A DNA stretch of 64,000 bases from Candidatus Pollutiaquabacter aromativorans (lineage in GTDB: Bacteria > Bacteroidota > Bacteroidia > AKYH767-A > 2013-40CM-41-45). Shown here piece by piece: positions 1 through 64,000 of the stretch (position 1 is its first letter; the number at the start of each line of letters is the position of its first letter). The stretch is from the NCBI GenBank assembly GCA_049177215.1, contig CP185379.1, positions 203,046 through 267,045 of the forward strand. The letters are read 5' to 3'. Position numbers and translations under genes: made by a program. Under the pieces are notes generated by a model. It ran no database searches. It worked only from the letters and a program-made list of their open reading frames with translations, and had not been told where the DNA came from.

Positions 1-401
1 GCGCGTTCCGATTGGTGGACGGAGTAACCGGCCCGATTCCGTGGTTCGGTTCTGACTGGCTTGGATTCTCGGGAACCGACCTGGATGCTACAATCGATCT
101 TGGTGTAGCACAGGAAATCCGGCGTGTGGCGGTTGACTTTCTGGAAGATCGTGGTTCCTGGATCTGGTATCCGATATCCGTTGAAGTGTCCGTCAGCCAG
201 GATGGCAGGAACTTCACACCGGTTGGAAGTTGGACGAAGGAAACTGCCGGAACGGTTGATCGTTGGTGCACCATTAAGTTTCCGCCGACCGCTGCGCAGT
301 ATGTCCGCATCGTCGCGCGCAATGCCGGTGTCATCCCGGATGGAAATGCAGGTGCCGGCAGACCTGCCTGGTTGTTTGCGGATGAAATTCAGGCTGAATA
401 A
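1..401 (+). CDS. 3' fragment of a glycoside hydrolase. It is the C-terminal F5/8 type C (discoidin-like) carbohydrate-binding domain, and the gene continues upstream of the window
   Basis: The frame of ORF 12..401 is open to the window edge. The tail ...RPAWLFADEIQAE parallels the C-terminal tail of the GH92 protein at 4644..7571 (...PAFIFVDEVWANP). The neighbours are N-glycan hydrolases. Confidence 0.55.
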   Translation, partial: AFRLVDGVTGPIPWFGSDWLGFSGTDLDATIDLGVAQEIRRVAVDFLEDRGSWIWYPISVEVSVSQDGRNFTPVGSWTKETAGTVDRWCTIKFPPTAAQYVRIVARNAGVIPDGNAGAGRPAWLFADEIQAE

Positions 402-412
402 TAATACTCCAC

Positions 413-1393
413 ATGGCACTTCCACGTCGCAGGTTTCTTCAATTGAGTTCGTTTGCCGCCGCGTTTCTGGCAGGCGGTCGTTCATGGGCCAGGGCCACAT
501 CGCCATTGGTAACTGCTGATGGCCCCATCGTACTTTCAACCTGGGATCATGGTATTCCGGCGAATGTCGCGGCCTGGGATGTCTTGTCGAGAGGCGGACG
601 AGCGCTCGATGCCGTAGAAGCCGGGGTGCGCGTACCCGAAGCGGACCCGAAAGTTCAATCCGTCGGCTACGGCGGTTTGCCGGATCGCGACGGACGTGTT
701 ACCCTCGACGCCTGCATCATGGACGAACGCGCCGGTTGCGGATCGGTCGCATTCCTGGAACACATCATGCATCCGATCAGTGTAGCCAGATTGGTCATGG
801 AGAAGACCCCGCATGTCATGTTGGTTGGAGAAGGCGCCCTGAAGTTCGCCCTGGATCATGGATTCAAGAAGGAAGAACTGTTGACGCCGGAATCAAAAAA
901 GGCGTGGGAGGAATGGTTGAAGACGTCCGAATACAAACCGGTTGTCAATTGGGAAAATCATGATACGATCGGCATGATCGCGCTGGATGCGAAAGGTGAC
1001 CTTTCCGGCGCATGCACGACCAGTGGTATGGCGTACAAGCTCCATGGTCGGGTCGGAGATTCTCCCATCATTGGCGCCGGGCTGTTTGTTGACAATGAAG
1101 TCGGCGCTGCCACTTCTACGGGAGTCGGAGAGGAGGTCATCCGCATTTGCGGATCGCACCTCGTGGTGGAGCTTATGCGGCAGGGGAATGCTCCCGAAGA
1201 CGCATGCCGAATCGCGGTTGAACGGATCGTAAAGAATCAGCCGGAAAAGTCGAAGAACATCCAGGTTGGTTTCCTTGCCTTGAACAAGCATGGTGAATAT
1301 GGCGCTTATTGCCTGCAGCCCGGTTTTAACTATGCGGTCAAGTCGGGCCGTGTAGAGAACAAACTCTTCGACGGAAAATCATTTTACAAGTAA
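413..1393 (+). CDS. N4-(beta-N-acetylglucosaminyl)-L-asparaginase (glycosylasparaginase, Ntn hydrolase)
   Basis: 326 aa. It has a twin-arginine type leader (MALPRRRFLQLSSFAAAFLAG), the autoproteolytic HDTIGMIALD site typical of glycosylasparaginases, and a GAGLFVDNEVGAATSTGVGEE block. Confidence 0.85.
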   Translation: MALPRRRFLQLSSFAAAFLAGGRSWARATSPLVTADGPIVLSTWDHGIPANVAAWDVLSRGGRALDAVEAGVRVPEADPKVQSVGYGGLPDRDGRVTLDACIMDERAGCGSVAFLEHIMHPISVARLVMEKTPHVMLVGEGALKFALDHGFKKEELLTPESKKAWEEWLKTSEYKPVVNWENHDTIGMIALDAKGDLSGACTTSGMAYKLHGRVGDSPIIGAGLFVDNEVGAATSTGVGEEVIRICGSHLVVELMRQGNAPEDACRIAVERIVKNQPEKSKNIQVGFLALNKHGEYGAYCLQPGFNYAVKSGRVENKLFDGKSFYK

Positions 1394-2109
1394 TGAGTGT
1401 ATTGATCGAAGTAGCGGCGGGAAACCTGGAATCCGTGGTCGCCGCCGCGGAAGGTGGTGCTGACCGTATTGAATTGTGTTCCGCACTCTCTGCCGGAGGC
1501 TTGACACCCTCTCCCGGCTTTGCCCTGGAGGCTCGTGCCATTACGCGTCTTCCGATCTTTGCCATGATCCGGCCGCGCGAGGGAGATTTTTTTTATACGG
1601 AGTCCGAGTTTCAATCCATGATGCACGATATCCGGATTCTCAAGGAAACCGGCGTCGACGGATTCGTCTTCGGAGCCTTGACGGAATCCGGACGGGTCGA
1701 CGAGGAGAACTGTAAAGCGCTGTTAACGCTTTGCAACCCATTGCCAGTCACTTTTCACCGGGCATTCGACCGTGCCGCCGACCCCATGCAGAGCCTGGAA
1801 GCAATCATCGCGCTCGGCTTTTCACGCTTGCTGACCTCCGGTCAGGCCGATAGTGCCTGGCAGGGGCGATCGTTGATACGTGAGCTGGTCCTGGCAGCAG
1901 GAGATCGTATAGCCATTCTCGCAGGTGCCGGTGTTTCCGCGGACCATGCTCGTCAGCTCGTGGAAGAATCAGGCGTGAAGGAAATTCACCTTTCCGCAAA
2001 GCGATCGCGCGTACGACGACTGCCTGCCGCGCACGCATTGACGGAAGATCGCCCGGATGGGGTTTCGGACCCTTCCTTCATCCGGTTGCTGAAACAAGCC
2101 CTTGGATGA
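1393..2109 (+). CDS. cutC: CutC family protein (annotated as copper homeostasis, TIM-barrel fold)
   Basis: 238 aa. The N-terminus LIEVAAGNLESVVAAAEGGADRIELCSALSAGGLTPS is typical of CutC. Its start shares a base with the upstream stop (TAATG at 1391-1395), and its stop overlaps the next start (ATGA at 2106-2109). Confidence 0.85.
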   Translation: MSVLIEVAAGNLESVVAAAEGGADRIELCSALSAGGLTPSPGFALEARAITRLPIFAMIRPREGDFFYTESEFQSMMHDIRILKETGVDGFVFGALTESGRVDEENCKALLTLCNPLPVTFHRAFDRAADPMQSLEAIIALGFSRLLTSGQADSAWQGRSLIRELVLAAGDRIAILAGAGVSADHARQLVEESGVKEIHLSAKRSRVRRLPAAHALTEDRPDGVSDPSFIRLLKQALG

Positions 2110-4637
2110 AGAAGCTGTTCGCGTTTGCCCTGGTCTGCTGCACGGTGTTCCTGTCGGAGGCATTGGCCCGCCCGGGTAAGTTTGTTTGGACACTGGGAGG
2201 ACAGTGGGAATTCCGTCAGCAGGATTCTACCGAATGGTGGCCGGCAATTGTTCCCGGCACGGTACACCGCGACCTCTTGCGTGCAGGAAGAATTCCAGAC
2301 CCTTATTTCGGTACGAACGAGTCTCGTCTTGGCTGGATTGACAGCGTTGCCTGGATTTACCGATGCCGCTTTGATGCAAGCGCCGAGTTGTTGTCGCGCA
2401 GAAATATCGAGTTGGTACTTGACGGCTTGGATACGTATGCGACTGTCAGCCTGAACGGAGTCGAATTGCTTACTGCCGACAATATGTTCCGGCAGTGGAG
2501 CGTCGCCGTAAAGTCAGTACTCCGGGAGAAGAAGAATGAACTGTTGATCAGATTCAAGCCGGCTATACTGGTCGCGCGTCAGCAGGCGGAGAAAACAGAC
2601 ATCGTCATTCCTGGGGAAGACCGAATTTATGCGCGTAAAGCCGCTTATCATTTCGGTTGGGATTGGGGAGCCCGTTTCATTGGATGCGGCGTCTATAGTC
2701 CGGTTCACCTCGATGCTTGGGATGATTTTCAGTTTGAAGCCACCAGGTTCACGATCGAACGTCTAGATTCCGCTGTGGCCGTTGTGAATTTTACCACGGA
2801 GGTACAAGTCGCGGTTCCGGGACGGTATCACCTTCGTGTTGCCGGAGGGAAAGGGTCCGAAAGCGTTTATGAAGTGTGGAGTGATCTGAATGCAGGGAAG
2901 CAACAACTTTCCGTAAGTGGAAGGATCGAGCAGCCCAGGCTCTGGTGGCCCAACCGAAGTGGCGGCCATCCGTTGTATCCTTTTCGTATTACCGTGTCCG
3001 ACAGCAGAGGCGATGCGGTCGAAGATTCCCTCCTGGTCGGTTTACGCTCGATCCGCCTTCAGCAGGACGTGGATAGTGTCGGTAGTGCGTTCACCGTGGT
3101 CGTGAACGATCGTCCATTGTTCATGAAAGGTGCCAACATCATCCCTCCGGATCATTTCAGTACCATGTCGGATGATTCATCCTGGGTGGCTTTGGTGAGA
3201 CTGGCGAATGAAACGGGTATGAATATGCTACGCGTTTGGGGTGGAGGGATCTATCCGCCGAATGCGTTTTACAATGCTTGTGATAGCCTTGGAATTCTGG
3301 TATGGCAGGATTTCATGTTCGCCTGCTCCATGGTCCCGTTGGATGATGAGTTTAGGAAAAATGTCGAGCAGGAAGCGATCGGGCAAGTACGTCGTCTTCG
3401 GAATCATCCGAGTCTTGCCTTGTGGTGTGGCAACAATGAATCGGACGAAGGTTGGAACAACTGGGGCTGGCAGCGTCAATACGGATACACACCGGAAGAC
3501 TCGATGCGAGTCAAGGCGGCCTATGATTGTCTGTTTCATGATGTGCTTCCCGGTGTGGTCAAATCAAATGACGATCGTCCCTATCACCCCTCTTCCCCGG
3601 CAACGGGTTGGGGACGTAGTGCGGCTTATCGGGTAGGGGACGTGCATTATTGGGGCGTATGGTGGGGACATGCTCCGTTCGCTACCTATGAAGATCATTA
3701 TGGCCGGTTCGTCAGTGAGTATGGTTTTCAAGGGCTTCCCTGCATGGCGACCATTCGTGAGTTCGCAGGTTCGGAAGTGTTGGATGCATCCAAAGGCGCG
3801 CTGGCGGCACATCAGAAGCATCCTACCGGCTATCAGACGATCACCGAATACATGAAAGCGCGGTACCGCGACCCAAAGGACATTCAATCGTATGCGCATG
3901 TATCTCAATTGTTGCAAGCGGATGCTCTTGTCACGGCGATTGATGCACATCGAGGCGCCATGCCGCTTTGTATGGGGTCGTTGTACTGGCAACTGAACGA
4001 TACCTGGCCGGTGGTTTCCTGGAGTACGGTGGATCATACCGGCCGCAAGAAGGCGGCGCACTGGGCGGTCACCGAAGCGTTCAGTACCGTTCGACTCTTA
4101 CCACGGGTGGATGGGCAGCGACTGGAAGTGCGGGTCGTGAATGATTCAGCGACCGATCTCCTGCTGCGGATGGAGCTCACGCTGATCGATTTCCATGGGA
4201 ATATCCGTTGGAGCGAAGTGGCCGCTGCCGATGCAAAGTCGTCCGCTGTCAGTCGGGTGTATTCCTCCAATCTCGCGCCCGTACTGCGATTCATGGATAC
4301 CTGCGATGCCATGTTGAGGATCCGCTTGGTGTCACACGATGAGGTCATCAGCCAGCGTGACGTTTTCTTTACTTCACCCAGGAATTTGAAATTATACCGG
4401 CCGGCCATGTCGATCAAGGTCATACCCGGGCCGGTAGGAGCGCAATACATTGAGCTTCGCTCCAGTGTTCTTGCGCTGGGTGTCGAACTCAGTGTGGACG
4501 GGGATCCTTCCTGGTTTGAGGAAAACTATTTTACCTTGTTGCCAAAGGAGAATTATCGCATTCGAATAGTGGAAAGACCGGGGAAGACATTCGACAGCAC
4601 ACGTCTACGCTTTCGATCCCTGGTCGATACGTATTAA
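2106..4637 (+). CDS. Glycoside hydrolase family 2 beta-mannosidase
   Basis: 843 aa with a signal peptide. GH2 beta-mannosidase-like blocks are present: GANIIPPD, NMLRVWGGGIYP, LVWQDFMFAC, WCGNNE and YWGVWWG. Confidence 0.8.
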   Translation: MKKLFAFALVCCTVFLSEALARPGKFVWTLGGQWEFRQQDSTEWWPAIVPGTVHRDLLRAGRIPDPYFGTNESRLGWIDSVAWIYRCRFDASAELLSRRNIELVLDGLDTYATVSLNGVELLTADNMFRQWSVAVKSVLREKKNELLIRFKPAILVARQQAEKTDIVIPGEDRIYARKAAYHFGWDWGARFIGCGVYSPVHLDAWDDFQFEATRFTIERLDSAVAVVNFTTEVQVAVPGRYHLRVAGGKGSESVYEVWSDLNAGKQQLSVSGRIEQPRLWWPNRSGGHPLYPFRITVSDSRGDAVEDSLLVGLRSIRLQQDVDSVGSAFTVVVNDRPLFMKGANIIPPDHFSTMSDDSSWVALVRLANETGMNMLRVWGGGIYPPNAFYNACDSLGILVWQDFMFACSMVPLDDEFRKNVEQEAIGQVRRLRNHPSLALWCGNNESDEGWNNWGWQRQYGYTPEDSMRVKAAYDCLFHDVLPGVVKSNDDRPYHPSSPATGWGRSAAYRVGDVHYWGVWWGHAPFATYEDHYGRFVSEYGFQGLPCMATIREFAGSEVLDASKGALAAHQKHPTGYQTITEYMKARYRDPKDIQSYAHVSQLLQADALVTAIDAHRGAMPLCMGSLYWQLNDTWPVVSWSTVDHTGRKKAAHWAVTEAFSTVRLLPRVDGQRLEVRVVNDSATDLLLRMELTLIDFHGNIRWSEVAAADAKSSAVSRVYSSNLAPVLRFMDTCDAMLRIRLVSHDEVISQRDVFFTSPRNLKLYRPAMSIKVIPGPVGAQYIELRSSVLALGVELSVDGDPSWFEENYFTLLPKENYRIRIVERPGKTFDSTRLRFRSLVDTY

Positions 4638-4643
4638 ACGAAC

Positions 4644-7571
4644 ATGAAGAAGATTCTTTTCAGCTTATTCGCCTGTCTCTCATTCCAGGCCAACGCCCAG
4701 GTCGACCTCGCCCGCCATGTTGATCCGTTCATCGGGACAGGGGGCCATGGTCATACCTATCCCGGTGCGACCCTGCCTTTCGGAATGGTGCAGTTAAGCC
4801 CCGATACGCGCGTTGATGGTTCCTGGGATGGTTGCGGCGGTTACCATCATTCGGATTCCATGATGTATGGATTTTCTCATACCCATTTGAGCGGGACCGG
4901 ATGCTCGGATTATGGCGATATCCTGCTGCTGCCGTATGTCAACAAGTTAGATGGAACCCCGATCCAGCCCGTGCGATTTTCACACGCGGATGAATTGGCG
5001 GAACCGGGATACTACAGCGTGGATCTTCCGACTGTAGGTGTCAAAACCGAATTTACCACCACCGTGCGAGTCGGGTTTCATCGTTATGCTTTCAATGGCG
5101 TTGGTGAACACCGGGTCCTGCTGGACCTGCGCCATCGTGATAAAGTCCTTGGTGCGGAAATGCGGATGGTCAGCGATAGACGAATTGAAGGCTATCGGCG
5201 CTCTTCCGCCTGGGCGAGGGATCAGGTCGTCTATTTCTCCATGGAGTTTTCTCGGCCATTCGAACTGATCGATCTCCCGGGCAACGAAACAGCTCCCGAT
5301 AGTTTGCACTACACATTGCGCTTTAAAGAAGACAAATCAAACGAACTCCTGGTGAAGGTCGCCCTTTCTTCCGTGAGCGAAGCCAACGCCCGAATGAACC
5401 TTGAGCGCGAGTTGCCGGGCTGGGATTTCGTCGCGACGAAAAGCGCGGCACGCGCTGCCTGGAACCGGGAGTTGGGTAAGATCGAAGCAAAGGGAGGAAG
5501 TGAAAAGCAACTCCGGATTTTCTACACGGCCCTCTACCATACCATGATCGTCCCCAACGTCTATTCCGATGTAGATGGTCGCTATCGTGGTCGTGATGGT
5601 CAGGTGCATGCCATTGATGGGCCGGAACAATACACGGTTTTCTCGTTGTGGGACACTTACCGGGCATGGCATCCCTTGATGACGATTATCGACCGGAAGC
5701 GAACTACGGCTTATGTGAACACGTTTCTCCGGCAGTACAGGGAAGGCGGATTATTACCCGTCTGGGAGTTGTCCGCGAATGAGACCGAATGCATGATCGG
5801 TTATCACGCGGTGCCGGTGATTGCCGATGCCGACGCGAAGGGTATCGGCGGTTTTGACCGCATGCAGGCCCTGATGGCCATGCGTAAAAGCGCTGAAGCC
5901 AAAGAACGCTACGGCCTCGGGGCTTACATGAAACATGCGATGCTCTCCCTGGACGATGAGCATGAGTCGGTTTCCAAGACGCTGGAGTATGCATATGATG
6001 ATTGGTGCATTGCCACCATGGCGCAACGGCTTGGTCAGGGGCCGTTGGCGCAGCAGTATTTCGAACGATCGCAATCCTGGAAGAACCTGCTGAACCCGGT
6101 CACCGGTTTTATGCAACCCCGGGTTAACGGTGGGTGGTTGTCTCCCTTCGATCCGTATGAAGTCAACAATAATTTTACCGAGGCGAACTCCTGGCAATAT
6201 TCGTTTTATGTTCCGCAGGATATTCCCGGGTTGATGCGGATACACGGAGGAATGGAGCGATTCGCAGCACGACTGGATTCGCTTTTCGCTGCTGATAACC
6301 GGACCCGGGGTCGGGAACAGGCCGATATCACCGGACTGATCGGACAATATGCACACGGGAACGAGCCGAGTCATCACATGGCTTACCTCTACAATTATTG
6401 CGGTCAACCCTGGAAGACACAGCGATTGGTGCGCAAGATCATGGATGAGTTCTATCAGGCTTCCCCCGATGGATTGATCGGCAATGAGGATTGTGGCCAA
6501 ATGTCGGCCTGGCTGGTGTTCAGCGCGATGGGATTTTATCCCGTGACACCCGGAGCTCCCTACTATGCGATCGGTACGCCCTGGTTTCAGGAGGTGACGA
6601 TCCATCTCGAGGATGGTAAGTCGTTTGTTGTTCGTGCCGACGAGCCTTCGGCGAGCCGCTGTTATATTCAGTCTCTCGAGGTGAACGGTCAGGTGCGAAA
6701 CACGGCCTTTCTTTCGCACGAAGAACTGTCCAAAGGCGGTTCCATGAGTTTTACCCTGAGTGACCGCCCGGCATCGAATTGGGGAACTGGAACGTGGTCG
6801 CACCCTGAAGTCGCAGTGGATTCATCGATCGTCATTAATCCGGTGATCCATACGAATGGAAAGTTGCTGCGCGATTCCATGACGATCAGTATCAGTGCCG
6901 CAGCCGGTGATACGATCCTCTACTCAGTGGATGGGGTCGACCTTGAAAAGAAGTGGTCGGGTCCCGGACCCACACGCTCGGGCTTGCGTACTTACACGGG
7001 CCCCTTCACCGTGAAAGAAGCGACCACGGTACAGTCAATGGCCGTTCGTGGAAACCGTTTCAGCCGTGTCGTACGCGCCGAGGTCCAGCCGTATCCGCAT
7101 CCGGACTGGAAGGTGGCTGTTGCTACCGAAGTCAACCCGCAGTATACGGCAGGAGGTCCGGAAGGAATTATCGATGGGATCAGGGGGACGACCAACTGGC
7201 GAAAAGGGGATTGGCAAGGTTATCAGGGCGCCGACTTTGAAGCCGTGATTGATTTCGGTAAGCCCATGCCGGTGCGTGAACTCGGCGGCGGCTTCCTGCA
7301 GGATATGCGCTCCTGGATCCTGATGCCCAAGTCGGTCGAATTCCAGTTATCGGACGATGGCAAGACTTATAAGACCGTATTGACCGTTACAAATTCGCTT
7401 TCCGATCGACTGGAGGAGAATGTCCTGCATGATTTCGAAGGACATATTCCCGTCACTGTTGCCCGTTACTTGAAAGTGAAAGCGGTGAATTATGGACGAT
7501 TGCCCATCTGGCATCCGGGCGCAGGTTATCCTGCGTTCATCTTCGTTGATGAAGTGTGGGCGAATCCCTGA
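4644..7571 (+). CDS. Glycoside hydrolase family 92 alpha-mannosidase with a C-terminal discoidin-like domain
   Basis: 975 aa with a signal peptide. It has the GH92 signature GTGGHGHTYPGATLPFGMVQLSPDT, plus ANSWQYSFYVPQD, NEPSHHMAYLY and GNEDCGQMSAW. The last ~150 aa resemble the F5/8 type C tail at 1..401. Confidence 0.88.
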   Translation: MKKILFSLFACLSFQANAQVDLARHVDPFIGTGGHGHTYPGATLPFGMVQLSPDTRVDGSWDGCGGYHHSDSMMYGFSHTHLSGTGCSDYGDILLLPYVNKLDGTPIQPVRFSHADELAEPGYYSVDLPTVGVKTEFTTTVRVGFHRYAFNGVGEHRVLLDLRHRDKVLGAEMRMVSDRRIEGYRRSSAWARDQVVYFSMEFSRPFELIDLPGNETAPDSLHYTLRFKEDKSNELLVKVALSSVSEANARMNLERELPGWDFVATKSAARAAWNRELGKIEAKGGSEKQLRIFYTALYHTMIVPNVYSDVDGRYRGRDGQVHAIDGPEQYTVFSLWDTYRAWHPLMTIIDRKRTTAYVNTFLRQYREGGLLPVWELSANETECMIGYHAVPVIADADAKGIGGFDRMQALMAMRKSAEAKERYGLGAYMKHAMLSLDDEHESVSKTLEYAYDDWCIATMAQRLGQGPLAQQYFERSQSWKNLLNPVTGFMQPRVNGGWLSPFDPYEVNNNFTEANSWQYSFYVPQDIPGLMRIHGGMERFAARLDSLFAADNRTRGREQADITGLIGQYAHGNEPSHHMAYLYNYCGQPWKTQRLVRKIMDEFYQASPDGLIGNEDCGQMSAWLVFSAMGFYPVTPGAPYYAIGTPWFQEVTIHLEDGKSFVVRADEPSASRCYIQSLEVNGQVRNTAFLSHEELSKGGSMSFTLSDRPASNWGTGTWSHPEVAVDSSIVINPVIHTNGKLLRDSMTISISAAAGDTILYSVDGVDLEKKWSGPGPTRSGLRTYTGPFTVKEATTVQSMAVRGNRFSRVVRAEVQPYPHPDWKVAVATEVNPQYTAGGPEGIIDGIRGTTNWRKGDWQGYQGADFEAVIDFGKPMPVRELGGGFLQDMRSWILMPKSVEFQLSDDGKTYKTVLTVTNSLSDRLEENVLHDFEGHIPVTVARYLKVKAVNYGRLPIWHPGAGYPAFIFVDEVWANP

Positions 7572-7636
7572 CGCAACCAACAGTTTCCCGGTTCATAACT
7601 CCGGCAACGCGAGATTGATACAGCCCAAAGCTATTT

Positions 7637-7644
7637 TACTTTTG
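7637..7644 (+). promoter_or_regulatory. Candidate Bacteroidota -7 promoter box (TAnnTTTG)
   Basis: TACTTTTG lies 17 nt upstream of the ATG at 7661. This is a motif match only. Confidence 0.3.
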
Positions 7645-7660
7645 TTCAAAATCACGCACG

Positions 7661-8254
7661 ATGAAACGTATTCTATTCCTTGCAGTGGCCGTTGTTTCGC
7701 TGCTTACCGCCTGCAGTCCTGATCTGCACCTCGACATTTCAAAACGCCGCTATCGTAAGGGCTTTCACGTTGATGCCGGCATCGGGCACCGTCAAAGCGT
7801 TACGGCTGAACGTCAGGTTGAACAAACGGCAAAGATGCCGGTGATCGTCTCTGCCTTACCGCAAGCGCAAAATGAGCCGCTCGTCGAGCAACACTATTCT
7901 GTTCCTGTTGTTGAAGCACAGCCTCCGGTAGTCGCCTCGAACGAAACCGTGACGCAGGTGAAGCATACCCGTTCAACCCCGGCAGCGGTTGATGCAACCT
8001 CAACTTTGTTTGCGAAAGAACAGTCGGTGCAATCCGCTTCCAAATTTCAGCAAGTGAAGCAGGCGGCTAAACGCTTTTTCCATCCGCAGGAAGATGTGCC
8101 GTTCTGGCTGCTCATCGTATTGTGCATTCTCCTTCCTCCGCTTGCGGTTTTCCTCAAGTTCGGAATCGGAACAGAGTTTTGGATCAGTCTTATCCTAACC
8201 CTGATCTTCTGGCTGCCCGGCGTGATCTACGCGCTGATTGTCGTTACGCGTTGA
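7661..8254 (+). CDS. Lipoprotein-signal protein with a C-terminal YqaE/Pmp3-type proteolipid domain
   Basis: 197 aa. It has a lipobox (LLTAC). The C-terminal ~55 aa (FWLLIVLCILLPPLAVFLKFGIGTEFWISLILTLIFWLPGVIYALIVV) match the UPF0057/Pmp3 two-TM pattern. Confidence 0.55.
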   Translation: MKRILFLAVAVVSLLTACSPDLHLDISKRRYRKGFHVDAGIGHRQSVTAERQVEQTAKMPVIVSALPQAQNEPLVEQHYSVPVVEAQPPVVASNETVTQVKHTRSTPAAVDATSTLFAKEQSVQSASKFQQVKQAAKRFFHPQEDVPFWLLIVLCILLPPLAVFLKFGIGTEFWISLILTLIFWLPGVIYALIVVTR

Positions 8255-8273
8255 TGACCCCTGGTGCCATACG

Positions 8274-8310
8274 AAAGCGGCCCTGCTATACAGATAGCAG
8301 GGCCGCTTTT
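8274..8310. terminator. Bidirectional rho-independent terminator between convergent genes
   Basis: The stem is 15 bp, aaagcggccctgcta / tagcagggccgcttt, with loop tacaga, flanked by an A-run and a T-run. Confidence 0.8.
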
Positions 8311-8323
8311 GTTATTGTGAAAA

Positions 8324-9046
8324 TCAATAGTTGCGGTATTGACTGTTCCAGCTCATGCTGGAGAAAGATTTGTCGAACGAGATGCCTGCCCAGAGACCAA
8401 TTCCAGTGAAGCCGATGAATAGGTGGAGTCCAAACCAGATGCGCAGGTAGATCTCGCTTTGGAGGGTAAACACGTGCATCACCGCGGAGGGAATCAGAAA
8501 TGATATCAGGAAGCTGATGGAAAGGATCGTCAGCAGGAAGGTCTTGAGGTTTTGTAATGGCCAGAGCAGGAATCGTTTGTACCAGGCCAGGTCTTCTCCC
8601 CACTGATGCAGAAGATAGTATCGACCGTCCGCCAGTTCGGCAAAGAGCAAGGGGTCTTTGTTGATGTTCTCCAGTTTAAAAGCATGATCCGGCGCCGCGA
8701 TGCGGAAGCGTTCGATCCGGATGTTGTATCGTTCTTCGAAGGCGCGGATCTTTAATACGGCATCGTATGGAAACTCGGACCGGAAGAAACGCGTGTCCAG
8801 AAACCGCAGCCGGAAGCGAATGCAGGTCTGCCGGATCTGGTCAAGTGTGAATACATGCGCCAGATCCGCCGCGTCAAGCGCCAGCTGCGGTTCCGTCGGC
8901 CGTCCTCGACCGGCCAAGCGATCCAGTACTTCCTGATCACGGCGTGTTCCTGCGTCGAACAGATCATGTACATCATTCATGATCCGCTGCTGGCGCATCC
9001 GTTCACGGATCAGTTCATCTTGTAAGTTGACGGGGGAAAAGATCAT
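8324..9046 (-). CDS. Hypothetical membrane protein
   Basis: 240-aa ORF with a soluble N-terminal half and 2-3 hydrophobic C-terminal segments. I do not recognise a family. Confidence 0.5.
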   Translation of the reverse strand: MIFSPVNLQDELIRERMRQQRIMNDVHDLFDAGTRRDQEVLDRLAGRGRPTEPQLALDAADLAHVFTLDQIRQTCIRFRLRFLDTRFFRSEFPYDAVLKIRAFEERYNIRIERFRIAAPDHAFKLENINKDPLLFAELADGRYYLLHQWGEDLAWYKRFLLWPLQNLKTFLLTILSISFLISFLIPSAVMHVFTLQSEIYLRIWFGLHLFIGFTGIGLWAGISFDKSFSSMSWNSQYRNY

Positions 9047-9198
9047 ACGCAGCTTATAACACTTAAAGATAGCAGGTGGTTCAGGCTGAAAGGCTATGAC
9101 TATTCCGTGAAATAACTGCGTATTTTTAAGGACTTCTATGGATGAGCCTTCATGTTTGACATGGAATCGCTCGCTTTCTTCGGTAATAAAATCTGATC

Positions 9199-10677
9199 AT
9201 GCGGTTGATTCTCAGTTTCCTGCTCCTGCTGTCAGCGCTGGCGCTGTTTGCGCAGCCTTGTAAAGAGGTCGTTGGGTATTACCCTGCCTGGCAGTGGTAC
9301 GATCGGGCTAAACTGGTGAAGCCTGCCGGTATCCGATACGACCGTTATACGATCATCAACTACGCGTTCTTTCAGCCTATGCCGGATGGTTCCATTACCG
9401 GCACAGATGCCTGGGCCGATGAGAACTTGCTGCTGGGTGAGCCCGACTGGGCGAATGGTGGTTACCTGCCGAATACCTCGATCGTCGATCTGGCACATAG
9501 CGCGGGGGTGAAAGTCGTGATCTCTGTCGGCGGCTGGACGCTTTCGAATGACTTTCCTGCCATCGCTGCGGATCCCGTCAAACGGACGAACTTCGCCCAC
9601 CACTGTGCACAGCTGATCCGGCAGTACAACCTTGATGGTGTCGATCTCGACTGGGAATACCCCGGTTTCCCGGATCACAACGGCACTCCGGCCGATCGTG
9701 CCAATTTTACCTTGCTGCTTTCGGAGGTCCGTGACTCGATCGATGCAACCGGAAACACCCTCGGCCGGAACATGTTGCTGACCGCTGCCGTCGGCGCTGG
9801 GGCTGACCGGATGGACGATGTCGACTGGCCCGCGGTCACGTCCTTACTCGATATCATCAACCTGATGTCGTACGATTTCTTCGGTGCCTGGGATGCTACC
9901 ACGAATCACAATGCACCCCTCTATGCGCCCAACGTAGGCGATGTCACGTTCAACTGCGACAGTGCCATCACCCGCCTGATCCAGGTGTATGGAGTCGATC
10001 CCGGAAGGATCACGCTGGGTGTTCCATTTTACGGACGTTCCGCCGTCACCACGGGTGCGCCGGGATTGTTCGTTCCTTCCACGCAAACCGCTGATAACAT
10101 CACGTTCTTTACCGATGACGGGTCGCCGCTGTATTACAACATTCTCCTGAACCTTTCTTCCTTCGATACCTGGTGGGACAATCAGGCCCAGGTGCCCTAT
10201 CTGACCGGCCGGAACGGATTGAACACCTTCGTCTCCTACGACGACGAACAATCCATCGCGCGGAAGGCGCAGTACATCAACGACCATAACCTTCGGGGCG
10301 CCATCATCTGGGAGATCACCGGCGACTATTTGGAAACAAGTCCGGGTTCCGGAATCATCGCAGCGACTCCCCTGGCCGATACACTCAATGCCGTGCTCTG
10401 CAGTAGTACCGGCTTATCAGGCGTTTCTGGTGTGGATGAATGGCAACTCTATCCTTCACCGGCGATTGATCGGGTGCATGTCCGGGGAGCAGCACAGGAT
10501 CAGATTATCAGCGCAAGCATGCTGACGGCTTACGGACAGTTCGTTGATGTTATGGTGCGTGAACGCAAAGAAGAAATAGTATTCGATGTTCGTTCCTTAC
10601 CTGCCGGCCTGTATCTCGTTGAGCTTAGGTGTAAGGATGGAGCAAGGCGCGTACTTCGATTTCCGGTCGCGCGTTAA
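9199..10677 (+). CDS. Glycoside hydrolase family 18 (chitinase or endo-beta-N-acetylglucosaminidase) with a T9SS C-terminal sorting domain
   Basis: 492 aa with a signal peptide. The GH18 catalytic motif DGVDLDWEYP is present. The C-terminal ~80 aa (LYPSPAIDRVHV...LPAGLYLVELRCKDGARRVLRFPVAR) look like a Por secretion tail. Confidence 0.82.
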   Translation: MRLILSFLLLLSALALFAQPCKEVVGYYPAWQWYDRAKLVKPAGIRYDRYTIINYAFFQPMPDGSITGTDAWADENLLLGEPDWANGGYLPNTSIVDLAHSAGVKVVISVGGWTLSNDFPAIAADPVKRTNFAHHCAQLIRQYNLDGVDLDWEYPGFPDHNGTPADRANFTLLLSEVRDSIDATGNTLGRNMLLTAAVGAGADRMDDVDWPAVTSLLDIINLMSYDFFGAWDATTNHNAPLYAPNVGDVTFNCDSAITRLIQVYGVDPGRITLGVPFYGRSAVTTGAPGLFVPSTQTADNITFFTDDGSPLYYNILLNLSSFDTWWDNQAQVPYLTGRNGLNTFVSYDDEQSIARKAQYINDHNLRGAIIWEITGDYLETSPGSGIIAATPLADTLNAVLCSSTGLSGVSGVDEWQLYPSPAIDRVHVRGAAQDQIISASMLTAYGQFVDVMVRERKEEIVFDVRSLPAGLYLVELRCKDGARRVLRFPVAR

Positions 10678-10685
10678 CGACAGCA

Positions 10686-11261
10686 TTATTTGATTGCTTC
10701 TTCGATCTCTTTGGCTGGAACGATCCAGAGTATGGCGATGAGTAGAAAGATGATGCCGGAGATCATGGGATGTACATACGCCAGCGGAATGGCTGCCGCG
10801 TAAGCGATCTGCGATACGATTCCTTTTTTTGCGTGCCTTTGAAAGGCCGATTTCAACTGATCGTCCTTCGCGTGATGACGTTCGATGGATTTCTGAAGTA
10901 TGAAATACGCGATACCCGCGGCTGTCAGGTTGACCGCATACAAGGCCACGGGATTCGACTCGAAATGATTCTCCCCCATCCAGGCCGTGGTGAAGGGAAT
11001 GAGCGATAGCCAAAACAACAGATGCAGGTTCGTGAGCAGGATGCCGGAGTTCACGCGGCGTGCGGTATGCATCAGGTGATGGTGGTTACCCCAGTAAATT
11101 CCGATGTACAGGAAACTCAGGACATAGCTGATGAATACCGGCCAAAGCGCCAGCAGGTCTGTCCAGTTGGTACCATGGGGTACCTTCAATTCAAGGACCA
11201 TGATGGTGATGATGATGGCCAGCACGCCATCACTAAAGGCTTCCAGTCGGTTCTTTTCCAT
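10686..11261 (-). CDS. TMEM175/DUF1211 family potassium channel-like membrane protein
   Basis: 191 aa. The N-terminus MEKNRLEAFSDGVLAIIITIMVLELKVP is the characteristic RxxxFSD motif helix. About six TM segments. Confidence 0.78.
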   Translation of the reverse strand: MEKNRLEAFSDGVLAIIITIMVLELKVPHGTNWTDLLALWPVFISYVLSFLYIGIYWGNHHHLMHTARRVNSGILLTNLHLLFWLSLIPFTTAWMGENHFESNPVALYAVNLTAAGIAYFILQKSIERHHAKDDQLKSAFQRHAKKGIVSQIAYAAAIPLAYVHPMISGIIFLLIAILWIVPAKEIEEAIK

Positions 11262-11267
11262 TTTGAA

Positions 11268-11759
11268 TTATCGATAATGTGCTTTCAGGCGTTCCAGCAC
11301 TTCGGCGACTGCCGGGCAGACCATGGTATTGTGGTAGGTGATCCCGAGCTTTTCACGGATGTCGCGTTGTTGGGTGTGTGGAAATTCCCGGCAGGCGTTC
11401 GGGCGGTTTTCATAGACACTGCAATAGTTGTCGCCGCCAAGAAACGGGCAGGGCATCGACCGGAACACGTAATCGCCGTCCTCGTCGATCCGAAGATGAC
11501 GCTCGGTGAACTCGGCGGGACGTATTCGGAAATGTCCGGCCAATCGATCCACATCCTTGCTCAGGAGCAGGGGGCCGGTGGTCCGGCAACAGTTGCCGCA
11601 TTGCAGGCAATCGATGTGTTCGAATGCCTCATCGTGTAACCGATTGGTCGTCTGGTCCAGGTCGGCCGGTCGGCTCTTCTTCAACCGTTCGAGAAAGGCT
11701 TTGTTTTCCTTCTTCCGGTTAACGGCTTGTTCCAGTAACGTGCGGTATTCGGGCAGCAT
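11268..11759 (-). CDS. YkgJ family cysteine-cluster protein (UPF0153)
   Basis: 163 aa with CLQCGNCCRT and CPFLGGDNYCSVYENRPNACREFP cysteine motifs. Confidence 0.72.
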   Translation of the reverse strand: MLPEYRTLLEQAVNRKKENKAFLERLKKSRPADLDQTTNRLHDEAFEHIDCLQCGNCCRTTGPLLLSKDVDRLAGHFRIRPAEFTERHLRIDEDGDYVFRSMPCPFLGGDNYCSVYENRPNACREFPHTQQRDIREKLGITYHNTMVCPAVAEVLERLKAHYR

Positions 11760-11796
11760 TCAGTGGGAGATCGCTTAAAGATAATGGGCGGGGAAA

Positions 11797-11836
11797 TAAA
11801 AAAGAAAACCCCCGCCGGATGGCAGGGGTTTCTTTT
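11797..11836 (-). terminator. Rho-independent terminator downstream of groEL
   Basis: The stem is cccccgcc / ggcagggg with loop ggat, followed on the minus strand by a T-rich run. Confidence 0.6.
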
Positions 11837-11851
11837 CCGAAGCAGTGGATC

Positions 11852-13492
<1,641 letters not shown>

Positions 13493-13575
13493 TTATGAGT
13501 TGTTTGTTGAGTTAGACTGAATGTATTGGAGGTACTGAAAAATGAAATCGCCGTTCCCGGTCCGCCGAAGGTGGA

Positions 13576-13854
13576 TCAGAGTACGGCGAAGATGTCGCTC
13601 TCGCGCATGATGAGGAGCTCGCGTCCGTCGATGGTGATTTCGGTACCGGCATATTTACCATAAAGAACCGAGTCGCCTACTTTTACGGTCATCGGCTCGT
13701 CTTTCTTACCCGTGCCGATAGCTACGACTTTACCACGCTGCGGTTTTTCTTTCGCGGTGTCCGGAATGATGATGCCGGATGCGGTCTTTTCTTCTGCCGC
13801 TGCTGCTTCTACCAGCACGCGATCGCCCAGGGGCTTCAGGGTGAGTTTGCTCAT
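13576..13854 (-). CDS. groES: Co-chaperonin GroES
   Basis: The ORF 13576..13881 gives [16 protein letters not shown]... when started at the internal ATG (13854), which is the normal GroES length. Starting at 13881 adds 9 aa. Confidence 0.93.
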
Positions 13855-14049
13855 GAGTGTATTGATTTTAAGGTTGGACAAATAGAGTTGAGTGACTTAC
13901 GTCGACCGCCGTGGTCAGAAAACGTGCCAGTGGTTGTATTTTCTTCGTTTCCTGACAAAATTTCAATCTTTTTGAAATCCAAGGAAGAGGTGTCAGGGAT
14001 TTAAGTGACAAACTTTCAGCGCTGAGGGATTTCGGTTTTTGTCGGTGCC

Positions 14050-14084
14050 GAAAAACGCGAAAAGCCGCCATGGAGGCAGCTTTT
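14050..14084 (-). terminator. Rho-independent terminator downstream of secG
   Basis: A 9-bp stem (one G-U pair on the minus-strand RNA) is followed by ttttcgcgttttt on the minus strand. Confidence 0.55.
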
Positions 14085-14105
14085 CGACGATTCAGTTCAG
14101 TTTCA

Positions 14106-14483
14106 TTACTGAGCCGGCTGCTGTTGTGCCGGTTCTCCCTGGGCGGGTTGTTGCTGCGCCGGCTGTTGTGCCGGTTGCTGCGGAGCTGCCGGAGTGGTGG
14201 TCGGCGCGGCGCCCGCGTCGATCTGCTCCTGCATCTTGGTACCGATCTCGCGATCGCCTTTCTTCGGCAGGGCAAAACCTGCCAACAGGCAAAGGGATAC
14301 CAGGCCGATAACGAGGCCCCAGGTCAGTTTTTCGATGAAATCCGTCGTTTTTTTAACGCCCATGAGCTGGTTGGCTCCGATGATGCCGGACGCGACGCCG
14401 CCGCCTTTGGGGTTCTGGACAAGCACGACCAGAACAAGGAGGATGCAAATGATGATGATGAGGACGGTAATGGCGGTAAACAT
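14106..14483 (-). CDS. secG: Preprotein translocase subunit SecG with a Gln/Pro/Ala-rich C-terminal tail
   Basis: 125 aa. The N-terminus MFTAITVLIIIICILLVLVVLVQNPKGGG is typical of SecG. The tail repeats QQPAQ. Confidence 0.85.
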   Translation of the reverse strand: MFTAITVLIIIICILLVLVVLVQNPKGGGVASGIIGANQLMGVKKTTDFIEKLTWGLVIGLVSLCLLAGFALPKKGDREIGTKMQEQIDAGAAPTTTPAAPQQPAQQPAQQQPAQGEPAQQQPAQ

Positions 14484-14487
14484 TGCT

Positions 14488-15877
14488 TTATAGGTCTTCG
14501 CTCGACGAACTGTTAAGTTTTTCGTCTATTTCGCGGACAAGGGCGGCAAAGTAAGCGCTTTTTTCCGGATGAAGCAAGCCCAGTCTTTGGTAGGCGGATC
14601 GCGCCTTCAGTAAATTCCCCTGAGCGGCGTAAATGCCTGCAAGTGTCTCAGAAACAACGTCTTCGTGTTCCTCAACGCTTCGTTTGGCCTGTACAACGGG
14701 GTTAAAGAACTCGGTCTTTGACGGTACGATCCGGGGCTCTTCCGCGATGAATTTATCTATCAGAACACTCTGATCGTCGGTGGCTTTTGCCGTGAATGAC
14801 AGTGCCGGGTACGGTTGCCGCTTTAATCGGCTCCCGTTCGTCAGCCTGATCGTCTTCAGCATGAACAGCTTCGACGGCACCAAAACCATCGACCTGTTTC
14901 GATCGCAGCCAGGCGAAGAAGTTCCCGCTTTCCGCTTCAGGTTCAGTTGTTTCGGTTTCCGGACGCTTGGCAGTGTCGTGTGACTCCTCAGGACTTACTG
15001 AAAGCTCCGGTAATCGCTCCAGCTCGTGCAGCAGCGTTTCTTCCAAAGCGTACGACAGTCCTTCGCGGAATACCGGATCTTCAAGCGCTTCACTTTCCGC
15101 ATCCACAATGTCTTCCGACTTGACAGGTTCCGCCGGCTTTGCATCTGTTACTTTGGTGATTCCGCTTTCCGCTTCTTCGATGGGTTCTTCCGGCATACCG
15201 GCAGGCGCGGTAATGAGAAAATCGTCAGTAGTCCGTGGCGTGTCGTTCAGGATTGTTGGCGCAGCAGGCTCTTCGGGGATGACCTTTGTTTCCCTGACAG
15301 TAGCGGTTGAAGCGGAATCTCCCAGCAACTCCGCCAGGCGACGACGCAAGACCTCACGAGGGTCGTCGTTTTCAATCGGGACAACAGGTGCGAGACTGAT
15401 CGGCTCTTCCTGAATGTGCGGATTGATGATCGCCTCGCGGGAGGGCTCCGGAAGGACCGGTGGTTGTTCCGACATCGGTTCAGGTGTCACCTGCTCCGGT
15501 ACATAGTGATCGGAGAAAATTCCTGCCGGAATGGTGCTGTCCACTGCTTGCGCACCAATGAGCAGGGGAGACTCTTCTTTCGCTGCCTCGAGGAACGGGG
15601 ACTCAGGGGCCGCGGTAACGGGCTCGCGAAATACACTGTCGGGGCTCGCCTGTACCTGATCGTGCACGATCCGGTAAAGTACCCGACGGTCCGGCTGATG
15701 CGCGGCGGCTGTTCGCAGTGCGGGCTCGTAGCGGATGTGTTGTTGGTCGTGAAAGGCTTTGACGAGCAGCAGATGACCTGCCTGGCAATACGGATGATCG
15801 CGCAGCAATTCCTGCAAAGCACCCGCTTGCGGTGCCGCCTTGCCGGCCAATAGCTCGTGGAAATGCCGATAATCCAT
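14488..15877 (-). pseudogene. Conserved hypothetical protein with a TPR-like C-terminal tail, apparently split by a frameshift. It could also be two genes
   Basis: Two same-strand ORFs (14753..15877 and 14488..14889) overlap by 137 nt. The downstream one carries ...LIDKFIAEEPRIV...SETLAGIYAAQGNLLKARSAYQRLGLLHPEKSAYFAALV. From memory this is the C-terminal end of the single gene found between lptE-like and secG in other Bacteroidota. Removing one A from an A4 run (plus-strand T4 at 14784-14787) would join the frames. Confidence 0.5.
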
Positions 15878-16398
15878 TACCAGTTGATCACCGCTTTGTT
15901 GAAGATGTCATCGACCAGCTGATCGAAGACCTCACGGACCAATTCATCTTCCGCCGCGGCTAAGTTAACCGAGCTGCTGTAATCGGTGAAACGCGAAAAA
16001 GAGGATTCAAAACTCTGTTTCTCGTCTTTCGTATTGGTGTACTTCACACTCACGGTGATCGTAAGACGGTTCTTGGCGGCCGTTTCGTTGGGCAGGATCG
16101 CCTGTGGGGCCACGGAATATCCCGTGATCGCCCCTTCCAGTTGCAGGTCGCCGTTGCGGTCCACGACTGTCAGCCCGGTTTGCCCGATGAATTTTTCTTT
16201 CAATCGTTCGGTAAAGGTCTGACTGAGGTTGGCGGGACCAAGCGGAGCCGTTTTAGGAAAGAACTTGACCGTGATCGTCTTCACATCCGGCGGAATGGAC
16301 GCGCCGGAAAGCGAGTAATTCACCTTGCATCCGCCCAGCAGCATCAGCGTAGCGAGCAGGAAGCTCTGGGTGAACGATCGGTACGCGTGGGTCCGCAT
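15877..16398 (-). CDS. lptE: LptE-like LPS-assembly lipoprotein
   Basis: From the ATG at 16398 the protein begins MRTHAYRSFTQSFLLATLMLLGGC, a lipobox. The following KVNYSLSGASIPPDVKTITVKFF is typical of Bacteroidota LptE-family proteins. The ORF is open up to 16473. Confidence 0.7.
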   Translation of the reverse strand: MRTHAYRSFTQSFLLATLMLLGGCKVNYSLSGASIPPDVKTITVKFFPKTAPLGPANLSQTFTERLKEKFIGQTGLTVVDRNGDLQLEGAITGYSVAPQAILPNETAAKNRLTITVSVKYTNTKDEKQSFESSFSRFTDYSSSVNLAAAEDELVREVFDQLVDDIFNKAVINW

Positions 16399-16469
16399 GG
16401 TGCTTGGAATAACGGCGGCAAATTCCCTAACGCGCCGTTGATACGCAAATATTAATTCGGTCATCCGGG

Positions 16470-17714
16470 TCAATGGATCCCGTATTCGTTCATCTTCCTG
16501 TACAGCGTGCGCTCGGAGATGCCGAGTTCTTTCGCCGCGAGTTTCCGTCGGCCTTTGTGCTTCTGCAGCGCTTTCCGGATGAATTCTTTCTCTTTGTCTT
16601 CGAGCGAAAGCGATTCTTCCAGCTCTTCGTGGTCCTGGATCGGCGATACGGTAACGACCGGTTGTGGTGAAGCCGGCTGAATCGTCACGGATGGTTCATG
16701 CGTGTGCAGGATCGAATGTACCGGTTCGGGTCGGAGGCGGTTGATGACCTGCTCGTGTCGTTCCTTCCAGGTGGAATCGTTGCCACTGCCCTGCATGATC
16801 TCGTTGATGAGCAGTTTCATGTCGTTCATGTCCTTCTTCATGTCGAAGAGGACCTTGTACAACAACTCGCGCTCGGTAAAGGCTTCCTGGCTCTTGGCTT
16901 CGTCGCGCAACAGCATGGGCACAGAAGAAGCGGGCACGTGAGGCAGGTAACGCGACAGGGTCTCGCCGTTAATCTCCCGGCTCTTTTCCAGGATGGACAA
17001 CTGCTCGGTGATATTCTTCAGTTGCCGGATATTCCCCGGCCAGCGGTATTCGGTCAGGACCTGCACGGCATCCGGCGTCAGGGCCAGCGCCGGCACGCGG
17101 TATTTTTCCGAAAAGTCGTGGGCGAATTTCCGGAAGAGGAGGTAGATGTCTTCCTTCCGGTCACGCAGCGGCGGGATCCGGATCGGAACGGTGTTGAGGC
17201 GGTAGTAGAGGTCTTCGCGGAACTTGCCGTTGGCAATGGCCTGCTGCATGTCAACGTTGGTTGCGCCGACAATGCGCACGTTCGTCTTCTGCACTTTCGA
17301 GGAACCGACTTTGATGAACTCTCCGGTCTCCAATACGCGCAACAGGCGGACCTGGGTGTTGAGCGGAAGCTCGCCCACTTCGTCGAGGAAGATCGTGCCG
17401 CCGTTCGCTACTTCGAAGTAACCTTTCCGTGCTTCATGCGCGCCGGTGAACGAGCCTTTCTCGTGACCGAATAGTTCCGAGTCGATCGTGCCTTCGGGAA
17501 TGGCGCCGCAGTTCACGGCGATGTACGGGCCGTGCTTGCGCGGACTGAGCTGGTGGATGATCTGCGGGAACACTTCCTTACCCACGCCGCTTTCCCCGAA
17601 GATCAGGACGCTGATCTCGGTCGGCGCTACCTGTCGGGCTACATTGATGGCATGCTCGAGCAGGGGAGAGCCGCCGATGATGCCGAAACGCGCTTTGATC
17701 TCGTTCGTGTTCAT
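16470..17714 (-). CDS. Sigma-54-dependent transcriptional activator (AAA+ plus Fis-type HTH, no receiver domain)
   Basis: 414 aa. It has Walker A GESGVGKE, a GAFTGA-like loop (GSFTGA), an ESELFGHEKG block and a C-terminal HTH (AAKELGISERTLYRKM). Confidence 0.88.
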   Translation of the reverse strand: MNTNEIKARFGIIGGSPLLEHAINVARQVAPTEISVLIFGESGVGKEVFPQIIHQLSPRKHGPYIAVNCGAIPEGTIDSELFGHEKGSFTGAHEARKGYFEVANGGTIFLDEVGELPLNTQVRLLRVLETGEFIKVGSSKVQKTNVRIVGATNVDMQQAIANGKFREDLYYRLNTVPIRIPPLRDRKEDIYLLFRKFAHDFSEKYRVPALALTPDAVQVLTEYRWPGNIRQLKNITEQLSILEKSREINGETLSRYLPHVPASSVPMLLRDEAKSQEAFTERELLYKVLFDMKKDMNDMKLLINEIMQGSGNDSTWKERHEQVINRLRPEPVHSILHTHEPSVTIQPASPQPVVTVSPIQDHEELEESLSLEDKEKEFIRKALQKHKGRRKLAAKELGISERTLYRKMNEYGIH

Positions 17715-17729
17715 GCTGGTTTCAGTCGT

Positions 17730-19214
17730 TTAGTCCGCGCGACCTGTCGCTTCGCCCAGCAGGGTGGCGGAGGTGCAATCGTTCACTTTAACGAAGACGT
17801 AATCGCCGGGCTGATAGTGTTGCTTGGGAAACACCACCACTTTATTCTGGGTGGTGCGACCGCTGAGGTGCGCGTCCGAACGCTTGCTCAGCGACTCCAC
17901 CAGTACCTCGAAGGTGCGACCGATGTCGCGCCGGTTGCTCTCGAGCGAAAGTTTGTTCTGCAGGTCGATGATCTCGGTTAGCCGGCGGGTTTTGACCTCG
18001 TCAGCGATATCGTCGGGATACTTCCGCGCCGCCAGGGTGCCGGGGCGTTCGGAGTATTTAAACATGAAGGCGTAATCGTAGCCGGACCATTGCATCAACG
18101 ACAAGGTGTCGCGATGCTGTTCTTCGGTCTCGCCGCAGAATCCGCTGATGATATCGGTGGAAACACCGCAGCCCGGTACGATCCGGCGGATCGCTTCGAT
18201 GCGCTGCATGTAGTCTTCCCGCGTGTATCCGCGATTCATCTTTTCGAGCACTTCGCTGTTGCCCGACTGCACCGGAAGGTGGATGTACTTACAGATGTTG
18301 GGATACTTCGCCATCACCTCCAGCACCGCTTCGGTGATGTCGCGCGGATTGCTGGTGGAAAAACGGATCCGCAGCTTCGGACTGACCTGCGCGACGCGCT
18401 CCATCAGATCGGCGAAGGTGACGAACTGTTGCTGCTGTTCTTCCGGCAGGCGGTGGTTGAGAGCGTCCTGCACGGTGGTTTCCGGCAGGTCTTTCTTCGG
18501 ACCGCCTCCCCACCAGAGGTAGGAATCGACGTTCTGTCCAAGGAGCGTAACCTCCTTGTAACCTTGTTCGACGAGCTGTCGTGCTTCCTGCACGATGGAT
18601 TCCGGATCGCGGCTGCGTTCGCGACCGCGGGTAAAGGGTACCACGCAGAACGAACACATGTTGTCGCAACCCCGCATGATCGAGATGAAAGCGGTGATGC
18701 CGTTGCTGCCGAGGCGCACGGGGCTGATCTCCGCGTAGGTCTCCTCGCGCGAGAGCAGCACGTTCACGGCTTTCTGGCCGGAGCCGGCAGCAGCGATGAG
18801 ATTCGGAAGATCGCGGTAGGCGTCGGGACCTACGACGATGTCGACCAGCTGTTCTTGTTCGAGCAGTTGGGTCTTCAGCCGTTCGGCCATGCAGCCGAGC
18901 ACACCCACGATCTGGTCGGGTTTGCGGTTCTTACCGTGGCGAAGGTCCCGCAGCCGACCCCACACGCGCTGCTCGGCATTGTCGCGGATGGCGCATGTGT
19001 TCAGCAGGATCAGGTCGGCTTCTTCCAGCACCCGGGTGGTGGAGTAGCCGCAATCGCGGAGGATGGATGCCACGATCTCGCTGTCGGAAAAGTTCATCTG
19101 ACAGCCGTAGCTCTCCAGGTAAAGCAGTTTGCTCCGCTGTGCCCCGGCTTCCGGCAGCACCAGGGCTTCCCCTTGCCGCGATTCGTCGATCTCCTTGTTC
19201 CCGAATTTCTCCAT
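17730..19214 (-). CDS. miaB: tRNA-2-methylthio-N6-dimethylallyladenosine synthase MiaB (radical SAM)
   Basis: 494 aa. It has the N-terminal [15 protein letters not shown], the radical-SAM [11 protein letters not shown] motif and a TRAM-like C-terminus. Confidence 0.92.
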
Positions 19215-19852
19215 TGGATGACAAAGATAGCCCCTTGGCGGGTACGTGACAAGTTGTCAGCCGTTAATGATGACTCGGACTGGATTTTTAGTGTAAAAAC
19301 GGGATTTGTATAATCGAAAAGGTCGCTGAATGCGGTTCCGGGTACGCTTGCTTCCCATCTCGATTCCAGGGTCGGGGGAAAGGAATTCTGCCTATATATA
19401 GGTATGCATGGTCGGGTTCAGGCGAAGGGAACCGTGGCAATCCAGCCCCGGGTGAACTCGTCACGCTTCCTGCGTTGAGCAACATGCGCAAGCTGATGTG
19501 AGGAGTGAACACGGGAAGCCCGGTGAAACGAAGTCGCCCCGCATCGCTCCCACATCTATACTTCTTTGCAGAAGAATCGCTTGGATTCTGGAGGAAAAAA
19601 AATGAATGAACGTTCGGAAGGACATCGGACAGGAAAGTTGTAACGTACTGTGAACGACACGGGTGTGTGTTTTGAGCAGGTTGTTGTGGAGGCGCGGTAG
19701 TGATGCGTGCGAAAAAAATGTTGAACGTCGGGAAAGCCTTGCTGGTGGCGGCTTTTAACGTTGCAAAAATGCGGAGAAATGATTCGGATGTCCCGGGTCG
19801 TTTGAACGATCAAAAAATAAATGCTTTTATTTGCGCCGACTGAAAAAACCGG

Positions 19853-22354
19853 ATGGCGAAAAATCTTGTGATCGTTGAGTCGCCCGCAAAGGCGAAAACC
19901 ATAGAAGGATACCTCGGAAAAGATTTCGTGGTGAAATCGAGTTACGGCCATGTGCGCGACCTCGTGAAGAGCGGCATGGGTGTGAACGTCGATAAGAATT
20001 TCGATCCGGTCTATGAAGTGAGTCCGGAAAAGGTGGATGTGATCAACGAACTCCGCCGCATCGTGAAGAAAGTGGAGACCGTATGGCTCGCGACTGACGA
20101 GGACCGCGAAGGGGAGGCCATTTCCTGGCACTTGTTCGAAACGCTCGGGCTGGAAGAGGATGCCACCCGCCGGATCGTATTCCACGAAATCACCAAGAAA
20201 GCGATCACCAACGCGATCGCCAACCCGCGCAAGATCGACCGCAACCTGGTCGACGCGCAGCAGGCACGGCGCATCCTCGACCGACTCGTCGGTTTCGAAT
20301 TGTCGCCGGTACTCTGGAAAAAGGTGCGTCCGCAGCTTTCCGCCGGCCGTGTACAGTCCGTCGCCGTCCGCCTGATCGTGGAGCGTGAGCGGGAGATCGA
20401 TAAGTTCGAAATCACGTCGGCATTCCGCGTCATCGCCTTCTTCGACGATAAGGGCAAAACGTTCCGGGCGGAATTGCCGAAGCGTTTCGCTACGGAAGCG
20501 GAAGCGCAACAGTTCCTGGAGCAATGCATCGGTGCGCAGTTCTCGGTGAAGAACCTGGAAGTGAAACCCGGCAAGCGGACACCTTCCGCGCCCTTCACCA
20601 CCTCGACCCTGCAACAGGAGGCGAGCCGGAAGCTCGGCTACAGCGTGGCGCAGACGATGGTCCTCGCGCAACGCCTGTACGAGAGCGGAAAGATCACCTA
20701 TATGCGAACCGACAGCGTGAACCTTTCCGAGGACGCGCTCGGCATGGCCCGCGACGCGATCAACCGCAGCTACGGTGAACGTTATCACTTCCGCCGCCAA
20801 TACAAGACCAAGACCGCCTCTGCGCAAGAGGCTCACGAAGCCATTCGTCCGACCGACTTTACGATGGAGAACGTAGAGGGCGATCCGCGGGAGCAGCGCC
20901 TCTACAACCTGATCTGGAAGCGCGCGATCGCATCCCAGATGTCGGACGCGGTCCTGGAAAAGACCGTAGTCACCATCGCCTCGAACAAGACGAATGAAGA
21001 ATTCACCGCCACCGGTGAAGTGATCAAGTTCGACGGCTTCCTGAAGGTGTACATGGAGAGCACGGACGACGAGAACAACGACGACCAGGAAGGCATCCTG
21101 CCGCCGCTCGCGGTGGGCGACGACCTTCGCCTGATCGAAGCGAGCGCGACGCAGCGTTTCACCCATCCGCCCGCCCGCTACACCGAAGCTTCGCTGGTAA
21201 AGAAGCTGGAAGAACTCGGGATCGGTCGTCCTTCAACGTACGCGCCGACCATCTCGACGGTACAGAAGCGCGGGTATGTGGTGAAAGAAGAACGACAAGG
21301 CAAAGAACGCGCCTACCGCGTGCTGACCCTGAAAGACGAACGCATCAGTCCGGAGACGAAGACCGAGATCACCGGCGCGGAGAAGAACAAGTTGTTCCCG
21401 ACCGACATCGGCATGCTTGTCAACGATTTCCTGGTGGCGAACTTTTCCGAAGTACTCGACTACGGTTTCACCGCATACGTGGAGCGCGAGTTCGACGACA
21501 TCGCCAACGGCGAGTTGAAGTGGCAGAAGATGCTGAAGGAGTTCTACGGCCCGTTTCACAAGACCGTGCAGGTGACCGAGAAGGAATCCGAGCGTGTTAC
21601 AGGTGAACGGATCCTGGGTAAGGAAGCGGGCACAGGTCATACCGTGCTGGTGCGTGTGGGCCGTTTTGGTCCGATGGCACAGATCGGCACGGGAGAAGAG
21701 ACCGAGAAACCACGCTACGCCAAGCTCCGCAACGATCAGCGACTGGATACCATCACCTTCGAAGAAGCGATGGACCTGTTCAAGTTGCCGCGCAACCTGG
21801 GACAATATGAAGGACAGGATGTGATCGTTTCCATCGGGCGTTTTGGTCCGTACGTGCGACTGGGCGACTTCTTCGCTTCCATGAAGAAAGAAGACGATCC
21901 CTATACCGTATTGCTGGACCGCGCCATCGAGTTGATCGAAGAGAAGCGACAGGCGCAACGCGACCGCATCATCCGCGCGTTCGACGGCGAGCCGGAGATC
22001 CAGATCCTGAAAGGCCGCTGGGGTCCCTTCATTTCCTACAAAGGTCGCAACCTCCGGATCCCGAAGGACCGGGAGCCGGCTTCCCTCACGCTGGAAGAGA
22101 TCCACGCGATCGCCGAAGCGACGCCGGATGTACCGCGTAAAGGCGGCTTCCGCCGGTTCGGTGCGAAGAAGACCACTGAGAAGGAAACGCCGCTGAAGAA
22201 GGCCGCTGCCGCCAAGCCCGTCGCACGGAAAGCCAAAGCGCCTGCCAAGAAAGCAGCCGTGAAGAAGGCCGCCCCGGTAAAGAAGGCCGCCGCTCCCAAG
22301 AAGGCGGCCGCCAAGAAAGCGCCGGCCAAGAAGGCTGCCGTCAAGAAGAAGTAA
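19853..22354 (+). CDS. topA: DNA topoisomerase I with a Lys/Ala-rich basic C-terminal tail
   Basis: 833 aa. It has a Toprim N-terminus (LVIVESPAKAKTIEGYLG), ATDEDREGEAISWH and the active-site region YMRTDS. The tail is KKAAAAKPVARKAKAPAKKAAVKKAAPVKKAAAPKKAAAKKAPAKKAAVKKK. Confidence 0.96.
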   Translation: MAKNLVIVESPAKAKTIEGYLGKDFVVKSSYGHVRDLVKSGMGVNVDKNFDPVYEVSPEKVDVINELRRIVKKVETVWLATDEDREGEAISWHLFETLGLEEDATRRIVFHEITKKAITNAIANPRKIDRNLVDAQQARRILDRLVGFELSPVLWKKVRPQLSAGRVQSVAVRLIVEREREIDKFEITSAFRVIAFFDDKGKTFRAELPKRFATEAEAQQFLEQCIGAQFSVKNLEVKPGKRTPSAPFTTSTLQQEASRKLGYSVAQTMVLAQRLYESGKITYMRTDSVNLSEDALGMARDAINRSYGERYHFRRQYKTKTASAQEAHEAIRPTDFTMENVEGDPREQRLYNLIWKRAIASQMSDAVLEKTVVTIASNKTNEEFTATGEVIKFDGFLKVYMESTDDENNDDQEGILPPLAVGDDLRLIEASATQRFTHPPARYTEASLVKKLEELGIGRPSTYAPTISTVQKRGYVVKEERQGKERAYRVLTLKDERISPETKTEITGAEKNKLFPTDIGMLVNDFLVANFSEVLDYGFTAYVEREFDDIANGELKWQKMLKEFYGPFHKTVQVTEKESERVTGERILGKEAGTGHTVLVRVGRFGPMAQIGTGEETEKPRYAKLRNDQRLDTITFEEAMDLFKLPRNLGQYEGQDVIVSIGRFGPYVRLGDFFASMKKEDDPYTVLLDRAIELIEEKRQAQRDRIIRAFDGEPEIQILKGRWGPFISYKGRNLRIPKDREPASLTLEEIHAIAEATPDVPRKGGFRRFGAKKTTEKETPLKKAAAAKPVARKAKAPAKKAAVKKAAPVKKAAAPKKAAAKKAPAKKAAVKKK

Positions 22355-22498
22355 GCGGATCCCGCTTCGTTGATTCCGTTGTTGATTGTTCGCTGTCGAC
22401 CGTAGTCGCGGTCGGGAATTGATTCCGGATTTTTACGCGCACGGACGGGATCGTGATTTGTTCAATCCGCGAGGGTCGATCCCAAAACCCGCAGTACG

Positions 22499-23662
22499 AT
22501 GATGGAGGAGTATTTCGCGCCGCTGGAAGCGGATCGCTTTGCGTTTCCCGAAGGCCGGGCGACATTCGGACAAGTGGTCCGCAAGTATGTGGAAGGAGTT
22601 TCCTTTCCCGAGCTGGAAGGCGCGCACATTGCGATCTTCGGCGTAGGCGAGGAGCGGGGCACGGTGCAGAATGCCGGCTGTGCGGCGGCACCCGACGCGG
22701 TTCGGGAAAAGCTCTATGCGCTGAAGACCGGTCGTTACGCGTACAACATCCTCGACCTCGGCAATCTCCGGCTGGGCGCGACTTTGCAGGATACCTACGC
22801 CGCGGTCGCCAGCATTCATGCCGATCTGATCAGGGAGGGAATTCTTCCGGTGATCCTGGGCGGCAGCCAGGACCTCACCTTCGCGCAATATGTCGCCTAT
22901 CAGAAACTGGAAGAGACGGTGAACATCGTAGCGGTGGACGCGTCCTTCGATCTTGGCGCCACGGAAGACCCGATCGGTTCCGACACCTACCTCGGAAAGA
23001 TCGTGCTACACGAACCGAACTTCCTGTTCAACTTCAGCAACCTTGGTTACCAGACCTATTTCACGGGCTCGGACCAGGTGGAGTTGATGGAGAAATTGTA
23101 TTTCGATACCTATCGCCTCGGCCAGGTGCAGCGGGATATGGAAGAGGCGGAACCGATCGTCCGAAACGCCGACATACTTTCCTTCGACCTGACCGCCATA
23201 CGCCGGAGCGACGCGCCGGGCAACGGTAAGGCAACGCCCAACGGATTTTACGGAGAAGAGGCCTGCCAGATCGTGCGTTATGCGGGACTGTCGGACAAAT
23301 TGAGTTCGTTCGGATTGTATGAACTGAATCCCGCCTTCGACGAGCACGGACAAACCGCGCACCTGGCAGCGCAGATGATCTGGTACCTGACCGAAGGCTA
23401 TTACAACCGGAAGAAAGACGTCCCGCTCAAGAGCAAGACCGATTTTGTGAAGTACCGCGTGGCGTTGAAGCGCGCCGACCAGGAGATCGTCTTTTACAAG
23501 AGCCAGAAGAGCGAACGCTGGTGGATGGAAGTGCCGTATCCCAACAGCAAGGTGCGCTATCATCGTCACCACCTTGTGCCCTGTTCCTACCACGATTACG
23601 AAATCGCCCTCCGCGACGAAATGCCGGAGCGCTGGTGGCAGGCGTTTCAGAAGTTGAGCTGA
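22499..23662 (+). CDS. Arginase/formimidoylglutamase-fold protein, with metal-ligand motifs that look degenerate
   Basis: 387 aa. The ureohydrolase-like blocks are VILGGSQDL, VAVDASFDLG and ILSFDLTAIR. See the finding on this gene for the substituted ligand positions. Confidence 0.65.
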   Translation: MMEEYFAPLEADRFAFPEGRATFGQVVRKYVEGVSFPELEGAHIAIFGVGEERGTVQNAGCAAAPDAVREKLYALKTGRYAYNILDLGNLRLGATLQDTYAAVASIHADLIREGILPVILGGSQDLTFAQYVAYQKLEETVNIVAVDASFDLGATEDPIGSDTYLGKIVLHEPNFLFNFSNLGYQTYFTGSDQVELMEKLYFDTYRLGQVQRDMEEAEPIVRNADILSFDLTAIRRSDAPGNGKATPNGFYGEEACQIVRYAGLSDKLSSFGLYELNPAFDEHGQTAHLAAQMIWYLTEGYYNRKKDVPLKSKTDFVKYRVALKRADQEIVFYKSQKSERWWMEVPYPNSKVRYHRHHLVPCSYHDYEIALRDEMPERWWQAFQKLS

Positions 23663-23668
23663 GGAGGA

Positions 23669-23908
23669 GCAGTGAACAGTGAATAGTGAACAGTAAACAG
23701 TAAACAGTAAACAGTAAACAGCGAACAGTGAATAGTGAATTTTACCTGCCGAAGCTTTAGCGTAGGCAGGAGTGAACAGTAAACAGTAAACAGTAAACAG
23801 TAAACAGTAGGCGTACCTCTCCACGTCCCTCGTCCCACGTCCCTCGTCCCACGTCCCCCGTCCCACGCCCCACGTCCCTCGTCCCCCGTCCCTCGTCCCT
23901 CGTCCCTT
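23669..23908. repeat. Composite heptanucleotide tandem-repeat element: an AGTGAAC/AGTAAAC array, a 26-nt palindromic core, a second AGTAAAC array, then a CCCTCGT/CCCACGT array
   Basis: I read it directly. There are 10 units at 23669-23740, the core cctgccgaagctttagcgtaggcagg at 23745-23770, then 20 consecutive in-phase 7-mers at 23771-23910. Confidence 0.9.
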
Positions 23909-24089
23909 CCTTGAAACTTTTACCAACTTTTTCCGTGTAAAGTGGGCGCAATGAACCCCTTTCGGGGGGCTTGTCCATTAACAACCGGTGGCTGAAAAAA
24001 AGTTTGTTTTTAGTTTTTGTATTTCCTTACTTTACCCGCTCATCACGGTAAAAAGGAAGCAAAAAACCGCAAATTCCCACGTTTTGACG

Positions 24090-25016
24090 ATGCGTCTAAC
24101 GCGAGTGTTACTCCTATGGATGGCCGGATTTGCGGTATCCCCGACGGCTATTGCCCAACAGGATCCCCAATTCAGTCAACATCCATTTACCAAGCTGACC
24201 GTGAATCCCGGCTTTGCAGGTTCCAATGAAGCTATTTGTGGTACGCTTGTCTACCGCAACCAGTGGACCGGATTTGGCGGGGAGCCCAAAACCATGTTGT
24301 TTACCGGCGATATGCCGGTCGATGTCCTGCACGGAGGTATCGGTTTGAGCGTTTACGCGGCCGACCAGCTCGGAGCGGAAAAGAACCTGAACATTCGCGG
24401 TGCTTACGCATACCAGGCGGAACTCGGCATGGGTCGGCTGGGCGTGGGTGTCGACGTTGGCTACCATCAGAAGTCGCTCGACGGTTCCAAGTTCGTCTTC
24501 AACGATGCCGGTGACGGCAACATCCCCACCGGGAACGTGAGCGGCGGTTCGCTCGACCTGGGCTTAGGCGTGTACTATGCGACCGATCGACTGTATGTCG
24601 GTTTGTCGAGCACGCATTTGCAGGAAGGCGACATCAAATACGATAACGTACGGACCAGCCTGGCCCGTCATTACTGGCTCATGGCCGGCTACAGCCTGGA
24701 TCTTACGCCATCACTGACGCTGAAGCCGGCAATGCTCGTGAAATCGGATGCCGTTTCCACCCAACTGGATGTGAACGCCAACCTGATGATCAACAACCGG
24801 TTCTGGGTAGGCGCGGGTTACCGCCTGCAGGATGCCGTCATCGTGACGGCCGGCCTGGAGATCATGCCGAACCTGAAACTGGGATATTCTTACGACTATA
24901 CGACCTCCGACATACGGACCTACTCAAGCGGAACCCATGAAGTGATGCTTGGATACTGTTTCCGGCCGAACAAGCCTATCAAACGCATGTTCCACCGGAA
25001 TGTAAGAATGCTCTGA
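24090..25016 (+). CDS. Type IX secretion system membrane protein PorP/SprF
   Basis: From the ATG at 24090 the protein is MRLTRVLLLWMAGFAVSPTAIAQQDPQFSQHPFTKLTVNPGFAGS..YRNQWTGFGGEPKT, the characteristic PorP/SprF N-terminus. It lies immediately upstream of gldKLMN, as in the porPKLMN arrangement. The ORF is open from 23988. Confidence 0.82.
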   Translation: MRLTRVLLLWMAGFAVSPTAIAQQDPQFSQHPFTKLTVNPGFAGSNEAICGTLVYRNQWTGFGGEPKTMLFTGDMPVDVLHGGIGLSVYAADQLGAEKNLNIRGAYAYQAELGMGRLGVGVDVGYHQKSLDGSKFVFNDAGDGNIPTGNVSGGSLDLGLGVYYATDRLYVGLSSTHLQEGDIKYDNVRTSLARHYWLMAGYSLDLTPSLTLKPAMLVKSDAVSTQLDVNANLMINNRFWVGAGYRLQDAVIVTAGLEIMPNLKLGYSYDYTTSDIRTYSSGTHEVMLGYCFRPNKPIKRMFHRNVRML

Positions 25017-25161
25017 AAATTGAAGCGGCGGGGACTGTCCCGTAGCCTAGATTTGATGAAACCCGTGGGGGAGGCCCTCGTTATAGAACGAAGGTTAATT
25101 GATATTCAATAAGTTCGCAAAAACTGCGTTAGCACGCTAATCGCGTTTCACCTCAAAGACC

Positions 25162-26448
25162 ATGAATCGGATGAGATCAGGGATAAAGAAGTTCGGGTTT
25201 CTCTATTCCATCGCTCTCCTGGCGCTTGCCGGCTGCGGCAGCGGAAACAAGGGAGAATTGACCGGGGTGCTCCATCGGGAAAAATGGTATCAGGCCGATC
25301 CTTACGGCATGGTATACATTCCTGCAGGATCGTACAATATGGGTCCGAGCGACCAGGACGTGAATTATTCCCTCACGGCCCAGAGCAAGACCGTAACGAT
25401 CCCTGCGTTCTACATGGACCACACCGAGATCACGAACAACGAGTACCGTCAGTTCGTGTATTGGGTGCGCGACTCCCTGGCACACCGTCTGATCGGCGGC
25501 GAACACCTGATCGAAGAGGGCGAGTACGGCGAACGTATCAACTGGAAAGCCAAGATCAAGTGGGACGACGAGCAGAACGAAGAGACCCTTGCCGAGCTGT
25601 TCCTGCCCGAAACGGAGCGCTTCTATCGCCGCAAGGAGATCGATACCCGTAAACTCAATTTCGAATACTACTGGATCGACCTGAAGGCCGCTGCCCAGCG
25701 CGAGAACCGCGAGCAGGGTATGCGCGACCGTTCGGTCTTTATCAAGAAGGACGTCATCAACGTGTATCCCGACACCCTGGCCTGGATCCACGATTACGCT
25801 TATTCGTACCATGAGCCGCTGACCAAGATGTACTTCTGGCATCCGGCGTACGACGATTATCCTGTGGTTGGCGTCAACTGGAAGCAGGCACGTGCATTTT
25901 GCATCTGGCGTACCCAACTGTTGAACTCCTACCTGGCCGACGAAGGCGGAGCTTTCGTGCAGGACTACCGTCTCCCCACCGAATCGGAATGGGAATACGC
26001 CGCGCGCGGCGGCCTGGAACTCTCCCCGTACCCCTGGGGCGGTCCGTATATCCGCAACAGCCGCGGCTGTTTCCTGGGTAACTTCAAGCCGATGCGCGGT
26101 TCCTATCAGGACGACGGCGGTGTGTACACCGTGAAAGCCACTTCGTACTGGCCGAACGATTACGGCCTGTATTGCATGGCCGGTAACGTCTCCGAGTGGA
26201 CGAGCAACGCCTACGACGAGTCGGCGTACAGCTTCACCCACGATATCAGTACCGATTACGAATACGACGCGAAAGATTCCGATCCGCCAGCGCTCAAGCG
26301 CAAAGTCATCCGTGGCGGCTCCTGGAAGGATGTCATGTACTTCCTCCAGACCGGAACGCGCTCCTACGAATACCAGGATACCTCCAAGTGCTACGTCGGC
26401 TTCCGCTGCGTGATGAGCTTCCTGGGTCGTGATAAGTCGGATTATTGA
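25162..26448 (+). CDS. gldK: Gliding motility/T9SS lipoprotein GldK (PorK, SUMF1/FGE fold)
   Basis: 428 aa. It has a lipobox (LALAGCGS), YGMVYIPAGSYNMG, a sulfatase-modifying-factor-like C-terminus (RGGSWKD) and sits in gldKLMN order. Confidence 0.9.
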   Translation: MNRMRSGIKKFGFLYSIALLALAGCGSGNKGELTGVLHREKWYQADPYGMVYIPAGSYNMGPSDQDVNYSLTAQSKTVTIPAFYMDHTEITNNEYRQFVYWVRDSLAHRLIGGEHLIEEGEYGERINWKAKIKWDDEQNEETLAELFLPETERFYRRKEIDTRKLNFEYYWIDLKAAAQRENREQGMRDRSVFIKKDVINVYPDTLAWIHDYAYSYHEPLTKMYFWHPAYDDYPVVGVNWKQARAFCIWRTQLLNSYLADEGGAFVQDYRLPTESEWEYAARGGLELSPYPWGGPYIRNSRGCFLGNFKPMRGSYQDDGGVYTVKATSYWPNDYGLYCMAGNVSEWTSNAYDESAYSFTHDISTDYEYDAKDSDPPALKRKVIRGGSWKDVMYFLQTGTRSYEYQDTSKCYVGFRCVMSFLGRDKSDY

Positions 26449-26561
26449 TCCGGCTTATCGCCTTTCCTGAACCCGGTCAAGACTGCGTCAGCCATCGGGT
26501 TCCCCTCCTTACTACGAATTACACCACCATTGTCTAACCAAAACAAACCAAACCGTACAAC

Positions 26562-27368
26562 ATGGGACTTGCCGAATTAACTCAAGGTAAGAAGTTCAAA
26601 AACTTCATGGCCAAACTCTATGGATGGGGCGCATCCATCGTTATCGTGGGCGCGCTGTTCAAGATCCAGCACTGGCCGTACTCCGGATTTTTCCTCGTAT
26701 TAGGTCTCGGCACAGAAGCCGTGATCTTCTTCTTCTCCGCCTTCGAACCTCCCCACGAAGACGTGGATTGGTCGCTGGTATATCCTGAACTCGCCGGTAT
26801 GGGCGATGATGACCATGGCAAGCGGGAGAAGCGCAAGAAGGCGGATCCGGTCGCACAGAAACTCGATGCCCTGATGGCCGACGCCAAGATCGGTCCGGAA
26901 CTGATCGAAAGCCTGGGTACCGGCCTGAAGTCGCTGGGCGACAACGCCGGCAAACTGGCCGACCTCAGCGACGCTTCCGTCGCTACCAACGACTATGTGA
27001 AGAACGTTGCCAAGGCTGCTACCGAAGTCGGCAATATGTCGAATTCGTACACCAAGGCCGCTGCCGCGATCGACGGCCTTTCCTCTTCTACGGAAGAAGT
27101 GAAAGTGTACAAGGATCAGGTGGTCACCGCCGGTAAGAACCTGGCCGCGCTCAACGCCGTGTACGAACTGCAACTGCAGGACAGCAACGAACACCTCAAG
27201 CAGACCAGCCGCTTCTACGAAGGCATCAACGAACTCATGGGCAACCTCAACGCCTCGCTCGACGATACCCGCAAATACCGCGACGAAGTGGCGCACCTTG
27301 CCCAGAACCTGTCCAAACTCAACACGGTTTACGGCAACATGCTTTCCGCAATGACCATCAAGAGCTGA
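26562..27368 (+). CDS. gldL: Gliding motility/T9SS protein GldL (PorL)
   Basis: 268 aa. The block YGWGASIVIVGALFKIQHW...SAFEPPHEDVDWSLVYPELAG matches the conserved GldL N-terminal TM pair. Confidence 0.88.
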   Translation: MGLAELTQGKKFKNFMAKLYGWGASIVIVGALFKIQHWPYSGFFLVLGLGTEAVIFFFSAFEPPHEDVDWSLVYPELAGMGDDDHGKREKRKKADPVAQKLDALMADAKIGPELIESLGTGLKSLGDNAGKLADLSDASVATNDYVKNVAKAATEVGNMSNSYTKAAAAIDGLSSSTEEVKVYKDQVVTAGKNLAALNAVYELQLQDSNEHLKQTSRFYEGINELMGNLNASLDDTRKYRDEVAHLAQNLSKLNTVYGNMLSAMTIKS

Positions 27369-27412
27369 TTGTGTTATTCAACGTCTAACCAACTTAAACA
27401 CATTCAGCTGAG

Positions 27413-29044
27413 ATGGCAGGTGGAAAACTAACCCCGAGGCAAAAGATGATCAACATGATGTATCTCGTGTTGACCGCCCTTCTTGCCCTGAACGTGACGA
27501 AAGAGGTCATCAACGCCTTCGTCACGATCAATGAAAGCGTGCAATTGTCGAAAGACAATCTTGATAAAAAGAACCAGAACACCTACGCGGCTTTCGCGCA
27601 GGCCATGTCGGTTGACGCCAACAAGTACAAGGACGTCAACGACCGGGCCAATGCGGTCAAGAAGTCGGCCGGCGATCTGGTGAAGTTTATTGAAGAACTG
27701 AAGACTCAATTGGTCACCACGACCGATCATATCGACGCGGGTCAGCCCGTTCCGGAACTTCGCATGATGGAGCGGAAGGACGACTATGACGTTCCGACCA
27801 ACCTCATGTGCGGCGACGACCAGAATGGCAAAGGCAAGGCGGCGACCGAGCTGAAGAATAAGCTCGAAGCCTTCAAGAAAGTCATTCTTGCCAATGCCCC
27901 CAAAGGCAGCGGCGTGGCCGATCCCAAGCAATTGGACAAACTGCTCAACACGGCTGATCCGGAGAAACCCGAGGAAGGCAAGCGCACCTGGGAAATGGTG
28001 AACTTCTATCACAACCCGGTCGTAGCGACGGTCGCCCTGCTCACGAAACTGCAGAGTGACGTCCGCAACGCGGAATCGCAGGTGATCGATGAACTGTTGA
28101 CCTCCGTCGACAAGAACATCGTGAAACTGGATAAGCTCAACGCCAAGGTGATCGCCAACAGTACGGTGGTGACCATCGGCTCGGAGTTCCAGGCGGATGT
28201 GTTCCTGTCGGCTACTTCGTCAACGATGGCGCCCGAAGTCTTCATCGGCGCTACCTATGACTCGACCAGCAAGGCCTGCAAAGGCTGCGACGGTAACGCG
28301 CTGCCGGTAGAAGGCGGCTATGCCAAATATTCCGATCGTCCGGGTTCCGAAGGCGAGAAGAAGTGGAGCGGTGTGATCCGTGTCAAGAAGCCCGACGGCT
28401 CCTACGACCACTATCCGTTCAGCTCTTCCTACGTAGCGCAGAAACCGAACTCGGTTGTGTCCGCCGACAACATGAACGTGCTTTACATCGGCGTTGAAAA
28501 CCCGATGTCGATCTCGGTTCCCGGCGTTACGCACGATAAAGTGAAAGTGACCATCGAAGGTGCCGGTGGCGCGCTGCGTCCGAATCCTTCCGCCGGTGCG
28601 GGTCGTTATACCGCTACGGTCGGATCGGTCGGCAAGGCTACCATCCGCGTTTCCGCCGAGATCGGCGGGAAGGTCATGCCGATGGGCGCGTTCGAGTACC
28701 GCGTGAAGCGTGTACCGGATCCGGTCGCTACGATCTCGAACAGCAAGGGCGGCAACATCGGCAAGAACCTGCTCATGGCAGGTACGCTGATTCCGATCCT
28801 GGAAAACTTCGACTTCAAATTGTTCTTTAAGATCACGGGCTTCAAGATGACCATCACCGGTAAGGGCAAGGACCTCGTCGAATACGAGACGCAGGGTAAC
28901 CAGCTCAGCCAGCCGATGCGCGACGCGCTTTCCAAGACGCGCGCGGGCGATAAGGTCTTCTTCGAATACATCAAGGCGCGCATGGACGGCGGTAACGACC
29001 CGTCTCCGCGTAACTTGTCCCCGATGGCCTTCACCATCCAGTAA
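27413..29044 (+). CDS. gldM: Gliding motility/T9SS protein GldM (PorM)
   Basis: 543 aa. The N-terminus MAGGKLTPRQKMINMMYLVLTALLALNVTKEVINAF is the hallmark GldM start. Confidence 0.9.
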   Translation: MAGGKLTPRQKMINMMYLVLTALLALNVTKEVINAFVTINESVQLSKDNLDKKNQNTYAAFAQAMSVDANKYKDVNDRANAVKKSAGDLVKFIEELKTQLVTTTDHIDAGQPVPELRMMERKDDYDVPTNLMCGDDQNGKGKAATELKNKLEAFKKVILANAPKGSGVADPKQLDKLLNTADPEKPEEGKRTWEMVNFYHNPVVATVALLTKLQSDVRNAESQVIDELLTSVDKNIVKLDKLNAKVIANSTVVTIGSEFQADVFLSATSSTMAPEVFIGATYDSTSKACKGCDGNALPVEGGYAKYSDRPGSEGEKKWSGVIRVKKPDGSYDHYPFSSSYVAQKPNSVVSADNMNVLYIGVENPMSISVPGVTHDKVKVTIEGAGGALRPNPSAGAGRYTATVGSVGKATIRVSAEIGGKVMPMGAFEYRVKRVPDPVATISNSKGGNIGKNLLMAGTLIPILENFDFKLFFKITGFKMTITGKGKDLVEYETQGNQLSQPMRDALSKTRAGDKVFFEYIKARMDGGNDPSPRNLSPMAFTIQ

Positions 29045-29068
29045 AAGCAGTACCTAAAATAATTCGTC

Positions 29069-29926
29069 ATGAAATTCCGCATCCTGTTGGTTCTCCTGCT
29101 CGTCGCACTGGCCGGCAACGTTTCCGCCCAAACCGGCGGCCCGAACGTGCTCGACGGCGTCTACGTGAAGGAGCATACCATCGAACGCACTCCGCTGCCT
29201 TACGCTTACCTGCGCGAGGCGGACGTAATGTGGAGCAAACGGATCTGGCGCATCATCGATCTCAACGAGAAGATGAACCTGCCGCTCAAGTACCCGCTGA
29301 GCAAGCAGACCCAGGACCGCAAATCGCTGATCGACCTGGTGATGGACGCCGTTCAGGAGGGTTCGCTCACCGCGTACACCTTCGCCGACGACGAATTCAC
29401 GGCACCGGTCACGATGAAGGAAGTGGAGTCACGCGGCGGCGCACGGACCGATACGGTCAAGATGCAGCGTCCGGAACCTCCCTATGACGAATACGATACG
29501 ATCATCGCGCGGGAATTCTCCCGTGACAAGGTGATCGGGTTCCGTATGAAGGAAGACTGGTTCTTCGACAAGCAGCGTTCGGTCATGGAAGTCCGCATCA
29601 TCGGCATCGCGCCGCTGATCTACGCGGTCGACCAGGACGGAAACGTGCGCGAAGGCAACATCAAGATCCCGCTGTTCTGGATCTACTATCCGGAAGCGCG
29701 CAAGCTGTTCGCCAACGCCGAAGTCTTCAACCGTTCCAATGACGCCGAGCGACGCTCGTTCGACGACATCTTCCAAAAGCGACTCTTTGCTTCGTACATC
29801 TACAAGGAGTCCAACGTGTACGACCGTCGTATCGACGACTACAAACAGGGCATGAACGCCTTGCTGGAGTCGGAGCGGATCAAGACGGAGATCACGAATA
29901 TGGAACACGATATGTGGGAATTCTAA
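29069..29926 (+). CDS. gldN: Gliding motility/T9SS protein GldN (PorN)
   Basis: 285 aa with a signal peptide. It sits directly after gldM, and the size and the MWSKRIWRIIDL.EKMN block are typical of GldN. Confidence 0.85.
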   Translation: MKFRILLVLLLVALAGNVSAQTGGPNVLDGVYVKEHTIERTPLPYAYLREADVMWSKRIWRIIDLNEKMNLPLKYPLSKQTQDRKSLIDLVMDAVQEGSLTAYTFADDEFTAPVTMKEVESRGGARTDTVKMQRPEPPYDEYDTIIAREFSRDKVIGFRMKEDWFFDKQRSVMEVRIIGIAPLIYAVDQDGNVREGNIKIPLFWIYYPEARKLFANAEVFNRSNDAERRSFDDIFQKRLFASYIYKESNVYDRRIDDYKQGMNALLESERIKTEITNMEHDMWEF

Positions 29927-29954
29927 CACCGGAAAGTCCGGTTGACAATGGTAG

Positions 29955-29987
29955 ACACCGGTCGCAGTTGCGGCCGGTGTTTTTTTA
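29955..29987 (+). terminator. Rho-independent terminator after gldN (between convergent gldN and ispH)
   Basis: An 11-bp stem acaccggtcgc / gcggccggtgt (one mismatch) with loop agtt, followed by T7. Confidence 0.78.
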
Positions 29988-29997
29988 TTCCCGAAAA

Positions 29998-30865
29998 TCA
30001 AAAGGAGTGCAAACGGTCGCGAACGGCTTCCATCAGCCACATCGGCGTGGAGGTAGCGCCACAGATGCCGACCCGGTCGTTCGGCGAAAACCACCCTGCC
30101 TGCACTTCGTCCGGTCGGCTGACGAAGAAAGTACCATTGTTTACCGCCTTGCAGACGTCGTACAAGACCTTCCCGTTGGAGGATTTTATACCGGATACGA
30201 AAACGATCTTGTCGAATGCGGCGGCGAATTGCCGCAACTGCTGATCGCGGTTGGAGACCTGCCTGCAGGTGGTGTCGTTCAGCTCCACTTCGATGCCGCG
30301 CGCGGTGAGCGCTTCGTAAATGCGATAGAATTTCTCGGTGCTCTTCGTCGTCTGGCTGTACAGGGATACGCTGCGGGGCAGGGTGTCGAAGTCGAGCTCC
30401 TCGAGCGACTGGAACACGATGACGTTCTTCGCCTTCACCTGGCCGATCAGGCCTTCCACTTCCGCGTGACCGCGCTTGCCGTAGATCAGGATGTCGCGTT
30501 CCTCATCGGCCGACTGACGTACCCGGTTTTGGAGTTTCAGCACGACCGGGCAGGAGGCGTCGATCAGGGTCAGGTTGTTTTCGATCGCGATCTGGTAGGT
30601 GGAAGGCGGTTCTCCGTGGGCCCGGATGAGGACATGCACATTGTGCAAATCCGCGGAGTTCGTCGTGGGTGATCGTCCGGAGTCCCTTTTGACGCAGACG
30701 TTCGATCTCCGCGTCATTGTGAACGATGTCGCCCAGACAGAACAGCCGACCTTCCGCAGCGAGGATCTCCTCGGCCAGTTGGATGGCATAAACGACACCG
30801 AAGCAAAAGCCGGAACCGGGATCAATGGTGACCGTTAGGCGAAGGCGCGGAAGCGTCTGGATCAA
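29998..30865 (-). pseudogene. ispH: 4-hydroxy-3-methylbut-2-enyl diphosphate reductase IspH/LytB, reading frame interrupted by an apparent 1-nt insertion
   Basis: ORF 30503..30865 gives the IspH N-terminus (TIDPGSGFCFGVVYAIQLAEE...LGDIVHNDAEIERLRQKGLRTITHDEL) and then runs out of frame. ORF 29998..30825 supplies the rest (ADLHNVHVLIRAHGEPPSTY...IDASCPVVLK...SGIKSSNG...GICGATSTP). Minus-strand gaactcCgcggatttg would read E-L-A-D-L if one C were removed (plus-strand G655/G656). Confidence 0.85.
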
Positions 30866-31541
30866 GGCGGAGGCGGCGTTTGAAGTTCTCGAACAGGATC
30901 ACGTTCATCAACAGCAACAACAGGGTGTACTGCGTGTCTTCCACCGGAATGGTGAACAACCGGATGCCCAGGTTCTCGGTGTCGTCGTACGTGACTACCG
31001 GCAGGGCAGTCAGTAATCCGTTCACCAGCAGGAACGGGATCAGACTGACGAGGTAGCAGCGGATGAATTTCCCCATCCAGGCATAATCGCGGTACCAGGC
31101 ATACGCCAGCAGGACCGCGGTCAGCGTCAGTTTGATCCCGGTATACAACCGGTCGTAGCCAAGGGCGGCAACGAACAGGAGGATAACAACCCATGCGCCG
31201 GTAATGTTTCGGGCGTGCCGGCTAAAGGGTTCCCTCGGCAGGAGGTAGTTGAGCGAAGCGTAAATGAACAGGCAGGAATAAGGTATGGTGATGAAAAAAA
31301 GCCATTCTTCCATCGGCAACCCCCACCAGTAAATGCCCAGTACATACTTCGGATTGAAACCCCAGACGTCCCAGGCAGCCAGGTAATGGTCCCAGACGAT
31401 GAAGAAGACCAGGGTGATCAGCAGCGCGGGCAACAGCGCCTTCCATTGCCGGTAAAAGCGCAGCCGGGGTTCGAAGGAGGCGATGAAGGGCACCAGAATG
31501 GAACCCAGGTTGATGAGTAGATAGGTGTAGCGCGGGTCCAT
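30822..31541 (-). CDS. Lycopene cyclase domain protein (fused CrtYc/CrtYd type)
   Basis: From the ATG at 31541 the protein is MDPRYTYLLINLGSILVPFIASFEP...WDHYLAAWDVWGFNPKY...PMEEWLFFITIPY, a two-repeat polytopic protein typical of heterodimeric-type lycopene cyclases. It sits in a crt gene context. Confidence 0.7.
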   Translation of the reverse strand: MDPRYTYLLINLGSILVPFIASFEPRLRFYRQWKALLPALLITLVFFIVWDHYLAAWDVWGFNPKYVLGIYWWGLPMEEWLFFITIPYSCLFIYASLNYLLPREPFSRHARNITGAWVVILLFVAALGYDRLYTGIKLTLTAVLLAYAWYRDYAWMGKFIRCYLVSLIPFLLVNGLLTALPVVTYDDTENLGIRLFTIPVEDTQYTLLLLLMNVILFENFKRRLRLDPDASAPSPNGHH

Positions 31542-31543
31542 GC

Positions 31544-32032
31544 TTACGGCAGACAACAGACTAATTCCGCCCGCGTGCATTGATGTTGAGCGAGTAGGAA
31601 CTGCGCGATTTCATTGCGCAGTGAAATGTCACGCAGGAACGGCAAGCCCTGGAGGATCACGCGACGGTCTTCTTCCAGGTCGTTGCTCATGCCGAGGAAT
31701 TTCGGAAGGTTGAGTTGAATGGCAAGCCGTAGGTACCGGATCTCTACATTACCAGGATCCGCAGCAATCGCTTTTTGGAAGACTTCCGAAGATTGCTTGC
31801 AATGACTGAGCTTGGTGTAGGGGTTCAGCGCATACTTGCCCAGCAGCGCCGTCGTTGCGGCAAAGTAGGCTTGCAAAACGGGCTGGTCTTGCTGACTGCT
31901 GAGTGTTTTTATCAGTTGTTCCGCTACGGCCTCGTCCTGACTCGCTTGCCGGAATAGTTTGCGCACTTCTTCCGGTTGAATGGCGGCGGATAGGAGGGGT
32001 AGCAATAAGAAGAGTAGGATGGACCCGCGCAT
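31544..32032 (-). CDS. Hypothetical secreted helical protein embedded in the carotenoid operon
   Basis: 162 aa from the ATG at 32032 (MRGSILLFLLLPLLSAAIQ...), with a signal-peptide-like N-terminus. The gene is packed 2 nt from the crtB stop and 2 nt from the cyclase start. The longer listed ORF 31544..32458 runs through crtB in another frame and is not credible upstream of 32032. Confidence 0.5.
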   Translation of the reverse strand: MRGSILLFLLLPLLSAAIQPEEVRKLFRQASQDEAVAEQLIKTLSSQQDQPVLQAYFAATTALLGKYALNPYTKLSHCKQSSEVFQKAIAADPGNVEIRYLRLAIQLNLPKFLGMSNDLEEDRRVILQGLPFLRDISLRNEIAQFLLAQHQCTRAELVCCLP

Positions 32033-32034
32033 GA

Positions 32035-32874
32035 TCAGACCAGCTTGAAACGATGGCGCAACCAGGTTTGGATCAGCAACAGGAATTTTTGCGTATTGGG
32101 TACGCGAATGCGCTCCTGCCGTATGCGTTGCGCGGGAAGCAGGCGGATTTTCCGGAACAGGGCCCGGTAGTAAATGTAGGCAACCATGACCCCAAGCCGG
32201 GCGCCTTTCGGCAATGCATGAATGCCGGGAAGCGCGGCCGTAAAATCCGCTTCGATGTCGGCTTCGATCTGTTGCTTCGCGGCATTGTCGAAACGGGAAA
32301 AGTCGACGCCGGGGAAATAGACGCGACCCCGCTCGTCGAAGTCGCTTCGGATGTCGCGGAGGAAATTCACCTTTTGAAACGCTGCCCCCAGGCGGCGGGC
32401 CGGCTCCCGCAGCGACTGGTACGCTTGCTCGTCGCCCGCGCAAAAGACGCGCAGGCACATCAGGCCCACCACTTCGGCGGAACCGTAGATGTATTCGTGG
32501 TAGAGGTTCTGATCATAATGAACCGGTTGGAGGTCCATCTCCATGCTGTGCAGGAACGCGTCGATCAATTCACGTTCGATCGCGTAGCGGTGTACGACAT
32601 CCTGGAAGGCGTGCAGGACGGTATTCGTACTCACCCGGTCGCGCAGGGCGGCATCGGTCTCCGCTTTGAACTTTTCGAGTAAGGCGGATTTGTCGTGACC
32701 GTGAAAGGTGTCCACGATCTCGTCCGCCAGCCGCACAAAACCATAGATCGCGTAGATCGCGGGATGGTAGGAACGATCCAGCATGTGGATCCCGAGCGAA
32801 AACGAGGTGCTGTAATCGCGCGTGATCGTCTTGCTGAGCTTATAGCACGTTTCCGTGTACTGCTGCATGCTCAT
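32035..32874 (-). CDS. crtB: Phytoene synthase
   Basis: Squalene/phytoene synthase blocks are present: YSTSFSLGI, YGFVRLADEIVD, YIYGSAEVVGLMC and FQKVNFLRDIRSD. The first ATG is at 32874, and the listed ORF starts at a TTG at 32889. Confidence 0.9.
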   Translation of the reverse strand: MSMQQYTETCYKLSKTITRDYSTSFSLGIHMLDRSYHPAIYAIYGFVRLADEIVDTFHGHDKSALLEKFKAETDAALRDRVSTNTVLHAFQDVVHRYAIERELIDAFLHSMEMDLQPVHYDQNLYHEYIYGSAEVVGLMCLRVFCAGDEQAYQSLREPARRLGAAFQKVNFLRDIRSDFDERGRVYFPGVDFSRFDNAAKQQIEADIEADFTAALPGIHALPKGARLGVMVAYIYYRALFRKIRLLPAQRIRQERIRVPNTQKFLLLIQTWLRHRFKLV

Positions 32875-34336
32875 GTTCGATGCGTTCAACGGCCAGGCGC
32901 GAACTGATCACCACCATCGGCAGACCGGTGCCGGGAGTCGTGGACGCGCCCACGTAATATAGGTTTTCAAAGGACTCGTCTTTGTTTGATGGCCGGAACC
33001 CGCCGACCTGGTTCAATCCGTGCGCCAGACCAAGCCCGCTGCCGCGGTAGAGGTTGAATTTTTCTTCCCAATCGAGCGGCGTCCAGATGGTACGCGTCAC
33101 GGTGTTCGCGACGAAGTCGAAGCCGGTACGTTGCGACAGATCACGCAGTATGGTGTCGGCAAGCTTGTCCGAGTCGCTCCAGTCGGGCTTGTAGCGCAGG
33201 TCCGGTACCGGACACAGCACGAAGATGTTTTCGCAGCCTTCCGGCGCGCAGGCCGGATTCGATTTGCTGCTGACGTTGACGTAGTAGTACGGTTTCTCCG
33301 GAGCTACGGCGGTGCGGAAGATGTTATCCGCGTACTCCTTGAAATTACTGCCGAGGAAATAGTTGTGGTGGATCAGGCCTTCCGGCTTGCCTTTCACACC
33401 GAGGTAGATCGTAAAGGGCGCCAGGGTCCATTCCATCCGGTCCAGCCGCTCCGGCGCGAATCGCGGACGTTTCAGGATCTGTCCCCGGAAGGCGGCCGCG
33501 TCGCCGTTGCAGACGAACAGGTCGGCCGTCCAGCGATGACCGCGCTGATCCACGAAGGCTTTCAGCTCGCCGTTCTCGTTTTCGAATTGTCGGATCTCGG
33601 TGTTGTAATGGATCTTCACGCCGCGCTCTTCCAACAGCCGGACGAGCGTCTCGGTAATGCGGTACATGCCGCCTTTCACATTCCAATAACCGTCGTGCTC
33701 CAGTTCGGTATAATTCAACAGGCTGTAAACCGCCGGAGTATCGAAGGGCGTCGAACCCAGGAAGAACGCGACGAGCGAAAAGATCACCTTCGCTTCTTCG
33801 GAGTCGAAGGTGTTGTCGAGCTCTTTCCACATCGAGCGGAACATCATCGGGCCGTGACGCAAAGGAACCCGGGTGAGTTGGAGGAGATAGTCGAGCTTGT
33901 TGCGGAAGTTTCGCCGGATGACAATGTCCTCCGTATCGTGGAACAGCCGCTTCGCCGTTCCGATGTACTTGCCGAGTTTTTTCGGGAAGTCGTTTTCCAG
34001 TCCCGCGAATTCGGCTGCCAGTTTTTCCACATCCTTATAGATGAGAAACGGCTTTTTCCGATGGGCGAAGTTGACGGAGTAAACCGGATTCAGTTCTTCC
34101 AGCTCGAGCGGATTGGAAATCCCGCAGTCGCGGAACAATTCCGTGAACTCGTAGCTCATGCTGAAGAACGAAGGACCCACGTCGAAGGTGAATCCGTCCT
34201 TTTCCAACTGGTTCAGTCGACCACCGGCGCGCCCGTGCTTCTCGACCATCTCCACCTGGTAACCCCGGCAAGCCAGCCGCAAGGCGGTTGCCAATCCACC
34301 CAGACCGGTTCCGATGATCAGTACTTTTTTCGACAT
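32840..34336 (-). CDS. crtI: Phytoene desaturase
   Basis: 498 aa. It has the N-terminal FAD fold KKVLIIGTGLGGLATALRLACRGYQVEMVEK and the C-terminal YYVGASTTPGTGLPMV motif. Confidence 0.9.
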   Translation of the reverse strand: MSKKVLIIGTGLGGLATALRLACRGYQVEMVEKHGRAGGRLNQLEKDGFTFDVGPSFFSMSYEFTELFRDCGISNPLELEELNPVYSVNFAHRKKPFLIYKDVEKLAAEFAGLENDFPKKLGKYIGTAKRLFHDTEDIVIRRNFRNKLDYLLQLTRVPLRHGPMMFRSMWKELDNTFDSEEAKVIFSLVAFFLGSTPFDTPAVYSLLNYTELEHDGYWNVKGGMYRITETLVRLLEERGVKIHYNTEIRQFENENGELKAFVDQRGHRWTADLFVCNGDAAAFRGQILKRPRFAPERLDRMEWTLAPFTIYLGVKGKPEGLIHHNYFLGSNFKEYADNIFRTAVAPEKPYYYVNVSSKSNPACAPEGCENIFVLCPVPDLRYKPDWSDSDKLADTILRDLSQRTGFDFVANTVTRTIWTPLDWEEKFNLYRGSGLGLAHGLNQVGGFRPSNKDESFENLYYVGASTTPGTGLPMVVISSRLAVERIEHEHAAVHGNVL

Positions 34337-34388
34337 GGTTCAGGCGTTTTGGTGAACAGGTAGGGCAACAAGGTTGGTGCGGAATTGT

Positions 34389-34847
34389 TCAATCCTGGTT
34401 GACGCGCCAATGACGTTTGTTAAAGAGCAACAAGCCGAACTCTTCGCCGTCTTCCTTGCCCATTTTCTTATGATGCACCTTGTGCGCTTTGCGCATGGCG
34501 CGGAAATAGGAATTGTCCAGTTTGTCCAGCCACTTGCCCCGACGATGAATGAACACATCGTGCAGCATGAAATAGGTGAAGCCGTACGCGGTGACACCAA
34601 GCCCCATCCAGAATCGAAAATCAAGTTGCTCCCAGCCGAAATACATCAGCACCATCGCGATCGTCGCGTAGAAGAGGAAAAAGAAATCATTCCGCTCGAA
34701 CACGCCGTGACGCGGTTGGTGATGCGACTCGTGCAGGATCCAAAGAAAACCATGCATCACATATTTATGCGTAGCCCATGCTACCCCTTCCATGGCGAAA
34801 TAGGATGTCAGGAAGGCAAGGACATTGATCCAAATGCTGTTTTCCAT
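34389..34847 (-). CDS. crtZ: Beta-carotene hydroxylase
   Basis: 152 aa. The histidine boxes HKYVMHGFLWILHESHHQPR, HDVFIHRR and HKVHHK match the CrtZ/fatty-acid-hydroxylase pattern. Confidence 0.85.
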   Translation of the reverse strand: MENSIWINVLAFLTSYFAMEGVAWATHKYVMHGFLWILHESHHQPRHGVFERNDFFFLFYATIAMVLMYFGWEQLDFRFWMGLGVTAYGFTYFMLHDVFIHRRGKWLDKLDNSYFRAMRKAHKVHHKKMGKEDGEEFGLLLFNKRHWRVNQD

Positions 34848-34886
34848 CTTGCGAAGTTACGGCTTCTCGTCGCACAACAGTAATTA

Positions 34887-34918
34887 GTTGAAATTCAAAT
34901 AATTAATGAATTATCAAC
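34887..34918. promoter_or_regulatory. Imperfect inverted repeat in the divergent crtZ / PAS-gene promoter region (candidate operator)
   Basis: gttgaaattca (34887-34897) and tgaattatcaac (34907-34918) are reverse complements apart from one inserted base. The repeat lies in an AT-rich 185-nt spacer. Confidence 0.3.
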
Positions 34919-35032
34919 GACCGGACTTGTTGACAACTTGACTGATGAAGTGTAACAAAAGAAGTGTGCTAAAGTTCAGAGACTTGGTATTTTCACGGCG
35001 TGAAGTCCCTTTCATCCTGCGCGGACTTTACT

Positions 35033-36127
35033 ATGGAGCAATATTCGTATTACGACAAGTTGATCGACCAGACACCGGATGTGTTTTGCATCCTGCGTGG
35101 TCAGGGACAGATCATTTATTGCGGATCAAGTTCGCGAAAACTGCTGGGTTACGATCCGGAGGCGATCGTGGGGCGGAATGCCTTGCGTTACCTGCATCCC
35201 GCCGAACGTCATCAGGCACGGCTGCGCCATTCCGTACTCCTGGCCTATCCGGGCAATCGGGTTACCGCCGATTACCGCGTCCTGGACGCGCACGGCGAGT
35301 ATCGTTGGATGGAGTGCATCTTCAACAACATGCTCAACCTCCCGCAGATCGACGGCATCCTCGTCCAACTGCGCGATGTCACCGACCGCAAGAACTTCGA
35401 ACTTCAGCTGGAAGAATCCGAAGAGCGTTTCCGCATTTTCATGAACAACGCGCCCACGGTCTCCATGATCAAGGATGAAGAAGGACGCCTGGTGTTCGTC
35501 AATGCCAACTTTGAACGCTACTTCCGTGTGTTGTCAAAAGACGCGCTGGGCATGACGCTCGGGGAGCTGCTTCCGAACGGCTACTGGGCCGAATCGGAGG
35601 ATAACGATCGGATCGTCCTTAACTATGGAAAGTCCGTCGAGTTCTTCGAACGGACCCTTACGCCGGACGGCATAGAGCGTGAGTGGATCGTGTACAAATT
35701 TCCAGTGCCCCAATCGAACGGCAAGACCTTCATCGGCTGTTCGGCGATGGACATCACCAAATGGTCCAGCCTCGACCGCGAACGCGTCACCGCCGAGCAG
35801 AAGTTCAAAACGATCTTCGAATACAGCCCCGATCCGATCTTCATTGAAAACGAAGACGGAATCATCATCGACGCCAACCGCAAGGCCTGCGAGCTCCAGG
35901 GCATGAACTACCTCGAACTCGTCGGCAAACGCATCACCGATCTCGCGCCGCCGGACCGCCACGAGGAATTGTGGAGCGATTTCAGCAAGCTTTGGAGCGG
36001 GCAATTGTCAAGGATCGACAGCTACTCCTGGTCCACCAGCGGGCGCGTGATCCCGGTCGCCATCAGCACGGCTCGTATCCGGCACATGGATCAACCCTGC
36101 CTGTTACTGTCGTTGCGCGAACGGTGA
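35033..36127 (+). CDS. PAS-domain-only sensor protein (three PAS/PAC repeats, no recognisable output domain)
   Basis: ~364 aa from the ATG at 35033. PAS-like blocks repeat three times: DVFCILRGQGQIIYCGSS..., FRIFMNNAPTVSMIKDEEGRLVFVNANFERYF and FKTIFEYSPDPIFIENEDGIIIDANRKACELQG. The protein ends without a kinase, GGDEF or HTH domain. Confidence 0.7.
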   Translation: MEQYSYYDKLIDQTPDVFCILRGQGQIIYCGSSSRKLLGYDPEAIVGRNALRYLHPAERHQARLRHSVLLAYPGNRVTADYRVLDAHGEYRWMECIFNNMLNLPQIDGILVQLRDVTDRKNFELQLEESEERFRIFMNNAPTVSMIKDEEGRLVFVNANFERYFRVLSKDALGMTLGELLPNGYWAESEDNDRIVLNYGKSVEFFERTLTPDGIEREWIVYKFPVPQSNGKTFIGCSAMDITKWSSLDRERVTAEQKFKTIFEYSPDPIFIENEDGIIIDANRKACELQGMNYLELVGKRITDLAPPDRHEELWSDFSKLWSGQLSRIDSYSWSTSGRVIPVAISTARIRHMDQPCLLLSLRER

Positions 36128-36157
36128 TCCTGTGATCGAACAAAAGCGATAAAAAAC

Positions 36158-36186
36158 AAAAAGCTCCGACTATTCGGAGCTTTTTT
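36158..36186. terminator. Bidirectional rho-independent terminator
   Basis: aaaaa-gctccga-ctat-tcggagc-tttttt lies between the PAS gene (+) and tRNA-Arg (-). Confidence 0.8.
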
Positions 36187-36211
36187 GTTGATAATCAGTT
36201 GCTTGGATCTG

Positions 36212-36283
36212 CGGTCTCACTAGGAGTCGAACCTAGATCAAAGGCTTCGGAGGCCTCTATACTATCCATTGTACTATGAGACC
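36212..36283 (-). tRNA. tRNA-Arg (anticodon CCG)
   Basis: I folded the cloverleaf by hand. The acceptor is GGTCTCA/TGAGACC, the D-arm GTAC..GTAT, the anticodon stem GAGGC/GCCTT with loop CTCCGAA, and the T-arm CTAGG-TTCGACT-CCTAG. It is 72 nt and CCA is not encoded. Confidence 0.85.
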
Positions 36284-36362
36284 AATGGCGGTTTTTCAAC
36301 CGTTTTGCAAAGGTAACATCCTTCCGGCGAATCATCAACCTTTCCGCAGCGGGATCGCGGCC

Positions 36363-38765
36363 TCACTTGGGTTGGAAGATCAGGGTGTGCTTCGTCTCCG
36401 CTTCGATCCGCTTTCGGTCGAGTAACTCTTCCCGGAATTTCCCCGATGCATACCGGTCGGCCTGGTCCTGATAATAAGCGCTCGACGGATTGCCGGATTG
36501 CCCGCTCGGATTGATGCTCTCACCCAACTCCGGTTGCGCGAAATCGACGATGCGCCGCAACGCAGGTCCGAGGTTCACCGAATACGAACCTTTTCCCGTC
36601 AGCGTGAAGCTCTGGTTGTTGATCGTCTCCATCCCGCCCGGGATCGGATACGAACCGATGCCAAAGACCAGATGCAGGGGCGGCTGCTTCGCCAGCGGAT
36701 GCCCGATCTCGATCGTATGCGCGCGCAGCCAGTGCCAGTTGTCCTGATCGTCACCGTACAGGTCCGTCAACTGCGCAATGGCCACCGGCCAGGCTTTGCC
36801 GATGATCTCTTTTCTGCTTTCGCTTCGATCCGCCGTGTTCCGGTCGTCCCACCAGCGCGAGCTGTCATTGTTCAACAAGCTCAGGAGCGAGTTCTTCTCG
36901 ATGTGCGTCGAAAGAAACGCTTCGAAATCCTTTTCGCCCATCTCGTCCGCGAGGGTATTGTGCAGGACTTCATACAACAACCGGTAATAGATCACCGGCT
37001 CGACATCCTGCAACGAATGCGTACCCGTCCAGGCCTGTAAGCGTCGTGCTGCAGCCTTCACCGGAGCCGATGCGGTGTCGGGAACACAAGCGGCCAGCAA
37101 CTGCGCGACCCGGGCGGCTTTGGGATTGGTGACATCGAGTACGATCGCTTTCGCGTCTTCCGGCGAGTGTTTCGCCTTCGCCTCCAGCAGTTGTTGCATC
37201 CTGCTGGCGCGGTCTTCGGGCAGATAGTAACCCGGATGCAACACGCCCTTCACCGAGTCGGGCTGGTGATTGCAACTGAACACATAACCCTGCTCCGGAT
37301 CTTCCGAACGCGGGTTGTACGAGAAGTCGTAAAAGCCCAGCCAGTCGTCTTCGCCTGTCTCGCCGTCGAGCAGGAACACGGCCGAACGACCGGGCGCACG
37401 CTGCACGAAGCGGGTGGCCGTGTACCAGGCGATGTGCCCCGCCGAATCGCCGTACAGCACGTTCAATCCGGGCGCGGCGATCTTGCTTACCGCATCCCGA
37501 AATGCGTTTCGGTTCGCGGCGTGTGCGAGTTCATACGTGACTTCCGGCAGATTATTCGGAAACTTCAAAAAGGTCCAGCTCACGGCAACGGGGTCCTTGG
37601 TCAGCGAAGCGAAGTCCTTCATCACGTCGCTGCAGATCGGTCCGTGCGGACCGCTGCGACAGACCAGCCGTACGTCTGCGGAATCCTTGACTTTGATGAT
37701 CTCCTCCCGCAGTTGCAAGGGAACGGATTGTCCGGCGGTGATCACCTTGTTGCTGTCGGTCGGGTCGGGTCGCTCCCTGAAAAAATCGAGGTCGTCGTTT
37801 TCGAGAATGGTCAGTCCCCAGGCGTAGGCGGGCGTGCGCCCGATCGGCGCGAAGGGAAATCCTGCGAGGAAGTTGCCGTAAAAGCGAAAGCCCGGACACT
37901 CCAGGTGCGCCTCGTACCAGACGGCGGGTTGCTGGTGCTGGATGTGCGTGTCGTTCTCGAACAACACCTTCCCCGATGCGGAGCGCCCCGGTGCCAGGAC
38001 AAACGCGTTGCTACCCGTCCAGGGCAGTACCGGCATCGCTTCCCGGATCGACGCGAAGGTGGCGCCGGTCGTTGGTGTGGCGGCCGCCAACGCGGTATCG
38101 GGATGCGTCGGGTTGCGCAAGGTTCCGGGCAAATAGCCGAGGCTCAGATCGCGCAGGTACGGTTCGCCCAGTTGTTGCTGCAGCCGGCTCATCAGCGGAT
38201 CGGTCCGGAAGCCCATTTCGAAGTTGAAGGTCATGTACCCGACGATCAAAAACAGATCGCGCTCGGTGAAGGGCGCTTTCGGGATGCCCACGAGGCGGAA
38301 CTCCAGCGGCGTCTTGCCGTGTTCGATGTATTGGTTGATGCCCTGCAGGTAGGCGCGGGCGGCTTGCTTCCAGGCGGCCTCGGGTCCGTTGCGAAAAGCC
38401 TGCGCGGCCGAGTCGGCGTGCTGCGCGAAACCGAGCATCCGGAAAAACCGGTCCACCTCGAGTACCTGCGCCCCGAAGATCTCCGCCAGCCGTCCGCTGC
38501 CCACACGGCGCAGCAACTCCATCTGGAAGAGCCGGTCCTGCGCGTGCAGGTAACCCAGGGCGAGGAACACGTCGTGTTCGTTCGCTCCGTAAATGTGCGG
38601 GATGCCGTTCGCGTCGAAGCGCGTGGTGACGGTTTGCTGCAGGCCCTGCAAGTGGAGTTCCCCGTCATATTGCGGACGGTTCCAGCGCAGGTAAAAGAAG
38701 ACGAACAATCCGGCCGCGAAGAGCAAGAGGAAGAGGCCGATACAGATGCGGAGCAGCAGTTTCAT
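36363..38765 (-). CDS. Penicillin acylase family Ntn hydrolase (possible N-acyl-homoserine-lactone or beta-lactam acylase)
   Basis: 800 aa with an N-terminal TM/signal segment. It has DRLFQME, a nucleophile-Ser processing site (WTGSNAFVLAPGRSASGK), and the size and organisation of PvdQ/QuiP/PGA-type acylases. Confidence 0.82.
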   Translation of the reverse strand: MKLLLRICIGLFLLLFAAGLFVFFYLRWNRPQYDGELHLQGLQQTVTTRFDANGIPHIYGANEHDVFLALGYLHAQDRLFQMELLRRVGSGRLAEIFGAQVLEVDRFFRMLGFAQHADSAAQAFRNGPEAAWKQAARAYLQGINQYIEHGKTPLEFRLVGIPKAPFTERDLFLIVGYMTFNFEMGFRTDPLMSRLQQQLGEPYLRDLSLGYLPGTLRNPTHPDTALAAATPTTGATFASIREAMPVLPWTGSNAFVLAPGRSASGKVLFENDTHIQHQQPAVWYEAHLECPGFRFYGNFLAGFPFAPIGRTPAYAWGLTILENDDLDFFRERPDPTDSNKVITAGQSVPLQLREEIIKVKDSADVRLVCRSGPHGPICSDVMKDFASLTKDPVAVSWTFLKFPNNLPEVTYELAHAANRNAFRDAVSKIAAPGLNVLYGDSAGHIAWYTATRFVQRAPGRSAVFLLDGETGEDDWLGFYDFSYNPRSEDPEQGYVFSCNHQPDSVKGVLHPGYYLPEDRASRMQQLLEAKAKHSPEDAKAIVLDVTNPKAARVAQLLAACVPDTASAPVKAAARRLQAWTGTHSLQDVEPVIYYRLLYEVLHNTLADEMGEKDFEAFLSTHIEKNSLLSLLNNDSSRWWDDRNTADRSESRKEIIGKAWPVAIAQLTDLYGDDQDNWHWLRAHTIEIGHPLAKQPPLHLVFGIGSYPIPGGMETINNQSFTLTGKGSYSVNLGPALRRIVDFAQPELGESINPSGQSGNPSSAYYQDQADRYASGKFREELLDRKRIEAETKHTLIFQPK

Positions 38766-38792
38766 GGGCAGGCGCCGCTGTGCGGCGAACGA

Positions 38793-39671
38793 TCAGGACG
38801 AATATCCGAACCGGCGCAGCTTGTTCTCGTGCTTGCGCCAGTCTTTTTCCACTTTTACGAAGAGCTCGAGGAACACCTTCTTCCCAAGGAACGATTCGAT
38901 GTCGTGACGGGCCTCCGTACCCACCCGTTTGATCGAGCTGCCTTTCTTCCCGATGAGGATGCCCTTCTGCGAGTCGCGTTCCACGTAGATCACCGCCGAG
39001 ATGTGCACCTGCTGTTCGCCTTCCTTGAACGCTTCGATGTCCACGGTGGATGCGTAGGGGATCTCGTCCCGGTAGTGCATGAAGATCTTTTCCCGGATGA
39101 ACTCGGCCGTGAAAAACCGCAGCGAGGCGTCGCTCACATCGTCCTTGGGGAAAAAGGCCGGCGATTCCGGCAATACCTCCAGCAGGGTGTCGCGCACCAC
39201 CGTCGTGTTGAAATCGTTGATGGCCGAGGCGGGTATGACGGCATGCGGCTGCAGGTGTTTCTTCCAGCCGTGCACCAGCTTGTTGATCTCGTCGATCCCC
39301 GACTGGTCCACCTTGTTGATCACCACCACCACGGGAACCTTGATCTTCTTCAGGCGCGCGACCAGGGCCTCGTCCATGTACTGCTCGGCCAGGTCGGTGA
39401 TGAACAGCACCGCGTCGGCATCCTCCAGCGCGGCGTCCACGAAGTCCATCATCTTCTGGTGCAGCAGGTAGTGCGGGTCCAGCAGGCCGGGCGTATCGGA
39501 AAACACGATCTGGTAATCCTCCGCGTTCAGGATGCCCTTGATGCGGTGCCGCGTCGTCTGCGCCTTCGCACTCACGATCGACAGATGCTGTCCCAGAATA
39601 CGGTTCATGAGCGTGGATTTCCCCACGTTCGGCTTCCCGATGATGCTCACAAAACCCGCCTTATGCGCCAT
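38793..39671 (-). CDS. era: GTPase Era
   Basis: 292 aa. It has G1 GKPNVGKST, DTPG and NKVD motifs plus a KH-domain C-terminus. Confidence 0.95.
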   Translation of the reverse strand: MAHKAGFVSIIGKPNVGKSTLMNRILGQHLSIVSAKAQTTRHRIKGILNAEDYQIVFSDTPGLLDPHYLLHQKMMDFVDAALEDADAVLFITDLAEQYMDEALVARLKKIKVPVVVVINKVDQSGIDEINKLVHGWKKHLQPHAVIPASAINDFNTTVVRDTLLEVLPESPAFFPKDDVSDASLRFFTAEFIREKIFMHYRDEIPYASTVDIEAFKEGEQQVHISAVIYVERDSQKGILIGKKGSSIKRVGTEARHDIESFLGKKVFLELFVKVEKDWRKHENKLRRFGYSS

Positions 39672-39859
39672 GAGGCGAAGGTAGGGAATCGGAAGGGGAG
39701 GAGGAAATGAGAAAAAGTTGCCTCAAAGGTCGTAGCGCAAGGATAGCGCCTCGGTTAGCTGAAGCATCCGCGTGATCCGCGTGCCATCAATTTGTGACCA
39801 CTTTCGCTAGGCTTAGGATTAGTAGCACAGAGTATCCCAGAGGACCTTTAGACTTGCCT

Positions 39860-40030
39860 TCGTAACTTCAAGCTGACTGTGCTGGAAGAGATAGAGGTGA
39901 ACTAAGCAGAGTTAGAGCCTTCAGGGCTAATCTGTGTATCAGTCCTCTATCTCTTTTCAGGGTGCGGTGCCAGTTAGAATCATAGGCATCCAGGCCTATT
40001 AAAGGTTTTAGCAGCACATCCTGTTCCAGT
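39860..40030 (+). ncRNA. Candidate IS110 bridge (seek) RNA in the element leader
   Basis: There are strong local structures upstream of the transposase start. ctggaagagatagagg (39882-39897) pairs with cctctatctcttttcag (39944-39960) around an internal hairpin, and a second hairpin is ataggc-atccag-gcctat (39984-40001). Position and size fit the known bridge-RNA location. No covariance model was run. Confidence 0.35.
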
Positions 40031-40059
40031 ACAGACAAATAAACCTTAAAACCAAAGTT

Positions 40060-41079
40060 ATGAAAACAGTCTGTACCGTTGGCATTGACATCTCATCGCA
40101 ATGGCTGGATGTAGCGCTGGTAGTGGACCCTTCAGCCAAACCCTTGAGTCTGTTCCGGGTGAAGAACAGCCAGGAGGGAATTGAATCCATGTTTAAACGC
40201 CTGGAAAAGGAGGTGCCAGCGGGATCACCTCCCTGGTTTTGCATGGAACACACCGGCAACTACGGATTGCTTTTGTGTTGCCTGTTACAGGAAAAGGGTA
40301 TGACCTATTCGGTAATACCGGCAAGAGAGATCCAACAATCCCTGGGCGTAACCCGAGGTAAAAGTGACCGGACGGATGCAGAGCGAATCGGCGTTTACGC
40401 CTTGATCCATCATCACAAGCTCCGGCCATTTGTGATCCCTCAAAAATCCATCCTTCAACTCAAAGAGCTGATCTCCTACCGCGCCTCGTTGGTGCAGCAA
40501 CATACCCAGAATGTCAATAGCCTCAAGAGCCGCTCAAAGCTCAATATTGTGATCGACAATCACCTGGTTACCGAGGATCTGGAACAACACATTCAACGGC
40601 TGGAAAAGAGCATTAAGGCAGTAAACGAGGCCATTGAAAAAGTGATCGCCTCCGATCCGGAGCTCAAACAGAATTTTGATCTGATACAATCTGTCAAGGG
40701 AATAGGACTCATTGCTGCAACGATGATGCTCGTTATAACCCAGAACTTCACTCAGTTCGATGATGGTCGTAAGTTCGCCTGCTATGCCGGAACGGCGCCT
40801 TTTGAACACTCCTCCGGATTAACCAAGGGAAGGACCAGGGTACATCCCATGGCAAATAAGCAGATGAAAGCAATCTTGCTCAACGGAGCCAATAGCGCCA
40901 TGATCTACGACCCTGAAATAAGGGTCTACTGCCAAAGGAAAAAGGCCGAGGGCAAACACCACAAAGTCATCGCAAACGCCGTAGCCTGCAAACTGATCAA
41001 TCGGGTCTTTGCAGTCATTAAAAGAAAAACCCCATTCGTCCTAACCTACGAGAAAAAAATCAATCAAAACGTTGCGTAA
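40060..41079 (+). CDS. IS110 family transposase (DEDD recombinase)
   Basis: 339 aa. The N-terminal block is VGIDISSQWLDVALV...CMEHTGNYG, and the C-terminal transposase_20-like block is IQSVKGIGLIAATMMLV...FACYAGTAPFEHSSG. Confidence 0.88.
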   Translation: MKTVCTVGIDISSQWLDVALVVDPSAKPLSLFRVKNSQEGIESMFKRLEKEVPAGSPPWFCMEHTGNYGLLLCCLLQEKGMTYSVIPAREIQQSLGVTRGKSDRTDAERIGVYALIHHHKLRPFVIPQKSILQLKELISYRASLVQQHTQNVNSLKSRSKLNIVIDNHLVTEDLEQHIQRLEKSIKAVNEAIEKVIASDPELKQNFDLIQSVKGIGLIAATMMLVITQNFTQFDDGRKFACYAGTAPFEHSSGLTKGRTRVHPMANKQMKAILLNGANSAMIYDPEIRVYCQRKKAEGKHHKVIANAVACKLINRVFAVIKRKTPFVLTYEKKINQNVA

Positions 41080-41362
41080 GTCTTAGAATACACAGAGATT
41101 GAACTCTGCGAGACTCTGCGTTACCTCCGCGCGACTCTGCGTAACTTAATCATACGAAGAAGGCCGTCGGATCAAACATCGCACACATCTGCTTATCGAA
41201 GACATCCGCGTAAATTCGCAACATTCGCAGTATCCGCGTGCTATTGGTGTTTGACATACTAACTCGGAGCGTAAGCCGAATCCTCTAGCAATCAACTTTT
41301 TGCAAATTGATAAAAGAGTTGGATTGAGCGAATATTTCCGTACCTTTGCAGTCCTCAAACAG

Positions 41363-41438
<76 letters not shown>

Positions 41439-41443
41439 GAACG

Positions 41444-41470
41444 AAATAGCCGAAGCAATTCGGCTATTTT
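41444..41470 (+). terminator. Rho-independent terminator after the initiator tRNA
   Basis: aaatagccgaa-gcaa-ttcggctattt followed by T residues. Confidence 0.7.
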
Positions 41471-41491
41471 CATTTAAAATCAACCGTTTCC

Positions 41492-42811
41492 GTGTCCAAC
41501 ATCGTAGCCATCGTCGGGCGTCCCAATGTGGGGAAATCCACGCTCTTCAATCGCCTCACCGAATCCCGGCAGGCGATCGTGGATGAGCAGAGCGGCGTGA
41601 CCCGCGACCGCCACTACGGCCATGCCGAATGGACCGGACGAAAATTCTCCATCATCGATACCGGCGGTTATGTCCGCGGCTCCGACGATGCTTTCGAAGG
41701 CGAGATCCGCAAACAGGTGGAAGTCGCCGTCGAAGAAGCCAACGTCCTCCTGCTCGTTCTCGACGTAGAGATGGGCGTAACCGACCTCGACGATGCCGTC
41801 GCGCGCCTGCTGCGGAAATCGGGTAAGCCCGTTTTCGTCGTGGCCAACAAGGTGGATAACCCGCAACGACAACACGACGCGGCCGAGTTTTACTCCCTCG
41901 GCCTCGGCGATCCCTATTGCATCTCCGCCATGAACGGCTCCGGAACCGGCGAACTCCTCGACGCGCTCGTAGCCGCCCTGCCCGACGACGAACCCGAAGA
42001 CACCAGCGGCTTACCGAAACTCGCCATCGTCGGCCAGCCCAACGTGGGCAAGTCCTCCCTGCTCAACATGCTCATCGGCGAGGAACGCAGCATCGTGACA
42101 CCGATCGCCGGCACCACCCGCGACCCGATCCAGCAACGCTATACCAAGTTCGGCCACGACTTCATCCTCGTCGATACCGCCGGTCTCCGCCGCAAAGCGC
42201 GCGTGAAGGAAGACCTCGAGTTCTATTCGGTGCTGCGCTCCGTACGCGCGATCGAAGACTCCGACGTCTGCCTCTTCATGATCGATGCTCAGCAGGGCAT
42301 CCATGCCCAGGACCTGGCCATCTTCCACCTCGTGGAACGCAACCGCAAGGGCGTGGTGGTCATCGTCAACAAATGGGACCTCGTCGAGAAGGACCAGAAC
42401 TCCGCCAAAGCTTTTGCCGATCACATCCGCGCACGCCTGGCGCCTTTTACCGATGTGCCGGTCGTCTTCACCTCGGTGATCGACAAGCAACGCGTGTTCA
42501 AAGCCCTTGAAGAAGCCATTCGTGTTTTTGAAAACCGGAAGAAGAAAGTACGCACTTCCGAGCTGAACGATTTTTTCCTGCCCATCATCGAGAACAATCC
42601 TCCGCCGGCGATCAAAGGGAAATACGTCAAGGTCAAGTACGTCACCCAACTGCCGACTACCACGCCGCAGTTCGCCTTTTTCTGCAACCTGCCCCAGTAC
42701 GTGAACGAATCCTACCGCCGTTTCCTCGAGAATAAACTGCGGGAGCGCTTCGATTTTTCGGGAGTACCGGTCCAGATCTTCTTCCGCGGAAAGGCCAAGA
42801 GCGAGGACTAA
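41492..42811 (+). CDS. der: Ribosome biogenesis GTPase Der (EngA)
   Basis: 439 aa with a GTG start. There are two tandem GTPase domains (GRPNVGKST and [13 protein letters not shown] and NKWD) and a KH-like C-terminus. Confidence 0.95.
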
Positions 42812-42856
42812 TCCCGGCTACCGCTTGTTTTCAGGGGCCTTGCGTATCTTGCTCTC

Positions 42857-44335
42857 ATGAAAACTGTTCTCCGTTGCCTTGCCGGTTTCACGCTGCTGAC
42901 GCTGATATTCCTATCCTCCCCGGTTTTTGCGGGAAAGGTGGTCATCCAGGGAATGGTCCCGGTAACCGACGAACAACAGGTGGCCCTGGCCATCGACCGG
43001 AACTGCCTGAACCGTTTCCAGGAACGTCAGGAGCAACGCCTGCAGAACAATCGTTTCTCGTTTGAGGTCGCGACGGATTCCAGTGTCATGGCCTCGCTCG
43101 AGTTTCAGGGGCGACGGATTCCGATGTTCCTGCAACCCGGATGCGATATCGAAGTCGCGCCGGATAGCGCCGCTGAAAGCGGATTGTCCTTTTCCGGAAA
43201 AGGCGCGGCGGACGCCGGCTTCATCTGCCGGTTTCTGATCCATTATGCCGCTGCGTTCAACGACAGCCTTCAGTCGCTTGCGATCATGAACACGCCCATA
43301 GACGCGTACGAGGCGAAGATCTTTTCGATGCGCAAGGAACAGCTCGATTACTGCAAGCAGGACCCGGCATGGTCGGCACTTTCCGCTCCGGCCCGGAGCT
43401 ATCTCGAAACGCAGATCAGGTATCGGTATTGGGCGTTGTTGTTGTCGTACCCCATCGTGATCGCGAACAGCAGCCGGGAAATACAAACCGTTAACCCCCT
43501 GCCCGAGTCGATGCTGGACGGCCTCGAGAAAGTGAAGATCAACGAGCCATCCGCACTGGTGAACGAACAGTACCGCTTGTTCGTTCGGCATTATATCTAT
43601 TACCAGACATCCAAGACGAATGGCTTCCGGAAGTTTCCGGATGTTTCATCCTCTTCCGACCGGAAGATCCAGGTTGCGCGAGACCGACTGGAGCAGCCGG
43701 TGTTCAGGATATTCCTTGCCCGTTTTCTCGCGGATGAATGCGGATTCCTGTCGCCTTTTATGTACAACAAACTCACGAAGGAGTTGCGGTCCTGCGACGA
43801 GGGAGGTTCCTATGTTTCAGCGGTCCGGAAGATTTGCGAAGAGAAAAGGGATCAAGTGTATCAGAAACTCGCGGAGGTTTCCCCGGCCGATGCCCAGGCA
43901 GCCAAGACCGGGGAGGCCGGAATCAGTTTCAAGGATCTCGAAGGAAAGCAAGTCAAACTGGACGACTTCAAAGGCAAAGTCGTGTACATCGACTTTTGGG
44001 CGAGCTGGTGTGGCCCTTGCCGGGCGATGATGCCATTCTCAAAGCAACTGCACGACAGCCTTGATCCGAAATTGAAGAAGAAGGTCGTCTTCCTTTACAT
44101 CTCCATCGACTCCAAGCAGGAGTCGTGGAAGAAAGCCGTCCAAGACATGGGGATACAGGGAGAGAATGTCATTTCGCCGGGAGACTGGAATTCGGAAGTA
44201 TGTACCTTTTTCCAGGTCTACAGTATTCCGCGTTATATGTTGATGAATGCCAAAGGCGAGATCGTCGATTTCAACGCGAAGCGACCCAACGATCCGGCGC
44301 TCCTCCAGGACCTCCGGAGGCTCGCCGAAGAATGA
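42857..44335 (+). CDS. TlpA/AhpC-family thiol-disulfide oxidoreductase with a large N-terminal domain of unknown function
   Basis: 492 aa with a signal peptide. The C-terminal thioredoxin fold contains FWASWCGPC. Confidence 0.72.
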
Positions 44336-44337
44336 TT

Positions 44338-45795
44338 TTAAAATCGGATGAGCTGCGAGAACAGCGTCAGCAGCAATATGCCGATGATGTTCAGGAAAAG
44401 TCCCGTGCGCATCATCTGCCGTACGGGGATGTAGCCGGTGCCGTACACGATCGTATTCGCGGCCGTTGCAACAGGCATCATGTAGCCGAAGGAAGCCGCG
44501 ATCGTCGCCGGGAACATCAGGACCAGCGGATCCACTTCCAGGGAGACGGCCAGGGGCGCCAGGATCGGTAACATCAATTGCACGCTGGCCACGTTGGAAG
44601 CGAACTCGCTCAGCGCGGTCGCCATCACGGCTACACCCAGCACCATGATCCAGGCCGGCATGCCGTGCAGGACTTGCAAGTGCCCCGCCAGCCACTGCGC
44701 CAGTCCGGTTCGTTCGAATGCTTCCGCTAAGGCGAAGCCGCTTCCGAAGAGCAGGATGATGCGGAACGGCAGTCGTGTCACGTCGGACCAGTTCAGCAGA
44801 GCGCCGGCATCTTTTTTCTTCGCCGGGATCAGGAACAACAGGAGGGCCGCGAAGATCGCGATGGTGGAGTCCTTGATCATCTTTCCTTCCGGCAACAGGT
44901 TCGACCAACCGGGAATCCGAAAGGCGCCGAAGTCGAGGTCGATGCGCGTGAACCAGCCCAGCACGGCGAACAGGAAGATGGCGATGACGCGTTTCTCTTC
45001 CGTCTGCAACGGCCCCAGGGCTTCCAGTTTTTCGCGGATGTAGTTGCGGTCGAAGCGCAGGTCGTCGGACTTCGGAATAAACCGGTACCGGATGAAGAAG
45101 AACGCGATCGTGCCAAAGGTCAACGCGAACGGAAAGCCGAAGACGAACCAGCGGTTGAAGTTCACCGCGCCCGGTTCGATCTTGTCCATGAAACCGGCCA
45201 GGATCATGTTCGGCGGCGTTCCGACGAGGGTGGCCATGCCGCCGATGCTGGCGGTATAAGCCAATGCGAGGAGGTAGCCCGTCGCGATCTTCGCGTGTCC
45301 CGATTTCGGAAAGAGGTGTTCGTGCCGCACGATCGCGAGGACCGCGGCCAGGAGCATGACGGTCGTAGCCGTATTCGAAATCCACATCGACACGGTGAAG
45401 GTGGTGATCATGATCCCCAGCAATACGCGGGAGGGCGTGGACCCGGCTTTGAGAATGATGGAGAACGCGAGCCGCTGGTGCAGGTTCCAGCGTTCCATCG
45501 CGTAAGCCAGAAAGAATCCGCCAACGAAAAGAAAGATCGTCTGCTCCATGTACTGCGCCGCGACCGTGTTCGCGTCGAGCACGCCGAGGAGCGGGAAGAG
45601 GAGGAAGGGGAGAAAGGAGGTGACACCCAGGTCGATCACTTCGGTGATCCACCAGATCCCCATCCAGATCGTCACGAGCACCGTCGCCGCTTTCGCGTGA
45701 TCGAGCCCGTTCGTACTCAGCAGCCAGTAGGCCAGGCAGCCCATCAGCGGACCGATGATCAGCCGGATGAAACGGGGGCGTTGCTGTTCCTGCAC
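44338..45795 (-). CDS. DASS/SLC13 family anion:sodium symporter
   Basis: 485 aa and polytopic. ATTVMLL and SNVASV..MLPI-type hairpin motifs recur in the two halves, as is typical of SLC13 permeases. Confidence 0.78.
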   Translation of the reverse strand: MQEQQRPRFIRLIIGPLMGCLAYWLLSTNGLDHAKAATVLVTIWMGIWWITEVIDLGVTSFLPFLLFPLLGVLDANTVAAQYMEQTIFLFVGGFFLAYAMERWNLHQRLAFSIILKAGSTPSRVLLGIMITTFTVSMWISNTATTVMLLAAVLAIVRHEHLFPKSGHAKIATGYLLALAYTASIGGMATLVGTPPNMILAGFMDKIEPGAVNFNRWFVFGFPFALTFGTIAFFFIRYRFIPKSDDLRFDRNYIREKLEALGPLQTEEKRVIAIFLFAVLGWFTRIDLDFGAFRIPGWSNLLPEGKMIKDSTIAIFAALLLFLIPAKKKDAGALLNWSDVTRLPFRIILLFGSGFALAEAFERTGLAQWLAGHLQVLHGMPAWIMVLGVAVMATALSEFASNVASVQLMLPILAPLAVSLEVDPLVLMFPATIAASFGYMMPVATAANTIVYGTGYIPVRQMMRTGLFLNIIGILLLTLFSQLIRF

Positions 45796-45922
45796 GTCAG
45801 CGAATGTAGGAGGAGGCGGTCAACTTCGCTCGACGCTGCTCGCCGAGTTTTGCACCCGACCCCTGTTGTACGCCTGATCATTCCTGCTTATTTTGCCGAA
45901 AGGCCAGGAGGCCAGGAACATT

Positions 45923-47560
45923 ATGCAGAAGGAACGCAACCACCCCGCCGGCTTGCCCTATCTCTTCTTTACGGAGATGTGGGAACGCTTCGGCTATTAC
46001 CTGATCATCGGGATCTTTTTCCTGTACATGACCGATACGGAACGGGGCGGACTGGCCTTTGACCGAAAGGATGCATCGGACATCTTCGGCACCTTCATCG
46101 CCCTGGTGTACCTGACACCGTTCATCGGCGGCTTGCTGGCGGACCGGATCCTCGGCCTGCGTGTGGCAATCACCATCGGGGGCATCCTGATGGGGTTGGG
46201 TTACATCGGCCTCTCCCTGCCGGGTCCCACTGCCTTCTACACCTCGCTCGGACTGATCATTCTGGGTAACGGCTTTTTCAAGCCCAACATCTCCACCTTG
46301 CTGGGGAACCTCTACAACGAACCGAAATTCAAACCGAGAAAGGACGCCGGCTACAACATCTTCTACATGGGCATCAACATCGGTGCCTTCATCTGCAATT
46401 TCTTCGCGGCCTATCTCCGCAACGCTTTCGGCTGGGGCGAAGCCTTCATTGCCGCCGGTGTGGGCATGTTCCTCGGCGTGATCATCTTCTGGATCGGGAA
46501 CCGTCACTACAAACACGTGGACGTGATCAAACCCGCCAACCCGGAGGACATGGGCGTCGGTCGTGTATTCGGCATGGTCCTGCTTCCGGCGGTGGTCGCG
46601 GGTTTCCTCGGCTGGAGCATTCCCGGCAATGTGTTCGGCAGCGACTCCACCGATGCCTTCATCTTCGGGGCCTTACCGGTAGCCTTGTTCTACGTCTCGT
46701 TGTTGTTCCGGCTGAAACCGGAAGACAAGCGCCCGGTCGCGGCTTTGTTGTCGATCTACGGCGTGGTGATCATCTTCTGGGCGATCTTCAAACAAAACGG
46801 CACCGCCCTCACGACCTGGGCCGAAAGCTATACCGACCGTGAGTTGCCTGCCGCCATGGTCGCTCCTGCCAAGCAGCTCGGCATGGTGCAGGATGTCACG
46901 CTGACAAAGGATACGATCACACTCACCGACGAACAATTCCGCGCGGTCAAAGACGCGGATGGAAAGGTGGCGAAGACGTATGATTTCCCGTCCTACTACC
47001 GCAACCTGCCCCGGGACCACTGGCCGGAGGAAGGCGGTACTACGCACCTGCTCTCGACGGAGATCTTCCAGAGTATCAATCCGTTCTTTGTCGTCGCGTT
47101 GACGCCGTTGGTCGTGGCCGCTTTCGCGTTCCTGCGAAGACGAAACAAGGAGCCATCCACCCCGGGTAAGATCTTCCTGGGTCTCCTGATCACGGCGCTC
47201 TCCACCTTGCTAATGGTGGGAGCCGTCTATGCGGGCGGTAATGGTGCCGAGAAGGTTTCCGGTTGGTGGCTGGTGGGTACCTATGGTGTCATCACCATCG
47301 GTGAGCTATGCCTTAGTCCGATGGGTTTGTCGCTGGTATCCAAACTGAGTCCGCCCCGCATCACGGCGCTCATGATGGGTGGCTGGTCGCTGGCCACCTC
47401 GATTGGAAACAAGATGTCGGGTGTGCTGGCCTCGCTCTGGGATTCTTACTCGCACAAAGCCAGTTTCTTTTGGGTGAACTGTGTGGTTTCCCTCATTGCG
47501 GCCCTTGCGATCCTGGCCATGTTGAAATGGCTGCGGAAGATCGTAGCGGAACACACCTGA
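45923..47560 (+). CDS. POT/PTR2 family di-/tripeptide:proton symporter (MFS)
   Basis: From the ATG at 45923 the protein is MQKERNHPAGLPYLFFTEMWERFGYYLI..., with the GGLLADRILG PTR2 signature. The listed ORF starts 30 nt upstream at a TTG. Confidence 0.85.
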   Translation: MQKERNHPAGLPYLFFTEMWERFGYYLIIGIFFLYMTDTERGGLAFDRKDASDIFGTFIALVYLTPFIGGLLADRILGLRVAITIGGILMGLGYIGLSLPGPTAFYTSLGLIILGNGFFKPNISTLLGNLYNEPKFKPRKDAGYNIFYMGINIGAFICNFFAAYLRNAFGWGEAFIAAGVGMFLGVIIFWIGNRHYKHVDVIKPANPEDMGVGRVFGMVLLPAVVAGFLGWSIPGNVFGSDSTDAFIFGALPVALFYVSLLFRLKPEDKRPVAALLSIYGVVIIFWAIFKQNGTALTTWAESYTDRELPAAMVAPAKQLGMVQDVTLTKDTITLTDEQFRAVKDADGKVAKTYDFPSYYRNLPRDHWPEEGGTTHLLSTEIFQSINPFFVVALTPLVVAAFAFLRRRNKEPSTPGKIFLGLLITALSTLLMVGAVYAGGNGAEKVSGWWLVGTYGVITIGELCLSPMGLSLVSKLSPPRITALMMGGWSLATSIGNKMSGVLASLWDSYSHKASFFWVNCVVSLIAALAILAMLKWLRKIVAEHT

Positions 47561-47565
47561 TCCTT

Positions 47566-47796
47566 CTACCTCTTTTTAAACAGCGATTGCAATGAAACAA
47601 CCGCCCAGGCACCTTCGAGCAGCACGAACGGCCAGTACCGTATCAGCCAGCTGGCAAAGCATGCGACCGCTGCGCCCAGGAAGTTCATCCAGAGATACGG
47701 GCGTCCGTCGCTGGCGAGCTTTCCGCTCGTCTGAAGAAAGTACGCGATCAGCAACAGGCTGACGCCGGCGAAACCGATCCAGTCACTCAGGTTCAT
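47566..47796 (-). CDS. Small membrane protein (about 76 aa, three hydrophobic segments)
   Basis: The internal ATG at 47796 gives MNLSDWIGFAGVSLLLIAYFLQ.... The upstream part of ORF 47566..47946 runs through the metK terminator and is unlikely to be coding. Confidence 0.45.
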   Translation of the reverse strand: MNLSDWIGFAGVSLLLIAYFLQTSGKLASDGRPYLWMNFLGAAVACFASWLIRYWPFVLLEGAWAVVSLQSLFKKR

Positions 47797-47825
47797 CGAT
47801 GATTTGATTGGGGTACACGAAGAAA

Positions 47826-47856
47826 TAAAAAACCCCGCCAAGTGGCGGGGTTTTTT
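47826..47856 (-). terminator. Rho-independent terminator downstream of metK
   Basis: The stem is ccccgcc-aagt-ggcgggg, flanked by an A7 run and a T6 run. Confidence 0.8.
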
Positions 47857-47872
47857 ATTGATGATATTGCGA

Positions 47873-49171
<1,299 letters not shown>

Positions 49172-49191
49172 TGGTTTTGAATTTCAGGTTG

Positions 49192-49199
49192 CAAAGATA
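49192..49199 (-). promoter_or_regulatory. Candidate -7 promoter box (TAnnTTTG) for metK
   Basis: The minus strand reads TATCTTTG 20 nt upstream of the metK ATG. This is a motif match only. Confidence 0.35.
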
Positions 49200-49208
49200 A
49201 GGAAAAGA

Positions 49209-49360
49209 GGGTTTCGGGTTCCGGGTTTCGTGTTTCGGGTTTAGGGTTTAGGCTGTGCTTCAGGCAGCCTAATCCCAAGGTCTCGTCCCCCGTCCCCCGT
49301 CCCTCGTCCCTCGGTCACGGTCTCGCACCTCGCACCTCGTCCCCCGTCCCTCGCCCCTCC
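49209..49360. repeat. Heptanucleotide tandem-repeat element: GGTTTCG/GGTTTAG units, a degenerate hairpin core, then CGTCCCC/CGTCCCT/CGCACCT units
   Basis: I read it directly. The hairpin aggctg-tgcttcagg-cagcct lies at 49250-49270 between the two arrays. Confidence 0.85.
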
Positions 49361-50446
49361 CTAATAAGCCCGTCCCTCATAAAAGACCTTCACCGTATTC
49401 GTCCCGACGGTGAATTTGAGGACGTCCCCGTTTAGGGCGTAATTCAGCACGGATTCATAGGATGCCGTGGCATTTTCGCCTTTGTACCAGTATTTGAGCT
49501 GGTTGCTCGCGTCGAGATAGGCTACTCCGTTGGGCCCGATCTTGAATTCCCGGGGGATGAATCGATCGACAACGTAAGTATTGCCATTCCAAAAAATATT
49601 GAAATCGCCGTTGTAGCCCCAGCAGATGACATTGCCCACCACATAAAAGAAATCGGGCCGGTCGGGCATGATCCTCCGGGTCGCCCCCTCGGAGAAAATC
49701 CGAAAGTCGCCGAGGTTATCGACATACGCGGCAATAGACCACCCCACTTTGAAGGAATCCGGTGGAAATATCTCCACACTGGCGGTATCACCCTTATAGA
49801 ACAGGTGGAAATAACCATTGTAGTCATCTACGTACCCTACGATATCACGCCCGGCCTGGAATTCGCGCGGAGGGATATTGTCGAGTGTATAGGTTTGGCC
49901 GTGATAGAAGATCTTGAAAAAGTTTGACTGGTTGACCCAGGCCAGCGTATTGGGCCCGGCTTTGACCGTTTTCGGCTTTTCCAGCAGTGAGCTTTCCAGT
50001 TCCGCCGTTCGTCCGTTATAGTAGATATTCAGCAGGTAGTTGCTGTTGTCGAACCAGGCCAGCAGGCTGTCGCCGAGGTAAACGCCGTCGTTGTAATAAC
50101 TCAGGATTTTCTTCTGCCCGTTGTCATAGACATACAAGACGTTGCCCACTTTGTAGGCGATCAGGTTATTGGTGACCTGGTACCAGAAGTCGGCCGCGTT
50201 GACCTGCATATTCGCTTTTCCATTCTGGAAAATGCGGAAGTCACTGCGGTTGTCGATATACGCGACCGCGTTTCCGCCGACCTGATAGGAACGTACCGGC
50301 AGATATTCTGCCTGGTAAAACATGCCGCGGTCAAAGACTTGCAGGTAACCCCGGTAATCGGTGTAAGCGCTAAGGGCCTGCCCTTTCGCTTCGAATGCCG
50401 TAGAGGCAATCAGCAAGAGGAGTCCTGCGAGTAGCTTCTTTGTCAT
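49361..50446 (-). CDS. Hypothetical secreted protein built from about eight ~40-aa repeats (beta-propeller-like)
   Basis: 361 aa with a signal peptide. The recurring motif is [AG][YW][VIL]D....[FY].[IV][FY]..G (AYIDNRSDFRIFQNGK, AWFDNSNYLLNIYYNGR, AWVNQSNFFKIFYHGQ, GYVDDYNGYFHLFYKGD, AYVDNLGDFRIFSEGA, ...). Confidence 0.55.
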   Translation of the reverse strand: MTKKLLAGLLLLIASTAFEAKGQALSAYTDYRGYLQVFDRGMFYQAEYLPVRSYQVGGNAVAYIDNRSDFRIFQNGKANMQVNAADFWYQVTNNLIAYKVGNVLYVYDNGQKKILSYYNDGVYLGDSLLAWFDNSNYLLNIYYNGRTAELESSLLEKPKTVKAGPNTLAWVNQSNFFKIFYHGQTYTLDNIPPREFQAGRDIVGYVDDYNGYFHLFYKGDTASVEIFPPDSFKVGWSIAAYVDNLGDFRIFSEGATRRIMPDRPDFFYVVGNVICWGYNGDFNIFWNGNTYVVDRFIPREFKIGPNGVAYLDASNQLKYWYKGENATASYESVLNYALNGDVLKFTVGTNTVKVFYEGRAY

Positions 50447-50449
50447 GAA

Positions 50450-51358
50450 CTAACGGGTGAGTAACTGGAACACATCCTCCAGCCGTTGTTCTTCCACCTG
50501 CAAGGATTGGACCGTCAATCCGTTTTCGACCGCGTATCGCAGCAATTCAGGTCGAACATCCTGCCCTTCGTCCGGAACGATCCGCCAATGGGTATCGGTC
50601 ATGTTCTCGGCATCCCGGACGCCTTTCAGTTGCATCAATTGGCTGCGCGTAGGATTGCGGTCGAACGACACCCGGATCGCCGCTTCCGGAGCGGCTTTCC
50701 GGCGGAGTAAGTCGGTGGTATCATCGGCCACGATCCGGCCTTTGTTGATGATGATGACGCGGTCGCAGAGCGCTTCTACCTCCTGCATGATGTGCGTGGA
50801 AAGCAGAACGGTCTTTTCCCGGCCGAGGGATTTGATCAGGGACCGGATCTCGCTGAGTTGGTTGGGGTCGAGCCCGGAGGTGGGTTCGTCGAGGATCAGC
50901 ACTTCGGGATCATGCAGCAGGGCTTGCGCCAGGCCGACCCGCTGACGATAGCCCTTCGACAAGGCGCCGATCTTTTTATGCTGTTCGGGTCCGAGACCGG
51001 TTGCTTCGATCATGGCACGGATTCGACCCGCTTGTCCGGCTCCGGTCCGATACAGGCCTGCAACGAATTCCAGGTATTCCCGGACATAGAGATCGAGATA
51101 GAGCGGATTGTGTTCCGGCAGGTAGCCCACGCGCCGGCGTACTTCCAGCGATTCGTCGACAACATCGAAGCCGCAAACGGCAGCCCGTCCGGCAGTGGGA
51201 GGAAGGTAGCCGGTCAGGATCTTCATCATCGTCGATTTACCGGCACCGTTAGGGCCCAGGAATCCGACCACGTGTCCTTTCGGTATTTCGAAACTCACGG
51301 CATCCAGCGCCAACTGTTCGCCGTATCGTTTGCTGATGGACTGTACACTGACCGACAT
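50450..51358 (-). CDS. gldA: Gliding-motility-associated ABC transporter ATP-binding protein GldA
   Basis: From the ATG at 51358 the protein is MSVSVQSISKRYGEQLALDAVSFEIPKGHVVGFLGPNGAGKSTMMKILTGYLPPT. The ABC signature LSKGYRQR and Walker B ILDEPTSGLD are present. It strongly resembles Flavobacterium GldA as I recall it. Confidence 0.78.
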   Translation of the reverse strand: MSVSVQSISKRYGEQLALDAVSFEIPKGHVVGFLGPNGAGKSTMMKILTGYLPPTAGRAAVCGFDVVDESLEVRRRVGYLPEHNPLYLDLYVREYLEFVAGLYRTGAGQAGRIRAMIEATGLGPEQHKKIGALSKGYRQRVGLAQALLHDPEVLILDEPTSGLDPNQLSEIRSLIKSLGREKTVLLSTHIMQEVEALCDRVIIINKGRIVADDTTDLLRRKAAPEAAIRVSFDRNPTRSQLMQLKGVRDAENMTDTHWRIVPDEGQDVRPELLRYAVENGLTVQSLQVEEQRLEDVFQLLTR

Positions 51359-51439
51359 TGCCCTCAAAGGTAGGAAATGGGCGTTGGTTTTAAGACTGGC
51401 CCGGCCACTTGGGGCGGTGGAGATTCCTACCTTTGGTCC

Positions 51440-52360
51440 GTGCACGGACTTGTAACCAAATCCACCGGCAGCCAGTACCTGGTGCGGCTCGACAGCGGGG
51501 AGGAGCTCTTATGCAGGATCCGCGGCAACCTTCGGCTCAAGGGGTTCGAGGCGACCAATCCGCTCACGGTTGGCGACCGGGTCGAAGTGGAATTGAAGCC
51601 GGGCGACGATGTCGGCCTGGTCACATCGATCGGTGTGCGTAAGAATTACATCATTCGAAAATCGGTCAAGCTATCCCGACAGGTTCAAATCATCGCCGCC
51701 AATCTCGACCGCGCGCTGGTCGTTGCGACACCGGTACTTCCACGAACCTCGCTCGGTTTCATCGATCGCTTCCTGGCCACCGCTGAAGCCTATTCGATTC
51801 AGGCGGGAATCGTCTGGAACAAGACTGATCTCTACGACGAAGACGTTTGGGCCTTCGTACATGAGGCGCGCGATCTGTACGAATCCATCGGGTACAAGGT
51901 GTATGCCGTGTCCGGGATAAGCGGTGAGGGGCTGGATGTGCTGTCAAACGATCTGAAGGGTTCCATCACCTTGTTTTCCGGTCACAGCGGTGTAGGAAAG
52001 TCGACCCTAATCAATTCCCTGATCCCGGGCAAGCAATTGAAGACCGCCGGTATTTCCCGTCAACATCAGAAAGGCATGCACACGACCACCTTCGCGGAGA
52101 TGCACGAGTTGCCGGAGAAAGGCTACATCATCGATACGCCGGGTATCCGCGAGTTCGGTACGATCGACTTCGACAAGTACGAAGTCTCGCATTTTTTCCC
52201 GGAGATATTTCGTGTGGGCAAGGGATGCAAGTTCAACAATTGCATCCATACGAATGAAACGGGCTGTGCGGTCTTGCCTGCCGTCGAAAAAGGGGAGATC
52301 GCGCTCAGCCGTTACGAGAGCTATCATAGCATTCTGATGAACGAAGACTATTTTCGCTGA
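51440..52360 (+). CDS. rsgA: Ribosome small-subunit-dependent GTPase RsgA
   Basis: The GTG at 51440 gives VHGLVTKSTGSQYLVRLDSGEELLCRIRGNLR, a typical RsgA N-terminal OB fold. The GTPase is circularly permuted (NKTDL ... GHSGVGKSTLIN ... DTPGIREF) with a Zn-finger CKFNNCIHTNETGCAV. The ORF is open from 51377. Confidence 0.85.
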   Translation: MHGLVTKSTGSQYLVRLDSGEELLCRIRGNLRLKGFEATNPLTVGDRVEVELKPGDDVGLVTSIGVRKNYIIRKSVKLSRQVQIIAANLDRALVVATPVLPRTSLGFIDRFLATAEAYSIQAGIVWNKTDLYDEDVWAFVHEARDLYESIGYKVYAVSGISGEGLDVLSNDLKGSITLFSGHSGVGKSTLINSLIPGKQLKTAGISRQHQKGMHTTTFAEMHELPEKGYIIDTPGIREFGTIDFDKYEVSHFFPEIFRVGKGCKFNNCIHTNETGCAVLPAVEKGEIALSRYESYHSILMNEDYFR

Positions 52361-52363
52361 GTC

Positions 52364-52816
52364 ATGCGCGTATTGCTGCAACGGGTTTCGGAAGCTGCTG
52401 TCCGTATCGACGGCGCGATCACGGCGAAGATCGGCGTGGGATTACTCGTACTGGTGGGCGTCGAAGAGGCCGACAATGAAACGGATATCGACTGGTTATC
52501 GGGTAAGATAGCCCGACTTCGCATCTTCCCGGACGAGCAGGGTGTGATGAATCGGTCGGTCACCGAGGTGGATGGCGAGATCCTGGTCGTTTCTCAATTC
52601 ACGCTGCACGCTTCCACAGCCAAAGGAAACCGACCTTCCTACATCCACGCGGCGCGACCGGAAACGGCTATTCCACGCTACGAGCAATTTAAAGCGGCCT
52701 TGCAACGCGATACCGGTAAGCCAATCGCCTCCGGCACCTTCGGGGCCGATATGAAAGTAAGTCTCATCAACGACGGCCCCGTTACGATCTGGATCGATAG
52801 TAAAGTGAAAGAATGA
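52364..52816 (+). CDS. dtd: D-aminoacyl-tRNA deacylase
   Basis: 150 aa with MRVLLQRVSEAAVRIDG..., VSQFTLHA and GNRPSY motifs. Confidence 0.92.
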   Translation: MRVLLQRVSEAAVRIDGAITAKIGVGLLVLVGVEEADNETDIDWLSGKIARLRIFPDEQGVMNRSVTEVDGEILVVSQFTLHASTAKGNRPSYIHAARPETAIPRYEQFKAALQRDTGKPIASGTFGADMKVSLINDGPVTIWIDSKVKE

Positions 52817-52817
52817 T

Positions 52818-52912
52818 GGGGGTTGGAAGTTTCCGGTTTCGGGTTTCCGGTTATAGACCCCAAAACACCAATCACCAATATCTAATATCTAATATCCAAT
52901 CACCAATACCCC
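52818..52912. repeat. Short heptanucleotide repeat element (GGTTTCC/GGTTTCG units, then CACCAAT/AATATCT units)
   Basis: I read it directly. It fills the entire dtd / mazG-like intergenic spacer, and its ends are inverted (gggggttgg ... ccaataccccc). Confidence 0.75.
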
Positions 52913-52913
52913 C

Positions 52914-53243
52914 ATGACCCTCTCCCAAGCCCAAACCACCGTCGACAACTGGATCCGCACGCATGGTGTACGTTATTTCAGCGAGCTCACGAATACGGCG
53001 ATACTGATGGAAGAGGTAGGCGAGGTGGCCAGGATCATGGCCCGGAAGTATGGCGATCAATCCATGAAGCCTTCCGACGAGGGAAAAGAGCTGGCGGATG
53101 AATTGGCGGATGTGATGTTCGTGTTGGTTTGCCTGGCGAATCAAACGGGCATTAACCTGGAAGAAGCATTTCAAAAGAATCTGGAGAAAAAGACCGCTCG
53201 TGACCAGGATCGCCACAAGAACAATCCCAAGTTGAACGGTTAA
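52914..53243 (+). CDS. MazG-like nucleotide pyrophosphohydrolase
   Basis: 109 aa with the EEVGEVARIM ... ELADELADVMFVLVCLAN pattern of the EExxE/DxxD all-alpha NTP-PPase family. Confidence 0.8.
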   Translation: MTLSQAQTTVDNWIRTHGVRYFSELTNTAILMEEVGEVARIMARKYGDQSMKPSDEGKELADELADVMFVLVCLANQTGINLEEAFQKNLEKKTARDQDRHKNNPKLNG

Positions 53244-53983
53244 TTTTCGTAGTAGACCCGCTTGCGTTTCAGGTTGTCGGGGTCTTCGTGAAAAAAGTAA
53301 CGAAGGTCCAGTGTCAGATAATTGCCGAGCAGGCGTTGTTCGACGATGAAATCCTTGCCGGCGCGCTGGTACTGTACCTGAGAATTATAAATGTAATTGA
53401 ACGGGCGATGATAGCTCGCGCCGAGGTACCAGTAGCCGGATTTCACGGTGCGGTATTCCCAGCCGATGTTGGCGATGACGGCTGGCTGCAGGACATTTTT
53501 TCGCTTGGATCGATGCTCGTATCCTTCCCCTTTGGTCTCCAGACTGCTGGCGAACATATCAGCGGAAGCGCCCATGGATGCGTTCATGTATAGCTTTTCG
53601 CCAAGCTGGATGTAGGCCAGGAGCGAGGCCGGTATTTCATAGGCGATCATCCGGAAATCGCTCGATGTATTGAAGTTGGCATCGGTAATGTCAAGCGTAA
53701 ACGTTCGCTTGACGTAGTTGATGCCTGTTTCGAACGAAAGCAGGTCCGTCATGCCCCGACGAACCACCATGCCAGCGGCGAATCCGCTCTTGAGCGAAAA
53801 GTCGAATTGCACACCCTGCTCCAATTGGCTTTGTGTGCCGGTGCCCAGGAAGGAAAGCGGGAAGATCGGTTTGAATTGCAGTCCTACGGTGGTGACGTTT
53901 TTCTGTGCATAGACTGTTGAGAGGCACAGGCAAAACAACAGGACGAACGGCAGGAACTTCTGATGAATCATAGTCGAACGCAC
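53240..53983 (-). CDS. Hypothetical outer-membrane beta-barrel protein
   Basis: 247 aa with a signal peptide. It shows alternating hydrophobic beta-strand periodicity and an aromatic residue near the C-terminus. The family is not recognised. Confidence 0.45.
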   Translation of the reverse strand: MRSTMIHQKFLPFVLLFCLCLSTVYAQKNVTTVGLQFKPIFPLSFLGTGTQSQLEQGVQFDFSLKSGFAAGMVVRRGMTDLLSFETGINYVKRTFTLDITDANFNTSSDFRMIAYEIPASLLAYIQLGEKLYMNASMGASADMFASSLETKGEGYEHRSKRKNVLQPAVIANIGWEYRTVKSGYWYLGASYHRPFNYIYNSQVQYQRAGKDFIVEQRLLGNYLTLDLRYFFHEDPDNLKRKRVYYEN

Positions 53984-54011
53984 ACGTCAGAGATTTCCCT
54001 GCTTGCCAGGC

Positions 54012-54755
54012 TTATTGCATTTTTTTCATGCGCATCAGGAAGCTCATGAGCGCTGCCCAGTAATCCTGATTGTCGGACGACTTCGACCAAAGTACTTTGG
54101 ATCCATGGTCGCCGGCGGTTTTCGGTACGTACTGTACTTTGATCCTGGAATTCACGTCGCGCAAGAGGTCGGTTACTTTGTCGGATTCCTCCCGCGAGGA
54201 GGTCGCGAAGAGCGGCTTGTCCAGCCCGTTGATGGAGTTGCGGGTGAAATCCTTGTCCTGGAAATACTCGCCCGGACTGAAAACGATCACGCCGGATACT
54301 TTGTTGTTGTCGTTCGCGATTTTAAGCGCGAGCGAAGCCGAATACGAGCTGCCGAGTATCAGGACGGGCTTGTTGTATTTGTCATAGAGAAAGTCGAGTC
54401 CTGCGCGGATATCTTGTTCAGCGTCCGGAAACTCCGGTTGCTGGCCTTTTGCTTTAGCTTCCAGAGCGGTCTGGTTGATCACGCCATTCACCTCGCTGCC
54501 CACCCGTTGGTCGATGGCCAGGCAGTTAAAGCCGAATTTGTTCAGACGAAGTGCCGTTTCCTGGTATTCACCCCGGCTGAACCGGTTCTGGTGACAAAGC
54601 AGAATGGTCGGAAACTCATCGCTCACCGGATACCAATCGGCTGTTACCGTCGTACTGTCCGCAGCAGGAAAGGTCACCAACAGTTGCGCATTGCTGGAAG
54701 CAGGGGCGATCATGGCAAGACAGCTTAGCAAGACAAGCGATAGGAGTGTTCGCAT
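54012..54755 (-). CDS. Secreted alpha/beta-hydrolase-fold protein
   Basis: 247 aa with a signal peptide. It has a nucleophile-elbow-like LILGSSYSASLA and a late DHG (putative His). The fold assignment is from pattern only. Confidence 0.55.
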   Translation of the reverse strand: MRTLLSLVLLSCLAMIAPASSNAQLLVTFPAADSTTVTADWYPVSDEFPTILLCHQNRFSRGEYQETALRLNKFGFNCLAIDQRVGSEVNGVINQTALEAKAKGQQPEFPDAEQDIRAGLDFLYDKYNKPVLILGSSYSASLALKIANDNNKVSGVIVFSPGEYFQDKDFTRNSINGLDKPLFATSSREESDKVTDLLRDVNSRIKVQYVPKTAGDHGSKVLWSKSSDNQDYWAALMSFLMRMKKMQ

Positions 54756-54827
54756 AAGTGGAGAATAACCCGACTAAGATACGAAAAGGCTGTCGTTTCT
54801 GTCTTCGTTGACTAAGCGGTAAACGGA

Positions 54828-55176
54828 AGGCAGTAGGCGGGAATCGGTTTGCGGTAGGCAGTAGGCAGTAGGCATTCATTGCCTCGCCCCTGCTTTCGCT
54901 AAAGCTTCGGCAGGCATGCATCGCTCCTCGTCCCACGTCCCACGTCCCTCGCTCCTCGTCCCTCGTCCCTCGTCCCTCGTCCCTCGTCCCTATAATAAGT
55001 CGGCGGTAAAATTAACCACTTTAGGTAGTAGAACATTTAAACAGCAACCCCAGGCCACTGTTTCCAGTCCTCAGTCCTCAGTCCTCAGTCTCCATTCTCC
55101 ATTCCCCATCCCCCATCCCCCATCCCCCAATTACTAGTTACTAGTTCCTAGTTACTAATTACTAATTACTAGTTTC
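54828..55176. repeat. Large composite heptanucleotide repeat element with five unit types and a palindromic-core remnant
   Basis: GGCAGTA units lie at 54829-54875, the core remnant cgctaaagcttcggcagg at 54897-54914, and CGTCCCT/CGTCCCA units x10 at 54921-54990. A unique 74-nt spacer follows, then 16 in-phase units run CAGTCCT to CATCCCC to TAGTTAC (55065-55176). Confidence 0.9.
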
Positions 55177-55234
55177 TCCTATCCACCCCATATGGAATTC
55201 CCCCGGCCTCCGACTCTTCCCGAAAATCCTTTCC

Positions 55235-56044
55235 ATGAAACTCCTTCGATCGAGTAAGTCGGTGTACACCGAAATGATTTTTGAACGAAAGAACAAGCAG
55301 TATGGCGCGTACGATTTGCGCGTGAATTATGAAGCCCGATTGATCCGTGCGTTTCTGATCGGTTGCCTCCTCGCCGGAATGGCGATCCTTCTTCCCAAAG
55401 TGATGCGCTGGGTTTTCCCCGGCCCGGCGCACGACAGTCCGATCCGCCTGCGCGACGGAATCGTATTCGTCAATCCGTCCGTCTATGTACCGCCGGCAAG
55501 CGTGCCTTCGGTTCTTCCAAAGTCCAATGCCGGGAAGTCTTCCATCACTCCTCCAAGGGATCCAAACGCCTTCAAACCGGTTGCAAAGGACCCTTTACCG
55601 GTCGATCCTGTTCCTGTTCCCGGTCCGGTGGATCCCACACCCGGCCCAGGGCCTGGCAATCCGGTCACCGGCCCAGTTGGTCCGCCAACAGCAGGTTTGT
55701 CGACCTTGCCGGCCCCGAAGGTCTTTTCTCAGGCCAGTGTGGAAGTCGCGCCCGATTTCCCCGGAGGTTTGGATGCGTTTTATAAATACTTCAGAAGCAA
55801 ATTGCGCTATACACCCGAGGCAAGAATGGAAGGATTATCCGGCCGATTCTTCGTGCAATTCATCATAGGTCGCGACGGTCGTATTCAGGAAATCACCTTC
55901 CTCAAACCGATCGGCTTTGGAATGGAAAGTGAAATTGAAAAAGTACTCACGAACGGTCCCAACTGGTCGCCGGGTCGCTACGGAGGCGAAAGCGTCAGCA
56001 CCGCCATGGTATTGCCGGTGAACTTCAGCTTACTGGCCGAATAG
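55235..56044 (+). CDS. tonB: Energy transducer TonB
   Basis: 269 aa. It has an N-terminal TM anchor, a Pro-rich spacer (PVDPVPVPGPVDPTPGPGPGNPVTGPVGPP) and a C-terminal TonB domain (VEVAPDFPGGLDAFYKYF...GRFFVQFIIGRDGRI). Confidence 0.78.
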   Translation: MKLLRSSKSVYTEMIFERKNKQYGAYDLRVNYEARLIRAFLIGCLLAGMAILLPKVMRWVFPGPAHDSPIRLRDGIVFVNPSVYVPPASVPSVLPKSNAGKSSITPPRDPNAFKPVAKDPLPVDPVPVPGPVDPTPGPGPGNPVTGPVGPPTAGLSTLPAPKVFSQASVEVAPDFPGGLDAFYKYFRSKLRYTPEARMEGLSGRFFVQFIIGRDGRIQEITFLKPIGFGMESEIEKVLTNGPNWSPGRYGGESVSTAMVLPVNFSLLAE

Positions 56045-56046
56045 GG

Positions 56047-56187
56047 AGTTGAATATTTCGGGTCTGTTTCAAAGTTGAATGTTGAAAGTTGAATGTTGAA
56101 AGTTTGGTTTTTTCAACCTTCAACCTTCAACCTTCAACCTTCAACCTTCAACCTTCAACCTTCAACCCGGAACCCGAAACCCGGAAC
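56047..56187. repeat. Heptanucleotide repeat element with opposed arrays (NGTTGAA x4-5 facing TTCAACC x8, then CGGAACC/CGAAACC)
   Basis: I read it directly. The two arrays are 6/7 complementary per unit, so they can form a long imperfect hairpin around 56104-56111. Confidence 0.85.
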
Positions 56188-56294
56188 GCAGTTGTCACTG
56201 GCCTTTCAATATCCCGCGGCTCAACTCCGTTACCGCTAACAGAATCGTGTTAACAAGTACCCCTCCAGGCAGCCATGCAGGGGCTTGAACCGGG

Positions 56295-56302
56295 TAATTT
56301 TG
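56295..56302 (+). promoter_or_regulatory. Candidate -7 promoter box (TAnnTTTG) for exbB-exbD-tonB
   Basis: TAATTTTG lies 26 nt upstream of the ATG at 56329. This is a motif match only. Confidence 0.3.
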
Positions 56303-56328
56303 TTGGCTATTAAAGAAGAAAAGCGTCC

Positions 56329-57054
56329 ATGTTGAACGGAATCATTTTGCAGATCAGCCAATCGACGGGTTCGATCGCCGACTCGGCGGCTACCGCCAGT
56401 ACGACCGTCCCCACCCTCCCTACGCCGTCTCAGTCAATCTCGCTGTGGGAGATGGCCGAAAAAGGCGGCCCGATCCTGATCCCCATCGCGATCCTGTCGA
56501 TCGCTGCCTTGTATATCTTCTTCGAACGGTATTTCACCATCAAGAAGAATTCCAAGATCGACATGAACTTCATGAATCAGATCCGCGACTACGTGCACAA
56601 TGGCAACATCGATGCCGCCAAGGCGCTCTGTAAAAACACCAACACCCCGGTGGCCCGCATGATCGAGAAGGGTCTGATGCGCCTCGGGAAGCCGGTGAAG
56701 GAGATCGAAGGAGCCATCGAAAACGTGGCCAAGCTCGAAATCTACAAGATGGAGAACAACATGAACGTACTGGGTACCATCTCCGGTATCGCCCCGATGT
56801 TCGGATTCCTCGGAACGATTTTTGGCGTGATCAAGATCTTCTATCAGATCGCCCTGCAAAACAGTCTTGAGATCAACGCCATCTCCGGCGGTTTGTATGT
56901 GAAGATGATCTCCTCGGCAGCCGGTCTGCTCGTAGGTATGATCGCGTACGCCTGTTATCACTACCTGGTGTACATGATCGACCGTGTCATCAACAAAATG
57001 GAGATCAACGCTGTCCAGTTCATCGACCTGCTGGAAGAACCCGTGAAAGGATAA
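56329..57054 (+). CDS. exbB: MotA/TolQ/ExbB proton-channel protein
   Basis: 241 aa with three TM segments and the conserved GTISGIAPMFGFLGTIFGVI block. Confidence 0.85.
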   Translation: MLNGIILQISQSTGSIADSAATASTTVPTLPTPSQSISLWEMAEKGGPILIPIAILSIAALYIFFERYFTIKKNSKIDMNFMNQIRDYVHNGNIDAAKALCKNTNTPVARMIEKGLMRLGKPVKEIEGAIENVAKLEIYKMENNMNVLGTISGIAPMFGFLGTIFGVIKIFYQIALQNSLEINAISGGLYVKMISSAAGLLVGMIAYACYHYLVYMIDRVINKMEINAVQFIDLLEEPVKG

Positions 57055-57087
57055 GGTCGCAGTTCCGGATCTCCGACAACCACTACC

Positions 57088-57492
57088 ATGAACTTCCGCA
57101 GAAGAAACCGACTCGTCGGCGAAGTGTACACCGCTTCGTTGAACGATATCATGTTCTTTCTCCTGCTCTTCTTCCTGATCACCTCTACGCTGGCAACGCC
57201 GAACGTACTGAAGCTCCTGCTTCCGTCGGCCAAGAGCAGCAGCCAGAGCGTCAAGCACCCCTTGACCATTTCGGTGACAGCGGATCTGCAGTATGCCATC
57301 AACAATACGCCGGTTCCGGCGGATCAGCTGGAAGCGGCGATCGAACAGGCCATCAAAGGCCAGCCCGACCCGACCGCGCTGCTGAAAGTCGACAAGACCG
57401 TCCAGGTTCAGAATCTGGTCGACCTGCTCGATATCGGCAACCGGAAAAAAGTGAAAATGGTGCTTGCCACCCAAACCTCCAAGCAGCAGTAA
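57088..57492 (+). CDS. exbD: Biopolymer transport protein ExbD/TolR
   Basis: 134 aa. The N-terminal block ASLNDIMFFLLLFFLIT and the single-TM topology are typical of ExbD. Confidence 0.85.
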   Translation: MNFRRRNRLVGEVYTASLNDIMFFLLLFFLITSTLATPNVLKLLLPSAKSSSQSVKHPLTISVTADLQYAINNTPVPADQLEAAIEQAIKGQPDPTALLKVDKTVQVQNLVDLLDIGNRKKVKMVLATQTSKQQ

Positions 57493-58338
57493 ATGGCTAC
57501 GGAAGCCGGCATTCGTTCGCGCTCCATCCTCATTTCCGTACTCGTACACGGGTTGTTGTTTCTCATCCTGTTGTTTACGGTCATGTCGACACCCATTCCT
57601 CCTTTTCCTGAAACAGGAGGCGGAGGCGGAGTGATCGTGAACATCGGCTACGTGGACGAAGCGAGTGGAGAAGTGCAACCCATGTCGCCGAATACCACGG
57701 AGGATCCCAATCTGTCGGCTTCGGTCCCTGTCCCTTCGCCGGACGAACAGTTCGCGACGCAGGAGATCGAAGAGTCGCCAATTGCCAAAGAGAAACCCGA
57801 CCCGGCCAAGACCATTCCCAAGACACCCCGCGAGACGACGCCGAAGACCCAGCCGGTGAAAACGGAACCGGTTCGCGTGGTGGACAGCCGTGCTTTGTAT
57901 AAAGGTCCGAAGACCGGTACCGGCAACCAGGGTACCGGTCAGGGCACCGGTGATCAGGGCGACCCAACGGGTGATCCGAATTCGAAGTACTACGGCAAGG
58001 GCAGTGGTACCGGTGGAGGAGAAGGCGGTGGCGACGGAAAAGGTACCGGCGGTGGTAAGGGCGATGGATTCTCCTTCGACCTCGCAGGCCGTCGCATGAC
58101 GCGGAAGCCGCAGGTCAACGATCGCTCGCAGGAGACCGGCAAGGTGGTCGTCGAAATTACCGTTGATAAGAATGGACATGTAACCAGCGCCATCCCCGGC
58201 GGTCGTGGTTCTACGACCACCAGCTCGTATCTGTATCGCCTGGCGAAAGAGGCCGCCATGAAAGCCGAATTCAGTCCCAGTCCCGACGGAGCCGATATCC
58301 AGAAGGGGACCATGACCTTCATCTTCCTCGTACAATAA
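57493..58338 (+). CDS. TonB-like energy transducer (second copy, Gly/Pro-rich linker)
   Basis: 281 aa. It has a TM anchor, a Pro/Gly-rich linker, and a C-terminal GKVVVEITVDKNGHVTSA...KAEFSPSPDGADIQKGTMTFIF TonB-C-like domain. Its start codon directly follows the exbD stop codon (TAA at 57490-57492, ATG at 57493). Confidence 0.7.
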   Translation: MATEAGIRSRSILISVLVHGLLFLILLFTVMSTPIPPFPETGGGGGVIVNIGYVDEASGEVQPMSPNTTEDPNLSASVPVPSPDEQFATQEIEESPIAKEKPDPAKTIPKTPRETTPKTQPVKTEPVRVVDSRALYKGPKTGTGNQGTGQGTGDQGDPTGDPNSKYYGKGSGTGGGEGGGDGKGTGGGKGDGFSFDLAGRRMTRKPQVNDRSQETGKVVVEITVDKNGHVTSAIPGGRGSTTTSSYLYRLAKEAAMKAEFSPSPDGADIQKGTMTFIFLVQ

Positions 58339-58381
58339 CCCGCTTCGGGTAGGGGAATCCTTCTTTTCTTTGTTGCCGGCT

Positions 58382-59687
58382 ATGACCTATCCCGAGGTCC
58401 TCGACTACCTGTATTCCTGTCTCCCGATGTTTCATCGGGTTGGCGCGGTGGCCTACAAGGCTAACCTGGACAACACACACCACCTGATGGAATTGCTGGA
58501 CCATCCCGAGCAGGGATTCCGTTCAGTGCACGTGGCAGGAACGAACGGTAAGGGCTCCAGTTCGCATATGCTGGCAGCGGTTCTGCAGGCCGCCGGTTAC
58601 AAGACCGGTCTGTATACATCGCCGCACTTACTCGACTTTCGTGAGCGCATCCGTGTCAACGGTGGCATGGTTCCGGAGGAGGTGGTGACCGGATTCGTTC
58701 AAGCTCACCGCGCCGCTTTCGATCGCATCCAGCCTTCTTTCTTTGAATGGACGGTAGCCCTGGCGTTCGATTATTTCAGGAACGAACAGGTCGACATCGC
58801 CATCATCGAGACCGGCTTAGGCGGTCGGTTGGACTCTACCAATGTGATTACTCCGGAAGTGGCACTCATCACCAACATCGGTTGGGACCACATGAATTTG
58901 CTGGGTGACACCCTGGAGAAGATCGCGGCGGAAAAGGCCGGTATCATTAAACCGGGAGTGCCGGTGATCATCAGCGAAGGTCAGCTTGAAACCATCCATG
59001 TCCTTACATCCGCGGCTCAGCGCGCCGGTTCAAACAGCTGCGTTGCGGATCAGGAGTACAAGGTTGAAGCGATTGGAGGAGATGGGCGCGACCTGAACGT
59101 GTCGGTCGAGCGTGAAGGTGCGGTGCAGGTGCATTATACAATCGGATTGCCGGGTCGGTACCAGACCAAGAATGTCGCGGGTGTTTTAGCGACGATCGAT
59201 CGTTTACGCGAGAATGGGCTGGAAGATACCGGAGGCTGCAGTCGCGCGCGGATTACGGGATGTCAGGAGTCTGACCGGTTTGATGGGACGCTGGCAGTTG
59301 CTGAAAGAACAACCGAAGGTGATCGCGGATGTAGGTCACAACCTTGATGGCATTCGGGAGATCCTCCTACAATTGGAGCATGAAAATCATACGGACTTAC
59401 ACTGGGTGATCGGTGTGGTTGAAGACAAAGACCTTTCGGGCATTCTACCCTTGTTGCCTGCCGCAGCCACTTACTACTGTTGCAAACCGGACTTGCCCAG
59501 AGGACGTGATGCGGCATCCCTGTGCCAGGCACTACGCGAACACGGACTTCGCGCAGAAGCCTATCCAAGCGTAGCCCTGGCCTTAGCCTCCGCCATGCGA
59601 TCGGCGAACGAGCGGGATCTCATACTCATCGCCGGCAGCACCTTTGTAGTAGCGGAGGCGATGAAGGCTGTAGTTGCAAGCTTATGA
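58382..59687 (+). pseudogene. folC: Bifunctional folylpolyglutamate synthase/dihydrofolate synthase FolC, reading frame interrupted by an apparent 1-nt insertion
   Basis: ORF 58370..59347 carries the Mur-ligase N-terminus and middle (HVAGTNGKGSSSHMLA, TSPHL, ETGLGGRLDSTN) up to ...LRENG. ORF 59214..59687 continues with IPEAAVARGLRDVRSLTGLMGRWQLL...DVGHNLDGI. The frames switch within 59216-59227, and removing one G from GGG (59216-59218) gives ...RENGWKIPEAAV.... Confidence 0.85.
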
Positions 59688-59751
59688 GGTAAAAAAAATT
59701 GATTAATAACCGAACTGAATGCTCGAATTTCCTTTAACCTCAAACACCTTT

Positions 59752-59798
59752 GTTGACTCTTTCAGAATGCGTCAACAATAAATTTGGACAAATTTATT
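59752..59798 (-). terminator. Two adjacent stem-loops downstream of the AT-rich three-gene operon
   Basis: aataaattt-ggac-aaatttatt lies at 59777-59798 and gttgac-N13-gtcaac at 59752-59776. There is no clean U-tract. Confidence 0.45.
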
Positions 59799-59804
59799 GT
59801 AATA

Positions 59805-60323
59805 CTACTTGACAGAATCATTTATTTCAGCAATCAATCTTTCCACATTAGCCATGTCAACGTCGACTCTTGAGTTTTGTACAGCAATTTCGTGCAATTT
59901 AAGTGCAAACTCAGGTAAATCTAAATCAGTGTAGCTGTTGGGAACAATAATACAATGTGCAAGATTTTCGGGTTTGCCAATTTTGTTTGTGAAATATATT
60001 TTATCCTCATAAATACCATCTACTAATTCAAGTGACAGCACATTCTCTTTAGGTAAAGAATAAATTAATCTCTGTTTGACATCCTTAAATTCGGTTTTCC
60101 CTTGCCTATACTGCGAGCCACAAACTGCTAGAGTCTTTTCTGCACTATGTACTTCACCATCGTCTACCGACAATCCATCTTCACCAGGTTTTAGCTGAAA
60201 ATCTCTTATAAGGGGCAGTTCTTTTTCGGATTTGCCAGAATGTAATATGCAAATTCTATATACTACTCCTATTTTCCCAATTGATATTCTTGAAGAGGGA
60301 GCGAAAGATTTTCCTTCAGCCAT
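59805..60323 (-). CDS. Hypothetical protein, third gene of the AT-rich orphan operon
   Basis: 172-aa ORF with an ATG start, AT-rich codon usage and no motif I can assign. Its 5' end overlaps the preceding ORF by 55 nt in another frame. Confidence 0.55.
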   Translation of the reverse strand: MAEGKSFAPSSRISIGKIGVVYRICILHSGKSEKELPLIRDFQLKPGEDGLSVDDGEVHSAEKTLAVCGSQYRQGKTEFKDVKQRLIYSLPKENVLSLELVDGIYEDKIYFTNKIGKPENLAHCIIVPNSYTDLDLPEFALKLHEIAVQNSRVDVDMANVERLIAEINDSVK

Positions 60324-60955
60324 ACTATGAAATGTGATGTTAAGGTATCAGTTTTAATACCACCTTTATAGGGGATCTTTTGACTATCCTCGCCGTAAAA
60401 ATAAGCAGTATTTGAATTTGATTTAATTACTAGTAGCAGCTTTGCAGAGCTAGTACTCCAATGCAAATTTAAACCTGCATAAGGGTTTACCTCAATCGAA
60501 GGCTCAATCAACAAATAACCATATTTTTCATAAATAGATTTTGCAAAATTGTTAAGTAAGACTTTAGTATCCTCCGCCAGTTTGATGTCGACAGTAAGGT
60601 ATTCATCGTCTTCACTTTGTTTTTTTACAGACTCAACTTTTTCTTTAACTTTTTCGATGAAGGGAGTAAGTTCTGGAATGAAATCTAAATTGATTAGATT
60701 AGTTAAGCTTAAATACTTTAAAGTACTTGCTAGACTTTGTATATTGTCATTAGATCCATCGTTAAAATTAATTTGCGTAATCCGATCGTTTCTTATTGAA
60801 TCAACCTTTTGTGACCAATTTTTCAAGATTGACTCATCTATTTTTAAAACAAGCTTGTGTTTTCTTGTAGAGGTTGAGCGACTGCTGCTTCTGAAAAAAG
60901 TTCGTGGCTTATCTTTTGTATAGCAGGCCTTGATGTATTTATAACTAGTATTCAT
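60269..60955 (-). CDS. Hypothetical protein, second gene of the AT-rich orphan operon
   Basis: 228-aa ORF with an ATG start. It has a basic Ser/Arg/Lys-rich N-terminus (KDKPRTFFRSSSRSTSTRKHK) and no recognised domain. It overlaps the upstream ORF by 11 nt. Confidence 0.6.
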   Translation of the reverse strand: MNTSYKYIKACYTKDKPRTFFRSSSRSTSTRKHKLVLKIDESILKNWSQKVDSIRNDRITQINFNDGSNDNIQSLASTLKYLSLTNLINLDFIPELTPFIEKVKEKVESVKKQSEDDEYLTVDIKLAEDTKVLLNNFAKSIYEKYGYLLIEPSIEVNPYAGLNLHWSTSSAKLLLVIKSNSNTAYFYGEDSQKIPYKGGIKTDTLTSHFIVWLKENLSLPLQEYQLGK

Positions 60956-61628
60956 ATTTAGAACTTTTATAGTCTATAAAATTAACTCTAGGTGCTATAG
61001 AATTATTCTTAATCAGTGTTTCTTTTAGCTCAGCTCTTATTATTGCGTCTTTCAATTTCCTTAAATCTGATAAGGTCATGTTTAAGTCAATCTGTGCATC
61101 ACTTCCGCATTCGTCATATGAAATGGTGAGTTGATGATTAATTATACCGTATCTAGGTTCGATTTCAATATTAGAATCGAAAACTAGTCTTACATCACTA
61201 AAGATTGTAGCGTCTTGAAAAACGCATTTATATGAAGTTCTCAGTTTTTCAATCTTAAGTGTTGTTTGAATATTTTTGTCTGAACTGAGTAGTGTTTTTA
61301 GATTTGTTTCTAATCGATGAACATCAGTTTCGTTCATGTCAGGATACATCTCGGTGCATGCTGACATCAGTTGATGTAATAATTCATCGGTTAGTTCACC
61401 TTTTTTTATGTCTTGCCAAATTAGACTAAAAACAACATCTGAAATTGCAGCAGAATCTTCGGTGCTTAATCCGGTTTGGTTTGAAATAATTATTGATACA
61501 TCTTCATGATGGGCACCTATCGGGGCTGTTGATAATACTAATGCAATTTTGGTTACTTGCTCGATGTTGAGTTTGAGTAATAAATCGAATCCTAGCTTGT
61601 AAGTTTCTGGAATTTGAATCTCGTCCAT
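60945..61628 (-). CDS. Hypothetical protein, first gene of the AT-rich orphan operon
   Basis: 227-aa ORF with an ATG start. It is acidic, with no signal peptide, no TM segment and no recognised domain. Confidence 0.6.
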   Translation of the reverse strand: MDEIQIPETYKLGFDLLLKLNIEQVTKIALVLSTAPIGAHHEDVSIIISNQTGLSTEDSAAISDVVFSLIWQDIKKGELTDELLHQLMSACTEMYPDMNETDVHRLETNLKTLLSSDKNIQTTLKIEKLRTSYKCVFQDATIFSDVRLVFDSNIEIEPRYGIINHQLTISYDECGSDAQIDLNMTLSDLRKLKDAIIRAELKETLIKNNSIAPRVNFIDYKSSKYEY

Positions 61629-61830
61629 AGGTAGATTGTGGAATTATACTATTATGTACGTGCCGTATTGGATAGATATTCACCAATATCATGAAATAAT
61701 TGACAGGATAGTGTCTAATTATAGGCGTTTCAAACTGAAAAGTGACATGTAAATTGGATTCCATGTCAACGAGACAATCAAAATGTTGATTATGAGCCAG
61801 TTGAAAATATGGATTAAGCAGATTCCCCTA

Positions 61831-61860
61831 TAAAAAAAGAACCCACCGCAAGGGTGGGTT
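61831..61860 (-). terminator. Rho-independent terminator downstream of tRNA-Val
   Basis: The 8-bp stem aacccacc / ggtgggtt has loop gcaag and is followed on the minus strand by cttttttt. Confidence 0.75.
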
Positions 61861-61869
61861 TCCGTTTTG

Positions 61870-61944
61870 TGGGAGCAACAGGGTTCGAACCTGTGACCCT
61901 CTGCTTGTAAGGCAGATGCTCTGAACCAGCTGAGCTATGCTCCC
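61870..61944 (-). tRNA. tRNA-Val (anticodon TAC)
   Basis: I folded it by hand as GGGAGCA-TA-GCTC-AGCTGGTTCA-GAGC-A-TCTGC-CTTACAA-GCAGA-GGGTC-ACAGG-TTCGAAC-CCTGT-TGCTCCC-A. It is 75 nt. Confidence 0.88.
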
Positions 61945-62101
61945 AATGATCTCTTTTTCAACAGTTTAGCACAATCAAAGTCGGCGGATTTTGTTGAAAA
62001 AGGAGTGCAAATATAGCTGTTTCGATCATTTCCTAAAAACTTGGACGTATTTTTTCGCTTCAAACGAAGTTCAGCGTTCCAACCCGGATTATAAGCATAC
62101 G

Positions 62102-63289
62102 ATGTCCAGATTGATATCCAGAAACGTTCTGCTGCTTTCTCTGATAAGCCTGTGTACGGACCTCGCCAGTGAGCTTTTGTATCCTGTCATGCCCGGATAC
62201 CTGCGTTCGATTGGTTTTTCCATGGCGTTGATCGGATTGCTGGAAGGCATTGCGGAGGCGATAGCAGGTTTGAGTAAAGGTTATTTCGGACATCTGAGCG
62301 ATGTGAAGGGGCGCAGGCTGCCATTTGTCCAATGGGGTTATGCTTTGAGTGCCATTTCCAAACCTCTGTTCGCGATTACTGTTCGTCCGGTTGGCGTCTT
62401 CTTTGCCCGGACCATCGATCGCGTCGGCAAAGGGATACGAACCGGTGCCCGCGACGCATTGCTGTCGGCTGACGCTTCGGTTGCAACAAAAGCTCGTGTG
62501 TTCGGATTCCATCGAGCAATGGACACGATCGGTGCGGTACTTGGTCCGCTGGTTGCCTTGCTCTATTTGAGTTATCACCCGGGCGCATATAGAGACTTGT
62601 TTCTACTTGCGTTTCTGCCTGGTTTTGGGGCTATCGTACTTACCATGTTTCTGCGTGAAAGAAGAGCCCAGAATCAGGCAAAAACGGTTTCGCCGGTTCG
62701 GTTCCTTGATTTTACTCGCTATTGGCGAATTGCGGATCCGGCATATCGTAAACTCGTCGCAGCGCTGCTGGTCTTTGCACTCGTCAACAGTTCGGATATT
62801 TTTCTTTTGTTGCGGATGCGCGAATCGGGAATGAGCGATCCGGCAGTGATCGGCGCTTATTGCTTCTATAATCTCATTTACGCGCTGGCAGCTTATCCGC
62901 TTGGAATGGTCGCTGATCGTTTCGGTTTTCGAAATGTGCTGGTGATGGGTTTGTTTTTGTTTGCAGGAGTGTATGCAGGCTTCGCTGTGAGTTCTTCGAT
63001 TGAGATTTACATGATTCTTCTCGCCTTCTATGGAATCTATGCCGCGGCAACCGAAAGTATTGCCAAAGCGTGGATAACGACTGTGTGCGAAAAAAAGGAC
63101 ACAGCAACAGCGGTTGGTACATTTACCGCTTTCCAAAGTATCGCGACGCTGTTATCCAGCACGCTGACCGGTATACTCTGGACCGTCTTTGGACCCTTTG
63201 TGGCCTTCGGAACCTCCGCCATGGTTACAATTCTTGTCGCCTGTTACATGCTAAGCATGAAATCGCAAAGTATTTCCAAATCCCATTAA
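62102..63289 (+). CDS. MFS transporter
   Basis: From the ATG at 62102 the protein is MSRLISRNVLLLSLISLCTDLASELLYPVMPGYL.... It has about 12 TM segments and an MFS loop motif (DRVGKGIRTGARDA). The listed ORF starts 111 nt upstream. Confidence 0.75.
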   Translation: MSRLISRNVLLLSLISLCTDLASELLYPVMPGYLRSIGFSMALIGLLEGIAEAIAGLSKGYFGHLSDVKGRRLPFVQWGYALSAISKPLFAITVRPVGVFFARTIDRVGKGIRTGARDALLSADASVATKARVFGFHRAMDTIGAVLGPLVALLYLSYHPGAYRDLFLLAFLPGFGAIVLTMFLRERRAQNQAKTVSPVRFLDFTRYWRIADPAYRKLVAALLVFALVNSSDIFLLLRMRESGMSDPAVIGAYCFYNLIYALAAYPLGMVADRFGFRNVLVMGLFLFAGVYAGFAVSSSIEIYMILLAFYGIYAAATESIAKAWITTVCEKKDTATAVGTFTAFQSIATLLSSTLTGILWTVFGPFVAFGTSAMVTILVACYMLSMKSQSISKSH

Positions 63290-63342
63290 TATTTATTCCG
63301 TCTGTTCATTTCTGTATAAAAACCTGAAGTGAGGTTTTCAGC

Positions 63343-63428
63343 CTCACTATTCACTCCTGCCTACGCTAAAGCTTCGGCAGGAAAAATTCACTGTTCACTG
63401 TTCACTGTTTACTATTCACTATTCACTA
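63343..63428. repeat. Heptanucleotide repeat element with an intact 26-nt palindromic core (opposite orientation to the copy at 23745-23770)
   Basis: cctgcctacgctaaagcttcggcagg at 63356-63381 is the exact reverse complement of 23745-23770. It is flanked by TTCACTG/TTCACTA units, which are the reverse complement of the AGTGAAC-type units. Confidence 0.88.
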
Positions 63429-63529
63429 ACCTCCTCTTCACCCACCACCGCAAAATGATCCATCCCTGACAATCCCTAACACTTCCGTGAAACTTGTCGG
63501 TGCCCGATGTATTTCCTTCGGCCTTCATA

Positions 63530-63889
63530 ATGCTTCCGGCCATGCAACCCCCACCCGTGGACGAGCGTTCTGCCTCGCTCAAGCGCCTTTACTTCGTCTT
63601 GTGGACGATGGGCGAATCATTTCCTGCGCAACGGACCTTTCAATCGGTCGATCTGAGCAGGCACGAATTGTATTTGCAAAAAGCCTTCCGCGAAGGTTCC
63701 CTGGTCATGGCAGCCTCCTTTGAAAATGGAAGCGGCATCGTGTCCCTCATGGAGGCCGAATCGGAGCAGGACATCCAGCAGTTCGTACGAAAATGCCCGG
63801 ACGTATTGGACCGGGTTTTACAGGCGCGGGTCAAACCCTGCCGTCCACTATTTTGGAAGGACTATAGTACAAGCGGGAAAGCGCGTTAG
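63530..63889 (+). CDS. YciI-like (DGPF domain) small protein, tentative
   Basis: The pattern LYFVLW...RHELYLQKAFREGSLVMAASFENGSGIVSLMEAESEQDIQQFVRKCPDV resembles the YciI family. The start is uncertain (TTG at 63494, ATG at 63530 or 63542). Confidence 0.45.
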   Translation: MLPAMQPPPVDERSASLKRLYFVLWTMGESFPAQRTFQSVDLSRHELYLQKAFREGSLVMAASFENGSGIVSLMEAESEQDIQQFVRKCPDVLDRVLQARVKPCRPLFWKDYSTSGKAR

Positions 63890-64000
63890 CGACCCTTCAA
63901 CTTGACGAATTCGTAACCGCCTTTCTCCGCGCCCCAGACCTGCTCGTCTTTTTCGTTATAACCACGGTCCCAGGAAAGCAAACGTTCCGGGGTGATCGTT
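63886..64000 (-). CDS. 3' end of an unidentified minus-strand gene running out of the window
   Basis: The open frame reads ...TITPERLLSWDRGYNEKDEQVWGAEKGGYEFVKLKGR-stop (TAA at 63886-63888). It is too short to identify. Confidence 0.3.
   Translation of the reverse strand, partial: TITPERLLSWDRGYNEKDEQVWGAEKGGYEFVKLKGR

Follow-up and report, generated by a model that had tools for sequence, protein, structure and literature searches.

In the 64,000-nucleotide stretch of DNA analysed here (the window), an AT-rich insert of 2.1 kb (59690-61835) lies between folC and a tRNA-Val gene. It carries three minus-strand genes, termed here A, B and C, which encode proteins of 227, 228 and 172 aa and overlap by 11 nt (A-B) and 55 nt (B-C), just as the original prediction had described them. 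The G+C content of this block is 33.4%, against a mean of 55.7% (sd 2.1, minimum 49.7) in 288 other segments of the same length (z = -10.4), which bears out the abrupt fall in G+C reported after the folC stop and supports the view that the block is compositionally foreign.

Both edges of the block are sharp. Downstream of the cassette the composition switches within about 100 nt of the stop of folC (58370-59687, plus strand), a flank of native composition which reads as two overlapping frames and whose product matches solved FolC structures (1o5z, E = 4e-47). On the other side the switch falls at the terminator of the tRNA-Val(TAC) gene (61869-61944, minus strand; detected by ARAGORN and scoring 73.8 bits against the Rfam tRNA model), where G+C drops from approximately 0.56 to 0.35 at a terminator-like hairpin with a T-run (61840-61860, minus strand). 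The positions of the tRNA and its hairpin therefore place the block directly against the 3' side of the tRNA, as had been proposed; the 3' end of the gene forms the upstream boundary of the insert, and a cassette-bearing metagenome contig (L001) stops exactly at 61869. Of the features that define a tRNA-targeted integrative island, the block shows the position beside the 3' side of a tRNA but neither an integrase nor a direct repeat of the tRNA 3' end at the far boundary: there is no integrase-like ORF in or beside the block (judged from the ORF list, with only A, B and C searched against family libraries), and its flanks share no direct repeat of at least 18 nt, in agreement with the earlier reading. 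Among 80 species-level genomes sharing the neighbouring MFS gene (at up to 61% identity), neither an adjacent folC nor the cassette was found.

Gene A is preceded by an AT-rich leader or promoter region (61629-61839, minus strand, 35% G+C) which contains a 7-bp inverted repeat, TGACATG-N12-CATGTCA, with a stem length that is equalled in 24% of shuffles. An operator-like inverted repeat 5' of gene A did not exceed shuffled expectation in the window or at 18 other loci. At the opposite end, two neighbouring AT-rich inverted repeats (59750-59778 and 59775-59800, without strand assignment) lie between the stop codons of C and folC, which converge here. The two stem-loops described there by the original prediction do exist as inverted repeats, but the stability of their fold (-12.3 kcal/mol, z = -0.92) does not exceed that of shuffled sequence. 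A strong terminator was rejected on these values, and the repeats possibly form a weak bidirectional one.

The COMMD-like protein encoded by gene A

Gene A (60945-61628, minus strand) encodes a prokaryotic COMMD-like protein in which a helical HN domain is followed by a COMM domain. In a phmmer search the 227-aa product matched the crystallised COMMD-like protein MBK5214510 (9q6a_A) with E = 8.9e-16 and 28% identity, residues 5-218 of the query aligning with 24-237 of the chain. This is full-length similarity to a structurally verified member of the family, and A shares with that family its size, its HN/COMM layout and its conserved positions. The COMM-domain part (approximately residues 137-210; 60999-61220, minus strand) contains the motif SDVRLVFD...GIINHQL and was aligned to 9q6a and 77 family members. 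The invariant family residues P7, D145 and R147 are all present, as are the nearly invariant F150, H165 and L167. The string RYGIINH, previously offered as a weak HEPN hint, sits in a conserved COMM-domain strand of A that includes H165, and, where the earlier reading saw no recognisable signature, the block encodes a homologue of a structurally solved COMMD-like ring protein.

The family to which A belongs comprises at least 1,063 clusters (50% identity, E <= 1e-3, exhaustive HMMER) with members of about 220 aa. Nearly all of the 150 listed relatives are 209-240 aa long and can be aligned over their whole length, apart from two shorter fragments and one protein of 273 aa. The window protein is at most 33% identical to its relatives, and the highest identity of any family relative to the crystallised MBK5214510 is 48%. 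The Pfam model COMM_domain (PF07258) does not match A and leaves traces in 4 of 78 family members (best E = 0.03), a faint signal that fits the published identity of less than 20% to eukaryotic COMMDs. Nothing in PADLOC matches the COMMD-like family.

The first structural description of prokaryotic COMMD-like proteins dates from 2026 and presents them as ancestral to the core of eukaryotic Commander (PMC13392464). MBK5214510 forms 8-mer and 10-mer rings (PDB 9q6a, 9q6c and 9q6d; Liu et al., Nat Commun 2026, PMC13392464), and on the strength of sequence similarity the window protein is assumed to assemble into a ring as well. The authors of that study leave the bacterial function of the COMMD-like protein open; their gene context is limited to Myxococcota (T6SS-like and secretion-related), Chlamydia and Halobacteria, with toxins, immunity and phage never mentioned and the three-gene context absent (PMC13392464). 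No literature linking COMMD-like proteins to toxin-antitoxin (TA) or abortive-infection systems was found.

The partner genes B and C

Gene B (60269-60955, minus strand), in the antitoxin-like position, encodes a 228-aa protein in which a variable N-terminal region precedes a conserved C-terminal domain of approximately 100-110 aa (residues 125-222 or thereabouts; 60290-60583, minus strand) with the family motif DDWDxxGA...P.I..DGS..L.W..LLI. The second genes of related trios are detected from B by phmmer with E-values of 1.2e-11 (L085), 5.7e-9 (L086) and 1e-7 (L091). The window protein is divergent, being 17-24% identical to its family alignment and carrying EDDEY where the family has DDWD. 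The C-terminal domain also occurs on its own, as a 120-aa phage ORF in a 310-kb viral contig (L114).

Gene C (59805-60323, minus strand) encodes a 172-aa protein which occupies a toxin-like position and is the proposed effector. It matches the third genes of related trios with E = 2.1e-19 (L091) and 3e-16 (L084). In an alignment of 12 sequences of the C family, P37, S52 and H123 are invariant and R23 and N120 are conserved in at least 90%; the window protein keeps the three invariant residues and R23. The most conserved motif of the family (N.AH[SCA]) appears in the window as N-L-A-H (codons N120-H123; 59955-59966, minus strand). In RICILH, the second string read as a HEPN hint, only the R is conserved across the C family, and no HEPN family was matched.

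Compared with a 97% variant of the window cassette, B differs by 6 nonsynonymous and 2 synonymous changes and C by 0 nonsynonymous and 3 synonymous changes, and window B may be under relaxed constraint or in decay. Between the related loci L088 and L089, pN/pS is 0.36 for A, 0.12 for B and 0.25 for C, and in this one pair the trio is under purifying selection.

Profiles of B and C retrieved nothing from the PDB sequences. C has no recognised toxin fold in Pfam or the PDB sequences, and B has no recognised toxin or antitoxin fold. Single-sequence AlphaFold2 gave poor models of both (pLDDT 31.6 for B and 41.1 for C), and a Foldseek search with the poor C model (pLDDT 41) returned no match at E <= 0.001. 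Two candidate identities for C were rejected. A divergent RES protein was discarded on the hhalign comparison of the C family with the RES protein of L106 (probability 0.2%), window C itself having no Pfam match, and a divergent DUF7689 was likewise ruled out by hhalign.

The trio in other genomes and its likeness to known systems

With window A, B and C as queries, no significant match came from Pfam, NCBIfam, PHROGs or PADLOC, and tblastn of phage and plasmid collections with the three proteins and their relatives gave no match. A word-indexed homology search returned only self-matches and the 97% variant, which created the wrong impression of orphan genes; exhaustive HMMER overturned it for A, and A, B and C in fact each have a family.

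Eighteen independent loci, sampled exclusively from the 150 relatives closest to A in a family with more than 1,000 clusters, contain a COMMD-like gene with readable downstream sequence. The order A-B-C is conserved in 15 of these, one ends after B, and two carry variant pairs. In every related locus with enough DNA, the COMMD-like gene is followed by two abutting or overlapping ORFs on the same strand, which profile searches assign to the families of B (E = 3e-30 to 3e-49) and C (E = 4e-14 to 1e-51), respectively. A reciprocal search from B alone led to two viral contigs, both with A upstream and C downstream. Judged by gene order and profile matches, A, B and C travel as a unit. Neither in the window nor in three independent metagenome samples is any of the three frames interrupted.

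The variant loci retain the COMMD-like gene and exchange what follows it. In L106/L107 the next two genes encode an Xre_MbcA_ParS_C protein (PF09722, E = 5.8e-5; in L106 the score of 23.4 bits is just below the 24.5-bit cut-off) and a RES protein (PF08808, E = 1.5e-14), and in L095 they encode a coiled-coil protein and DUF7689 (E = 5.4e-32). The trio of L106 is adjoined by Unstab_antitox, a TA-type gene.

The flanking genes are unrelated between loci and are usually housekeeping genes, not defence islands. The trio of L111, headed by a relative 45% identical to the crystallised protein, lies within a polysaccharide biosynthesis cluster. That of L113 lies in a prophage in moron-like orientation, with a phage tape-measure gene (E = 2e-132) at a distance of 1 kb. 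The G+C content of the trio is below that of its flanks in most loci, and direct repeats flank it in L088, L090 and L096. The tRNA adjacency seen in the window, which had been read as a signature of such operons, is not general within the family.

Relatives of B and C resemble the two proteins of PDC-M32 (PADLOC CAS_00128, FAM_01821>>FAM_00608), a same-strand pair with the gene order of B and C. PDC-M32 is one of 145 phage defence candidates termed PDC systems, and was found as a two-gene candidate embedded inside known defence systems (Payne et al., bioRxiv 10.1101/2024.01.29.577857). The PDC-M32A model is matched by six of eight B homologues (best E = 4.9e-6, restricted to model positions ~264-366 of 375) and PDC-M32B by four of eight C homologues (best E = 3.1e-6, positions 23-118 of 123). 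Neither window B nor window C matches its counterpart model at E <= 1, and their link to PDC-M32 is transitive, via homologues; at this level of profile similarity, the relatives of B and C are remotely homologous to the PDC-M32 proteins. However, PDC-M32 has no COMMD-like component, unlike the trio. The possibility that PDC-M32A is a fusion of a COMMD-like domain with the B domain found no support, with none of 78 COMMD-like proteins matching the model.

The cassette also resembles the Xre/MbcA/ParS-RES type II TA systems, which are likewise small and tightly coupled and encode a neutraliser followed by a toxin, and such a pair itself occupies the two positions after the COMMD-like gene in L106/L107. 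However, window C is not a RES protein, window B and its family do not have an MbcA/ParS domain, and the canonical systems have two genes and an antitoxin that carries an HTH, whereas the trio begins with the COMMD-like gene and Pfam finds no HTH in it. Toxin-antitoxin-chaperone (TAC) systems are three-gene TA-type operons in which an oligomeric third protein, a SecB-like chaperone, controls the antitoxin. There is no homology between these and the trio, in which the counterpart of the third component is the COMMD-like ring and is encoded first, and a TAC-like chaperone role for A would be only an analogy.

Function and origin of the cassette

The best explanation, to which we assign a probability of roughly 60%, is that the block arrived by horizontal transfer and forms a self-contained conflict cassette of three genes, of toxin-antitoxin or abortive-infection type, with a function that we infer. 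The original prediction of a defence or toxin module holds in part: the foreign block, the unrelated contexts including a prophage, the PDC-M32-like relatives and the RES variant speak for it, and the orphan status, the HEPN hints and tRNA adjacency as a general trait of the family have fallen away. We further infer toxicity of C, its neutralisation by B, contacts among A, B and C, and an anti-phage effect. In such a scheme, C would be a growth-arresting effector kept inactive by the C-terminal domain of B, which would act as neutraliser or adaptor, and the ring of A would serve as an organising or sensing platform, perhaps binding the variable N-terminal tail of B. C would then be released once the complex is disturbed, as might happen in phage infection or on loss of the element. 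Several observations count against this explanation: window B and C fall below the PDC-M32 models, and PDC-M32 is itself a candidate; C does not have a recognised toxin fold, nor B the DDWD motif; and the flanks are usually housekeeping genes, the upstream region has no enriched operator repeat, and PADLOC has no match for the COMMD-like family.

A broader proposal, tentative and in our view rather doubtful, is that the COMMD-like ring is the constant sensor or scaffold of a widespread tripartite abortive-infection or TA family with interchangeable pairs (B/C, MbcA-RES, DUF7689), that the Commander fold began in prokaryotic conflict systems, and that phages counter such systems with stand-alone B domains. 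The locus offers the first testable clue to a bacterial role of COMMD-like ring proteins. In a lineage to which close relatives of the crystallised protein belong, the COMMD-like gene leads a compact mobile three-gene cassette, with two partner positions that behave in an antitoxin-toxin-like manner and are exchangeable for a recognised RES module. This would add a new type of third component to toxin-antitoxin and defence systems, would provide the candidate PDC-M32 with a set of distant relatives, and may trace a path by which a eukaryotic trafficking complex evolved out of conflict systems of bacteria.

A role in aborting phage infection is common among TA systems, and the conflict reading therefore overlaps with that of a selfish addiction module, a three-part TA system which stabilises its carrier DNA by post-segregational killing and has no phage role. 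The variant trio with a classical antitoxin-domain and RES pair, the Unstab_antitox gene beside it, the copy on a prophage and flanks that are not defence islands would all suit such a module. However, in the window and at most other loci the cassette is surrounded by chromosomal housekeeping genes, without a larger mobile element that it could stabilise, and the relatives of B and C resemble a candidate found embedded in defence systems. Pure addiction appears unlikely. A similarly low probability is given to a complex outside biological conflict, in which the COMMD-like ring and two further subunits perform an ordinary accessory function and the operon merely spreads horizontally. B and C without a recognised toxin or antitoxin fold are compatible with this, as are the secretion-related, not TA-like, context of COMMD-like genes in Myxococcota (PMC13392464) and the location of the L111 trio inside a polysaccharide biosynthesis cluster. 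However, the wholesale swapping of the partner pair in L106 (antitoxin-domain and RES) and L095 (an unrelated pair) is typical of conflict systems and not of complexes with a metabolic or structural role, the genomic contexts are unrelated between loci, the prophage copy has a moron-like orientation, and a B domain stands alone on the 310-kb viral contig.

The family may also be functional elsewhere and the window copy a degenerating passenger that no longer functions, which we consider improbable. The window proteins are the most divergent seen (A at most 33% and B 17-24% identical), and B, besides having no DDWD, shows the excess of nonsynonymous over synonymous changes (6 to 2) against the 97% variant. 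C, however, shows the opposite ratio (0 to 3), no frame is broken in the window or in any of the three metagenome samples, A retains P7, D145 and R147 and C retains P37, S52, H123 and R23, and the overlaps between the genes are preserved.

An AT-rich insert between folC and tRNA-Val

The AT-rich block at 59690-61835, between folC and tRNA-Val(TAC), is best interpreted as a tripartite cassette of the toxin-antitoxin or abortive-infection type that was gained by horizontal transfer. It carries three minus-strand ORFs at the positions originally predicted, A (60945-61628, 227 aa), B (60269-60955, 228 aa) and C (59805-60323, 172 aa), joined by overlaps of 11 and 55 nt. The predicted abrupt change in composition was borne out, with 33.4% G+C in the block (z = -10.4) against a mean of 55.7% (sd 2.1, minimum 49.7) in the 288 other segments of equal length across the 64 kb. 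At the folC end the switch occurs about 100 nt or less from the stop codon, and at the opposite end it falls at the tRNA terminator, where a terminator-like hairpin (61840-61860) adjoins tRNA-Val(tac) (61869-61944, minus strand). As also anticipated, none of the ORFs in or adjoining the block is integrase-like, and no direct repeat of at least 18 nt flanks it. The two stem-loops described downstream of C are present as inverted repeats, but their fold (-12.3 kcal/mol, z = -0.92) does not rise above that of shuffled sequence.

The neighbouring gene is indeed folC (match to 1o5z, E = 4e-47). It occupies 58370-59687 as two overlapping ORFs of 325 and 157 aa in different frames (overlap 59214-59347), and the resemblance of the first ORF to solved FolC structures ends near residue 280. 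This two-frame arrangement beside the insert reflects either a frameshift (pseudogene) or a sequencing error. The metagenome contig L001 (SRR26992859), which carries the cassette, breaks off precisely at the 3' end of tRNA-Val (61869), compatible with a branching of the assembly at the edge of the insert. Further out, a 633-aa minus-strand ORF (56434-58335) lies antisense over a plus-strand ORF of 281 aa at 57493-58338, proline- and glycine-rich, whose last ~90 residues are weakly similar to part of locus L048; the longer, antisense ORF is likely to be an artefact of high G+C content.

A COMMD-like gene and its two partners

None of the three proteins matches the standard family libraries, and a word-indexed search across 5.8 billion clusters yielded nothing beyond self-hits and one 97% variant of B; the same cassette is also found on three short metagenome contigs. 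The original description of the genes as orphans nevertheless does not hold, since A matches a solved structure and B and C are homologous to the second and third ORFs of related trios. Residues 5-218 of A align with residues 24-237 of PDB chain 9q6a_A, 'COMMD-like protein MBK5214510' (E = 8.9e-16). This protein comes from a Flavobacteriaceae bacterium and assembles, through COMM-domain dimers, into octameric and decameric rings; its authors describe the function of prokaryotic COMMD-like proteins as unknown and examined gene context for Myxococcota, Chlamydia and Halobacteria only (PMC13392464). Exhaustive HMMER searching with A recovered 1,063 clusters (50% identity level) at E <= 1e-3, of which 143 also pass E <= 1e-10. 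Among the 150 relatives listed, nearly all are ~220 aa long and identity to A never exceeds 33%; P7, D145 and R147, invariant in the COMMD-like family, are all kept in A.

Loci of family members were taken from metagenomes, and those of nine further representatives by exact look-up; the sample comprises 18 independent loci, all belonging to the 150 closest relatives of A. Wherever enough downstream DNA is available, two same-strand ORFs of ~170-250 and 120-210 aa come after the COMMD-like gene, abutting or overlapping. These are B and C in 15 of the 18 and another partner pair in two, while in the remaining locus the contig ends after B. By phmmer, B of the window is homologous to the second ORF of L085 (1.2e-11), L086 (5.7e-9) and L091 (1e-7), and C to the third ORF of L091 (2.1e-19) and L084 (3e-16). 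Profiles made from the eight initial trios detect both ORFs in all later loci (B 3e-30 to 3e-49, C 4e-14 to 1e-51), and P0050 (locus L111), 45% identical to the crystallised MBK5214510, heads the same trio. In the reciprocal test, searching viral contigs with an alignment of B only, both contigs with a full-length B relative encode the other two genes as well, A on the upstream side (1e-44, 5e-34) and C on the downstream side (1e-38, 1e-46).

Neither B nor C of the window reaches any PADLOC model. However, 6 of 8 B-family members match PDC-M32A, the first gene of a two-gene phage defence candidate (best E = 4.9e-6, confined to the final ~100 of the model's 375 positions), and 4 of 8 C-family members match PDC-M32B (best E = 3.1e-6, positions 23-118 of 123), in the same gene order as B then C. 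The tie of the window cassette to PDC-M32 is transitive, running through homologues of B and C. PDC-M32 (FAM_01821>>FAM_00608) belongs to a set of 145 untested candidates, proposed because such cassettes sit embedded in known defence systems (bioRxiv 10.1101/2024.01.29.577857). Among 78 COMMD-like proteins there is no match to PDC-M32, nor a consistent match to any other PADLOC family. Full-text literature searches tied COMMD or the COMM domain nowhere to toxin-antitoxin, anti-phage or conflict systems, or to RES, and the two papers on COMMD-like proteins mention neither operons, toxins nor phage. As far as these searches reach, the trio has no published description; this kind of cassette is itself known, and what is new is a third component in a toxin-antitoxin-like or defence-candidate cassette.

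Mobility and selection

The trio is mobile and under selection. Its flanks differ wholly from locus to locus and are mostly housekeeping (including glutamine synthetase, TerC, GH127, NDH-2, PriA and polysaccharide synthesis genes), and its G+C is below that of the flanks in most loci. The viral contig L113 (IMGVR_UViG_3300011757_000031, 1-5838) has all three genes, placed 1 kb away from a tail tape-measure gene that shares 52% identity with Croceibacter phage P2559S (E = 2e-132); the trio is on the strand opposite to the structural genes, as in a prophage moron; relatives of A or C occur in none of the cultured phages of the GenBank set. Direct repeats of 134 nt with 88% identity surround the trio of L088 (5393-5526 and 7778-7911), and shorter ones those of L096 (34-59 and 2297-2322) and L090; the window has none of this kind. 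Similarity of L089 to L088 begins within the left repeat. In L096 the repeats include several hairpins that are GC-rich and REP- or MITE-like, and a tandem array of ~8-10 copies of a 21-nt unit (L096:2853-3062) lies ~700 nt downstream of that trio.

Proximity to a tRNA gene is shared by the window and L100/L101 and is not general, most other loci having no tRNA nearby. In L100 (4366-4439) and L101 (3167-3240) a tRNA-Lys(ctt) with a partly duplicated terminator region lies ~500 nt downstream of the trio; in L089 a tRNA-Ser(gga) (3258-3346) lies 2.7 kb upstream. Between L088 and L089, pN/pS is 0.36 for A, 0.12 for B and 0.25 for C, with 0.12 for a flanking gene.

Partner swapping and possible roles

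A different pair is present in L106/L107. Here a 170-aa ORF with an Xre/MbcA/ParS C-terminal toxin-binding domain (PF09722, E = 5.8e-5; 23.4 bits, below the 24.5-bit cut-off) overlaps the COMMD-like gene and is followed by a 207-aa RES-domain protein (PF08808, E = 1.5e-14); together they are a recognised antitoxin-toxin pair. Directly upstream and divergent lies a second small toxin-antitoxin-like pair, an Unstab_antitox gene (PF09720) and a 73-aa ORF (L106:504-1233, L107:3543-4272). L095 has a coiled-coil protein and a DUF7689 protein (E = 5.4e-32) in these two positions. By position, these replacements place B in the neutraliser slot and C in the effector slot. In a tripartite conflict cassette, C would then be the effector, B a neutraliser or adaptor, and the COMMD-like ring of A a scaffold or sensor, a scheme that would entail toxicity of C, its neutralisation, physical contacts among the three proteins and phage defence. 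The trio might instead be a purely selfish addiction module, or an accessory complex with no part in conflict, and the copy in this particular genome might be decaying; relative to the 97% variant, the window copy differs by 6 nonsynonymous and 2 synonymous changes in B and by 0 and 3 in C, all small counts.

Profiles of B and C match nothing in PDB or Pfam, hhalign found no relation of C to RES or DUF7689, and single-sequence AF2 models were unusable, giving no fold for either protein. In the C family P37, S52 and H123 are invariant and R23 and N120 nearly so, within the motif R...LS.DW...N.AH[SCA]. In B the N-terminal ~90-120 aa are not conserved; the conserved part is a C-terminal domain bearing the motif DDWDxxGA...P.I..DGS..L.W..LLI, in which EDDEY replaces DDWD in the window. 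This domain also occurs by itself as a lone 120-aa ORF (L114:4995-5357, profile E = 1.3e-22) on a 310-kb, very AT-rich, jumbo-phage-like viral contig (IMGVR_UViG_3300017917_001524), and neither a COMMD-like nor a C-family gene lies within 5 kb of it; should the domain neutralise C, one might speculate that this ORF fits a phage-borne decoy.
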